From a virus (taxonomy: Duplodnaviria > Caudoviricetes): a stretch of 43,531 bases of DNA. The notes beneath the pieces were generated by a model. It was not told the origin of the DNA. It saw nothing but the letters and a program-made list of their open reading frames with translations, and made no database searches. Location: IMG/VR virus record IMGVR_UViG_3300042923_000110, positions 1-43,531 of that record. One strand, given 5' to 3'. Made by a program: the position numbers and the translations under genes. This document shows, one piece after another, positions 1 to 43,531 of the stretch; position 1 is the stretch's first letter; each line of letters begins with the position of its first letter.

Positions 1-18
1 CAACTTGATATTAGGAGT

Positions 19-282
19 GTGTTTATTGTGCCAAGAAATAAAAGAGTAGCAAAAGAATTGAAAACTTATAATTTGAGGATTACGCCTACTGATTATGAGA
101 TCATACAACAACAAGCAGCAGCAAACGGTATACCAATGAATACACTGTTGCAAAAGATTATTGCGGACTTCACGAATAGCGAGGAAGTTACACCTAAAGA
201 GCAGAAGGTTTTGGACGAAATAAAAAGCCTCCCGCTTAAAAAGCGAAAGGCTATCATAAAAGAATTATCGGCTGACAATTAA
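19..282 (+). CDS. Arc/Mnt-like ribbon-helix-helix regulator, candidate immunity repressor (true start probably GTG at 28)
   Basis: KTYNLRITPTDYEIIQQQAAANGIPMNTLLQKII fits the RHH strand-helix-helix pattern; SD AGGAG at 13-17; divergent from the early lytic operon across the junction. Confidence 0.7.
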   Translation: MFIVPRNKRVAKELKTYNLRITPTDYEIIQQQAAANGIPMNTLLQKIIADFTNSEEVTPKEQKVLDEIKSLPLKKRKAIIKELSADN

Positions 283-444
283 TATGCATTCAAGTAACTT
301 ATTTACTTCAAACTCATTTAAAGAATCAATATCAATCTTACAATTTCGCAATTCTTTCAGTAATAAGATCAACTTCGGATTGTTTTTACAAACTTCCAAG
401 TTGATCTTATTTTTTTCTATACTCTCTCGTTCGTCCAGTTTCAT
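265..444 (-). CDS. Hypothetical 59-aa protein convergent on the RHH regulator
   Basis: Part of ORF 265..543; ATG at 444 lies downstream of an extended -10 TGGTATAAT (504-496); SD is weak. Confidence 0.45.
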   Translation of the reverse strand: MKLDERESIEKNKINLEVCKNNPKLILLLKELRNCKIDIDSLNEFEVNKLLECILIVSR

Positions 445-706
445 CAATTTACAACACCATCCTATGTTTATTAGTCGAACATCTGTTTGGTTTGTATTAT
501 ACCATATAACTTGTACTATTGCATCTAAAACTCCGATCACCAAAAATCCACTGGAAGATACCTCCGCTCGTTGCTACCCATAATCCCTATATTATGCAAA
601 CTAGCTATGAATTCCTTTGAATTCTATTTGAATACTTTTCAACAAATTCCGACAATTCAGGAGGGGTAAATATTATACAGTAGAAATGTGAAAAAAGTAT
701 GAAAGG

Positions 707-731
707 CAAAAAGAAAGACGGATTATCCGTC
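707..731 (-). terminator. Intrinsic terminator ending the accessory operon
   Basis: GACGG-N5-CCGTC hairpin followed on the minus strand by TTTCTTTTT. Confidence 0.6.
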
Positions 732-733
732 AA

Positions 734-988
734 TTATTCGCTTTGCTCTACCATATTATCAATAGTATCATTTAGTATATTAATTTCTTTCTGTAACTCT
801 TCCTTTTCAGCTTGATATGTCTTAATAAGTCCGTGCATCCATTGATTAGTAGATTCTAATTCAGCAACCTTCGCCCTCTATTCTCGGAGTGCTGATATTA
901 GTTCTAATACTAACTCCTTTCCTACATTATCAATAACTATTCCAGTTGAAAATTCTTCTTCAATCTCAGCCAATCGTTCATCTGTCAT
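734..988 (-). pseudogene. 85-codon coiled-coil gene interrupted by an in-frame TAG (880-878)
   Basis: Hand translation MTDERLAEIEEE...ISALRE*RAKVAELESTNQW...VEQSE; the frame continues to TAA just before the terminator. Confidence 0.6.
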
Positions 989-990
989 AA

Positions 991-1140
991 TTATTCGCGC
1001 TCCAATTCATCATATCCCATAGCTTCTATCCTAATGTTTACTAATTTTACAACAAGTTTCATATCTTCTGTGCTTAATCCTCTTGCTATCATTCTTTCAA
1101 TTAATTCATTTGCCGTCCAAGTTAAATCAAAACTATCCAT
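991..1140 (-). CDS. Hypothetical 49-aa phage protein
   Basis: Hand translation MDSFDLTWTANELIERMIARGLS...; SD GGAGG; coupled to its neighbours. Confidence 0.6.
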   Translation of the reverse strand: MDSFDLTWTANELIERMIARGLSTEDMKLVVKLVNIRIEAMGYDELERE

Positions 1141-1511
1141 TATCTACTCGCCTCCAGTGCTTCTTTAGCGTACCTATGAACAGTGTTAAATTCATTTGTA
1201 CTGTAATCGCGTTTTGATGTAGCATTAAATATAGTCTGCAACGCCTCACGTAACACTCGCTCCCTTTCATCCGCCTGTTCCAATTCTTTTTCTGCTCGTT
1301 GTTGATTTTCCTTTAGGTATGCAATATCCCTATTTGTTATGGCTTCAAAAGAAAAATCCCTTTTTACATCCAATAACGCTTGTATTTCTTTTTCTAACAC
1401 TCGCTCCCTGTCATGGGATTGCTTCACAAAATTAATCACTTCTTGCTGATCGTTTCCCGGTATCTCAAAATCGACATTTTCCAATATAAATAAAACATCT
1501 TTATACTTCAT
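1140..1511 (-). CDS. Hypothetical coiled-coil phage protein
   Basis: 123-aa ORF in a tightly packed operon. Confidence 0.7.
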   Translation of the reverse strand: MKYKDVLFILENVDFEIPGNDQQEVINFVKQSHDRERVLEKEIQALLDVKRDFSFEAITNRDIAYLKENQQRAEKELEQADERERVLREALQTIFNATSKRDYSTNEFNTVHRYAKEALEASR

Positions 1512-1769
1512 CTACTCCACCCCTTTCAGCTTGTCAAGTTCAGCAGCAAGCCAGCAATTAGTATTGTGACCATTTAATTCACCGCAAATTTGACATTCGT
1601 ATAATTCATTTCCTTCGCCATCATATCCACCTGGAACAACGCAAATTTCTTCCATGCGTTGAAGTAATAATCGTAGATTATATTTTAGCTGGGTGTTTTC
1701 TTGCTGTAACTCTTTCTTTCCGTCTATAAAGCCTTGCTTATACGCATTCATCGTTTCTTGTATGTTCAT
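1512..1769 (-). CDS. Hypothetical protein with Cys/His zinc-binding motif
   Basis: CQICG...HNTNC; ATGA overlap with the upstream gene. Confidence 0.7.
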   Translation of the reverse strand: MNIQETMNAYKQGFIDGKKELQQENTQLKYNLRLLLQRMEEICVVPGGYDGEGNELYECQICGELNGHNTNCWLAAELDKLKGVE

Positions 1770-2188
1770 TTCCCAACCTCCATTACAGCTAACAAGGCAG
1801 CCTTACAGATTGCGTGTGGTGCTGTTTCACATTCTACATGTTCTATTTCATCTTCAAAAATTTCACTATAGCCGTCCACCATATAGCAATTAGAAGCTGT
1901 ATGTATGTCCGAGTATATTTTATAGTCTTTCATCTTTTCAACAACTTCCCACGCTGCTGCAATGTCGGTACTGTAATTCCGTAATTTATGACCATACGCA
2001 TTGTTCTCAGGTCTTAAGTTAGGTGGATACCAACTTTTAATTAAGTTACTGAACGTCCATCCCATTACCTTTTTAGCGACTAGTGCATCCAATTCTCTAC
2101 CCGGCACCATAGCCATAATTTCATCTCTAATTTGCTCTTTTAAAAGTCTATCTTCATTTAACTGTACTTCTTCCCATGAGCTTTTCAT
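1766..2188 (-). CDS. Phage ABA-sandwich domain protein (BC1872-like)
   Basis: GRELDALVAKKVMGW...YSTDIAAAWEVVEKM...TAPHAICKAALLAV. Confidence 0.75.
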   Translation of the reverse strand: MKSSWEEVQLNEDRLLKEQIRDEIMAMVPGRELDALVAKKVMGWTFSNLIKSWYPPNLRPENNAYGHKLRNYSTDIAAAWEVVEKMKDYKIYSDIHTASNCYMVDGYSEIFEDEIEHVECETAPHAICKAALLAVMEVGK

Positions 2189-2340
2189 TGTGTGTCCTCC
2201 AATAAACGATTTATTACGCTTTCATAAGTTATTCTCATAACCATATTGTATGTATCTGCACAATTATTTTCGTCTATTCCACGGATGTACAAGTCATGTT
2301 TCAGTTTATCAACCATTTGCTGGATTTGCTCTCTATTCAT
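2185..2340 (-). CDS. Hypothetical 51-aa protein
   Basis: Hand translation MNREQIQQMVDKLKHDLYIRG...; SD GGAGG; ATGA overlap with the next gene. Confidence 0.6.
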   Translation of the reverse strand: MNREQIQQMVDKLKHDLYIRGIDENNCADTYNMVMRITYESVINRLLEDTQ

Positions 2341-2341
2341 G

Positions 2342-2596
2342 CTAATCCTCCACCTTTTTAGCAAATTTTAATAATTTTTCAAGCGTTGGAGCAGCTATGT
2401 GATATGATCCTATAGGAGTTTCAGGATACCATTGCAACGTCCATATTTCATTAGTATCTCTTGCTTCTTGCTTTGCTTCTTCGTTTTCCCAATCAACAAG
2501 CTGTTGATCCATTATCTCTTCTTCTGCTGTTTTATAAAAATCTTTATGCCTATTGTGAGTTAAATACAATCCGCACTTATGTTTAGGTAATTTCAT
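2342..2596 (-). CDS. Hypothetical phage protein
   Basis: 84-aa ORF with SD GGGAGG. Confidence 0.7.
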   Translation of the reverse strand: MKLPKHKCGLYLTHNRHKDFYKTAEEEIMDQQLVDWENEEAKQEARDTNEIWTLQWYPETPIGSYHIAAPTLEKLLKFAKKVED

Positions 2597-2608
2597 TGCC
2601 CATCCTCC

Positions 2609-2893
2609 CTATTCTTCTTCGAAATACTCTTTCCATTCTGCACCAAAACATTCTTTATAATCACTTAGTTCTTCGTCATTGCTTTCTATAATGTCGTTTA
2701 ATTCAATAGCTATGAATCTTCTTTGTAAACGTACATCAAGTCCACCTTCATCTAAATTGTGTTCTCCTATGATCCCTACAAATTCATTAAGGTCATCAAA
2801 ATATACAGTTGTCCAAGCAGCTATTCTATTTTTTTCTCTGTATAAATGACACTCATTATTCATTAGAAAGTGATATAGTTTCTTACTGTTCAT
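2609..2893 (-). CDS. Hypothetical acidic phage protein (start MNSKKL)
   Basis: Internal ATG of ORF 2609..2968 with SD GGGAGG. Confidence 0.7.
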   Translation of the reverse strand: MNSKKLYHFLMNNECHLYREKNRIAAWTTVYFDDLNEFVGIIGEHNLDEGGLDVRLQRRFIAIELNDIIESNDEELSDYKECFGAEWKEYFEEE

Positions 2894-2897
2894 AATG

Positions 2898-3086
2898 TTA
2901 ATCCTCCCTATTTGGACTTTCTGGTAATGGCATCCAGTGAGATATTTCCTCAATATCAAAATCGCCAATTCTCCAAGTTCCCCAATCGTTTATATATTTA
3001 TCAATAAAAACTTCTCCAATAAAATTACAAACGATAACTTCTTGATCTTCTTCTGGAAGACGATCATTAACATTAATCCATTTCAT
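2898..3086 (-). CDS. DUF551-family protein
   Basis: MKWINVNDRLPE...ISHWMPLPESP signature. Confidence 0.85.
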   Translation of the reverse strand: MKWINVNDRLPEEDQEVIVCNFIGEVFIDKYINDWGTWRIGDFDIEEISHWMPLPESPNRED

Positions 3087-3123
3087 ATACTTTCCTCCTT
3101 ATTCCTACTGTTTGGCTAATCCA

Positions 3124-3294
3124 TTATTCTTCCCAATAACTCATTTCATCTTCTATAGCTTCAATAAGCTCTTCAACTGTAACATGGTCATCTTCTTCAA
3201 ATTGTTCTGCAAAGCATTTAAAGTTTTCACTAATACTATCTGTTTTGTTTAATATTTCGAGCAATTCTAAAAGTCTTAATATTTCTTTGTTCAT
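3124..3294 (-). CDS. Hypothetical acidic 56-aa protein flanked by 12-bp direct repeats
   Basis: Hand translation MNKEILRLLELLEIL...EMSYWEE; SD AAGGAG upstream. Confidence 0.55.
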   Translation of the reverse strand: MNKEILRLLELLEILNKTDSISENFKCFAEQFEEDDHVTVEELIEAIEDEMSYWEE

Positions 3295-3334
3295 TATTCA
3301 TCATTCTCCTTTTTACTGTTTGGCTGGTTGGTGG

Positions 3335-3487
3335 TTAATTATTAACTTTCGGTTTAATTTTACCTAAAACTTTTCTTATTGCGTAAACGCTGACATTATA
3401 TTTCTTAGCTAAATTATCCAAAGAAGACCATGTAGTACTATAAGTTGTTTTGATTTCTTCTATTTCTTCGTTAGTAAGTTTGCTCAC
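3335..3487 (-). CDS. Small HTH-like protein (50 aa)
   Basis: Hand translation MSKLTNEEIEEIK...LAKKYNVSVYAIRKVL; GTGA overlap with the upstream gene. Confidence 0.6.
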   Translation of the reverse strand: MSKLTNEEIEEIKTTYSTTWSSLDNLAKKYNVSVYAIRKVLGKIKPKVNN

Positions 3488-3636
3488 TTTTCATTCTCCT
3501 TTATTAATTTTTCTACTTGAACTCTCAACCACGCTGACGGACTATATCCAAGCTTCTTGCACACTTCTTTAAATTTCCTCCTAGTGCTTTGCGGTGCAAT
3601 AAACTGAATATGAACGTCTTTGTCTTTTTCTTCCAC
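3484..3636 (-). CDS. CopG-like RHH regulator heading the accessory operon
   Basis: HIQFIAPQSTRRKFKEVCKKLGYSPSAWLRVQVEKLI; GTG start with SD GAGGTG. Confidence 0.7.
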   Translation of the reverse strand: MEEKDKDVHIQFIAPQSTRRKFKEVCKKLGYSPSAWLRVQVEKLIKENEK

Positions 3637-3655
3637 CTTATCACCTCTTAAGAGT

Positions 3656-3685
3656 ATTTTATCATGATTTATCATGATTTGTAAA
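3656..3685 (-). promoter_or_regulatory. sigma-A-type promoter with tandem palindromic operator
   Basis: TTTACA-18-TAAAAT; ATCATGAT at 3661-3668 and 3671-3678 fills the spacer. Confidence 0.6.
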
Positions 3686-3712
3686 GTAAAAAAATAGGGT
3701 ATTTCTACCCAA

Positions 3713-3778
3713 TTAATATATATTTATAATTAGTTTAAAATGTGTTATAAATAGGTTTTAAACTAATTTAATATACCT
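3713..3778. repeat. Six degenerate 11-bp repeats (candidate parS array 3)
   Basis: ttaatatatat ttataattagt ttaaaatgtgt tataaataggt tttaaactaat ttaatatacct. Confidence 0.6.
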
Positions 3779-4062
3779 TCCTTATGTAGCAACTGTTTAA
3801 CCAATGTTGAGAAGGGAACAGGTATTGAATTGCAGTATTCATCTATAGCGATAGATTGAGTGTTATTAAAATATACTACCTTTGTAATTTCAGCTTTGAC
3901 ATCTTTCCTTTTTCTTCCGGCTTTATTTTTAGGCTTTGATTTTGTTGGTGTCATATTTGCGCCTTTTAGGAAGTCTTTTTCTTTACTCTCTCTTTTGTTA
4001 TCATCAATTTTATTTACACCAACGTCTTCGAAACTCATAAAATCATCATCATTTTTAGGCAT
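3763..4062 (-). CDS. Centromere-binding partner of ParA (ParG/omega-like, C-terminal RHH)
   Basis: Directly downstream of parA; charged flexible N-terminus, then KVVYFNNTQSIAIDEYCNSIPVPFSTLVKQLL. Confidence 0.7.
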   Translation of the reverse strand: MPKNDDDFMSFEDVGVNKIDDNKRESKEKDFLKGANMTPTKSKPKNKAGRKRKDVKAEITKVVYFNNTQSIAIDEYCNSIPVPFSTLVKQLLHKEGILN

Positions 4063-4075
4063 GTATTGCACCTCT

Positions 4076-4141
4076 TTAAAATGTATTTATAATATATTCA
4101 ATATGCTTTTTTAATCAGTTTAATATGTATTTTAAATATAT
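4076..4141. repeat. Six degenerate 11-bp repeats (candidate parS array 2)
   Basis: ttaaaatgtat ttataatatat tcaatatgctt ttttaatcagt ttaatatgtat tttaaatatat. Confidence 0.65.
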
Positions 4142-4764
4142 GTTCTAATCTCACGAACAAGATCGTTTATTTCATCGGCTGCCTTACCATCTTTATCTAA
4201 TTCAATAACACTTACACCTTTCGCATAGGCGGTTTTGTAGTCCTTGCGATGATGTAATACTGTACTCATTAAATTCAAATATCTCTTGTTATTCCTTACA
4301 AATAACTTTAACTTTCTAATATCTCCTTGACTTCTTGCATCGGCATTATTAATAACAACGTTTGTTTGTACAGTGGTCTCAAATTGTAAGCTTGCCTGTC
4401 TAAGTGTCCCTTCGAACGTCTGTAAGCCGAAAAGCTCCACTTGCGATGGAGACACAGGGGTAATGATAAAATCTGCCCATATCATCGCTAAACGATTAAT
4501 AGTGCTATCGTAACCACCGGAGTCAACAACTAATATTTCTTTATTATCGCGATACTGCTTAAATATCTCTTTTGCTTCATCGTCACTGCTTACTGTAAGA
4601 CAATTTAAAGGTGTATGTCCTTTTGATTTTCTTATCTTATTAAATAATACAACAGAATTTAGATTATCAAGGTCGAGAATGTCAGCCTTTAAACTAATAC
4701 CAAGATTGATTGCTATTGTGCTTTTACCTACTCCTCCTTTTTCATGTGCCACATTAATAATCAT
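4132..4764 (-). CDS. parA: ParA/ParF-family Walker-A partition ATPase (short, type Ib)
   Basis: Deviant Walker A HEKGGVGKST, VVDSGG, ADFIITPV; no N-terminal HTH; SD AAGGAG before ATG 4764. Confidence 0.93.
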   Translation of the reverse strand: MIINVAHEKGGVGKSTIAINLGISLKADILDLDNLNSVVLFNKIRKSKGHTPLNCLTVSSDDEAKEIFKQYRDNKEILVVDSGGYDSTINRLAMIWADFIITPVSPSQVELFGLQTFEGTLRQASLQFETTVQTNVVINNADARSQGDIRKLKLFVRNNKRYLNLMSTVLHHRKDYKTAYAKGVSVIELDKDGKAADEINDLVREIRTYI

Positions 4765-4777
4765 TTTACGCACTCCT

Positions 4778-4832
4778 TTTAAATACATTTAAAATTAGTT
4801 GAAAATGTATTCTATATTAATTTCAAATGCAT
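4778..4832. repeat. Five degenerate 11-bp repeats overlapping the parA leader (candidate parS array 1/operator)
   Basis: tttaaatacat ttaaaattagt tgaaaatgtat tctatattaat ttcaaatgcat. Confidence 0.65.
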
Positions 4833-4858
4833 TCGCCAAAGAATTCAAAATCTCCTGC
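4831..4858 (-). promoter_or_regulatory. sigma-H-like promoter for parA
   Basis: GCAGGAGAT-12-GGCGAAT versus the B. subtilis sigH consensus RNAGGAWWW-N11/12-RNNGAAT. Confidence 0.5.
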
Positions 4859-4900
4859 AAATAAAAATAAGCCTGCACTAGCGGTTAGGCTGTACAGGCT
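4859..4900 (-). terminator. Intrinsic terminator insulating par from the upstream gene
   Basis: AGCCTGTAC...GTGCAGGCT followed by TATTTTTATTT. Confidence 0.7.
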
Positions 4901-4911
4901 TGGAGCGATGT

Positions 4912-5082
4912 TTATTCATTAACTATTTTAACATTATTCCATTTTACAAGTTTATCTTCTAATCCTTCTGCTTTTATTACTTCAATCCCTTGGTTGTATA
5001 TAGCCAGTCCAATTGCTTTTTCTATCCCGGGGAGATTCATCACATTCAACATAAATGATTGTCTTTTTTCATTCTTAGTCAT
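4912..5082 (-). CDS. Monocistronic hypothetical 56-aa protein
   Basis: SD GGGTG before ATG 5082; has its own promoter and terminator. Confidence 0.65.
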   Translation of the reverse strand: MTKNEKRQSFMLNVMNLPGIEKAIGLAIYNQGIEVIKAEGLEDKLVKWNNVKIVNE

Positions 5083-5113
5083 AATATCACCCATTTCTTA
5101 ACATTTTATGGTA

Positions 5114-5143
5114 ATTATATGTTGTTAATTGATAGATTGTCAA
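5114..5143 (-). promoter_or_regulatory. Consensus sigma-A promoter
   Basis: TTGACA-18-TATAAT. Confidence 0.7.
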
Positions 5144-5182
5144 TAATAAGTGTTGACTTACGATCTAGGATATTATACATCA

Positions 5183-5645
5183 GGTCACTGGTTTTCGAGC
5201 ATAACTTGCCTAAATCCCTGTTAGGGAAGCAGGCAAGTGTGACTGCATCAGTATAACTTGGTATCATATGCACCTGTAGTTTTAACACAGTATAGCCATC
5301 ACCATGCCCTCTGGCACTATGTATTTAGTCACGTCTTTTCAGACATAGGTATCCATTGATTAGTTATAATCAATTGCCCAATTCTTTTCTGCCATGACAG
5401 AAGGTGATTAAACCTATGTTGAAACACAACCAATCTCACATGGATGCTACAGGACATTTAAACTGGTTGTGGCGTACTTAGCGTACTTATCTACCGCAGT
5501 AGTTGCTCTTTCCCCAAAGGAAAGTATACCCCTCTTGGCAGGTATCAGTTTGTCCCACTTGCTAACGCAGGTTTCAGTGTTTATCGGCTGTATTCGGTAG
5601 CCTAGACGTTGTGTTACCGTCTATCCGAACGTTAAAAATCCAATA
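5183..5645. ncRNA. Large structured non-coding domain (RNA or ssDNA; strand unresolved)
   Basis: No credible ORF; visibly more G+C-rich than the flanks; about ten hairpins and nested long-range helices found by hand. Confidence 0.55.
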
Positions 5646-5646
5646 T

Positions 5647-5678
5647 AAAAAGGACATTAACGTTTAACGTTATGTCCC
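5647..5678 (-). terminator. Intrinsic terminator acting as a probable attenuator
   Basis: GGGACATAACG-TTAAA-CGTTAATGTCC then TTTTT; its 5' arm can alternatively pair with 5783-5771. Confidence 0.7.
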
Positions 5679-5711
5679 GCTAATTCTCAAATATAAATTT
5701 TACAAAAATAC

Positions 5712-5741
5712 TTGCACTATATACCGCAAATATGGTATTAT
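5712..5741 (+). promoter_or_regulatory. Promoter of the small antisense RNA
   Basis: TTGCAC-18-TATTAT with TGn extension. Confidence 0.65.
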
Positions 5742-5747
5742 ATGTTC

Positions 5748-5861
5748 AAGTTCTTGCTCAATCTGTTCGAGAGATTAGCGAGAAGAATTAAAAACTGCTG
5801 ATTACAGTTATAATTCCGTTATGTACCTGTAGGCTTAATTGCTTGCAGGTATGTTTCGTTT
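5748..5861 (+). ncRNA. ~110-nt three-stem-loop antisense (countertranscript) RNA
   Basis: SL1 5751-5784, SL2 5785-5816, SL3/terminator 5821-5861; the G-U pairs in SL1 and SL3 form only on the + strand; no ORF. Confidence 0.7.
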
Positions 5862-5866
5862 ATAAG

Positions 5867-5895
5867 ATTATATCAAATTATTGTGCAATTTGCAA
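5867..5895 (-). promoter_or_regulatory. Promoter of the long sense leader RNA
   Basis: TTGCAA-17-TATAAT with TGn extension; predicted start near 5860 coincides with the 3' end of the antisense RNA. Confidence 0.7.
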
Positions 5896-5939
5896 GAAAA
5901 ATTTGCATATTTTAACACAATTACGCAAAAACTATATAG

Positions 5940-5948
5940 TTATCCACA
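5940..5948 (+). promoter_or_regulatory. Perfect DnaA box
   Basis: TTATCCACA. Confidence 0.6.
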
Positions 5949-5952
5949 AATA

Positions 5953-5998
5953 GAAAAACCCGCCTCACTCAAATGAGAGCAAGGCGGGTTTTTTATTT
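5953..5998. terminator. Bidirectional intrinsic terminator
   Basis: AAAAACCCGCCT...AGGCGGGTTTTTT. Confidence 0.8.
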
Positions 5999-6044
5999 AA
6001 TTTTGGTAATACTAATAATTAAATTAATAGTGGAGGGATAAATA

Positions 6045-6266
6045 ATGAAAATAACATGTCCAAAATGCAAAGCTAATTCTAAAGATATTGAAATGACAGC
6101 AAACATTTCTTTTATACCAGTAATATATAATGAAAATATTGATGAATTTAAAGTGTCAACTCCGCTGTCTCACGATGTAGAAGAAGTAAACTGCAAATGT
6201 GTAAATTGCGGTAATACATGGATGTGGAAAGCGTATAGAAGGAATATGTATATAAGGTCAGTTTAG
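6045..6266 (+). CDS. Zinc-ribbon protein (moron-like)
   Basis: CPKC...CVNC; SD GGAGG; opposite strand to the late operon. Confidence 0.75.
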   Translation: MKITCPKCKANSKDIEMTANISFIPVIYNENIDEFKVSTPLSHDVEEVNCKCVNCGNTWMWKAYRRNMYIRSV

Positions 6267-6270
6267 AAAC

Positions 6271-6310
6271 AAAAAGCCTCCACCAATTACGGTAGAGGCT
6301 AATTTTATTT
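6271..6310. terminator. Bidirectional terminator between convergent genes
   Basis: AAAAAGCCTC-ACC...GGT-GAGGCT-AATTTT. Confidence 0.7.
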
Positions 6311-6318
6311 ATAAGTTA

Positions 6319-6942
6319 TTATTTAGAATGTCTTACTGGAGTTGTAATTGCTTTTTCAATAGACCACTTTGCAAGAGTTACTCTCCCATATAGTGTTTCT
6401 CTTTTCATATTATATTCTTTAGCCCATTGTGACAATGTTTGAGTTTTCCCTTTATATGTTATTTTTACACTACTTCTCTTGTTATTGCTTTGCTCTTCTG
6501 ACGTAACCCACCTACAATTGTCCTTAAAATATCCTAATTCATTATTGATCCTATCAAGAGTTGTACCTTTAGGCCTTTCACCCATGTCTTTATAAAACCC
6601 TTCAACTGTTAACCATTCGTCGCATACTGTTATTCCTCTTCCTCCGTAATAACTATAATGAGGAACATTTTTATTAGTGCACCTTTGAACCATGCCACTC
6701 CAAACTTTATGTATTGGATTATGCCTAAGTCCGTGTTTGGTAAATCTATTTTTAGTAACTTCTTTTTGCAAACAACCGCAACTTTTAGTTTCGCCATTTT
6801 TTAAGCTACTACCAAATATTATTTTAATATTACCGCAATCGCATTTGCAATTCCAAAAAGCTTTTCTATTATTAATATGGCTAAAAGATAAAACAACTAT
6901 TCTACCAAACCTTTTACCTGTAATGTCAACAATTTTACCCAT
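6319..6942 (-). CDS. HNH homing-endonuclease-like protein
   Basis: DITGKRFGRIVV, CKCDCG, SCGC, YGGRGITVCDEW, TLDRINN..GY...NCRW...EQSNN. Confidence 0.85.
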   Translation of the reverse strand: MGKIVDITGKRFGRIVVLSFSHINNRKAFWNCKCDCGNIKIIFGSSLKNGETKSCGCLQKEVTKNRFTKHGLRHNPIHKVWSGMVQRCTNKNVPHYSYYGGRGITVCDEWLTVEGFYKDMGERPKGTTLDRINNELGYFKDNCRWVTSEEQSNNKRSSVKITYKGKTQTLSQWAKEYNMKRETLYGRVTLAKWSIEKAITTPVRHSK

Positions 6943-6992
6943 AACAAAAACCACCCCTTCGCATTAGTAGTTATTTTCTTCGCATATTAAAT

Positions 6993-7067
6993 TGTATGTA
7001 CAAGGGAAGGAGTGCGAAGTCTCTTTTCGCGGTGGTTAATTACTCCACGGCTATCCCTATACATATA
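6993..7067 (-). ncRNA. Three-way-junction RNA motif, copy A (leader of the HNH gene)
   Basis: Closing stem ending GGGA-TAG, hairpin, GAAAAG, hairpin with CTTCGCA loop, TTCCC; two downstream TGCGAAG complements. Confidence 0.6.
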
Positions 7068-7073
7068 ATTATA

Positions 7074-7487
7074 CTATTTTTTAACGAGAATAGCAACGAT
7101 TCCAAGTATAGTAAGATCCCTTTGCAGCCTAAGTTTCCTTATCTCACTTTTCGTCTGTTCTTGGTAAGTTTGAAAGGATTTGTTGACCTTCTCTAATGAG
7201 ATCGTGGCTTGATTTATTGATTGATTGGCTACTTTCAATTGATTGTCTAATAGATTTATTTGATTGTTCGATATTTTGATTTGTTCTTCTGATTTCGCTA
7301 GTGATTCGTTGGCTATTTTCAACTGCTTGTCCTGCTCCTGTAAGTTCATTTCTAGTTGATTGAATATTGTTTGTAACCTCTCCCGCTGTTGTTCCTCCAT
7401 TTGGTACGACTGGGCTGAACACGTCCCAACAAATGACACAAACAACAAGCAACACAATGCCAATGATAATATTTTTCTTATTTGCAT
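7074..7487 (-). CDS. Exported coiled-coil lysis protein (spanin-like), overlapping 7144..7527 in another frame
   Basis: SD AAGGAG; N-terminal signal peptide with Cys; long Q/N/L heptads; hydrophobic C-terminus; lies after the endolysin. Confidence 0.65.
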   Translation of the reverse strand: MQIRKILSLALCCLLFVSFVGTCSAQSYQMEEQQRERLQTIFNQLEMNLQEQDKQLKIANESLAKSEEQIKISNNQINLLDNQLKVANQSINQATISLEKVNKSFQTYQEQTKSEIRKLRLQRDLTILGIVAILVKK

Positions 7488-7527
7488 TTATAAACTCCTT
7501 TGCTTGATTTAATTTATCGTCCAACAT
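7144..7527 (-). CDS. i-spanin-like protein (N-terminal TMD + coiled coil)
   Basis: SD AAGGGG before ATG 7527; IIIGIVLLVVCVICW TMD, then heptads; immediately after the endolysin. Confidence 0.65.
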   Translation of the reverse strand: MLDDKLNQAKEFINANKKNIIIGIVLLVVCVICWDVFSPVVPNGGTTAGEVTNNIQSTRNELTGAGQAVENSQRITSEIRRTNQNIEQSNKSIRQSIESSQSINKSSHDLIREGQQILSNLPRTDEK

Positions 7528-8071
7528 AATCTGTAACACCCCTTGATATCGCCTTAGAAAGCTCGTCACGCTGTTTTTCGTCGGCAAGCATACATTCATC
7601 TTCAACGTTAGAAATAAAAGCCGTCTCGATCAAAATTGCAGGGCAATCTGTATTACTAAGAACATACAAACCGTTAACTCCTGGCGTTGCATTTTTAATA
7701 CCCCTATCAACAATGTTTTCACCATTGGGATATTTAACAGAATTGACAATTTGATCTTGAATGCAAGTTGCTAGTTCTCTGCCTTTTGCGGAACCATTAT
7801 TAAACCAGGTTTCGGAACCTTGAGCAGATTCATTACTTGCTGCATTGCAATGGATGGATATAAATAAATCAGCACCAAATCTATTTGATGCATTGGTAAT
7901 CTGGTATAGCTCGTTTTCTTGTACAAATAGGACTTCATATCCTACGGCTGTTAGGTATTCACATACCTTTTGCGCAATATCGGTTGCTACAATTGCCTCT
8001 TGTAATCCTGTTTGTCCGACGGCTCCGGAGTCTAATCCTGGGTAGTGCCCGGCATTAACTGTTACTTTCAT
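7514..8071 (-). CDS. Endolysin, N-acetylmuramoyl-L-alanine amidase (Amidase_3), catalytic domain only
   Basis: VNAGH, E, ADLFISIHCNA, LYVL, PAILIETAFISN. Confidence 0.93.
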   Translation of the reverse strand: MKVTVNAGHYPGLDSGAVGQTGLQEAIVATDIAQKVCEYLTAVGYEVLFVQENELYQITNASNRFGADLFISIHCNAASNESAQGSETWFNNGSAKGRELATCIQDQIVNSVKYPNGENIVDRGIKNATPGVNGLYVLSNTDCPAILIETAFISNVEDECMLADEKQRDELSKAISRGVTDYVGR

Positions 8072-8289
8072 TTTGGTTGCTCTCCTTTTCCACTATTAAA
8101 AACTGAGTCTGTGCCGTGTTTTAATATGATAGGTACTATAATAGTCAAGTACATGTTTTGCAACGCTCCTAGGTCGAATTTGGAAGCGTAGAGGGCATTG
8201 CAAAACCATGCTGTTAGGTATGTGATAATGAATAAGGTGGTGCAGATACCTACCGCACCACCTAGAATAGTTTTTATTTTGTTTAACAT
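8068..8289 (-). CDS. Holin candidate (2 hydrophobic segments)
   Basis: 73 aa, directly upstream of the endolysin with ATGA overlap. Confidence 0.65.
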   Translation of the reverse strand: MLNKIKTILGGAVGICTTLFIITYLTAWFCNALYASKFDLGALQNMYLTIIVPIILKHGTDSVFNSGKGEQPK

Positions 8290-8300
8290 TTTGTTACCTC

Positions 8301-8585
8301 CTAATGCTTGCTAAACGCAAAAGCAATTGCAGCAGCGATGCCACTAGATACCACTACTGTTATCGCGGTATTGATAAGAGATTCCCAACGTTTAGCTGGT
8401 TGTGCAGCGAGTTTGGTTACTTCTGTTTTAATGTCTTGCATAGCTTTGCTTATAAAGTCAAATTTAATGTCTACATTGCTCTGTTGCTTTGACAATTCGT
8501 GATATTTTTCTTTAAGATCGGAAATTGCTTCGTCTTGATTATCTACTCGTTTAACTAAGTCATGATGTAATTGACATATTTCCAT
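8301..8585 (-). CDS. XhlA-like lysis membrane protein
   Basis: N-terminal coiled coil, PAKRWE, C-terminal TMD. Confidence 0.65.
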   Translation of the reverse strand: MEICQLHHDLVKRVDNQDEAISDLKEKYHELSKQQSNVDIKFDFISKAMQDIKTEVTKLAAQPAKRWESLINTAITVVVSSGIAAAIAFAFSKH

Positions 8586-8648
8586 CTAATTACCTCTCAC
8601 TGGTTTGTTAGGTTTTACTGGTTTAATTGGTTTTACTGGTTTAGCCAT
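8586..8648 (-). CDS. 20-aa Lys/Pro-repeat peptide MAKPVKPIKPVKPNKPVRGN
   Basis: SD AAGGGGG; ATG to TAG exactly fills the gap; five 9-bp repeats. Confidence 0.55.
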   Translation of the reverse strand: MAKPVKPIKPVKPNKPVRGN

Positions 8649-8650
8649 TA

Positions 8651-8902
8651 CTATTTACCCCCTTTTATTGTTTGACTGCTGTCAGTAGTATTTATTTGAG
8701 TTTGATTTGTTCCATAATTGTAGTCAGTCGTGAAATAAAAATACGAATATCCTATTACGGTAACGGCAAAGCATAGGCAGAACGCCACTGTAAGCACTAT
8801 AATGCAGTTAACTAGCCTATTATTGATTTTATCTGATTTATCGATCATTTCAGTTGCTAGTGTGATTAGATCAGTTACATAAGGATAGTCTTTATCCATT
8901 GG
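8651..8902 (-). CDS. Single-TMD membrane protein heading the lysis cassette
   Basis: IIVLTVAFCLCFAVTVIGYSYFYF; SD AAGGAG; exact start codon uncertain (TTG 8905 or ATG 8899). Confidence 0.65.
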   Translation of the reverse strand, partial: PMDKDYPYVTDLITLATEMIDKSDKINNRLVNCIIVLTVAFCLCFAVTVIGYSYFYFTTDYNYGTNQTQINTTDSSQTIKGGK

Positions 8903-8916
8903 CAACACTCCTTAAT

Positions 8917-8954
8917 TTTAGGCATAAAAAATACACCTCGTAAGGTGCTATGCC
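8917..8954 (-). terminator. Terminator-like hairpin before the lysis cassette
   Basis: GCACCT-TACG-AGGTGT-ATTTTTT, enclosed by GGCATA/TATGCC. Confidence 0.55.
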
Positions 8955-8984
8955 GATTCCCAGTATGTTAATTTCCAGTAGGTT

Positions 8985-9051
8985 AGCACACGGAAAAACG
9001 CTGGAAAACCGCCTTGTCACTAAAGGAGCGACCTTTAGCTATCCGTGTGCT
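8985..9051 (-). ncRNA. Three-way-junction RNA motif, copy B
   Basis: AGCACACGGA-TAG, CTAAAGG/CCTTTAG hairpin, GACAAG, TTTCCAG loop, TCCGTGTGCT; downstream CTGGAAA and CTGGGAA. Confidence 0.6.
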
Positions 9052-9071
9052 CGTCTATCATACTACAAAGT

Positions 9072-11618
9072 TCACCAAGTTTGCAATGTAGTATATATTC
9101 CGTATCCTTGTACGGTGTAATCTATTCCTACACCGCTACCTGTTGCTTCTTCTACGTTTTCAATTGTTCCATTTACATAGGTTCTTTTTATCATGACAGT
9201 ATCAGCAACATTGCTACCTTGTGATCCTAAATGAATAGAAACACTACCATAAGTATTTATGCACTCGCAATCGTCGATATAAATAGTACTAAGCAATGCT
9301 AAATCGGCATAATTGTGTATGCTCCATGCACGGCATTGTGTGGTATTTGTACCATATGTTATAAATTTGCTTCCTTGCATTCTTATGACAGAATCACTAC
9401 CATGTCCAGCAGCAAACGCATGACAAGGAGCCCAAAGACCATCAGCGTTACCATAATGGATTATATCGCAATCTTTTATCGTATATCTGCAATTGTGGTA
9501 ACTTGATCCAGAATCAGCATGAATAGGGTATCGCATGTTTTTTGCTGTTATGGTTAAATTTTGCAAGGTAACAACGCCACCATAATTTAGAGTAGACAGA
9601 TACTTTGATTGATCATAGGTTGCTGCGCCTCCCAATTCTCCTTTTAGGATTGTCTTGCTTCTGTCCCCAACACCTATCAAATTAACATAGCTTGGTATTT
9701 CTAAACCGCGATTTCCTATTGATCCACTAGGATTATTAATCATAGCGGTTGGTAAACTAGCAACAATATCATATTCACCTTCGTAAATTAACACGTTATA
9801 GCCGTTTTTCGCTGATGAATCTGTGATGCTTGATAAAGCGGTGTATAAATCAACATAGTCACCTGTACCATCTTTTTTTACAATGATGCTATTGTCAACG
9901 AATGGATACACTGTTTTTATAGTGTCCATTAGCCCTTGTACTTTTGCAGGTTCAACATTTGCACCAAATGGCATAAATCTAGTCGTAGCACTCCCTTTTT
10001 CAAATTGCGTTTTATTAAGATTTTCAGACTTGACAGTTAGTCTTACATAATAGGCATTTGTAGGCACTGTAACAACATTGCTGAATAAAGTAAACCCGCT
10101 CACGTATGCCTTAGTTGTGCCAAAAAATGCGCCTTGCTCTACATTATTCTGTAAAACATATGCCTGTCCTGGTTCAATAGCAATATAGTCTGATGCATAG
10201 TAGCCAGCTAGTGACGTTAAAACTCCAGTATTATGATGGACGTAGTAACCAGCAGTAACCTTTGAATTATCAAACAAGTTAGGGGATAAGTCACCTTTTA
10301 CAACAATCGAATCAGACCTAATCATGTCATCAGAAACATAGCCACTATCGTCTAGGCTTAATTTAGCACCGTAACTTTCGTACTCAAAAACACTACCTTT
10401 AGCAAGTTGGATAATATCTGCGTATGCTACAGTAATTGTAAGTCGTACATAGGCAGCCGTTGACGGTGTTGTCCAAGATCCTAAACTGTTAGATAGTCCA
10501 CTAATATATACTTTGCTTGAATTGTAAAAAGCTAGTTGCTGACCATCACCTGTTTTTGTATACAACGTTGAAGCTTCTACTGGGATATAATCCGTGTAAC
10601 CATATGAAGCGTTATAACTACCATTCAGATTTCCTGTTGTGTAAACAATGTAATAACCTACGGTGAAGTTACTTTTATCAAATAAGTTTTTGGACGCTCT
10701 ACCTTCAACAGCCAAAAAAGATAAGCTTTTCTTACTTACAGAACCATCAACAACAGTTGGAATATATGCTGATTTTTGCCAGCTACCTGCTCCACTGGCT
10801 CCTAGCTTTATATAAATACCATTATTTGTAGGGTTTGAATCATTTGTGACAAGTGCCGTAACGTTTTCCGCATGCGCTAAGTCGGCATCCATTAAAGATT
10901 TTGTGGTAAATGCAATATCATGGGTTGATTGTGCAGAGAGATTAGCGGAATTTGCAGCTTCCAAGGCTGATGCTTCATATGTTCCTGCATTAGTTGCGCT
11001 ACTTGCTGCTGCCGTGGCACTTGCAGAAGCTGAATTTGCGCTATTTACTGCTGTTGTTGCTGAATTTGACGAAATTGTAGCAGAAGAAGCAGCTTCTTCT
11101 GCCTTTGTTGTAGCTGTATTTGCTGCTGTTGTTGCATCTACTATTGCTAACGCTACAGCCTCCTTGGATAACTCAGCAATAAATTCAGTAGAAGTCATTC
11201 CATCTATTGTTTTGTCAATTCCTAGTTTGATGCATCTGTCAATTTCTTCTTGTTGTTGTTGAGCAATCATTGTAATCCTGTCAAATGACATTTCAACAAC
11301 TTTAGGTTTTAATGCTGTATTGTTAGGATATACTGTAGGCTGCAATACCTCTAGAGTTCTAAGTATGGTTAGTTTGTAGTTGCTTGATATTGCTGTTCCG
11401 ATTGATGGGTATGTAACAGTGCCGTTGCTTGACGGGAAAGTTCCTTCTGACGGTGAAACGCTGTAATTACTAGTTATTTCAGTTTCTGTACCGTTGATTG
11501 TATCGGTTAAATAAATGTGCAAATCATCTTCTGTAAGTACGTCAAATTCATAGTCAAACGTTTTCGTAACCCCATTACCTACATAGATATGTTTATTAAG
11601 AGTTGATGATAGTGACAT
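9072..11618 (-). CDS. Tail fibre/spike: T7-like anchor, Ala/Ser/Thr stalk, two repeated binding modules, pectin-lyase-like beta-helix
   Basis: YVGNGVTKTFDYEFDV...FDRITMIAQQ; duplicated NLFD..GYY modules; VKKDGTGDY..L..AL...IYEGEY. Confidence 0.85.
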   Translation of the reverse strand: MSLSSTLNKHIYVGNGVTKTFDYEFDVLTEDDLHIYLTDTINGTETEITSNYSVSPSEGTFPSSNGTVTYPSIGTAISSNYKLTILRTLEVLQPTVYPNNTALKPKVVEMSFDRITMIAQQQQEEIDRCIKLGIDKTIDGMTSTEFIAELSKEAVALAIVDATTAANTATTKAEEAASSATISSNSATTAVNSANSASASATAAASSATNAGTYEASALEAANSANLSAQSTHDIAFTTKSLMDADLAHAENVTALVTNDSNPTNNGIYIKLGASGAGSWQKSAYIPTVVDGSVSKKSLSFLAVEGRASKNLFDKSNFTVGYYIVYTTGNLNGSYNASYGYTDYIPVEASTLYTKTGDGQQLAFYNSSKVYISGLSNSLGSWTTPSTAAYVRLTITVAYADIIQLAKGSVFEYESYGAKLSLDDSGYVSDDMIRSDSIVVKGDLSPNLFDNSKVTAGYYVHHNTGVLTSLAGYYASDYIAIEPGQAYVLQNNVEQGAFFGTTKAYVSGFTLFSNVVTVPTNAYYVRLTVKSENLNKTQFEKGSATTRFMPFGANVEPAKVQGLMDTIKTVYPFVDNSIIVKKDGTGDYVDLYTALSSITDSSAKNGYNVLIYEGEYDIVASLPTAMINNPSGSIGNRGLEIPSYVNLIGVGDRSKTILKGELGGAATYDQSKYLSTLNYGGVVTLQNLTITAKNMRYPIHADSGSSYHNCRYTIKDCDIIHYGNADGLWAPCHAFAAGHGSDSVIRMQGSKFITYGTNTTQCRAWSIHNYADLALLSTIYIDDCECINTYGSVSIHLGSQGSNVADTVMIKRTYVNGTIENVEEATGSGVGIDYTVQGYGIYTTLQTW

Positions 11619-11726
11619 GTGATACCCTCCTAAAATAAAATAGAGACTGCAATTATGCAATCTCTTAATAAATTTGTTGTTAAATTGTGGTATATTGGTA
11701 TAATGGAGTTTGAGGTGACATATAAT

Positions 11727-12059
11727 ATGGATTTCATAAATTTTATATTTTTAATTACTATTACAATGTATCTGCTAGTCAAAATAGATCGAATTTCTGT
11801 AAATATTGGGTTAGCTAAGTGGATGAAAATAAAAGCACATTCTTTATGGTCGTTTATTTTTCATTATAAATGGTTTATTATATTTCCTATATTTTCTTAC
11901 TTCGTATTGATTGTTGCTTCGGAAATAGATTTAGATAGAAGTACAGAAAGAATCTTAGTTAATATATTATTGAGAACAATAACATTTGTAGAAGATGCAC
12001 TTATTGTTTTGGGGATATATGCGATATACAAATATTTTTCTAAATTTTATTGTAAATAA
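11727..12059 (+). CDS. AT-rich three-TMD moron (superinfection-exclusion candidate)
   Basis: Opposite strand inside the tail operon; extended -10 TGGTATATT near 11688; SD GAGGTG. Confidence 0.7.
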   Translation: MDFINFIFLITITMYLLVKIDRISVNIGLAKWMKIKAHSLWSFIFHYKWFIIFPIFSYFVLIVASEIDLDRSTERILVNILLRTITFVEDALIVLGIYAIYKYFSKFYCK

Positions 12060-12076
12060 GATAAGAAAGAGCGCAA

Positions 12077-15000
12077 CTAATTTTTACGCTCTTTCTTTGG
12101 TCTACGTTTCATTATATCTTCTAGTTCAGGATCCATACCATTGACAAAATAATCATAGGCATTAAAGAACCACGCATTAAACTGGTCAGGGTATCCTGTG
12201 CTGTATGCGGTTGCTTTTGCTACTGATTCGACAACATCTTGTTCGTTAGTCGCTCCATTTCCATATACATAGTTTTTAACTTTTGAAGCTGCATCTGTCA
12301 TAGCATCAAAGGATGAAAATGCTATAGGCGGTCTATAACCATACGTCTGTAATCCGAGTGCTGAGTTAAGAATTATTGGTGCTACATCGCGAACAACTGG
12401 CAATAACTGCAATGGATAACTAGCAATTTTACTAGCGTAATATGCAGCAGGATCATCTTCATCCTTAGGCCCCTTGCCTGCTAAAAAGTCGGATGCAATC
12501 ACAAATGCAATCATTCTACTAGCAACAAACCCAACAAATCTAGGAACATTTTCTATTCCTTTTATAGATAGACCATCTTGCGTAGCCATTCCAGATTCTT
12601 TAACCCATCGATTAAATTCAACATTCATGAATCCATAGAAACTAGAAAATACTTTGTCAGTAACTTTCTTGCTTCTCATTATTGGCGATAAATCGTATTT
12701 CCTGCCTGAACCATTTACCGCTTTAATTAATGAGTCTGCATAGTATGCCGATTGCTTAGAATCTCCTGTTTCTCCTAACTTCTTTTCATATGCTTGTTTC
12801 CACATAGGAACGGCTGTTAAGTCATCAGAAGCAGACAGTAATCCTAATCCAAACTCTGCAATTTTACCCCTGTTTTCAAACATGTTGCTTTGAATATCAT
12901 TCAGGGAATAATCAGGAGTTCTTCTTCTATCACGCATGTAGGGAGATAATGCATAAATCTCTTCTCTTACCTGTTTGGCTGCTTTCCAGTTTAAAGCTGA
13001 TTTAGGAAGATAGTTTAATAATCCATGCTTAATAACTCCCATAACTGCGTCTTGCACTCCAAAACCTTCTATTGCCTTAGGATATAGAACCATGTTAGCA
13101 GCATTCTGTGTAATAACTCCGACTCTAAAAGTAATGGCTGCTTTAGTTCCTGCCCTGCGCAAATAATCGACAACGCTTTCAATTGCTGTCATTCCTACAT
13201 TTCTGTATGATTCTCCGTTAGCAATATTGGAAACATGATCACTAAATTGTTTTAACCCTTCTGGCCCTAACTTGCTTTGAACCGTAAATTGGAACTCTTT
13301 ATTGTTTAGCATTCTACGATAGTCTGACACTAAGTCTCTAAAATACAAGTCATGAACAACATCAACGATGTGCCTATTTATCAATGCAGGATCAAGGTCT
13401 ATTGAGTAGTTAGCATTAGAACGAGACTTTGTATGTCCTGTTTTTGTTGTAGCTTTCCATGCAGGATTTTGTTCTGTGTAAAGCGGTGCATCTGCGCTTT
13501 CTCTTTCGGCAGCTATTAAAGAAGCTCTAGGATCTTGTTTTAGAGGATAATACCCTCCATCCATTTGTATAGTTTCACCATTACGCAACGTTACTTCAAA
13601 AGGTGCAGCTTCAACCTTCTTCGGTTCAAAGCCTGTCATTTCTGCATGAAAGTTTGCCAAGTCAGGCCAAATAGTATTAACCAGATCCCAAGTCTTTTGG
13701 ACTGTCTGCCAATCTCTTTTATCAAGGTTATTGGTCAACAACTCCATGACAGTATCCCTGCCCCATGGCTTAGTGCTTTCTACTCCAAAAGGCCTTGTAC
13801 TAAACAACTTACTACTATTACCTTCATTGCCAAGATTAAATGCCATAGCCATTAGTTTCATCTTGGTTGTAGAGGCTCCAAGTTCATCATAATAAACTTT
13901 GTCGTTAGCCATTGCCTTACGTTCTTTAGGGGAGTACTCGCCCCACATTGTTTCCAATTCTGTTTTAAATTTATTAATTCGATTGCTTTCTAAATTGGCT
14001 CTTTCGTGAACAGGAGCAATCCAGAACTTTTCCAATGAGCCAAATGTTTTCCATTGCTGTAATCTGCTAACTACTGTCGACATTGTTTGTAGTGAATACA
14101 GGTAATTAGAAACTCCACTCTTAAATCTATCTAATTTAGTTGGCTCTATTTTAGGAGTAAATGCAGTATCAAGCTTATTCATTTCAGTAATCATTTCTAA
14201 GCGTAAAGCATCTAATGATTCGCCTTTGGCTACTGCAATAGAAGTCTTTTCTTGATTAGCTACCTTTTGGATGTTCTTCAATGCGTCAGTAACATCTTTT
14301 AATTCTGGCATTGTAAGATCTTTATAGTTCTTTCTAATTGATTCATCATTCAGCCATTGAGGAATATTAACGGAACCAAGCATTTCATCCATACGATTTG
14401 ACCAATCTGCTAACGATTCAGTCTTGCTATTAATAGCATAGTCTTTGCGACCTAATCCAAAACGCTCTAGAATAGATCCAACTTGGTTAAAGTTTTCATC
14501 CGTTTTGAAGAGTTTTTTCTTTTTAGATACGACGCCTTTTAGGTATTTGTCTTGTTTAGCGAAGTCTTTACTAAGTTTCATAGCTTCAAGCGCGAAAGCA
14601 TGATTTAGCATTTCAGCATTTTTAAGAATTGCAGCAGTTTCATATTTACCAGCACGATATTCTTTTTCTGACTGTCTCGCTGCTTCTCTTGCTTGTTTCA
14701 TATACTTGTTATAGTTAACGGCATCTTTAATTTGTTTGTCTGCCAATGATGTTTTAGCATAATCTAAAGCAGCCTTAACGCCTATTTGTGATTGTCTAGC
14801 TATTCTCTGGCTAGTCGATTCAGACTTAAGCCATTCTTTAGCCATAGCATTATCATTCTTCTGCTGTTCTTTTAAATCAGCTTCTTTGGTTTTAGCTTCT
14901 GCATCATACCATCTAGCGGTATATTTAGCATCAGCATTAAGCTGTTTTATCTCTTCCGCATGCGACTTATTAAGTTCCGCTAACTGTTCTTTTAATGCAT

Positions 15001-17272
15001 TAACTTTAGAATCGCCTTTAGCCTTCTGTATTTTAACCAGGAGGCTAGTTTCTGCGTCTTTGAACCTACTAGTTAGGTCTGATATTTTCTTTTCTCTAGC
15101 GTCAATTCTGTGGTTACCTTTTGCCAATTCACTAAGTGCGCTAGCCTCTAATGCAGAAGATTTTATTCGTGATTCACTTATCTGTGTCTCTGCTTCAACA
15201 TTCGCCCTATCGCCTAACTCTTCTTTCTTGAATTGTTCACTAGCATATTCTAATCTAGATTTTATTTCTGCATCTTTTACCTTGTTGCTTCTTATTTTTT
15301 TAGATAACTCATTTCCGGAAGAAAAACCGTGTTGCTCTGCTATAGTATCAACCCAAGCTTTTTGTTTGTCTGAAAGATTTCCTTCAATATACTTCTGAGC
15401 AACTTCTTTGACGTTCTTTAATCCTTTGCCAAACAATTGCAAGTCAAACGAAATAGCATCAGATGCGCGATACATAGGATCTGCTTCGAATTCCGCTTCT
15501 ATAGTTTTTTTTACTTCTTCCAAATGCTTGTTTAATTTCCCTTGAAATGAAGGACTGTTCTCCGCTTTTACGCGACTGGATAATACTGTTTCAGCGTGTG
15601 TTTTAGCCTCTGCTACTGCATCTGAATAAAACTTATTATCTGCAAGTCCTATCTCTTCGCTAACTGGCGGTTCTACTGCACGATCTCTATCGATATAAGC
15701 TTCTTCTACATTTCTTTTGTTTGGTTGTTCGCCAATTTTTACATCTTCTAACAATGCCTCTCTGTGTTCTTTAGGAAGGACTTCAAAGTTACCAAGCTTA
15801 ACTGACACATCTCCACCAGTTTGTATTGCTTCTGATATTTCTTTAGGTTCAACACCGAGTCTATCAATGATATGCTGCGCTTCTCTTGGGTTTATTTCTG
15901 CTACATTTTGCAGGTAATCGAACAGTTCAACACCTGGAATAGATACATTTTCCAATGGAGTCCCTGCAACTTCCGCATTGATCTTTTCAGCTACTAATTC
16001 CGGTGAACGTTGCGCTGTTTTTGACTTGTCTACCATATCGCCAAGATTCTTTAAAGCTACATAGCCATGACCAGGCAATGCCATAGCAAGAGCAAGCGGA
16101 ACCATGTTAACGCCACCCATTGCTATCTCTTCAATATCTCTAGCTCCCCAATTTAACGTTTGTCCTTCTGCTACCTTTCTACCTGCAATATCTGTAGCGG
16201 TTAAACCAGCACCTATTGCGCTTTGCTCTAAAACATTAAGTCCAAGGCTTTTTAATCCAACGCTGCTTGCCTCCGGTAGTTTTAACCATTTTCCTATTTG
16301 TGCAGAACTAAGAACTGCCGTACCTGCACCTGTAACTGCTGCTCCTTTGGCTGCTTCTGTCGGATCTACACCGTTTGATATTTCATCAAGGTATAAGTTA
16401 CCCATGGATGTAGATGCAAAATCTTTGGCAAAGCCAACTCTAAATCCTTGTCCTAATCCTGCCAATGCGCCAGGTACAGCACCTACACCACCAGCTAAAG
16501 AACCAATACCAGCACCAACGCCAGCACCAGCCAATCCATACTTTAACCCTGTTTGTACGCTTGGAGCCATGCCAGCAATTCCAGCTAATACACCGGGCAC
16601 ACTCCAGGTGCTTTTAGGTAGTTTTTCTTGTAGAGTTTTGATCTGATTGTTAAGGTATTCAAGCTTTGTTTTTTCTTCTTGACTAAGACCATCTAACCCA
16701 TAAACTCCGCCTAATAACTTGTTCCCAATTTCTGCGCGTTCTACTGACAAAGAATTCAATATATAAGAATCGCTCATAACGTTAATCATTTGTTCTTGAT
16801 AACTAAGATTGTTAATATCATCATGCGATACAGCTAGGTTGTTTTTATTTGATAAGTATTCTGTAGTCTTAGGATAATCAACTACAAATTGATTCCAGTT
16901 GTCAGGAGAGTTTTGCTTTAGTTGTAGCACTTGTTGTGCTGCTTGTTGTATCTCTGGTTTTGCTGCAATAAATGTATTAGGGTCAAGGTTTAGTATGCGC
17001 CCTGCTTCAGATGTCAAAGCTGCCTGATCTGCTGACTTCCTACCATACACATCATAAGCACTTGCTAAATCGGCGGCTCTATCGTAGTTAGGATTTATAT
17101 TGCGACCGCCAAAATCAACAATTGATTGACCTGCTGAAGATAAGGCATTTTCTATCTTTTCAGTTGTAGAATATTTTGGTCTGTTACTTATTTCTTCCGG
17201 TGTGTATATTGAGCCAGAATCATCTTGATATTTAACAGAACCATCACTCTGTGGTATAGCTTTAATTGCCAT
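12077..17272 (-). CDS. Large internal virion/DNA-ejection protein
   Basis: 1731 aa, helical, Gly/Ala-rich hydrophobic segments; T7 gp16-equivalent position. Confidence 0.75.
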   Translation of the reverse strand: MAIKAIPQSDGSVKYQDDSGSIYTPEEISNRPKYSTTEKIENALSSAGQSIVDFGGRNINPNYDRAADLASAYDVYGRKSADQAALTSEAGRILNLDPNTFIAAKPEIQQAAQQVLQLKQNSPDNWNQFVVDYPKTTEYLSNKNNLAVSHDDINNLSYQEQMINVMSDSYILNSLSVERAEIGNKLLGGVYGLDGLSQEEKTKLEYLNNQIKTLQEKLPKSTWSVPGVLAGIAGMAPSVQTGLKYGLAGAGVGAGIGSLAGGVGAVPGALAGLGQGFRVGFAKDFASTSMGNLYLDEISNGVDPTEAAKGAAVTGAGTAVLSSAQIGKWLKLPEASSVGLKSLGLNVLEQSAIGAGLTATDIAGRKVAEGQTLNWGARDIEEIAMGGVNMVPLALAMALPGHGYVALKNLGDMVDKSKTAQRSPELVAEKINAEVAGTPLENVSIPGVELFDYLQNVAEINPREAQHIIDRLGVEPKEISEAIQTGGDVSVKLGNFEVLPKEHREALLEDVKIGEQPNKRNVEEAYIDRDRAVEPPVSEEIGLADNKFYSDAVAEAKTHAETVLSSRVKAENSPSFQGKLNKHLEEVKKTIEAEFEADPMYRASDAISFDLQLFGKGLKNVKEVAQKYIEGNLSDKQKAWVDTIAEQHGFSSGNELSKKIRSNKVKDAEIKSRLEYASEQFKKEELGDRANVEAETQISESRIKSSALEASALSELAKGNHRIDAREKKISDLTSRFKDAETSLLVKIQKAKGDSKVNALKEQLAELNKSHAEEIKQLNADAKYTARWYDAEAKTKEADLKEQQKNDNAMAKEWLKSESTSQRIARQSQIGVKAALDYAKTSLADKQIKDAVNYNKYMKQAREAARQSEKEYRAGKYETAAILKNAEMLNHAFALEAMKLSKDFAKQDKYLKGVVSKKKKLFKTDENFNQVGSILERFGLGRKDYAINSKTESLADWSNRMDEMLGSVNIPQWLNDESIRKNYKDLTMPELKDVTDALKNIQKVANQEKTSIAVAKGESLDALRLEMITEMNKLDTAFTPKIEPTKLDRFKSGVSNYLYSLQTMSTVVSRLQQWKTFGSLEKFWIAPVHERANLESNRINKFKTELETMWGEYSPKERKAMANDKVYYDELGASTTKMKLMAMAFNLGNEGNSSKLFSTRPFGVESTKPWGRDTVMELLTNNLDKRDWQTVQKTWDLVNTIWPDLANFHAEMTGFEPKKVEAAPFEVTLRNGETIQMDGGYYPLKQDPRASLIAAERESADAPLYTEQNPAWKATTKTGHTKSRSNANYSIDLDPALINRHIVDVVHDLYFRDLVSDYRRMLNNKEFQFTVQSKLGPEGLKQFSDHVSNIANGESYRNVGMTAIESVVDYLRRAGTKAAITFRVGVITQNAANMVLYPKAIEGFGVQDAVMGVIKHGLLNYLPKSALNWKAAKQVREEIYALSPYMRDRRRTPDYSLNDIQSNMFENRGKIAEFGLGLLSASDDLTAVPMWKQAYEKKLGETGDSKQSAYYADSLIKAVNGSGRKYDLSPIMRSKKVTDKVFSSFYGFMNVEFNRWVKESGMATQDGLSIKGIENVPRFVGFVASRMIAFVIASDFLAGKGPKDEDDPAAYYASKIASYPLQLLPVVRDVAPIILNSALGLQTYGYRPPIAFSSFDAMTDAASKVKNYVYGNGATNEQDVVESVAKATAYSTGYPDQFNAWFFNAYDYFVNGMDPELEDIMKRRPKKERKN

Positions 17273-17289
17273 ATTTGATGCCCCTTTGC

Positions 17290-19365
17290 TTACTCTTTAA
17301 CCTGCCATTGACCATCTTTATAAACAACTTCATTACCGTATGCATCAAGAACTCCATATTGTGTTCTTGTCCAGTTGTCAGGTATGTTGCCTTTATAAGT
17401 TTCTTTTCCCCAACCAATAGCGTTTCTACCTATTACCACTTTTTGTGATTGATCTGTAGCAAGTTCGATAATATCTTCAACAGTTGGCGTAAGTCCTTTA
17501 CTTATAAGTTCGGCAGCACGTTGATTCATTTTCTCATATACTCTGCCTTGCTCTGCTCCGCTAAGACCTTTTTCTTTCATTATTCCGTTAAACGCTAACA
17601 TGTTTTCAGGAGAGGCCCATTTCATTTCTTTCTTGAAAGAATTAGCGAGTGGAATTAATTTCGAATATGGAATAACACCTGCATATGTATCTATCTCGCC
17701 TTTTGTTGTAATTTCACCGTTATAAATTTTACCTAACAAACCTTCGTATGCTGCTGCGCTTTGTTCATTTTCTTCTTGTTTAATTATACCTCTCATTTGT
17801 AATCCTTTTGAAATTGCACCTAATAAGTCAGGCCCTTGAAATCCAAATTGTCTTGCAGCATTTTCTACTTCTGCGTATGTTGTAGGTTTATTATTCATTA
17901 TATAGTTATCAAATTCATAAAAAGCATTATCTAAAGATTGTTTGTGTTGTGCATTCGACTCTGCTACAGCTTGATTTATTTGCGCAGTAACCAATTGTAA
18001 ACCTACTAAATCAGGTGCTGATATGCTTTCTGTTGTTGTTCCAGTTGTTGTGACCATTCTGCCAAGAATTGAATCGGCATATTCGTTTATGCTTGGTTCG
18101 TCTCCTGCACCTTGCTTACGACTTTTTGCCTCTTCTGAATAAGATAAAGCACCTTCACCACCATACCAAGCAATTGCTGCACCTCTCGCACCGTGAGCAT
18201 CATACAATTGTTTCAGCATATGCCTAGCAACTACTTCTTGATTTTCAGGAGTCATTGAGGAACCTTCTGGAAGTCCTGCTTGTTTTGACCAAGGGGCCCA
18301 ATTTTCAGGCATTATTTGAAACTTTCCTGCTGCACCTGTTCTGGCGTTAACTGCTTCATAATTACCGCCAGACTCTTGACCTGATATAGCATTTACAAAC
18401 GATTCGAAATCTCCTTCTGTTGGAGCTCCTTGTTTTGTTACTGTCCGTGTTTTACTAAGATATTTAGCTTTAGCAACTTCTAACATCTTGGAACCGTTCA
18501 ATGTTCCGTCTGGATTCCTAAATGTGGAATCACTCTTTAAAGATTCTACGTAATTAAATGTTTCGTTCTTTTCTAAGGAAGGGTTTATCTTTGCCATATT
18601 GATAGACTTCTGACTTTCTGGCAACTTATCTCCGTAATAGTCGACAAGTTTCTTTGCATCTTCTGGCCTGTTATTTGCAAGTAATATGTCTACCGTTTTT
18701 CCAATATTTCCATATATGTATTTCTTATGGTTTTCTTCCTGCATTTCTTTAGGAATCCCGTTAATACTTCCCATAGAATCAGATAGTGTTATTCCGGCAC
18801 GAAGACTAGTATTAGCTTGAGCATAGTTGCCCATCAGCACATTAGAAGTAAAACTTTCCGAACTGGCATTTAACTGTGATTCATTGGCTGCCGTATGTGC
18901 AACTTCAATCTGTTTCTTTTCGTGATTTAGCACTGATTGATACATTCCAGGATACATTGACTGATACATCATTTTGTAATTATTTTTTTGTGTATCGTTA
19001 GAAAGAGAATCCAATGTATTTTGATATATGCTATTAGATTGACTTTGAAAGTCTTGTGAAATTGCTGGCCTTGCTGGTGAATCTTTTGTTTCTGCTGTGC
19101 CTAGCGCATTTGTTCCTTGCTTGCTCAATAAATCATTTTGCAATGGTAGTAAGGTCTTTTGAGTGTTAGCCATTGCATTTGCTACTGCTATTTGATTTAA
19201 CTTTGCTTGTTCTTGTTGCGCCACCTTGAATGCTTCATCGCCAATCGCGCTGACAGTTCTTCCTAAACCAGCACCAAAAGTATCTTCGTTTGCTGTAGGC
19301 TGAACTCTAAAGCTTGGCAATGTTTGTTGTTGTACTTGACGATTATATACGGGTACAGTAGGCAT
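17290..19365 (-). CDS. Ejection protein with lytic transglycosylase domain
   Basis: AISGQESGGNY..N..TGAAGKFQIMPENW...AWYGG; MPTVPVY N-terminus. Confidence 0.85.
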   Translation of the reverse strand: MPTVPVYNRQVQQQTLPSFRVQPTANEDTFGAGLGRTVSAIGDEAFKVAQQEQAKLNQIAVANAMANTQKTLLPLQNDLLSKQGTNALGTAETKDSPARPAISQDFQSQSNSIYQNTLDSLSNDTQKNNYKMMYQSMYPGMYQSVLNHEKKQIEVAHTAANESQLNASSESFTSNVLMGNYAQANTSLRAGITLSDSMGSINGIPKEMQEENHKKYIYGNIGKTVDILLANNRPEDAKKLVDYYGDKLPESQKSINMAKINPSLEKNETFNYVESLKSDSTFRNPDGTLNGSKMLEVAKAKYLSKTRTVTKQGAPTEGDFESFVNAISGQESGGNYEAVNARTGAAGKFQIMPENWAPWSKQAGLPEGSSMTPENQEVVARHMLKQLYDAHGARGAAIAWYGGEGALSYSEEAKSRKQGAGDEPSINEYADSILGRMVTTTGTTTESISAPDLVGLQLVTAQINQAVAESNAQHKQSLDNAFYEFDNYIMNNKPTTYAEVENAARQFGFQGPDLLGAISKGLQMRGIIKQEENEQSAAAYEGLLGKIYNGEITTKGEIDTYAGVIPYSKLIPLANSFKKEMKWASPENMLAFNGIMKEKGLSGAEQGRVYEKMNQRAAELISKGLTPTVEDIIELATDQSQKVVIGRNAIGWGKETYKGNIPDNWTRTQYGVLDAYGNEVVYKDGQWQVKE

Positions 19366-19372
19366 TTAGTTA

Positions 19373-19846
19373 TCAACCCCCATAAGACGAATATTTTTGA
19401 GCAGCAGAAGACACCCCAGTGAGCAATGAAGACATTGCTTGGTATTTACCTGTTTGTTTTGCATTTTTGGCCTGCGCTCTGTATTGATTAGCTTGATTAT
19501 TTAATCCCCACATTTGCATAGCTGTGTTATATCTTGATGTCTGAACATCTTGCTCGCTTTGCATAGCTGTGTCAGATATAACAGACAATGCAGATCCTGA
19601 TTGAGTGTCAAGTCCATTGGCTGCAAATGCTGTTTTTTGTGATGCAGTAACTTGTTTTGCTTTTTGCCTGATCTGGACTTGTTCGTTTGTTCCTTGCTGA
19701 CCAACTGATACAGCCTGTGCTTCTGCTATAGCTGCATTTTGATTAGCAATTGATGCCTGATAAGCTGCATTATTCTTTGCTGCCTGCATTTGCGTAAAAG
19801 TTCCGAATACATCAGCACCAGTTGATATGCTTGAAGCATTACACAT
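19373..19846 (-). CDS. Small internal virion protein (T7 gp14-like position)
   Basis: MC start, Ala/Gln-rich, AFAANGLD..SGSAL. Confidence 0.75.
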   Translation of the reverse strand: MCNASSISTGADVFGTFTQMQAAKNNAAYQASIANQNAAIAEAQAVSVGQQGTNEQVQIRQKAKQVTASQKTAFAANGLDTQSGSALSVISDTAMQSEQDVQTSRYNTAMQMWGLNNQANQYRAQAKNAKQTGKYQAMSSLLTGVSSAAQKYSSYGG

Positions 19847-19847
19847 G

Positions 19848-20294
19848 TTACGCCTCCTTCCGTTTAAAGAAATAGTGAAACAGTTTATTTTCTATACCGT
19901 ACTCTTTTGGTTCTTCTATTGTTATTTTCATGAACTTGGCCCACTGTAGCGCAAATATATTTTCACTGTAAATATGACCTTCAATGTAACCACACTGATT
20001 AAGCAAACTGTTTAATCCTTTATGAGTTTCCTTGAAAAAACTTAACGGCAGAGTTTCAACATCTACCGCAAAAAATAACCAAAGATTATGTTTATCAACT
20101 AATCCAGATATGCAAATTGGCTTATTATCTAATAATACAATCTGTTTATATTCTGACGTTTCATATAAAGCAGCCATACATAATCCTGGTTCTATTCCAG
20201 ATGAAACTTTTATTTCTTCGAGGTTTTTTTCATGCAACTCAAATAACGCAAAGTCTTCAAACGTTGCCTCTCTAATGCTAATCACAATACACAC
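19848..20294 (-). CDS. GNAT-fold-like virion-associated protein (T7 gp13-like position)
   Basis: IREAT..D, PICISG, N..ALQWAKFM; synteny after the nozzle. Confidence 0.6.
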   Translation of the reverse strand: MCIVISIREATFEDFALFELHEKNLEEIKVSSGIEPGLCMAALYETSEYKQIVLLDNKPICISGLVDKHNLWLFFAVDVETLPLSFFKETHKGLNSLLNQCGYIEGHIYSENIFALQWAKFMKITIEEPKEYGIENKLFHYFFKRKEA

Positions 20295-20776
20295 TCTTGA
20301 TGTTTAAAATTTGTATTTGCAAATTCTCCAAAAAGTTCAATAGCTTTTTTATCGTAAGCAACGGCAGCGGAAATATCATCATCAAATAATCCAATCCAAA
20401 TCCTTTTATAATTAAATCCTATTCTAGATTGCCATTTCCCATCTGATTTCCTATGTGTAACCCCCTTGAATTTAGATGTACTATTGCTTTTTAATTTGTT
20501 TTGGTTGCGACAATTTTCACTATGAGTAGCTTCTCTTAAACTGTTTCTATCTATATGATCTGTTTTTAAATCTGCGTTCATTTTACAATTTAACGCTACG
20601 ATTTTATGCATATATTCAGTTTTGCGTTTCCCATTTGATAATCTAATGTTTCTAACTGCATAATAGTTTCCGTTCTTGGGATCTTTATGAGCATACCATT
20701 TGTGTAGCGATAAAATTTCATAATCTTCATCACTGCAAAATGCTACTTTATTTTTAGTCAATTTAATTCCATGCAA
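20282..20776 (-). CDS. HNH-AP2 endonuclease-like protein with a shortened HNH motif
   Basis: YMHK, DHIDRN, TSKFKGV, WQSRI, AAVAYDKKAIELFGEFA. Confidence 0.8.
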   Translation of the reverse strand: MHGIKLTKNKVAFCSDEDYEILSLHKWYAHKDPKNGNYYAVRNIRLSNGKRKTEYMHKIVALNCKMNADLKTDHIDRNSLREATHSENCRNQNKLKSNSTSKFKGVTHRKSDGKWQSRIGFNYKRIWIGLFDDDISAAVAYDKKAIELFGEFANTNFKHQECVL

Positions 20777-20781
20777 TTACA

Positions 20782-23319
20782 TCATCCCCCAATTTCTACT
20801 TCCGACATAATAGACAATACTGTCATTGGTAAAGGATCTGATTGCCTAATATACACAGTTGCGTTAGTCTCAAAATCGGTATAAGGAGACACTTTTTTAT
20901 CACCAGTAAACAGCTCAGCAGGCTTTCCATATGTTTCAGATAAATTTTGTTCAATAATTTCGAGATTATCATCGCCGTTTATTCCTACAAAACCACCATA
21001 AGTATTTTCAAAGCGAACAGTTACATTTTTAATAGACTTTGTACGCCCTTGTATAGTACCGTCACTCATTGGGAAATCAATATTAAGTGTTTCTAAGTTG
21101 CATTCATATCCAAGTCCAACATGTACCCTAGAAGCATAATCATCAAGCGTTATACTCCCATCAGTAACTACCTGTTTACTATTAACACTTCCATCAGCTA
21201 GTATAGTGACAGTTTCACCTTCTAAATGTTCAAGTCCAGATGCAATTGTTAAAGTCGCTTTTCTAACATAACCACCTGACTTGTAAGCGATGTAACTTGT
21301 ACCGTCAATATTTGTATCATCATCCATATTAACCAGTTCAAATGTATCTGTTGTCTTATTGGCAACCTTTCCTCTAAATCCATTAAGCTGAGTCATTCCT
21401 TTAATGTCTGAAAAATCAACATAGTCACCATTGCTTAGTCCATGACCAATTGCCGTAATTACAATAGGATTAGCTTTTGTAGCTCCAGTAATCGAAATAG
21501 GATTGTCGTAAGAAAGACCACAGTCAACAAAAAACTGATCCCTAGGATCAGCGGATATCATTCTTGGCATTAATTTTTCAATAAACCTTTTCGTTACTCC
21601 GTTTATTTCTCTCTTAACAACAAAGTAAACCTCTGTATATCCATTGCCTGGTATAGCAGCAACGCTTTCAAAGTATCCTTCTGTGTTGTGTCTCGCCCAT
21701 GCATACACATCTTGCTCTTTGTTATACGTGAAGCTAAGCAATACTCCATCTTCACGAACCGCCCAAACAATGCCGTCCGGCTCCTGTTGAAATGCCCAGT
21801 CTACAATTTTGTGGTTTTTAAATAAGTGACGTGCTAACATTGTCAAGTCGTCACCTTTATAAACATCATCTGTTAATGTATAACCAATATCACGCACAGT
21901 ACTGCCCATTTCTTGGCAATATAGTATTCTGCTTCCTATTACAATAGGATTAAGTATAGAAGACCCTATGTATCCCTGCTGCAATGCTCTTATTGTTGTC
22001 GGTGTTAATGATGCTGTCTCGCTACCTGTACCAATTTTCCAAGTACCGCCAGCAGTAAAAGCAATCATATTGCCGATTGATACCATTGATCTAATAGAGT
22101 TAACACCCTCGCTGACAAGTGGTGCTGTTATTGCATCTGAGTCCTCAGTAGGAGTATTAACTATAAAATTAGGATAATCACCTGTTTGCGATAGCCACAA
22201 CGTTAAAGGATCTTTAACACTTCCAGCAAATCCTAAACGATTTTGGAAAAACTTAACGCAACTTGGATAACCATTTTTAGTTGACCAAGAACCTTCTGCC
22301 CAGTCTTTTGTTGCCGTGGCAAAAGCTAACCCTATATTGTTTTCTGATGTATCAGTTAATACCGTGGCAGTAGCTACGGTTCCGCTGGTAACTCCGGTTA
22401 TTTTTACAATCCCATCATTAACAAATGAGTATGCATTTAAATCTACCTTACATGCTGCTCCTTGCTGTTCGAAATAAACACGTAACAAGACAAGATCGTC
22501 GGTTTCTCCACTGTCATTTATATTGTTATCATCGTCAGAGGCATAAGATCTTATTGTTTGCCATGTTACACCACTGTCTTTTGACCACTGTAATTTAAGT
22601 ATACCGTCCCATGATCCATAAGTAACAAGTGACCAAGATCCTTTACACTTTATTGAACTAGATGCTCCTGTTGCTCCAATAACAGCATTGACGTATTGGT
22701 CTGTTACATCATGGCTTATTTGAAACAACGACCCAATTTGATCTGCTGTAAATATATTTGACGATGCCGTCAGTGTAATGTCTCCTGTAACTCCACTAGG
22801 AGTAATAGTGGTGTCGGTAACATTTTGGTCTCTAAATGGCCCTCCGGTATAATTAAAATCTTCAAATATCCAATCGTAATGACTAGTTCTTGTTAATGTT
22901 TTTGGCTTATAAGATGAGTTGCATAAATATAAAGTATCTGCTGATTGTGCAGTTTTAAGATTAAACAAATAATCCTCTGTGTATGTTGTAGTTGTTTCTA
23001 CAATAGTACTACCATTTATAATCTGACCACCATCTTTATAGTAACGAAAGTAATTTTCTCCAGCCTCAATAATATACGCCTGTTCAACACTAAATTGAAA
23101 AGGTAAAAGCTTTACCTTTTTTGATGAGTCCTTTACCTCTGCAACAAACATTGTACCCGGTCTATTTTGCGCACCGCCATAAGGAAGGGGAATAAAGTTT
23201 TCCATAGTCTTAGCACTGACAAAGTATTTTGCATAATCGTCACGCCCCCACATATCGAAGCTAACTTCGCCATTAGCAAAAGAGGATTGTTTTGTATATA
23301 TTTTGTTTGATGTAGCCAT
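20782..23319 (-). CDS. Tail nozzle (tail tubular protein B-like)
   Basis: QSSFANGEVS, PYGGAQNRPG, GYPSCVKFFQNRL, SQTGDY.NF, AWARH. Confidence 0.88.
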   Translation of the reverse strand: MATSNKIYTKQSSFANGEVSFDMWGRDDYAKYFVSAKTMENFIPLPYGGAQNRPGTMFVAEVKDSSKKVKLLPFQFSVEQAYIIEAGENYFRYYKDGGQIINGSTIVETTTTYTEDYLFNLKTAQSADTLYLCNSSYKPKTLTRTSHYDWIFEDFNYTGGPFRDQNVTDTTITPSGVTGDITLTASSNIFTADQIGSLFQISHDVTDQYVNAVIGATGASSSIKCKGSWSLVTYGSWDGILKLQWSKDSGVTWQTIRSYASDDDNNINDSGETDDLVLLRVYFEQQGAACKVDLNAYSFVNDGIVKITGVTSGTVATATVLTDTSENNIGLAFATATKDWAEGSWSTKNGYPSCVKFFQNRLGFAGSVKDPLTLWLSQTGDYPNFIVNTPTEDSDAITAPLVSEGVNSIRSMVSIGNMIAFTAGGTWKIGTGSETASLTPTTIRALQQGYIGSSILNPIVIGSRILYCQEMGSTVRDIGYTLTDDVYKGDDLTMLARHLFKNHKIVDWAFQQEPDGIVWAVREDGVLLSFTYNKEQDVYAWARHNTEGYFESVAAIPGNGYTEVYFVVKREINGVTKRFIEKLMPRMISADPRDQFFVDCGLSYDNPISITGATKANPIVITAIGHGLSNGDYVDFSDIKGMTQLNGFRGKVANKTTDTFELVNMDDDTNIDGTSYIAYKSGGYVRKATLTIASGLEHLEGETVTILADGSVNSKQVVTDGSITLDDYASRVHVGLGYECNLETLNIDFPMSDGTIQGRTKSIKNVTVRFENTYGGFVGINGDDNLEIIEQNLSETYGKPAELFTGDKKVSPYTDFETNATVYIRQSDPLPMTVLSIMSEVEIGG

Positions 23320-23320
23320 A

Positions 23321-23911
23321 TTAAGACCTACCTTTTAAATATGTTGTTGGTAATTCAAATTTGCTACTGTTCTCCACCGCTCCCATATGTTGCGCTTCTG
23401 CAATTGCCATTTGATACTTTTGTGCCATTTCTTGTGCCTTTTGCGCATTGCCACTTTTAGCATTAACAACTTCAGCAGCCAATTGATAACTAAATGCTTT
23501 AATAAATGTTGCATCGTAAAGGTCAGGCACATTAACTTTATAAGTAAATTCAACGTATGCGTTCTTTACATCACTGGCAATAAACTTCTCTTCACCATTG
23601 GTAAATATCTTAAACTCTGCTTTTTCTTTAAGCCGAAAATTATTTACATCTTCAACGCGTAAAACCTTGACGCAACTTGCAGGATATTGATATACATAAT
23701 CATATCCCGGTGTAGTGTCGTCAGTTAACGCTAGTACTCGTATATTATTTGCGAAGTTCCAAGGGAACCCCCTGAGCGTTGTTTCAAGACAATTGTCATA
23801 GTTTATATCTAAAAGTCTTGCGGTCTCTGTACCATCATCTAGAGAATTAATCTTACCGCCACCAAAACGGCTTAATGCTAAATTACATATATCTGTTTTT
23901 GAGGTAGACAT
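23321..23911 (-). CDS. Head-tail adaptor (tail tubular protein A-like)
   Basis: ICNLALSRFG, PWNFA, YQYPASC; synteny. Confidence 0.8.
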   Translation of the reverse strand: MSTSKTDICNLALSRFGGGKINSLDDGTETARLLDINYDNCLETTLRGFPWNFANNIRVLALTDDTTPGYDYVYQYPASCVKVLRVEDVNNFRLKEKAEFKIFTNGEEKFIASDVKNAYVEFTYKVNVPDLYDATFIKAFSYQLAAEVVNAKSGNAQKAQEMAQKYQMAIAEAQHMGAVENSSKFELPTTYLKGRS

Positions 23912-23925
23912 GTTACACCCCCATA

Positions 23926-23955
23926 TAAAATAGGGGCGAATTATATCGCCCCTCA
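23926..23955 (-). terminator. Terminator after the capsid genes
   Basis: AGGGGCGA-TATAAT-TCGCCCCT-ATTTTAT. Confidence 0.75.
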
Positions 23956-23958
23956 TTG

Positions 23959-24237
23959 TTATTTATTCTTGCATAACTCCCAGTACTCTTTAGCTTCCGC
24001 TAACTTTCCGATGAATATCTCTTCATTTGGCAACTTCCATTTACCAGGCCCACCACGTTTTATTTCGTCGCTTTCATCAACATGCGGGTCTTCTTTTTCA
24101 TTAACCATTGATTCGCCAATACCTTGAAGAGATTTTCTATTTTCGTAACCTTCTTCATAATCAATTATTTCATCAGGATAATAAAGCTTACCGCCAATAA
24201 ACGATCTTCTTTTTACTAGATATTTTTCATAAACCAA
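23959..24237 (-). CDS. Small head-module hypothetical protein
   Basis: 92 aa between the cement and adaptor genes. Confidence 0.65.
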   Translation of the reverse strand: MVYEKYLVKRRSFIGGKLYYPDEIIDYEEGYENRKSLQGIGESMVNEKEDPHVDESDEIKRGGPGKWKLPNEEIFIGKLAEAKEYWELCKNK

Positions 24238-24251
24238 TTAAAACAACTCCT

Positions 24252-24662
24252 TTACAGTTCAGGCGAATCATTGATATAAGCAACAATTTTACCTGTTGTC
24301 ATCGGGCCAGTACCTACAGTAAAATTAAGCCTTAAAAATTGTTCCATGTTTTGCAAGTGTAAAGGCCATACACGATGATAACCTTTAACAAATACAGCCT
24401 TTCCAGTAGTAGCAGGTAACAACGCCTCAAGAGTTGCAGCACTTCCAAAAGTTGCTGCACTGTCGCTTTCTAAATCAATTCCCATAGTAGCTGCTCCGGC
24501 TGCCGTAAAGGTTGTATCTACTCTAACATGCAAATAAGCTGGTCTGAAAAAGTTTCCAGCAGACCCAAGGTCTAGAACATTGGTAGATGCAGCGGTTGCG
24601 GTTACCGCTTGCATTGCTGTACCATCAGTTTGTTTAGTAAAACTAAGTTGAACATCATACAT
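24252..24662 (-). CDS. Capsid cement/decoration protein (BPP-1 Bbp16-like)
   Basis: QAVTATAASTNVLDL, FLRLNFTVGTGPMTTGKIVA. Confidence 0.85.
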   Translation of the reverse strand: MYDVQLSFTKQTDGTAMQAVTATAASTNVLDLGSAGNFFRPAYLHVRVDTTFTAAGAATMGIDLESDSAATFGSAATLEALLPATTGKAVFVKGYHRVWPLHLQNMEQFLRLNFTVGTGPMTTGKIVAYINDSPEL

Positions 24663-24681
24663 ATTTTATATCCTCCCTTTA

Positions 24682-25683
24682 TTAAACGATTAAATCTTCA
24701 TCGACATCTAACGCTTCACACAAGCGAATAGGAACACCAAGGAACGAAGGAACAACTCTGTTGTTGTTCAATTCTTGCATAGTAAGGAACAAGTTTGCCT
24801 TACCTAATGCTTTCTTGACAAATGCAGTCCTTACGCTTCTACCACAATAGAATCTAGCTCGCGGAGAAAGATTTGGAACGCTTTCAATTGCATCAATCAT
24901 TAGATTCAACAAGTCAGGTGACGTATCGGAACCGCTACCAATAGTAGCTAAAGAACTTTTATCAATATTACCAATACGCACTACTTTCTTGTAGTTACGA
25001 ACGGCAATTCCAGCTCTCCATTCCCATAAGTCACGGTATGCAGGCCAGTAACTACCATCATCCAAAGTAACTAGTTCTTCACCGTAATTCTTGTGTTGTA
25101 ATCCAACTTCTGTATTTTTAGGATAGAACCCGCATACGGAATCTTCGCCCCAATCAATCAACCAAAGAGAACGATTGTCCGTGTCTGATCCTCCGGCTTT
25201 AAATACATAGTTACCGTAATCTGTTGCGGTAGTTGATTTGTAAAAAGCCGTTAACCCATCAAAAGACTGTGAATTATTTGCGGTTGCTCCAAAAAATAAT
25301 TCATCAGCCAACTTCTTGCCCATGGCCCCAATAAAAGGTTTATTGGAATTAGCTCTAAACCCAGCTTGATCTTCCGCTGCTTCAACAAGTTCTTTATCAA
25401 CCTGTCCTAAAGCAGTAAATAAAGCAGCATGTGCTTGAATCTGTTTGAATGTTCCTTTTGTACCTGTAGCACCTTGATTGATACCGCGAATAGTAACGGT
25501 AGGGTCAGTAGCTAATTGAGTTGTCTGTAGACCGTATTCCTTGTTGCCTTGAACAACAAACATGTCATCCAAGATGTCATTTTGTTCAGCTAGAATATCA
25601 ATAATCCTTGCTGCTTTACCATCAGGATCTTGCTGACTAGCATAATCCTTCCATGTGATTCTATCTTCACCTAAAGTTGCCAT
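24682..25683 (-). CDS. Major capsid protein (BPP-1/epsilon15-like)
   Basis: NDILDD, VDKEL, FDGL, SLWLIDWG, VVRIGNID, FLGVPIR. Confidence 0.9.
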   Translation of the reverse strand: MATLGEDRITWKDYASQQDPDGKAARIIDILAEQNDILDDMFVVQGNKEYGLQTTQLATDPTVTIRGINQGATGTKGTFKQIQAHAALFTALGQVDKELVEAAEDQAGFRANSNKPFIGAMGKKLADELFFGATANNSQSFDGLTAFYKSTTATDYGNYVFKAGGSDTDNRSLWLIDWGEDSVCGFYPKNTEVGLQHKNYGEELVTLDDGSYWPAYRDLWEWRAGIAVRNYKKVVRIGNIDKSSLATIGSGSDTSPDLLNLMIDAIESVPNLSPRARFYCGRSVRTAFVKKALGKANLFLTMQELNNNRVVPSFLGVPIRLCEALDVDEDLIV

Positions 25684-25697
25684 AAATTAAATTCCTC

Positions 25698-26321
25698 CTA
25701 TTTCATATTTGGGTACATGATCTGTCCCAATGTTTTTTGTTTTGACTCTGTCGTTTTTGAATCAATGAAACTCGATTCAGATATCTTTGAACTAATTTCT
25801 TTAAAGATTGCAATCATTTCAGGATGGTTACCAAGTCCTGTTTCTTGCAAGAATGTCTTAAATTCAGGCGTAGAAAAACGGCTTAACGCATTGTTAGCCG
25901 ATTCGATTCCTTCTTTACCGAATTTTTCTGTACTTTCTTTAGTCCACGCTGATACTTGCGCTTCATGTTGCGCTTGCATCTGTGGAGCTACTTTGTTTGT
26001 ATAGAAATCAACTACTGATTGCGCTGCTTCCTGTGTCATGTTGTTTTCTTTCGCCCACGTTTTAAAATCATCAATAGGTGCGCTGAAATTTTCAGGAACA
26101 GTGAAGTCGGCATATTGTTCAGGTGCTCCTGTAACTATCGGATCAACAACAGGATCTGTTGCTGGTGGATCTGTGACTGGATCAACTACTGGATCTGTTG
26201 TTGTCGTCGTAACAGGAGCACCTGGATCACTAGTTGGCGGTTCGTCGTTGAATAGTTGTAAATTAAACACCACGTTTACGGCTTCGGTGTTATCCTGTAC
26301 CGTGTTATATTTGTCTGACAT
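25698..26321 (-). CDS. Capsid scaffolding protein
   Basis: Pro/Thr/Asp-rich N-terminus, PEQY.DF, GLGNHPEMI, C-terminal MYPNMK; precedes the capsid gene. Confidence 0.8.
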   Translation of the reverse strand: MSDKYNTVQDNTEAVNVVFNLQLFNDEPPTSDPGAPVTTTTTDPVVDPVTDPPATDPVVDPIVTGAPEQYADFTVPENFSAPIDDFKTWAKENNMTQEAAQSVVDFYTNKVAPQMQAQHEAQVSAWTKESTEKFGKEGIESANNALSRFSTPEFKTFLQETGLGNHPEMIAIFKEISSKISESSFIDSKTTESKQKTLGQIMYPNMK

Positions 26322-26447
26322 CTTTATTCCTCCTTAAAATTAGGCATAAAAAATACGACTATGCCTAGTCGTTATCAGCGTTTATTGCGCATGGTTGCCC
26401 ATGCGATCACCTCCCTTAATCTAGGAAAATGTTATTAATCATTACAA

Positions 26448-26807
26448 TCAATTCTTTTTCACCTCTTTCTTCATAATGTCTTGCATGGCGTTCCATTGAT
26501 ATAAAATATATTCCCTTTCAGCCTTAAGCCTTAAATCAACTCCAACCATCCTATCAGCTCCATACATTCCTAATGCATCACAAGCAGCTATAAGTTCAAC
26601 AGCTATTGATCTGCGACCAGCATTAAAAAAGTCTTTGCTATTGCCCATTGGTTGAGAGTCTTTGTAACCACATTTTTGAATGAGATAACTGAATACTCTT
26701 CTTCCGTGTTCAGTGTTCATAATAGAGCGTAAATCAAGCAGATACTGTTCATCCATCTTTTCGACAATCTGTTCTTTTGTTGGCTTAATATCATCTTGTT
26801 TTTTCAT
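26448..26807 (-). CDS. Bbp19-like head-module protein
   Basis: DLRSIMNTEHGRRVF, FNAGRRSIA. Confidence 0.75.
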   Translation of the reverse strand: MKKQDDIKPTKEQIVEKMDEQYLLDLRSIMNTEHGRRVFSYLIQKCGYKDSQPMGNSKDFFNAGRRSIAVELIAACDALGMYGADRMVGVDLRLKAEREYILYQWNAMQDIMKKEVKKN

Positions 26808-28489
26808 TGCTGCAATCCTCCAGATGGCCCACCTAATAAAGCAGTTAATCCATTATCGGTTGACATGTCAGCACTAGCAAGATTCTTGGCCCCTTGTGCT
26901 GCTGACAATCCCATCTGCACCGCATTAAGTTGCGCTTGCTGTTCTGCTCTGGCCTGTCTTACCGCTGCAACCTGCTCATCAGATACAATAATAGAAGGAG
27001 GTACTCCGTTTAATGTTCCAAGCTGGTCTACTACTTCATCCCAGGCGATCTTATCAAGTATCTCTGGTAATTGCGCTGTTGTAGACATGTTAATGGCTTG
27101 CGTAACGGTATCCATTATAGGAGTAATTACATATTGTTTTTGCGCTTGTGACAGGATAGACACATACTCTATATCCATTTCCATTCCTTCAATCTCAGGA
27201 GGCGGAGGTGGATACACACCAGCTCTAAAACCTATATCGATTACCCGGTTAATTACTTGCGGTAAGTAACCTGTCTGCAGTCTTTCAAGTAGTGGCCCCA
27301 TTTGTGACATTTTTTCAGATGATAATTCTATAACTTCCCTGGCTGTTCTTGTACCCTTTTCCATATCAGACAACAACTGGAACACCTTAGTATTAAAATG
27401 TTCTTTTATACATTCTTCAATAGACTGTTGTACTGCTGTTACATGGTCAAGGTTTAATTGCACTTGAAACAAAGGTTTAATAGCTCCGTCTGATCCACCA
27501 GTCGGATTATAATAATTAGCAGCAGCAGGCAACATGTTAATACCGCCGTTTTTCATGATATCGGAAGGTGCTTGTACTGCTGGCTTAACTCCTAACTCTA
27601 CTGCTGTACAGATATCACGCCACATTAACTGTATTTGTTTAGCATCACCTAGAGACCATATACCAGGGCCAGTGCCATAAATATCAGCACCTTTGGTTTG
27701 ATACCTTTCAATCATCACAGGGAAAGTGTTGAATCCACCTTTTTTTAGAAACTCGCCAGGCTTTTGTCCAGCCATCCAGTAGTAGTCACTAAACTTCATA
27801 GAGTAATTATCAATCTTATCTGGATTATGTTTTGAATTAGGACAAATTAAATGCTTTACACACATTGTCTTATTATAGTTCTTATCTTTATAACAACTTT
27901 TAACGCTTTCTGGAACATTTTCAATTCCAAACTTTTCAACGATCTGGAAAGGTGTCATTTCAATGTTTCTCGCGAATTGATTCGGCCTCTTCTTATTATC
28001 CAAACCTATTGCAAACTCACCACAGGTAAACGTTCTACAATTAATAACGGTTTCTTTATCTTCTTCTATTAACATTGCTGCAGTATTGAATACACCTAAC
28101 TCTAAATAGAATTGATGATTTTCAGTATAAAAACCACCTTTAAACAGCAAATCAAGGGTTATACTTTTAACAGCATCTAACCATGCAAGAACCTGTGAAC
28201 TCTGCATTACTTGCACATTAGGGAAAGCAAACTTTACCCACGGTCTGGTTGGTGAAGTAATACCCCATTGAAGTCCAGCAGCTAAGATATGGCTGTACTT
28301 TATCGGCATAGTACGAAGCATTTCTTCATCTTCACGTTTACCGCTATTAGCTTCTTCTCCTTCAAAATATCCAATGTATGGATTGATGAAATCCCTAACG
28401 TCCATAAATAAAGGCTTCCACTTTTCAAATTCATCGAACAATGTTTTATGTTGTCGATTGATGTACTCTGTTTCTTTTATTGAATCCAT
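26804..28489 (-). CDS. Portal (head-tail connector, T7/BPP-1 type)
   Basis: LAAGL..GITSP.RPW, YGTGP, RTAREV, MGPLLERL, IEYVSIL. Confidence 0.92.
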   Translation of the reverse strand: MDSIKETEYINRQHKTLFDEFEKWKPLFMDVRDFINPYIGYFEGEEANSGKREDEEMLRTMPIKYSHILAAGLQWGITSPTRPWVKFAFPNVQVMQSSQVLAWLDAVKSITLDLLFKGGFYTENHQFYLELGVFNTAAMLIEEDKETVINCRTFTCGEFAIGLDNKKRPNQFARNIEMTPFQIVEKFGIENVPESVKSCYKDKNYNKTMCVKHLICPNSKHNPDKIDNYSMKFSDYYWMAGQKPGEFLKKGGFNTFPVMIERYQTKGADIYGTGPGIWSLGDAKQIQLMWRDICTAVELGVKPAVQAPSDIMKNGGINMLPAAANYYNPTGGSDGAIKPLFQVQLNLDHVTAVQQSIEECIKEHFNTKVFQLLSDMEKGTRTAREVIELSSEKMSQMGPLLERLQTGYLPQVINRVIDIGFRAGVYPPPPPEIEGMEMDIEYVSILSQAQKQYVITPIMDTVTQAINMSTTAQLPEILDKIAWDEVVDQLGTLNGVPPSIIVSDEQVAAVRQARAEQQAQLNAVQMGLSAAQGAKNLASADMSTDNGLTALLGGPSGGLQQ

Positions 28490-28491
28490 GC

Positions 28492-28743
28492 TTATCCCCC
28501 TAACAGGGTCTTCTTATTTGTCGTTGCTGTTGACGTATCGCCACTAGACGAAGTACCTATTGTTGATTGTTGTCCAGATGCTGCTGCTGCTTTCTTTTTA
28601 GCTGACTTAGCAGAATCTATTGCGTCTGATCCACTAGTTACACCTACTGATGTAGGGGCAGGCGTTACCGCTGACGCATCGGCTTTACTTTTACTTCCAA
28701 TTCCTAAAACACTGGTTACAAATCCAAGAGCTGGCCCACACAT
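28492..28743 (-). CDS. Small basic virion-assembly protein
   Basis: MCG start with SD GGAGG, Ser/Ala/Lys-rich, ends KKTLLGG; typical position before a podovirus portal. Confidence 0.7.
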   Translation of the reverse strand: MCGPALGFVTSVLGIGSKSKADASAVTPAPTSVGVTSGSDAIDSAKSAKKKAAAASGQQSTIGTSSSGDTSTATTNKKTLLGG

Positions 28744-28744
28744 A

Positions 28745-30211
28745 TTATCTCCTCCTTCTGCTTTGTATTGGGTTATATTGAGACGTTGCGTAATGTATCG
28801 AATCGTTGTTTCTTTGTATAGGGTTATAACCTGCTGTAGCAAAGTGTAATCTACTGTTGAATTTATTTGTTCCGCTTTTACTTACAACAGGAACGGCAAA
28901 AGTTAAGGCAAGCCCTTCTGCCAAATCTGGGCTTGCCAATCCTCTTGTCTTCATATCTTTTTTTGCTTCAAGTTGTATCTTGTTACTAGAACGGCTATAA
29001 AAATATTGTGGCCCTACTAAATCATCTCTTAAATCAGGTTCATTTGGCAGACAACCACCATCTTTTAACCATTGCAACATATCCCACCATATTTCTGCAC
29101 GTTTGTTAAAACAATTTTGTTTACTCGACGCACTCCCTACCATTATTCCATTCCAATTTCTACCCCAGCTTGTACCTGCGTCTTTAACTCCAGCACCCCA
29201 ACCAGTCAAATCTATATTAACTGCATCTGCATTGTGTTGGTCTTCGAAATTAGCTGTTATTGTTGCCAGTTGAGTAGTATCTATATTTCTTCCATACCAC
29301 AACAGCCAAGAAGCTAACCCTTGGCGTTTAAATATAGAGCATCTATCATCACCAAAGTAAGACACGTCAACTCCAAGAACAATAGGAGAGTTTATATATA
29401 CGTCTTCTCTCAAATTCCTTCCCATTGCTTCGTCAACTATATTAGAAGGTATCAACTGCAAAACAGAAGCATGGGGGAACTCTCCAAGTACGCGTACTCT
29501 ATACATGTCTGAGTCTTCACCATATTCATCTGCAATTTCTTTTGCATAAGAAGAGTCAACTAACGGAGAATCCAAGCAACTAAACGTAAAACGTATCCAA
29601 GTGTCACGATTTTTATTATGAGATTGAAAGAAGTAACCTGTAGTTTGTGTTGGATTGCCAGTCATAAGAACTCTCGCATTAGGAGTTGATAAAGCACCTC
29701 TAGCTACTTCAAACACCTTTTCATCAACGCCAGAAGCTTCATCTATCAAAAACAATATATTGTCTGCATGGAATCCCTGTAAAGCGTCAGGGTTCTCTTT
29801 GCGAGCTGTACGGGCAACAGCAAACTGATTCTTACCCATTCCTCTAACTTCTACCCTATCAGCTTTAATGACAATGTTTTGAGCAAACCAAGGTTCCATC
29901 TTCCCATGCCATTTAGATATTTCAGCCCACAGAACATCTTCTAATTGGTGCGCAGATGGTGCAGTGCAAGGTATCTTCACATCTGTATAACAGCATAAAA
30001 ACCATAAAGTTATCCAAGCTAATACGGTAGACTTCCCAACACCATGTCCAGCCTTTACACTTACTTTTGCACCAGGTTGCGCTATTGCCATTAACAATTT
30101 TTTCTGTTGTTCTGTAGGTTTACCATGAAGTATTTTTTCAACAAATATTACTGGATTCTCTCTAAATATAGGTATCCACTTAGCCAGTTTTTCTATATCA
30201 TTAGATGCCAT
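28745..30211 (-). CDS. terL: Terminase large subunit
   Basis: Walker A AGHGVGKS, Walker B LIDEASG, GNPT, GVDVS..GDD, SPDLAE. Confidence 0.93.
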   Translation of the reverse strand: MASNDIEKLAKWIPIFRENPVIFVEKILHGKPTEQQKKLLMAIAQPGAKVSVKAGHGVGKSTVLAWITLWFLCCYTDVKIPCTAPSAHQLEDVLWAEISKWHGKMEPWFAQNIVIKADRVEVRGMGKNQFAVARTARKENPDALQGFHADNILFLIDEASGVDEKVFEVARGALSTPNARVLMTGNPTQTTGYFFQSHNKNRDTWIRFTFSCLDSPLVDSSYAKEIADEYGEDSDMYRVRVLGEFPHASVLQLIPSNIVDEAMGRNLREDVYINSPIVLGVDVSYFGDDRCSIFKRQGLASWLLWYGRNIDTTQLATITANFEDQHNADAVNIDLTGWGAGVKDAGTSWGRNWNGIMVGSASSKQNCFNKRAEIWWDMLQWLKDGGCLPNEPDLRDDLVGPQYFYSRSSNKIQLEAKKDMKTRGLASPDLAEGLALTFAVPVVSKSGTNKFNSRLHFATAGYNPIQRNNDSIHYATSQYNPIQSRRRR

Positions 30212-30708
30212 TACAACTCGCCCCACCTCCTATCTCCCATTACCTTAACCCTGTAATTCTTAAACATTGTCTTAAGTACATTCTGAATACGCTGTCCCTT
30301 GCAGAATAACCACGGGTTAATAAAATATTGAATGCCTTTGCTGTTCCTGCCACGATACAATATATCTTTCTTAATTAATGAGTTAATTGCAGCAGATACA
30401 GCACCGCGACTCATGCCAGATATCTTTATCATGTCGTCAAATGCTAACTCGTTACCATTGTCATATTTCAAACAACAATCTTCATATCCAACATATACAG
30501 CCATACAAAACAAAAACGCCTTTTCAGGCGTAGACAGTATTTGGAACATCTTCCTTAGTTCGGCAGTATTTCCTTTATAGAAGTGTTCTAACTTCCATAT
30601 CTGATAATTCTCTAGATAATCAATACTCTCTTTCCTCAGTATGCGATCACCTTCATTTATCTGGCCTATAATCTCACCATTATGATCTACTATGTTAGCT
30701 TTTTTAAT
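30211..30708 (-). CDS. RepL-like (Firmicutes plasmid replication/maintenance) winged-helix protein, probable ATT start
   Basis: SGMSRGAVSAAINSLIKKDIL...YFINPWLFCKG; the frame stays open 53 codons upstream of the listed ATG, back to ATT with SD GGGAGG. Confidence 0.65.
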   Translation of the reverse strand: MKKANIVDHNGEIIGQINEGDRILRKESIDYLENYQIWKLEHFYKGNTAELRKMFQILSTPEKAFLFCMAVYVGYEDCCLKYDNGNELAFDDMIKISGMSRGAVSAAINSLIKKDILYRGRNSKGIQYFINPWLFCKGQRIQNVLKTMFKNYRVKVMGDRRWGEL

Positions 30709-30724
30709 GTTTTAACGCCTCCCA

Positions 30725-30772
30725 AGTTCATATATTGAACTAAATAAGCCTTTTTAGTTCATGTGGTGAACC
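30725..30772. repeat. Two palindromic sites AGTTCA-N5-TGAAC(T/C), 31 bp apart
   Basis: 30725-30741 and 30756-30772, directly upstream of the RepL-like gene. Confidence 0.6.
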
Positions 30773-30845
30773 TGCAAAAAAACCTGCAATCCCATACTAC
30801 ATAAGGCTTCACAGGTGTTTTTTTATGTAGTTGTCCCTCTTAGTC

Positions 30846-31007
30846 TTAATCCGTTAATCTTACTCCACAAAATGGACAGTATTGAATATTGTATATAACT
30901 GCATCATCAATATATTCCATGATAATCCAATTGTTAGATTTATCTTTTGATATATCGATACATCTGTTACTACTGTTTTTCATTTCACTGCATTCATGTG
31001 TTCCCAT
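30846..31007 (-). CDS. Small Zn-binding protein (53 aa)
   Basis: HEC...YCPFCG; SD GAGG before ATG 31007. Confidence 0.65.
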   Translation of the reverse strand: MGTHECSEMKNSSNRCIDISKDKSNNWIIMEYIDDAVIYNIQYCPFCGVRLTD

Positions 31008-31140
31008 AATGAACCTCGCGTTTATAATATTTTTGAAAATTTTCCGCGTTTTGTTATTTTTGGGGAGAGTGACTATACCAAGGAATGCGCGCCCATAAAT
31101 TTTGGGGTACGCCCCCACCCCTGCCTGTTTATTTAAAGTT

Positions 31141-31260
31141 TCACCGTGGATAATCATCTGGCATTTCGGACGAATACGCACCACACTTATTGCATACAGC
31201 ATCTTCCTTGACTTCGCCTATAACCCATTCATGATCACATTCATCGATCTCTACATTCAT
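31141..31260 (-). CDS. Small Cys-motif protein (39 aa)
   Basis: Hand translation MNVEIDECDHEW...CNKCG...; SD GGAGG. Confidence 0.55.
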   Translation of the reverse strand: MNVEIDECDHEWVIGEVKEDAVCNKCGAYSSEMPDDYPR

Positions 31261-31327
31261 GCTAATTCCTCCATTTATTACCTTCTCAATGTTCGATAAT
31301 TGGTTATTATTGTACTTTGATAATTGG

Positions 31328-31828
31328 CTATCTATCTAATGTTTTAAGCACATCAGATAGAGTTGTAACATTCATGTTTATGTTTTGAGTGTCTTGCCAT
31401 CCATAATTAGCTTTCAGGGTAAATATAACGCCAGCAGGGTTCTTCACGTTCCAGATAGATTCGGCAGCATATGCCAAACATCTTTGCCTTGCTCGTTTTA
31501 TTGTTGCGACAAACTCTGGTAGCTTCTCTAAGTTACTTATTGTTTCATTATCGCAATCCAGATACAGACACAATCCCTGCAATGTATAAGGCTTAACTTG
31601 AAACCTATCCATCACAGGTTTACCATCATCATCAAACACAACATTGCCTTTATTGTCTTTAATAACTTTATTGTCCCAACATGAATCAAAATAACCATCT
31701 ATCAATACAGCTAATTCATCCGGATCTTGAAACTTCCTTGGTCTTCCACCTTTATTCCCTACAGCATTCTTATTACCAAACTGCTGTTGAGCAGGTGTTA
31801 GCTTTCTTTTCCCTTCATTATCACTCAT
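31328..31828 (-). CDS. terS: Terminase small subunit (P22 gp3-like)
   Basis: GNKNAVGN.GGRP.KF, PYTLQGLCLYL, GVIFTLKANYGWQD. Confidence 0.88.
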   Translation of the reverse strand: MSDNEGKRKLTPAQQQFGNKNAVGNKGGRPRKFQDPDELAVLIDGYFDSCWDNKVIKDNKGNVVFDDDGKPVMDRFQVKPYTLQGLCLYLDCDNETISNLEKLPEFVATIKRARQRCLAYAAESIWNVKNPAGVIFTLKANYGWQDTQNINMNVTTLSDVLKTLDR

Positions 31829-32029
31829 TTATCTCACCTCACTTATCAATAATCCTTCGCTTGCTAACCTTTTTGTGATTCTCTTGTCACACTTTAAACA
31901 CTTGACAAACGTAGTTGTGCCATATTCATTACTAACAATCTCTACAATATCCATTTTAGATTTGCAATACCTGCACTTCCATTTCTTGTTTATATTTTTA
32001 ATAAACTTTCTAGAAGGAATCATCATCAC
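31829..32029 (-). CDS. Small Zn-ribbon protein
   Basis: CRYC...CLKC; SD GGAGGTG. Confidence 0.6.
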   Translation of the reverse strand: MMMIPSRKFIKNINKKWKCRYCKSKMDIVEIVSNEYGTTTFVKCLKCDKRITKRLASEGLLISEVR

Positions 32030-32460
32030 ACCTCCACACTTCGCTTCTGCGCTCTTTTATTAACTACACCTATACAATCCTATTACATATTATTCCGTAA
32101 TATAATTAGCCTTAATAAACCTATTCATCAAATCAACTTGCAAATGTCCTATTTAATTAGCCAATGACTTGAAGATAGTATTTCCATTGATTTAAAACTT
32201 AGTAGCTCAAAACCATTTACACAAAATGATTTACACTCCCCGTCTAAATAGGCGGTTCTTTTTTTTATACAGAAAAGCCGTACCAATAAGATACGGCTGA
32301 AATAATCCCAATTGGGAATCCCTATGTTTCACCACTTGCATATGAATTTTGCATAGGGATTATATAAAGTTTATCAGCAGTCCTTTCATTTATTTGAAGA
32401 ACAAATTACCATTCCTGCTATTAATAGAATAACATGTAAAACATTACCTTTGTCACGGTG

Positions 32461-32931
32461 TTAAAGGATTTTTTTTCTAATTGCTATCCTAACCCCAACT
32501 TCTACTATTTCTTTCCACCACTCAAGCATTGTTTGTCTGCCCGGCACATGATCACAACCATACCGTCTATTATGCCACTCAGCATATTTATACTGTACAT
32601 TGTCCATCCATCCAGGTCTACCACCATTACTATATTGATTATTAACCATTTGTCGTCTAAAATGGAGGAACATTCGCTTTTTCTCGGATAAGGTAGACTC
32701 TGTAGCCTCGACAACTAACAGCCAGTCCTTATCTGTCTCTAAATTAGCGAGTGACATGCCTTTACTCTGTGTTGGATTGCCTACGCTAGTACCTTTTGGC
32801 ATACCATCATATTGAGTGGCTCCTAGTGTTGCAAACTGGGAGCATTTTTCTTTATATGCGTTCAATCGCTCGTGGTAGTTTAATAACCAGTCGGATACAG
32901 TTTTGTTCTCTTGTTTGATTGTTGGCTGCAT
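32461..32931 (-). CDS. Late transcription activator (ArpU/RinA-like)
   Basis: YDGMPKGTSVGNPT motif; last early gene before the packaging operon. Confidence 0.65.
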   Translation of the reverse strand: MQPTIKQENKTVSDWLLNYHERLNAYKEKCSQFATLGATQYDGMPKGTSVGNPTQSKGMSLANLETDKDWLLVVEATESTLSEKKRMFLHFRRQMVNNQYSNGGRPGWMDNVQYKYAEWHNRRYGCDHVPGRQTMLEWWKEIVEVGVRIAIRKKIL

Positions 32932-32934
32932 GCG

Positions 32935-33018
32935 TTACCTCCTTGTAATAAATGTTCCAATAATAATCCAAATAGCAAGGCAAATTATTGCTAGATCAAT
33001 ATTAATCCCACTCATCAT
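32935..33018 (-). CDS. 27-aa single-TMD peptide
   Basis: Hand translation MMSGINIDLAIICLAIWIIIGTFITRR; coupled to its neighbours. Confidence 0.5.
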   Translation of the reverse strand: MMSGINIDLAIICLAIWIIIGTFITRR

Positions 33019-33137
33019 ATCCCTCTCTCCTTGCTCATTACAGCCGATATATACCCATCCGAATAGTAAATCATGCACACCACTTTAAAACGCTTCATAA
33101 CCCATTTGCTGACCTTGTGGTATGGCACTTGAATCAT
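33015..33137 (-). CDS. Hypothetical 40-aa protein
   Basis: Hand translation MIQVPYHKVSKWVMKRF...; fills the operon gap. Confidence 0.45.
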   Translation of the reverse strand: MIQVPYHKVSKWVMKRFKVVCMIYYSDGYISAVMSKERGI

Positions 33138-33139
33138 GG

Positions 33140-33334
33140 CTACACCACCTTATGCCAAATTCTTTTAGCATCACTTTTGTTTATTTTATATCTTTCACGC
33201 CATTGACCTATGCACTGCTTTGAAACATTTCTAATCATTCCAAGAGTAGAATCGCAAACTCCAATATCATTTAATAACAATCTCCAATAATGCTCAGTGA
33301 ATTTAATTTCTTTAGGCATTTCCATCCTCCTCAA
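33140..33334 (-). CDS. Small HTH-like protein
   Basis: DSTLGMIRNVSKQCIGQWRERYKI. Confidence 0.6.
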   Translation of the reverse strand: MRRMEMPKEIKFTEHYWRLLLNDIGVCDSTLGMIRNVSKQCIGQWRERYKINKSDAKRIWHKVV

Positions 33335-33549
33335 TAACTCAGCAAATTCCTAATGATGTCCCGCGTAGGCTGATCCCCATTATCCTGAAAATACTTGATT
33401 GCTATTTTGTATTTTTCTAGTTCTTGCTCTAACAATTCAACTTTATTTGTTTTGTTGAAAAACATTTCCCCTCTATCGCAATGTCCTAAATATTCGCATT
33501 GTCCATTTTGGCTGCCATAGAAGCATTCACGGCAATTCTTTTCTTTCAT
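33331..33549 (-). CDS. Hypothetical Cys-rich protein
   Basis: CREC...C....HC. Confidence 0.6.
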   Translation of the reverse strand: MKEKNCRECFYGSQNGQCEYLGHCDRGEMFFNKTNKVELLEQELEKYKIAIKYFQDNGDQPTRDIIRNLLSY

Positions 33550-33580
33550 TTGTAAATCACCTGCCTAATATTTGTTAATC

Positions 33581-33754
33581 TTAGAAAGTGTCTACTCCAC
33601 ACCACCCCAGTGCATCAAACTCCATCATCTTCCTCACCACATACTGATTGCAAGTCTCTCGCCTCTGGTGCGTCCTGCCTCTCTTGTGACACATGATCTC
33701 TCTGCCATCAACCCTTTTCTTTAGATTCTGGCAGCCGTCACATTTACTTGCCAT
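33581..33754 (-). CDS. Hypothetical Cys-rich 57-aa protein
   Basis: Hand translation MASKCDGCQNL...; TGATG overlap. Confidence 0.5.
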   Translation of the reverse strand: MASKCDGCQNLKKRVDGREIMCHKRGRTHQRRETCNQYVVRKMMEFDALGWCGVDTF

Positions 33755-34107
33755 CATTTACCCCCAGGAATGATCATCTTGCCGTCCATGTGATCAACCA
33801 TCCATTTAGCATACTGCCAACACTTTCCCGCATCTTCTCGCGCTTTTCCTTTTCTGCCAAGTCTCATAGAATACTTAATAACATTTCCCCATAAGAATCC
33901 TTGAAACTGTTCTGCTGTCATTAATTCCTGCATAATTTCTATAGGTTGTTTACTTGTCATGTAGTGGTTAGCTTCTTCTGTTGTGCCTATTCCTATAGGC
34001 GTGTCCCGTGGCTCCCAATACACAAATCCACTTCCGCTGCAATACTCTTTGTCTTCATTGCAATCTCTACATCTTGAACATGATACGCAACTCTTTATTA
34101 CCACCAT
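33754..34107 (-). CDS. DUF3310 (SaV-like) domain protein
   Basis: HY....QPIEIM, GFLWGNVIKYSMRLGRKG...ED..K..WY-like. Confidence 0.8.
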   Translation of the reverse strand: MVVIKSCVSCSRCRDCNEDKEYCSGSGFVYWEPRDTPIGIGTTEEANHYMTSKQPIEIMQELMTAEQFQGFLWGNVIKYSMRLGRKGKAREDAGKCWQYAKWMVDHMDGKMIIPGGK

Positions 34108-34394
34108 CACTCTTTCCCCTTCCGATTCTCTCTGCACCACCAAATGAATTTCACAGCCATAGCAGCAACCTGTATCAACTCACCATCTAATTCTTCCATA
34201 TTTCTCGCCTGTGGCTTTTTTCTTACGTGTTCCCATACTTCCTCTACCTCTTCTAATAAAACGGCATACGCCTCATGTGCGGAAGTGAATTGTGGATATG
34301 CTATGTTAGCATTGTGTATCTCAAAGTAAACTTTATCTAGCATGTCGTTAATATCAATTTGTTTTGGTAAATCAATCATTTTAACGCTTAACAT
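34107..34394 (-). CDS. MazG-like all-alpha NTP pyrophosphatase fold protein
   Basis: SAHEAYAVLLEEVEEVW...ELIQVAAMA. Confidence 0.65.
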   Translation of the reverse strand: MLSVKMIDLPKQIDINDMLDKVYFEIHNANIAYPQFTSAHEAYAVLLEEVEEVWEHVRKKPQARNMEELDGELIQVAAMAVKFIWWCRENRKGKE

Positions 34395-34769
34395 CTATCC
34401 AACCACCTTTATCTCAATTTCTACCCTCGGATTTTCCTTATCTACTCCAACTATCCGACTACCATCTAAACTAACAATTAACGCATCATCTTTGATTATC
34501 TCTGCCTTTTGCAGTATATCGTGGCTTGCTGCCAATAAATTTGTAAGATCTGTTTTACGCTTATCTTTTAGGTAATACAGGCAAGTAACTTTTATTTTTT
34601 CATTAATCGGCTCTTTAACATAACATCCTTCAAATCCCATTTGTTCTAAACAATCTTTCTCATACTCCCTATACGCCTTGCTTTGTATTAATCTTGGTCT
34701 ACCACCGCACGATATAATCTGCATGCTATTTTTTTTGGTAATTGGCTTTCCATATAATGTAATTTTCAT
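34395..34769 (-). CDS. rusA: RusA Holliday junction resolvase
   Basis: GKPITKKNS, DLTNL....HDIL....IIKDD, DKENPRVEI. Confidence 0.88.
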   Translation of the reverse strand: MKITLYGKPITKKNSMQIISCGGRPRLIQSKAYREYEKDCLEQMGFEGCYVKEPINEKIKVTCLYYLKDKRKTDLTNLLAASHDILQKAEIIKDDALIVSLDGSRIVGVDKENPRVEIEIKVVG

Positions 34770-35048
34770 CTACTCACGCTCCTCCGCCAGCAATTCGGAT
34801 CGTTTTTGGCAGAAACTAATAAATTTACAATCGCCGTCACATTCTTTCCATTTGCCGAAACCCCCACTAGTACAAACATATCCATGTAAATTGACTGCCA
34901 ACCGCCCCAACTCAGCGTATTTTTCTTGTTGTTCGATATAATCTGAAATTTCATTTGCTATTTCATCAGCTAACAATACCACCCTATTGCCGTCTTTCAT
35001 TAATCCATCAGGCTTTAGAAAATATATCATTGTTTTAGCATCCATCAT
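34770..35048 (-). CDS. Hypothetical protein
   Basis: 92 aa, SD GGGGAGG. Confidence 0.65.
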   Translation of the reverse strand: MMDAKTMIYFLKPDGLMKDGNRVVLLADEIANEISDYIEQQEKYAELGRLAVNLHGYVCTSGGFGKWKECDGDCKFISFCQKRSELLAEERE

Positions 35049-35065
35049 TCTGCCTCCCCATTTTC

Positions 35066-35311
35066 TTAATCAACTAACCTCAAAAATACCTTGTTCTCAA
35101 TTTCTTCAAGAGCTACCGTATATTGTCCGAAATATAAACTTTTCCCTATTTCTAAACTATCAATATCATTTACAAGTTTTATCCACTGCTTATTCGCCAA
35201 TGGATTGTCATTATTTAGAGGATTTGCTTTAGGTATTAAAAAACTAGCTATTTTAAACCTAGATGCATCACAAAAACAGACATTATCTTCAGTAACACAC
35301 CATGCTTTCAT
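35066..35311 (-). CDS. Hypothetical protein
   Basis: 81 aa, SD AAGGAGGT. Confidence 0.65.
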   Translation of the reverse strand: MKAWCVTEDNVCFCDASRFKIASFLIPKANPLNNDNPLANKQWIKLVNDIDSLEIGKSLYFGQYTVALEEIENKVFLRLVD

Positions 35312-35332
35312 TTTTGATTTACCTCCTTACAT

Positions 35333-35737
35333 TTACTTTCCCAGCGATTTAGTGTAATGACTACTTCCGATGATCGTACCCTTCATGTTCCACGTCTTAG
35401 CACGTTTAGACAGTGGCATTTTGATAGGCTCCACTCTGTTACCATACTGCTTTAGATAATCTTCTATCTCTGTTTTACTTACTGTAATCGCCTTGCACGG
35501 TGAACTCCTAACTGGTGGCATCTCCTTGCCTGTAGGCTCATATTTATCCGATGCACTCCGCATTAACTTATTTTTTAGATAATTACCATCTTTTATCTTG
35601 TAGATAAAGTTTTCTACCTTGCAAAGTGGTGCTCCAACTTCTCTTGCTATACCCTGTAACTTCATTCCGCTACCTCTAAGTCTAAGGATCATTTGCTCTT
35701 GTCGTAATGTTAATTCAGCATTTTTAAACACCTGCAT
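35333..35737 (-). CDS. HTH-domain protein
   Basis: ILRLRGSGMKLQGIAREVG. Confidence 0.65.
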   Translation of the reverse strand: MQVFKNAELTLRQEQMILRLRGSGMKLQGIAREVGAPLCKVENFIYKIKDGNYLKNKLMRSASDKYEPTGKEMPPVRSSPCKAITVSKTEIEDYLKQYGNRVEPIKMPLSKRAKTWNMKGTIIGSSHYTKSLGK

Positions 35738-35894
35738 AATATAACCTCTCTATTTCACGATTTAAGCGATTTAATTTACGCTTGTATGTATTTCTATGTC
35801 TGCCGTTTAAAGTAACGTCTATGATTAAATTCGACCGCTTTTCTTGCATTTCTATAATTGATTTCCTGTTCTTATTTCCTGCAAGCCAGTCCAT
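35724..35894 (-). CDS. Hypothetical basic 56-aa protein
   Basis: Hand translation MDWLAGNKNRK...; SD GGGGAG. Confidence 0.5.
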   Translation of the reverse strand: MDWLAGNKNRKSIIEMQEKRSNLIIDVTLNGRHRNTYKRKLNRLNREIERLYYAGV

Positions 35895-35896
35895 AA

Positions 35897-37165
35897 TCAA
35901 CACTCCCCTATAAAATCCATCTTTTCGCCATTGAATTTCAAAAGTATCTTGCCTTTCGGACCATTACGATTTTTATCAATAACAAGGAAGTAATTGTATC
36001 CGCCTTTTTTCTCGTACTCTTTGCGATTAGCCTCATTCATTTCTTGCAAGTACATGAATAGATCTGCCTCGTTCTTGATAGCTTTTGCTCCCTCTAACTT
36101 TTCCTCTTCCGTCAATTGAGCAAGCATGATAACAGTGATTCCTAACCTCTGCGCTAGTGTCTTTAGTTTCTTGGCTATTGATCGCATTACCTGATATTCC
36201 TTAAGCTTTGGATCTGTCGTCTCCATCCTGCCAATGTAGTCAACAATTAGCACCTTAATACCCTTCTGTGATTTAAACTTATTAGCTACTGATATTACTT
36301 GATCTACTGTAAGCTCCGGCAGCGTTACATTATAAAACTTACTTTGTGACATCAGTGTTAGGTTTTCTGCTAGTGCATCAACTTGACAAGGTTGTAAATT
36401 CCCTGTGGCTATGTCACTATACTTGATACTCGCATGTTCTCTAGTAATCAGTGCAGCAAGCCTGATATCTATTTGTTGCTCGTTCATTTCAGTGTTTACA
36501 TACAGCAATTCATACTTCTGCATAATTGCTATGTCTCTTGATAAGTTTAGTGAAAATGCTGTCTTACCTCTGCCAGTCTCAGCACCAAGAATAATCAATT
36601 CACCTGGCTGAAACCCACCATTAATTATCTTGTTCAGCTTGCCGTAAGATGTTTTAATGCCTCCGCTAGACTTGTTATTTACTCGATCAACGATTGTTGT
36701 TAGTATGCTTGTGGCTCTCTCTTCTGGCGTGACAATATGTACATCCGTCGTCTCTACGTTGATTCCATATACCTTGTCTTGTAGCTCTGACAATATCTCG
36801 TTGATATCGTCACCGTCTATTAATCGTCTAGAAGTTTGTTCAGCAATGTTTTGTAGTTCGAAAGCCTTATGATTGTTTCTTAGCTTATCAATTACATATT
36901 CAAATTCTCCTCTAGTACAAAACGACTGGCTAACCATCAGCCATTTGGTGTGATTCTTAACAAGGATAGGTTTTATTTCTTCATAGACGGTAACCAAGCT
37001 AATTGTTTTACCATCAGAGTACATTGACTTGATTGTTTCGAATATTATCCGGTTCATTTTATTTGAAAAGTACTCTGGCTTTATATCTGCTATAGCCATA
37101 TCTAAACATTGCTGATATGAGCACATAGCATTTAATGCTTTAGCCTCTAAATCTAAGTCAATCAA
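35897..37165 (-). CDS. dnaB: Replicative DnaB-family helicase
   Basis: GAETGRGKT, NTEM, IVDYI, LAQL, DKNRNGP. Confidence 0.93.
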   Translation of the reverse strand: MIDLDLEAKALNAMCSYQQCLDMAIADIKPEYFSNKMNRIIFETIKSMYSDGKTISLVTVYEEIKPILVKNHTKWLMVSQSFCTRGEFEYVIDKLRNNHKAFELQNIAEQTSRRLIDGDDINEILSELQDKVYGINVETTDVHIVTPEERATSILTTIVDRVNNKSSGGIKTSYGKLNKIINGGFQPGELIILGAETGRGKTAFSLNLSRDIAIMQKYELLYVNTEMNEQQIDIRLAALITREHASIKYSDIATGNLQPCQVDALAENLTLMSQSKFYNVTLPELTVDQVISVANKFKSQKGIKVLIVDYIGRMETTDPKLKEYQVMRSIAKKLKTLAQRLGITVIMLAQLTEEEKLEGAKAIKNEADLFMYLQEMNEANRKEYEKKGGYNYFLVIDKNRNGPKGKILLKFNGEKMDFIGEC

Positions 37166-37869
37166 AATATTTGCAACTCCTCACTCTTAGATTGATTTTT
37201 GGCAAATGGTTGTTTCTTATTAACAGCATCTACAACCCATCTACGAATAGCCAAGTTATGATTTTTACTTTTGTAACTTTTCTCTTCTATGTACTCGTCC
37301 AGAAACTTAACAAGTTTATCAAACATATCAAGTCCGTAATCAGCTACCAACTTTTCGTACTCTTTGGTGGTCAAATTCACCTTGCCAAATTCACCATATA
37401 TGTTCTTCTTTTCATTCTTATCATTCTTTACATTCTTGTTTGTGTCCATTTGTTGTTCATTTGCTGTCCATTTGTTGTTCATTTGCTGTTCTGGGAATGC
37501 GCTTGAACCGTTGATATTACTAGGTTCGTAGCTGTCCGTTTTTTCAACCTGGTAACCTGTCCAGTTTACAATAGTTATGACGCTGTATTTGGTGTAAGAA
37601 ACTATCTCTAAACTCGGATTGTTTTTATCTGCTAAGAATTGCATTAATCGCCAAACTGTAGATTCTGTTATGCTTAATTCTTCTGCTGATTTTTTTCTAC
37701 CAAAGATAAACTGTCCAGGTTCAAGCCAAACTTTCTGTAATCCGACTAATTGTTCATACCCTGTATGAGTGGCTTTTAATAGACACCAAATCCAAACCTT
37801 AAGTAACTTTTCATTTTGGAATATTGGCTTATCAAGCAAAGTTCTTGATAATTTTACCCATCCTGCCAT
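37162..37869 (-). CDS. Phage replication initiator (lambda O/DnaD-like)
   Basis: MAGWVKLSR, WIWCLLKA.H, GQFIFGR, SVITIVNW..YQ; internal iterons; upstream of the helicase. Confidence 0.85.
   Translation of the reverse strand: MAGWVKLSRTLLDKPIFQNEKLLKVWIWCLLKATHTGYEQLVGLQKVWLEPGQFIFGRKKSAEELSITESTVWRLMQFLADKNNPSLEIVSYTKYSVITIVNWTGYQVEKTDSYEPSNINGSSAFPEQQMNNKWTANEQQMDTNKNVKNDKNEKKNIYGEFGKVNLTTKEYEKLVADYGLDMFDKLVKFLDEYIEEKSYKSKNHNLAIRRWVVDAVNKKQPFAKNQSKSEELQIF
37411..37491. repeat. Lytic origin: 11-bp iterons TTTG(T/C)TGT(T/C)CA x4-5 plus CATTCTT x3
   Basis: Iterons at 37439-37491 inside the initiator gene, as in lambdoid ori. Confidence 0.75.
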
Positions 37870-38708
37870 TTCACCACCTCGATCAAAACACTTTTCATAT
37901 ATGCCTTGGTTGCTGCTGGTCTTTGCCAAGTTCTTTGAAACGTAGTCCACTCTCGACTATATTTCTTTTTTTCTAATTCAGCAGGTTGAAATAATTGTGC
38001 AAATGGCATTGCTCCGGCTAAAAATATTTTTCTTAATCTTGATTCATTTTCTTTGATGTCGTCGCCGATCAGAGCATAGCACCTTATTTTGTTCCGATTA
38101 AAACCAGCTTTATATAATCTTTCACAAGTCCGTTTTACAACTTCTACTTTGCCTTTAGTATCACAAGCAAGCCATAATTCTTTAATCCTCAAACCTTGCA
38201 TTTGCTCAATATCCCAATCAGTTAATAAATCAGGTTGTAACCCTCCACGAAAGATTATTTGACGTTGTGTTTTAAGCATTTCATACGCTTTCGCTCGGTG
38301 CTGCTTGCTACATTGCAAAAAGTTGTTATCCTGTATAACGTTACCTGGTTGAATATCTATTTCTTTTAACTTCCCTTCACGTTCAGGAACAAAACACCAT
38401 TTACATGAGTTGTTACAACCTTGTGAACAAAAAGTGATTCCTTTTCTAACATACATTCCAGGAATAAAACCACCACCACCATCACCAAATGCGGGGCCAC
38501 CAATTTTTACAGGTTTATCGGTCTTTACTTCCCATTCACTTTTTAAATATTCACACCGTTTTATATCCCAAGTAAAAACACAACACACATGCACTTCATC
38601 GTGATCCGGGATAAAAAGTCCTGGTACATCGAAGAAACAATATTCATCATCAGGCGTATATGAGTTTCTTTCTGGAAAAACTCTAATTATTTTAATTTTT
38701 ACCACCAC
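37854..38708 (-). CDS. Radical SAM superfamily protein
   Basis: CNNSCKWC (CxxxCxxC), IGGPA, DNNFL. Confidence 0.8.
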   Translation of the reverse strand: MVVKIKIIRVFPERNSYTPDDEYCFFDVPGLFIPDHDEVHVCCVFTWDIKRCEYLKSEWEVKTDKPVKIGGPAFGDGGGGFIPGMYVRKGITFCSQGCNNSCKWCFVPEREGKLKEIDIQPGNVIQDNNFLQCSKQHRAKAYEMLKTQRQIIFRGGLQPDLLTDWDIEQMQGLRIKELWLACDTKGKVEVVKRTCERLYKAGFNRNKIRCYALIGDDIKENESRLRKIFLAGAMPFAQLFQPAELEKKKYSREWTTFQRTWQRPAATKAYMKSVLIEVVKWQDG

Positions 38709-38731
38709 CCACGCATATTCCCCACCACATC

Positions 38732-39154
38732 AGCGCATACTATCCAAAAGTCATTTATTTAATTCTAATCTCAATTTATCTACTGCTTCTTGTGGACTTC
38801 TTCCAAATCCACATGGACTTTCTTGAATATTAGTAAATCCTTCACCAGTAGCGCACCATGCATTGCCATCTAAATAAACATTAATATCTGTTTCCCACCA
38901 ATCAGGAGCCTTGCCAACATTAGGAGCAGGATTAGTGTAAGATTTATTACAATATGGGTCATTGCAACGCCATCCACCACCGTAATCAAAAGTAGATGTT
39001 CCACAATCAGGACAAGGTCCTAATAATCTGTGGAATGCGATTCCATTTTGATAATCAGTCCCTTGTCCATGAGTCCATGAACCTTTACCAGTTTCATAAG
39101 CCTTACTCATTTATATCAACTTCCTTTTAATTTTTAGCGCATACTATCCAAAAG
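38732..39154. repeat. 19-bp perfect direct repeat AGCGCATACTATCCAAAAG flanking one gene
   Basis: Copies at 38732-38750 and 39136-39154. Confidence 0.85.
38751..39110 (-). CDS. Hypothetical Zn-ribbon protein (cassette cargo)
   Basis: CPDC...C....C; DGNAWCA...F.NIQES..GFG.SP. Confidence 0.7.
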   Translation of the reverse strand: MSKAYETGKGSWTHGQGTDYQNGIAFHRLLGPCPDCGTSTFDYGGGWRCNDPYCNKSYTNPAPNVGKAPDWWETDINVYLDGNAWCATGEGFTNIQESPCGFGRSPQEAVDKLRLELNK

Positions 39155-39166
39155 GGGAAAAGGGAA

Positions 39167-39661
39167 TTAACTCCCCACTTCCTTATCTTGAATACTAAGT
39201 AGCATATCTACTATTAACCTTATCCGGTCAGCTCTTTTACTTTTGCCATTGTGATATGCCTTATGGCAGCAAGGACACAACCAAAGCACATTTAATTTTT
39301 CAAGGTAATTGTTATGATGCGCTTCTGTTTTTCCTTGTTTACTGCATATCTGGCAAGTATTAGACCTTACCATTGTTCCATTTTTAATTGCTCTAGTTAT
39401 TGCATTATGACAAGCTTGATATCCTGGTATTTGATGTCTTCTAGTTCTAGTTATTTTAGTTTTACTTGCTTGTCTCTTATCGGTGTTTAGTCTATTTCTG
39501 TCGTATTCTCTTATTGATTCAATATTTTCTTCACGATGTTTGCTAACGCGATTTCTAACACAATTTTTGCATTTATTTAAATGACCATCACCCATTGATT
39601 TATGTATATAAAAATCATCAATTGGCAACTCTTTATTGCATTCTCGACAAACTTTAGTCAT
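39167..39661 (-). CDS. HNH-like endonuclease with N-terminal Zn finger
   Basis: CREC......DFY...CKNC; CQIC...EAHH.NY...V.WLC..CH. Confidence 0.75.
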   Translation of the reverse strand: MTKVCRECNKELPIDDFYIHKSMGDGHLNKCKNCVRNRVSKHREENIESIREYDRNRLNTDKRQASKTKITRTRRHQIPGYQACHNAITRAIKNGTMVRSNTCQICSKQGKTEAHHNNYLEKLNVLWLCPCCHKAYHNGKSKRADRIRLIVDMLLSIQDKEVGS

Positions 39662-39670
39662 TTATACCTC

Positions 39671-40072
39671 CTAAAATGGTATATTTTCCTCCGGAAATAC
39701 TTCTGTTCCAAATGAACTTACGTTATATCCGTTTACTGGTGCAGGTTTATTACCATCTCCGCTAAACCTACTAATTTCTTTACCTATAGCATCAACAATC
39801 ATTGTCATTCTTCTGTTTGTTACACCGTCTTTTTCCCATTTTTCTTCTGATATTTTACCTACTACAATCACGTTGTCACCCTTAACAATCTGATTGCCCA
39901 TATTTTCAGCCAATTCTTTAAAACCTACACATTTAACGCTGAAATATTTAGCTTTACCTTCTTGATCTTTGCCGTCGTACACAGAAACACTAACATCTGT
40001 AATGCATGTTCCTGATTGCGAGTATCTAGTATTTGGTTCCCATGCCTTGCCTGTTATTGTTGTTGTATTCAT
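39671..40072 (-). CDS. ssb: Single-stranded DNA-binding protein
   Basis: OB-fold motifs, KGDNVIVVGKI, C-terminal EENIPF. Confidence 0.9.
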   Translation of the reverse strand: MNTTTITGKAWEPNTRYSQSGTCITDVSVSVYDGKDQEGKAKYFSVKCVGFKELAENMGNQIVKGDNVIVVGKISEEKWEKDGVTNRRMTMIVDAIGKEISRFSGDGNKPAPVNGYNVSSFGTEVFPEENIPF

Positions 40073-40074
40073 TA

Positions 40075-40755
40075 TTAATTACCATCCTTTTTACTTTGTT
40101 CTGCTACGTAATCGCTCCACAACTTGTCTAGATTGTCAATTAAGTAACTAGCCTGTACTGTAGTCAACTTTGTACTGCTATCAACCTTGTATTTCCATGC
40201 AATTATTTTTTTCATATCGTCACTACTCAATGCTTTTTCCGTAGCAGTAGCAAATAGTTTCTTACGTTGTATATCACTCATTAATTGGGGCGTGTTAGGT
40301 TTTTGCGGTGTGGTTGGTATGTTTGTATTGGTTGATTTATTCTGTTGCTTAGATTGTGATTTTAGCATTGAACCTTCGTTGGCATCGTCATCGTCTTGGT
40401 ACACGCCAACCATTGCTGCTAGAGCGTAACGCCTGGCATATGTTAACGTGCTGCCGTATCCCTGGGGATCTTGCTTTTGCAATGGCATCTTAATTCTGCT
40501 GCTGATCCACTGACCGCTAGTGTGTAACATAGTCGTGTCAAGTATCAAGCATCCATCTTCCAACCCATCAGGTAGTTGTACTATACTTAGACCGTTTTCT
40601 GCTAGTTGCTTACGGCACGCCTCCCATACACTAGCTAAATCGGCATATTTATTTTTGTGGAATGGGTTTTCAGAATCCTTTACCGCGTGTGTAATTGAAC
40701 CTTGTACTTTTGCCAATGAAACCGCTAATTCGTTTGTTTGTTCCGATCTAGCCAA
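40075..40755 (-). CDS. erf: ERF-family single-strand annealing recombinase
   Basis: KDSENPF...YADL, HTSGQWI, QGYGSTLTYARRYAL, DDDAN. Confidence 0.92.
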   Translation of the reverse strand: MARSEQTNELAVSLAKVQGSITHAVKDSENPFHKNKYADLASVWEACRKQLAENGLSIVQLPDGLEDGCLILDTTMLHTSGQWISSRIKMPLQKQDPQGYGSTLTYARRYALAAMVGVYQDDDDANEGSMLKSQSKQQNKSTNTNIPTTPQKPNTPQLMSDIQRKKLFATATEKALSSDDMKKIIAWKYKVDSSTKLTTVQASYLIDNLDKLWSDYVAEQSKKDGN

Positions 40756-41328
40756 TTACTTATCCCCCTTTGCATAGAAACGATCTTTACCTAACTCAAC
40801 TTTAATGTCTTCCAATACCTCACCATCAGCAGTAATAACTTTATCTCCTTTTATTTGCAACGTTTTCTTAAACTCTCCCCAATTAGCTTTCTTTTCAACC
40901 TCAACAAAACTAACATAACTTTCTTCAAGTAGCTTAATCAGTTTTTCGCTTTTACTACCAACTTCTTCACCATCAATAGTAAATTTATCACCAGATTTCC
41001 TAAATCCGATTGTTCCATTTGGAAGATTAAAGCTTCGCTTTTTACTGCCTTTCAATTGCGTTTCAGCATATGGAGTAAGCAACGATTCAAAGTATGAAAT
41101 TTGATTGTTGTTTTCACATTCAATTGCGTTGTACCATAAATTTATTTGCGCTATGCGTTTTTCTTTTAATTCTTTAGCTTCATCTATTTTTTGTTGAGAA
41201 TGCTTTATTTTTCGTAATGCCCAATCAGCTTTATCTTGATTGTCAATTACATATCCTTGTTGATCGCATGTAATTTGTTCATCTAAAAAATTATCCAAAT
41301 TTTCTTCTAAGTTAGTCCGCATATCCAA
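40756..41328 (-). CDS. Mu Gam-like host-nuclease inhibitor
   Basis: ADWALRKI, LPNGTIGFRK, KKANW..FKK. Confidence 0.8.
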   Translation of the reverse strand: MDMRTNLEENLDNFLDEQITCDQQGYVIDNQDKADWALRKIKHSQQKIDEAKELKEKRIAQINLWYNAIECENNNQISYFESLLTPYAETQLKGSKKRSFNLPNGTIGFRKSGDKFTIDGEEVGSKSEKLIKLLEESYVSFVEVEKKANWGEFKKTLQIKGDKVITADGEVLEDIKVELGKDRFYAKGDK

Positions 41329-41488
41329 GCACCTCCAAATTAACTTTATTCCCTAACTCCAAATCATCACCATGCAGCCTCTTAAGCTATTTCTCAGCCT
41401 TGTCCATCGCTACCTCGCTAATCAGTGCATCGACCTCTATTGATATGCCAACATCAACAAACATTACTTTGTAAAGTCTAGCTTTCAT
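41312..41488 (-). pseudogene. 59-codon gene interrupted by an in-frame TAG (41389-41387)
   Basis: Hand translation MKARLYKVMF...DKAEK*LKRLHGDDLELGNKVNLEVLGYAD; both ends overlap neighbouring genes. Confidence 0.45.
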
Positions 41489-41703
41489 AATTCGCCATCA
41501 TCCTCCATTTGCTTATATTCGTTCAGATGATACTTGCTACAGAAAGTTAATCCATCATACGGCTCTACTTCCTGCCCATCAGCTATCAACACACCACACA
41601 AATGACATTCAGCTATAATTTCTAGCGGTGGATCCTCTACAATCGGTCTGCGTGTGTAGCGGAATGGTTTTTCTAAGTACTCTTGCGTTATATCTCGTAA
41701 CAT
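41485..41703 (-). CDS. Small Zn-finger protein
   Basis: CHLC...FCSKYH. Confidence 0.7.
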   Translation of the reverse strand: MLRDITQEYLEKPFRYTRRPIVEDPPLEIIAECHLCGVLIADGQEVEPYDGLTFCSKYHLNEYKQMEDDGEL

Positions 41704-41772
41704 GCTACAATCACCTCAAGAATGTTTTCCTTTCTAGTCCTCCATTTGCCGATGGTGGACTTTTTGTTTTAC

Positions 41773-41898
41773 TCACCATTGCCCGGGCATCAAGAACAGT
41801 ATTGCGATGAATGCCACTCCTAACAATATGCACTCTGCACATTCTGCGTTTAGTCGTTGCTGCCTAACTATGCTTGATACTCTGTGTGTTGTTAGCAT
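41773..41898 (-). CDS. 41-aa peptide with C-terminal TMD
   Basis: Hand translation ...CILLGVAFIAILFLMPGQW; SD GGAGG. Confidence 0.55.
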   Translation of the reverse strand: MLTTHRVSSIVRQQRLNAECAECILLGVAFIAILFLMPGQW

Positions 41899-41901
41899 TC
41901 T

Positions 41902-42246
41902 TTAACCTCCTTGCTGTTGTATTTCAGGGAATGTAACCATTTCTATGATTTGGTCAGATATAGCAATTGCCTGTTCTACCTGTTCTTCTCTTAAATATGA
42001 AACACCGGAAATGTTTAGCGAGAATCTGATAATTAAGTAAATGGCGTTTTGGATCTTGTATGTATCCCATCTTTTCATTGTTCCTAGCAATCTTTTTTCA
42101 ATATGATCTCTTACCTGTTTCCAAGGCTTTTCTTTTACCTCTTGAACTTGCTGCATTTCTTGCCTGACTTCTTCTCGAATTTGTTCCCTAAGTTTTTTGG
42201 TTATTAATTCTACTAGAAATTCATCTTTAATTTTGACTTCTGACAT
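41902..42246 (-). CDS. Hypothetical early protein
   Basis: 114 aa, SD AAGGAGG. Confidence 0.7.
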   Translation of the reverse strand: MSEVKIKDEFLVELITKKLREQIREEVRQEMQQVQEVKEKPWKQVRDHIEKRLLGTMKRWDTYKIQNAIYLIIRFSLNISGVSYLREEQVEQAIAISDQIIEMVTFPEIQQQGG

Positions 42247-42261
42247 TTTCTTATAACCTCC

Positions 42262-42411
42262 TTATTTCCCCGTCCTGTATAACCGCCAGTCTCTAACATT
42301 TTCGCATTGCGGTTTATCACATGTATTAATTTGACCACAGACCATAGCACACTTTTGGGGTTGTCCATCTTTAATGCATGATTGGCATGGACATTTGTTT
42401 TCATGGTGCAT
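42262..42411 (-). CDS. Cys-rich 49-aa protein
   Basis: Hand translation MHHENKCPCQSCIKDGQPQKCAMVCGQINTCDKPQCE...; SD GGAGG; TAATG overlap. Confidence 0.6.
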   Translation of the reverse strand: MHHENKCPCQSCIKDGQPQKCAMVCGQINTCDKPQCENVRDWRLYRTGK

Positions 42412-43166
42412 TAAACGACCTCCAATTTCCCAGCGTTTAGGAACTTATTAACAAAGTAGATCTGTCCTTTTGGAGTAATTTTCGTTGTCCTAGTTACAAA
42501 CGTATCTCCTTTAGCTGTAAGTACTGAACTTTTCTTAATCTCCATGATTCCCAAGTCCATGCTGCGCTGCGTAGGTAGGTTGTAACTTTCTCCGGCTATT
42601 TTGCATAAGTAGCCTTGTTCCCTTAACTCTCTAAACAATCTGTTCTGACCAATGTCTACTCCATTTTGCTTTAGTATTTTGGCTAGTTCATTGATTAGGA
42701 TTGACTTGTCGCTACCTGCCACCGAATCAGCAAACAATACTTTAGGCTTCTGTTCTTCCAGCAATGCTTTTGCCTTGATGTGATTTTCTACCTCATTTGC
42801 GTATGCTCTTAATGCTTCTGGGAGGGTTTGTGGGATTTGTGGAACGGTGAGCTGCTTTTCCATTTCTTCAAAGCGAGTAACATAAGTTGCTGTAAACAAA
42901 ATCCCTTTTTCTCCAGTCATTTTATTTGCTACCATGTCGCAACCTTTTTTAGTAATCAAGTAACATGGTAATACTTTCCTTTGATCTGATAGGTAAGTGC
43001 TTTCAATGAAGAAGTCGGTGAGTCCAAAATTGGACTGTCCTAATATTTCCATATAACCTTGAATATCTCTAAGTAAGTGTTTATGTTCCTTACCAACCAT
43101 TTCAGCTACTTGCCTACTGTTTACTACCGCCTGACCGTGTGCATTGATAATTTCTAAATTACTCAT
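42411..43166 (-). CDS. Phage antirepressor (Rha N-terminal + KilAC/ANT C-terminal)
   Basis: SRQVAEMVGKEHKHLLRDI, TKKGCDMVANKMTGEKG, KPKVLFADSV, ITPKGQIYFVNKF. Confidence 0.92.
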   Translation of the reverse strand: MSNLEIINAHGQAVVNSRQVAEMVGKEHKHLLRDIQGYMEILGQSNFGLTDFFIESTYLSDQRKVLPCYLITKKGCDMVANKMTGEKGILFTATYVTRFEEMEKQLTVPQIPQTLPEALRAYANEVENHIKAKALLEEQKPKVLFADSVAGSDKSILINELAKILKQNGVDIGQNRLFRELREQGYLCKIAGESYNLPTQRSMDLGIMEIKKSSVLTAKGDTFVTRTTKITPKGQIYFVNKFLNAGKLEVV

Positions 43167-43169
43167 TTT

Positions 43170-43349
43170 TTAAACCTCCATTTTAATTAGTGGATACTGT
43201 TCTTTTATGTAATTACTTACAGCTAACGAAATGACAGCGTTCTCAGAGATACCTAACTCACTCGCCTTATTTTCTACACCAATTTTCAATTTGTTGGTAA
43301 GACGTAATGAGAACTTTTTCGCTTCGGCTTTTTCACGTTTCAAATTCAT
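43170..43349 (-). CDS. 59-aa RHH regulator in the Cro position (below the ORF-track size cut-off)
   Basis: Hand translation MNLKREKAEAKKFSLRLTNKLKIGVENKASELGISENAVISLAVSNYIKEQYPLIKMEV; SD AAGGAGG. Confidence 0.8.
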   Translation of the reverse strand: MNLKREKAEAKKFSLRLTNKLKIGVENKASELGISENAVISLAVSNYIKEQYPLIKMEV

Positions 43350-43369
43350 CGCCTCCTTTCTATTTGGTA

Positions 43370-43439
43370 TGAATTTGGGGTCAATTTCATTATATACTTA
43401 TATATATAAGAAGTCAATATGAATTTGGGATTAAATTCA
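43370..43439 (-). promoter_or_regulatory. Early lytic promoter bracketed by two 20-bp operators
   Basis: TTGACT(43417-43412)-17-TATAAT(43394-43389); TGAATTT-N6-AA(A/T)TTCA at 43370-43389 and 43420-43439. Confidence 0.8.
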
Positions 43440-43496
43440 GAAATATTTATATTTGTTTGTAAATTACATTTTTGTATTTTTTTATAATATTTACTA

Positions 43497-43525
43497 TTGC
43501 TTAATATTTATTGTTATGATATTAT
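43497..43525 (+). promoter_or_regulatory. Promoter for the regulator at the start of the window
   Basis: TTGCTT-17-TATTAT with TGn extension; predicted start at about the 43531/1 junction. Confidence 0.6.
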
Positions 43526-43531
43526 AATGAC

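Follow-up and report, generated by a model that had tools for sequence, protein, structure and literature searches.

A candidate protein-free RNA replicon with a predicted antisense attenuator in an integrase-less phage

How might a temperate phage with a parA gene, no integrase and no recognisable Rep protein keep its prophage as a plasmid? The question is raised by a 43,531-nt stretch of DNA (the window), which is an entire 43.5-kb virus record rated 100% complete and classed as 'linear'. It encodes a BPP-1-like podovirus head module, lysis genes, ERF/SSB/Gam, an antirepressor and parA, and also a DnaD-like initiator and a DnaB helicase. The original prediction was that the DNA beside the par cassette holds an attenuator controlled by an antisense RNA, and that with no protein gene behind it this attenuator may meter a primer or an origin-activating RNA. 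A six-frame search found no tyrosine integrase, no serine-recombinase catalytic domain and no Rep3 in G000 or in G002, the record that holds the homologue described below; Rep families were checked with Pfam, PHROGs and NCBIfam alone, and many small ORFs carry no assignment. The genes of importance for the argument are the following.

4132-4788, minus strand: parA; the whole par cassette spans 3763-4788
3763-4071, minus strand: small partner gene of parA; the same gene pair is found in Lucifera butyrica locus L126
37162-37950, minus strand: lambda-O/DnaD-like initiator gene with internal 11/22-bp repeats at 37443-37489, adjoining the DnaB helicase gene

An initiator gene with internal repeats spaced by 22 bp is present in both the window phage and G002, and gene and repeats are likely to constitute a separate lambda-like origin serving lytic growth. 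The same initiator could be a rival route to plasmid maintenance. The host is likely, from sequence relationships, to be a Negativicute of what we take to be the Sporomusaceae type, because the named close relatives of the window ParA are from Lucifera and Pelosinus. The ParA (protein P0001) is also recorded on an 82,622-bp contig, about twice the length of the record, which may be a concatemer or a larger element. AT-rich degenerate repeats at 3713-3762, 4076-4147 and 4778-4827 flank parA and its partner; they are candidate parS sites and resemble stretches in the Lucifera locus. The RHH and Ant genes are uninterrupted neighbours in two related phages, so that the record is likely a cut circle; the window begins with a ribosome site and an RHH gene, and at its extreme end a promoter-like site faces outward. 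Two divergent small genes with weak RHH-type matches (43170-43349, minus strand; 19-282, plus strand) flank the record junction upstream of the antirepressor, an arrangement reminiscent of immI of P22. The GC skew has no switch at the element.

The control region proposed for the element consists of these parts.

5867-5895, minus strand: predicted sense promoter (-35 TTGCAA, 17 nt, TATAAT, extended -10 with TG)
5712-5741, plus strand: predicted antisense promoter (-35 TTGCAC, 18 nt, TATTAT, extended -10 with TG)
5748-5861, plus strand: predicted antisense RNA of about 114 nt, with stems 5751-5784, 5785-5816 and 5821-5854, the third being its terminator
5766-5783, minus strand: 5' strand of the antiterminator, within the leader covered by the antisense RNA
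5675-5691, minus strand: 3' strand of the antiterminator, ending in the 4 nt that form the base of the terminator
5647-5678, minus strand: predicted intrinsic terminator (the attenuator), a bulged hairpin of -12.0 kcal/mol followed by U5
5940-5948, plus strand: perfect DnaA box, placed upstream from the sense promoter; it is not conserved in G002
5954-5993, both directions: terminator-like hairpin which would insulate the element from the upstream genes

All the features that had been predicted are found in the sequence at their positions, including both promoters with their spacings and TG motifs. The promoter scan lists the minus promoter and not the plus promoter, of which the -35 matches at 3 of 6 positions only. 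It should be noted that promoter-like sites are about as frequent in this AT-rich stretch as chance would give (18, against 17.4 expected), so that the support for the promoters is their recurrence in the homologue. The plus RNA folds, as claimed, into three stem-loops with an energy of -42.6 kcal/mol (z = -7.0), compared to -26.5 for the opposite strand, and its third stem is called as a terminator by the scan; the minus terminator 5678-5647 was not called by the strict terminator scan. U-turn motifs (YUNR) are present in four of six antisense loops and in four of six sense loops, the motif being short and common. The leader helix of 13 bp that was proposed as the alternative to the terminator is real; it can be drawn as 10 bp, a bulge and 3 bp, or as 17 bp in the register 5783-5766/5691-5675. 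Its downstream strand had been taken to be the 5' arm of the terminator, of which only 4 nt (5678-5675) turn out to belong to that arm.

A pattern search of viral contigs gave one full homologue of the element, locus L003 in record G002, a phage of 39.1 kb with a 17-nt end repeat, parA and no integrase. Its head module and its parA do not match those of the window, and no other nucleotide match between the two is as long or as strong as the element (679 nt, 82%). What the two phages share is, on sequence comparison, the element and not a particular par system, because the two parA genes do not match each other. The identity to L003 is 63% in the antisense overlap, 76% in the terminator, 93% in the core and 81% in the distal hairpins; for five orthologous genes (amidase, HNH, SSB, RusA and Ant) it is 58-68%. 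The sense promoter recurs at the same position with its TG (L003 3364-3392), and the counterpart of the antisense promoter (L003 3554-3525) reads TTGCGT-18-TACAAT, also with TG. Short contigs of runs X5 and X2 show a third variant of the element; a 123-nt piece in run X4, which ends in adapter-like letters, was left out. At L003 2668-2850 and 3019-3230, upstream of the homologue, there are a tRNA (Rfam, 35.9 bits) and a unit of about 170 nt which have a short motif in common; the unit has a perfect promoter, a hairpin with a T tract and no Rfam match.

The six helices of the leader were first drawn on the window sequence by itself and afterwards looked up in L003, with the outer register of stem 2 moved by one base from the MAFFT alignment. 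In this comparison of two sequences (there is one full-length homologue), 48 of the 49 leader pairs are kept: 32 are identical, 11 are changed on one side and 5 on both sides (compensatory), and 1 is broken. The outer pairs of the antiterminator are kept in ten of ten cases despite eight substitutions, with three compensatory changes (null P = 0.00125), and this conservation is not a by-product of the antisense fold, because the 3' strand of the antiterminator lies outside the antisense region. The lower stem of the terminator has all six pairs kept. In the antisense RNA 32 of 33 counted pairs are kept, and its G-U pairs speak for the plus strand; in stem 3 all 14 of 14 are kept (null P = 0.00028), four in each phage being G-U pairs that would become mismatches in the opposite strand. 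None of the three antisense loops is the same in the two phages, as would be expected of compatibility determinants. The antisense and attenuator anatomy of the original prediction is supported, being conserved with compensatory changes in the homologue.

How the switch would operate was analyzed by predicted folding. When the stretch covered by the antisense RNA is blocked, the lower pairs of the terminator form with P near 1 in both phages; in the unblocked leader the antiterminator dominates until the last two bases of the terminator stem appear. At equilibrium and without antisense RNA the full-length window leader has the terminator with P of about 0.96, the L003 leader with 0.3-0.7, and the forced terminator and antiterminator states differ by 1.6 kcal/mol in the window and 0.4 in L003. 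The terminator hairpin of L003 has an energy of -11.5 kcal/mol, close to the window value given above. Folding thus favours the switch co-transcriptionally and, in the window, not at equilibrium. This weakens the case for a purely thermodynamic switch: the switch must be kinetic, because the window terminator wins at equilibrium even without antisense RNA. Read-through would need a kinetic delay, which is plausible for an attenuator.

The events can be pictured as follows. The leftward (minus) transcript from 5895-5867 would, on read-through of the terminator, enter a folded RNA of about 430 nt. Without antisense RNA 5783-5774 would pair with 5684-5675 before the 3' arm of the terminator is made, and the antiterminator would keep the bottom four terminator pairs open long enough for the polymerase to read through. 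When the antisense RNA is bound the terminator would close and a dead-end RNA of about 215 nt would be released. By forcing termination the antisense RNA of about 114 nt would count copies and set the copy number, and the divergent antisense loops would define compatibility groups.

What does the attenuator control? Behind it are the following features.

5274-5628, minus strand: non-coding core of the read-through RNA, conserved (330 of 355 columns identical); candidate initiator RNA or origin
5204-5238, folding on both strands: conserved hairpin without a U tract, at the distal end of the element
4859-5143, minus strand: separate downstream unit with a consensus promoter (5143-5114), a 60-aa orphan ORF (5094-4912) and a terminator-like hairpin (4901-4869); absent from G002

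All six frames of the core contain stops, and the non-coding read-through target that was originally proposed is the best-conserved part in the comparison of these two distant phages. What comes after the core is the 60-aa orphan in the window, with no family or Atlas match, and in G002 a radical-SAM gene. A separate promoter-like site precedes each of them, and between the element and parA there is a terminator-like hairpin. Since the downstream genes differ and have promoter-like sites of their own, and a hairpin precedes parA, the conserved target of the attenuator is, on the sequence evidence, the non-coding core. Run X1 has a 2094-nt contig of high depth that also carries the hairpin after the 60-aa ORF (window 4848-4898), there next to a DnaA-like sequence.

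These data bear directly on the idea that the attenuator controls the downstream genes, or else a small peptide or a type I toxin encoded unnoticed within the core. Of the sense frames that begin with a start codon and have at least 40 codons, one is open in both phages, a frame of 42 codons (5457-5329), which fits a peptide; against this, the 8 substitutions in the frame replace 5 amino acids and are silent once, and no ribosome-binding motif is found ahead of it. The downstream genes are opposed by the differences and the hairpin just described, and we regard control of a peptide, a toxin or these genes as very improbable.

The element could also be what is left of an Inc18/pT181-type leader after deletion of rep, as it has the same leader logic as the repR leader of pIP501 in the sections cited of PMC4981023. 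A deletion remnant is what the original prediction would have concluded from a rep ORF downstream in homologues; there is none behind the attenuator in the window or in G002, the sole full homologue. Moreover, the 355 nt downstream outconserve all five genes compared and have stops in all frames. The remnant explanation is largely refuted, and we give it almost no credence.

Whether the core is conserved as RNA or as DNA is a more delicate matter. Region 5200-5630 folds better than shuffled sequences (z = -3.4), as does the other strand (z = -3.5), and because both strands fold equally well the core may be conserved as DNA rather than as RNA. A joint fold has 2 compensatory pairs of 114, the conservation being too high to test the fold. 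The hairpin 5524-5508, which was chosen from the joint fold, has three changes after which the minus strand can still pair, by way of G-U; this is a weak signal (P = 0.046). A G-run repeat (5540-5529, 5316-5307) resembling that of ColE1 was considered and rejected, since it is at chance level (98 of 200 shuffles).

One could therefore imagine a plasmid origin which works as DNA, dependent on host DnaA as in pLS20, with attenuation only metering transcription through it, or else control by ColE1-type refolding with an incidental terminator. The similar folding of both strands fits this, as does the marginal stability of the terminator at equilibrium, and a Rep-less origin with DnaA boxes has its precedent in oripLS20, in the sections cited of PMC8557374. 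The DnaA box at 5940-5948 is another argument in its favour, together with a DnaA-like site in a sister promoter variant (below). The box is perfect, as had been predicted, and the sole perfect one in the window; at least one perfect box is found in 36 of 100 shuffles, which is chance level, and the sense promoter of G002 has no DnaA box near it. The core is neither AT-rich nor does it contain iterons, the pairing kept by the hairpin 5524-5508 is on the minus strand, though weakly, and the antiterminator has been conserved by compensation. We consider an origin working as DNA, or an incidental terminator, quite improbable.

The place of the element in the genome gives further information.

5146-5885, no strand assigned: extent of the swappable cassette, 740 nt

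A 1140-nt contig of soil run X3, a run from which the window DNA may itself derive, joins 5145 to 5886 through 1050 other bases. Because it replaces exactly 5146-5885, the cassette is, to judge from this contig, exchanged as a unit. In runs X1 and X3 another element has the promoter/DnaA-box stretch 5886-5950 of the window followed by different sequence; this sister promoter variant has a DnaA-like site in the promoter spacer, and a search of viral contigs did not find it. At 0.4-0.7 kb upstream of the cassette each carrier encodes an HNH endonuclease (window 6319-6954; L003 1922-2632; 46% identical to one another); the enzyme might promote cassette exchange, or its presence might be a coincidence. 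In the related phage L174 a tyrosine integrase lies between the lysis genes and Arc/Ant, where both carriers have the element and parA, and the fetched locus of L174 has no match to the element.

The element thus accompanies the loss of integrase and the presence of parA in two of two carriers, and this has to be accounted for by a hypothesis in which the antisense/attenuator unit meters a large phage non-coding RNA with another job (a lysis-lysogeny or immunity switch, anti-defence, a scaffold) while the lambda-O-like initiator runs the plasmid state. Both phages do have an initiator with repeats. Immunity is unexplained, as no Cro/CI-type HTH repressor was found among the window ORFs scanned, and the G002 element comes after a tRNA and another small-RNA-like unit. 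The association with integrase loss and parA argues the other way, with the integrase-bearing L174 lacking a match in its fetched locus; so does the combination of a conserved core and divergent loops, which is the pattern of a replicon, and the initiator sits in a long leftward gene block with recombination and lytic genes. An RNA with another job is in our judgement fairly unlikely.

The cassette is real, conserved and mobile, it is non-coding, and its antisense attenuator is well supported by the sequence comparison. It is likely to have origin function of some kind. With somewhat better than even confidence we favour a protein-free RNA replicon of the plasmid-prophage state, metered by antisense-driven attenuation. 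The read-through RNA of about 600 nt would then act in cis to start DNA synthesis in the plasmid state. Most likely it would be a pre-primer, as in ColE1, which the host polymerase I extends from a point close to the core end (about 5280); alternatively the origin would be opened through transcription. Priming near the core end is proposed by analogy with ColE1 and with the transcription-dependent Inc18 origins. The wider proposition is that Firmicutes phage-plasmids have an undescribed type of replicon, with a protein-free initiator RNA in the style of ColE1 that is metered by an antisense attenuator in the style of Inc18, and that the cassette moves between phages and substitutes functionally for the integrase. 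This is tentative, and we put it slightly below an even chance.

Because wider searches gave no further carrier, the element family is rare in the collections searched. Blastn gave no match in 50,697 phage records and none in PLSDB, another blastn search gave only chance matches of 24-49 nt, and Rfam had no match at gathering or at a meaningful E-value. Three core patterns led only to G002 among viral contigs (1 of 1, 1 of 4 and 1 of 37 loci) and to nothing in genome contigs; the single match in metagenome contigs had the same sequence as G002. Matches of only 34-53 nt, none covering the core, were obtained in 27 of 401 class-level genomes, and 40 order-level genomes gave none by blastn or by covariance model. 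Over 36 sources the covariance model matched only the window and G002, and over 180 other loci the best nhmmer E was 0.053. Searches led by ParA reached no close phage, and the par regions of one Veillonella, one Brevibacillus and three Paenibacillus plasmids had no homologue. The Paenibacillus peoriae plasmid pPlas2 (L187 14678-16869) has no annotated rep and a 2.2-kb unannotated hairpin-rich stretch near parA, without similarity to the element.

Many plasmids and phage-plasmids have no recognisable replication gene. The tested RNA-only origins that we found in print are from Proteobacteria and mycobacteriophages, and for pLS20 and pKH9 the mechanism is open. A cassette of 750 bp with predicted promoters, a predicted switch and two natural alleles differing in their loops makes RNA-initiated replication in Firmicutes directly testable, and it could yield small, compatible vectors for anaerobes of the Sporomusaceae type.

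The papers compared in the following are cited for the sections that bear on each point; the classes of theta replication are covered in PMC9743546. In cluster A mycobacteriophages without RepA replication needs a non-coding RNA region, which by itself also suffices for it; the region lies beside parABS and is colinear with integration cassettes. Such RNA-based origins are known from RedRock, Alma, LadyBird, Gladiator and Et2Brutus (PMC7157519). The uniqueness suggested in the original prediction is weakened by these origins. The likeness is considerable: an integrase-less temperate phage, a few hundred non-coding bases near par, and a slot exchangeable with integration cassettes (PMC7157519). 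The traits of such an origin (no integrase, no repA, par nearby) are all found in the window, where the lambda-O-like initiator is also present. The element differs in coming from another phylum and in having no blastn match in the phage records, and the main text of PMC7157519 is free of 'attenuat' and 'terminator' and has 'antisense' in one place only, the title of a reference.

ColE1 replicons, with their RNA I/RNA II control, are reported from five orders of Proteobacteria (PMC8683028). The element resembles them in having a three-stem antisense RNA of about 100 nt (predicted here) directed against the 5' end of a non-coding RNA of about 550-600 nt, with no Rep (PMC8683028). It has, unlike them, no Rfam or blastn match, and where ColE1 control consists in refolding of RNA II (PMC8683028) the leader here has a conserved terminator/antiterminator pair.

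The Inc18 plasmids pIP501 and pAMbeta1 have convergent promoters, an antisense RNA of similar size (in pIP501 a 136-nt RNA attenuates the repR mRNA), a leader terminator and a Firmicutes host, and their replication requires transcription through the origin and polymerase I (PMC4981023). In Inc18 the read-through product is the mRNA for an essential Rep and CopR represses (PMC4981023), whereas the element has no rep behind it and no adjacent copR-like gene. The MRB plasmids of Vibrionaceae have a Rep-less origin of about 500 bp and a small antisense RNA that targets a long RNA in its 5' part, with compatibility set by the antisense loops (PMC3035462). Their RNA I is a 68-nt RNA with two stems in a conserved region of about 110 bp, found in Vibrionaceae only, compared to three stems, 114 nt and no PLSDB match for the element, and 'attenuat' is absent from the text of that paper (PMC3035462). 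Rep-less regions of about 1 kb are also found in oripLS20, with DnaA boxes (PMC8557374), and in ARRPOF of pKH9, with structured RNA (PMC5737381). The DnaA boxes are conserved in all 35 pLS20 origins and not in the element (PMC8557374), which has no PLSDB or Rfam match to these regions; no antisense attenuator is described for them in the sections cited (PMC8557374, PMC5737381). The system of PMC12753305 needs two proteins, according to the section cited, and was set aside as not comparable.

The plasmid pT181 belongs with Inc18 as an antisense-attenuator plasmid. No report of attenuation of a non-coding initiator RNA was found in a search of titles and the starts of abstracts that covered few subscription papers. 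By sequence the element belongs to none of the families tested, and it works like a blend of them. RNA-based prophage origins were already known; what is new here is the predicted antisense attenuation of a non-coding initiator RNA, which, if true, joins two control schemes known separately, attenuation and initiator RNA.
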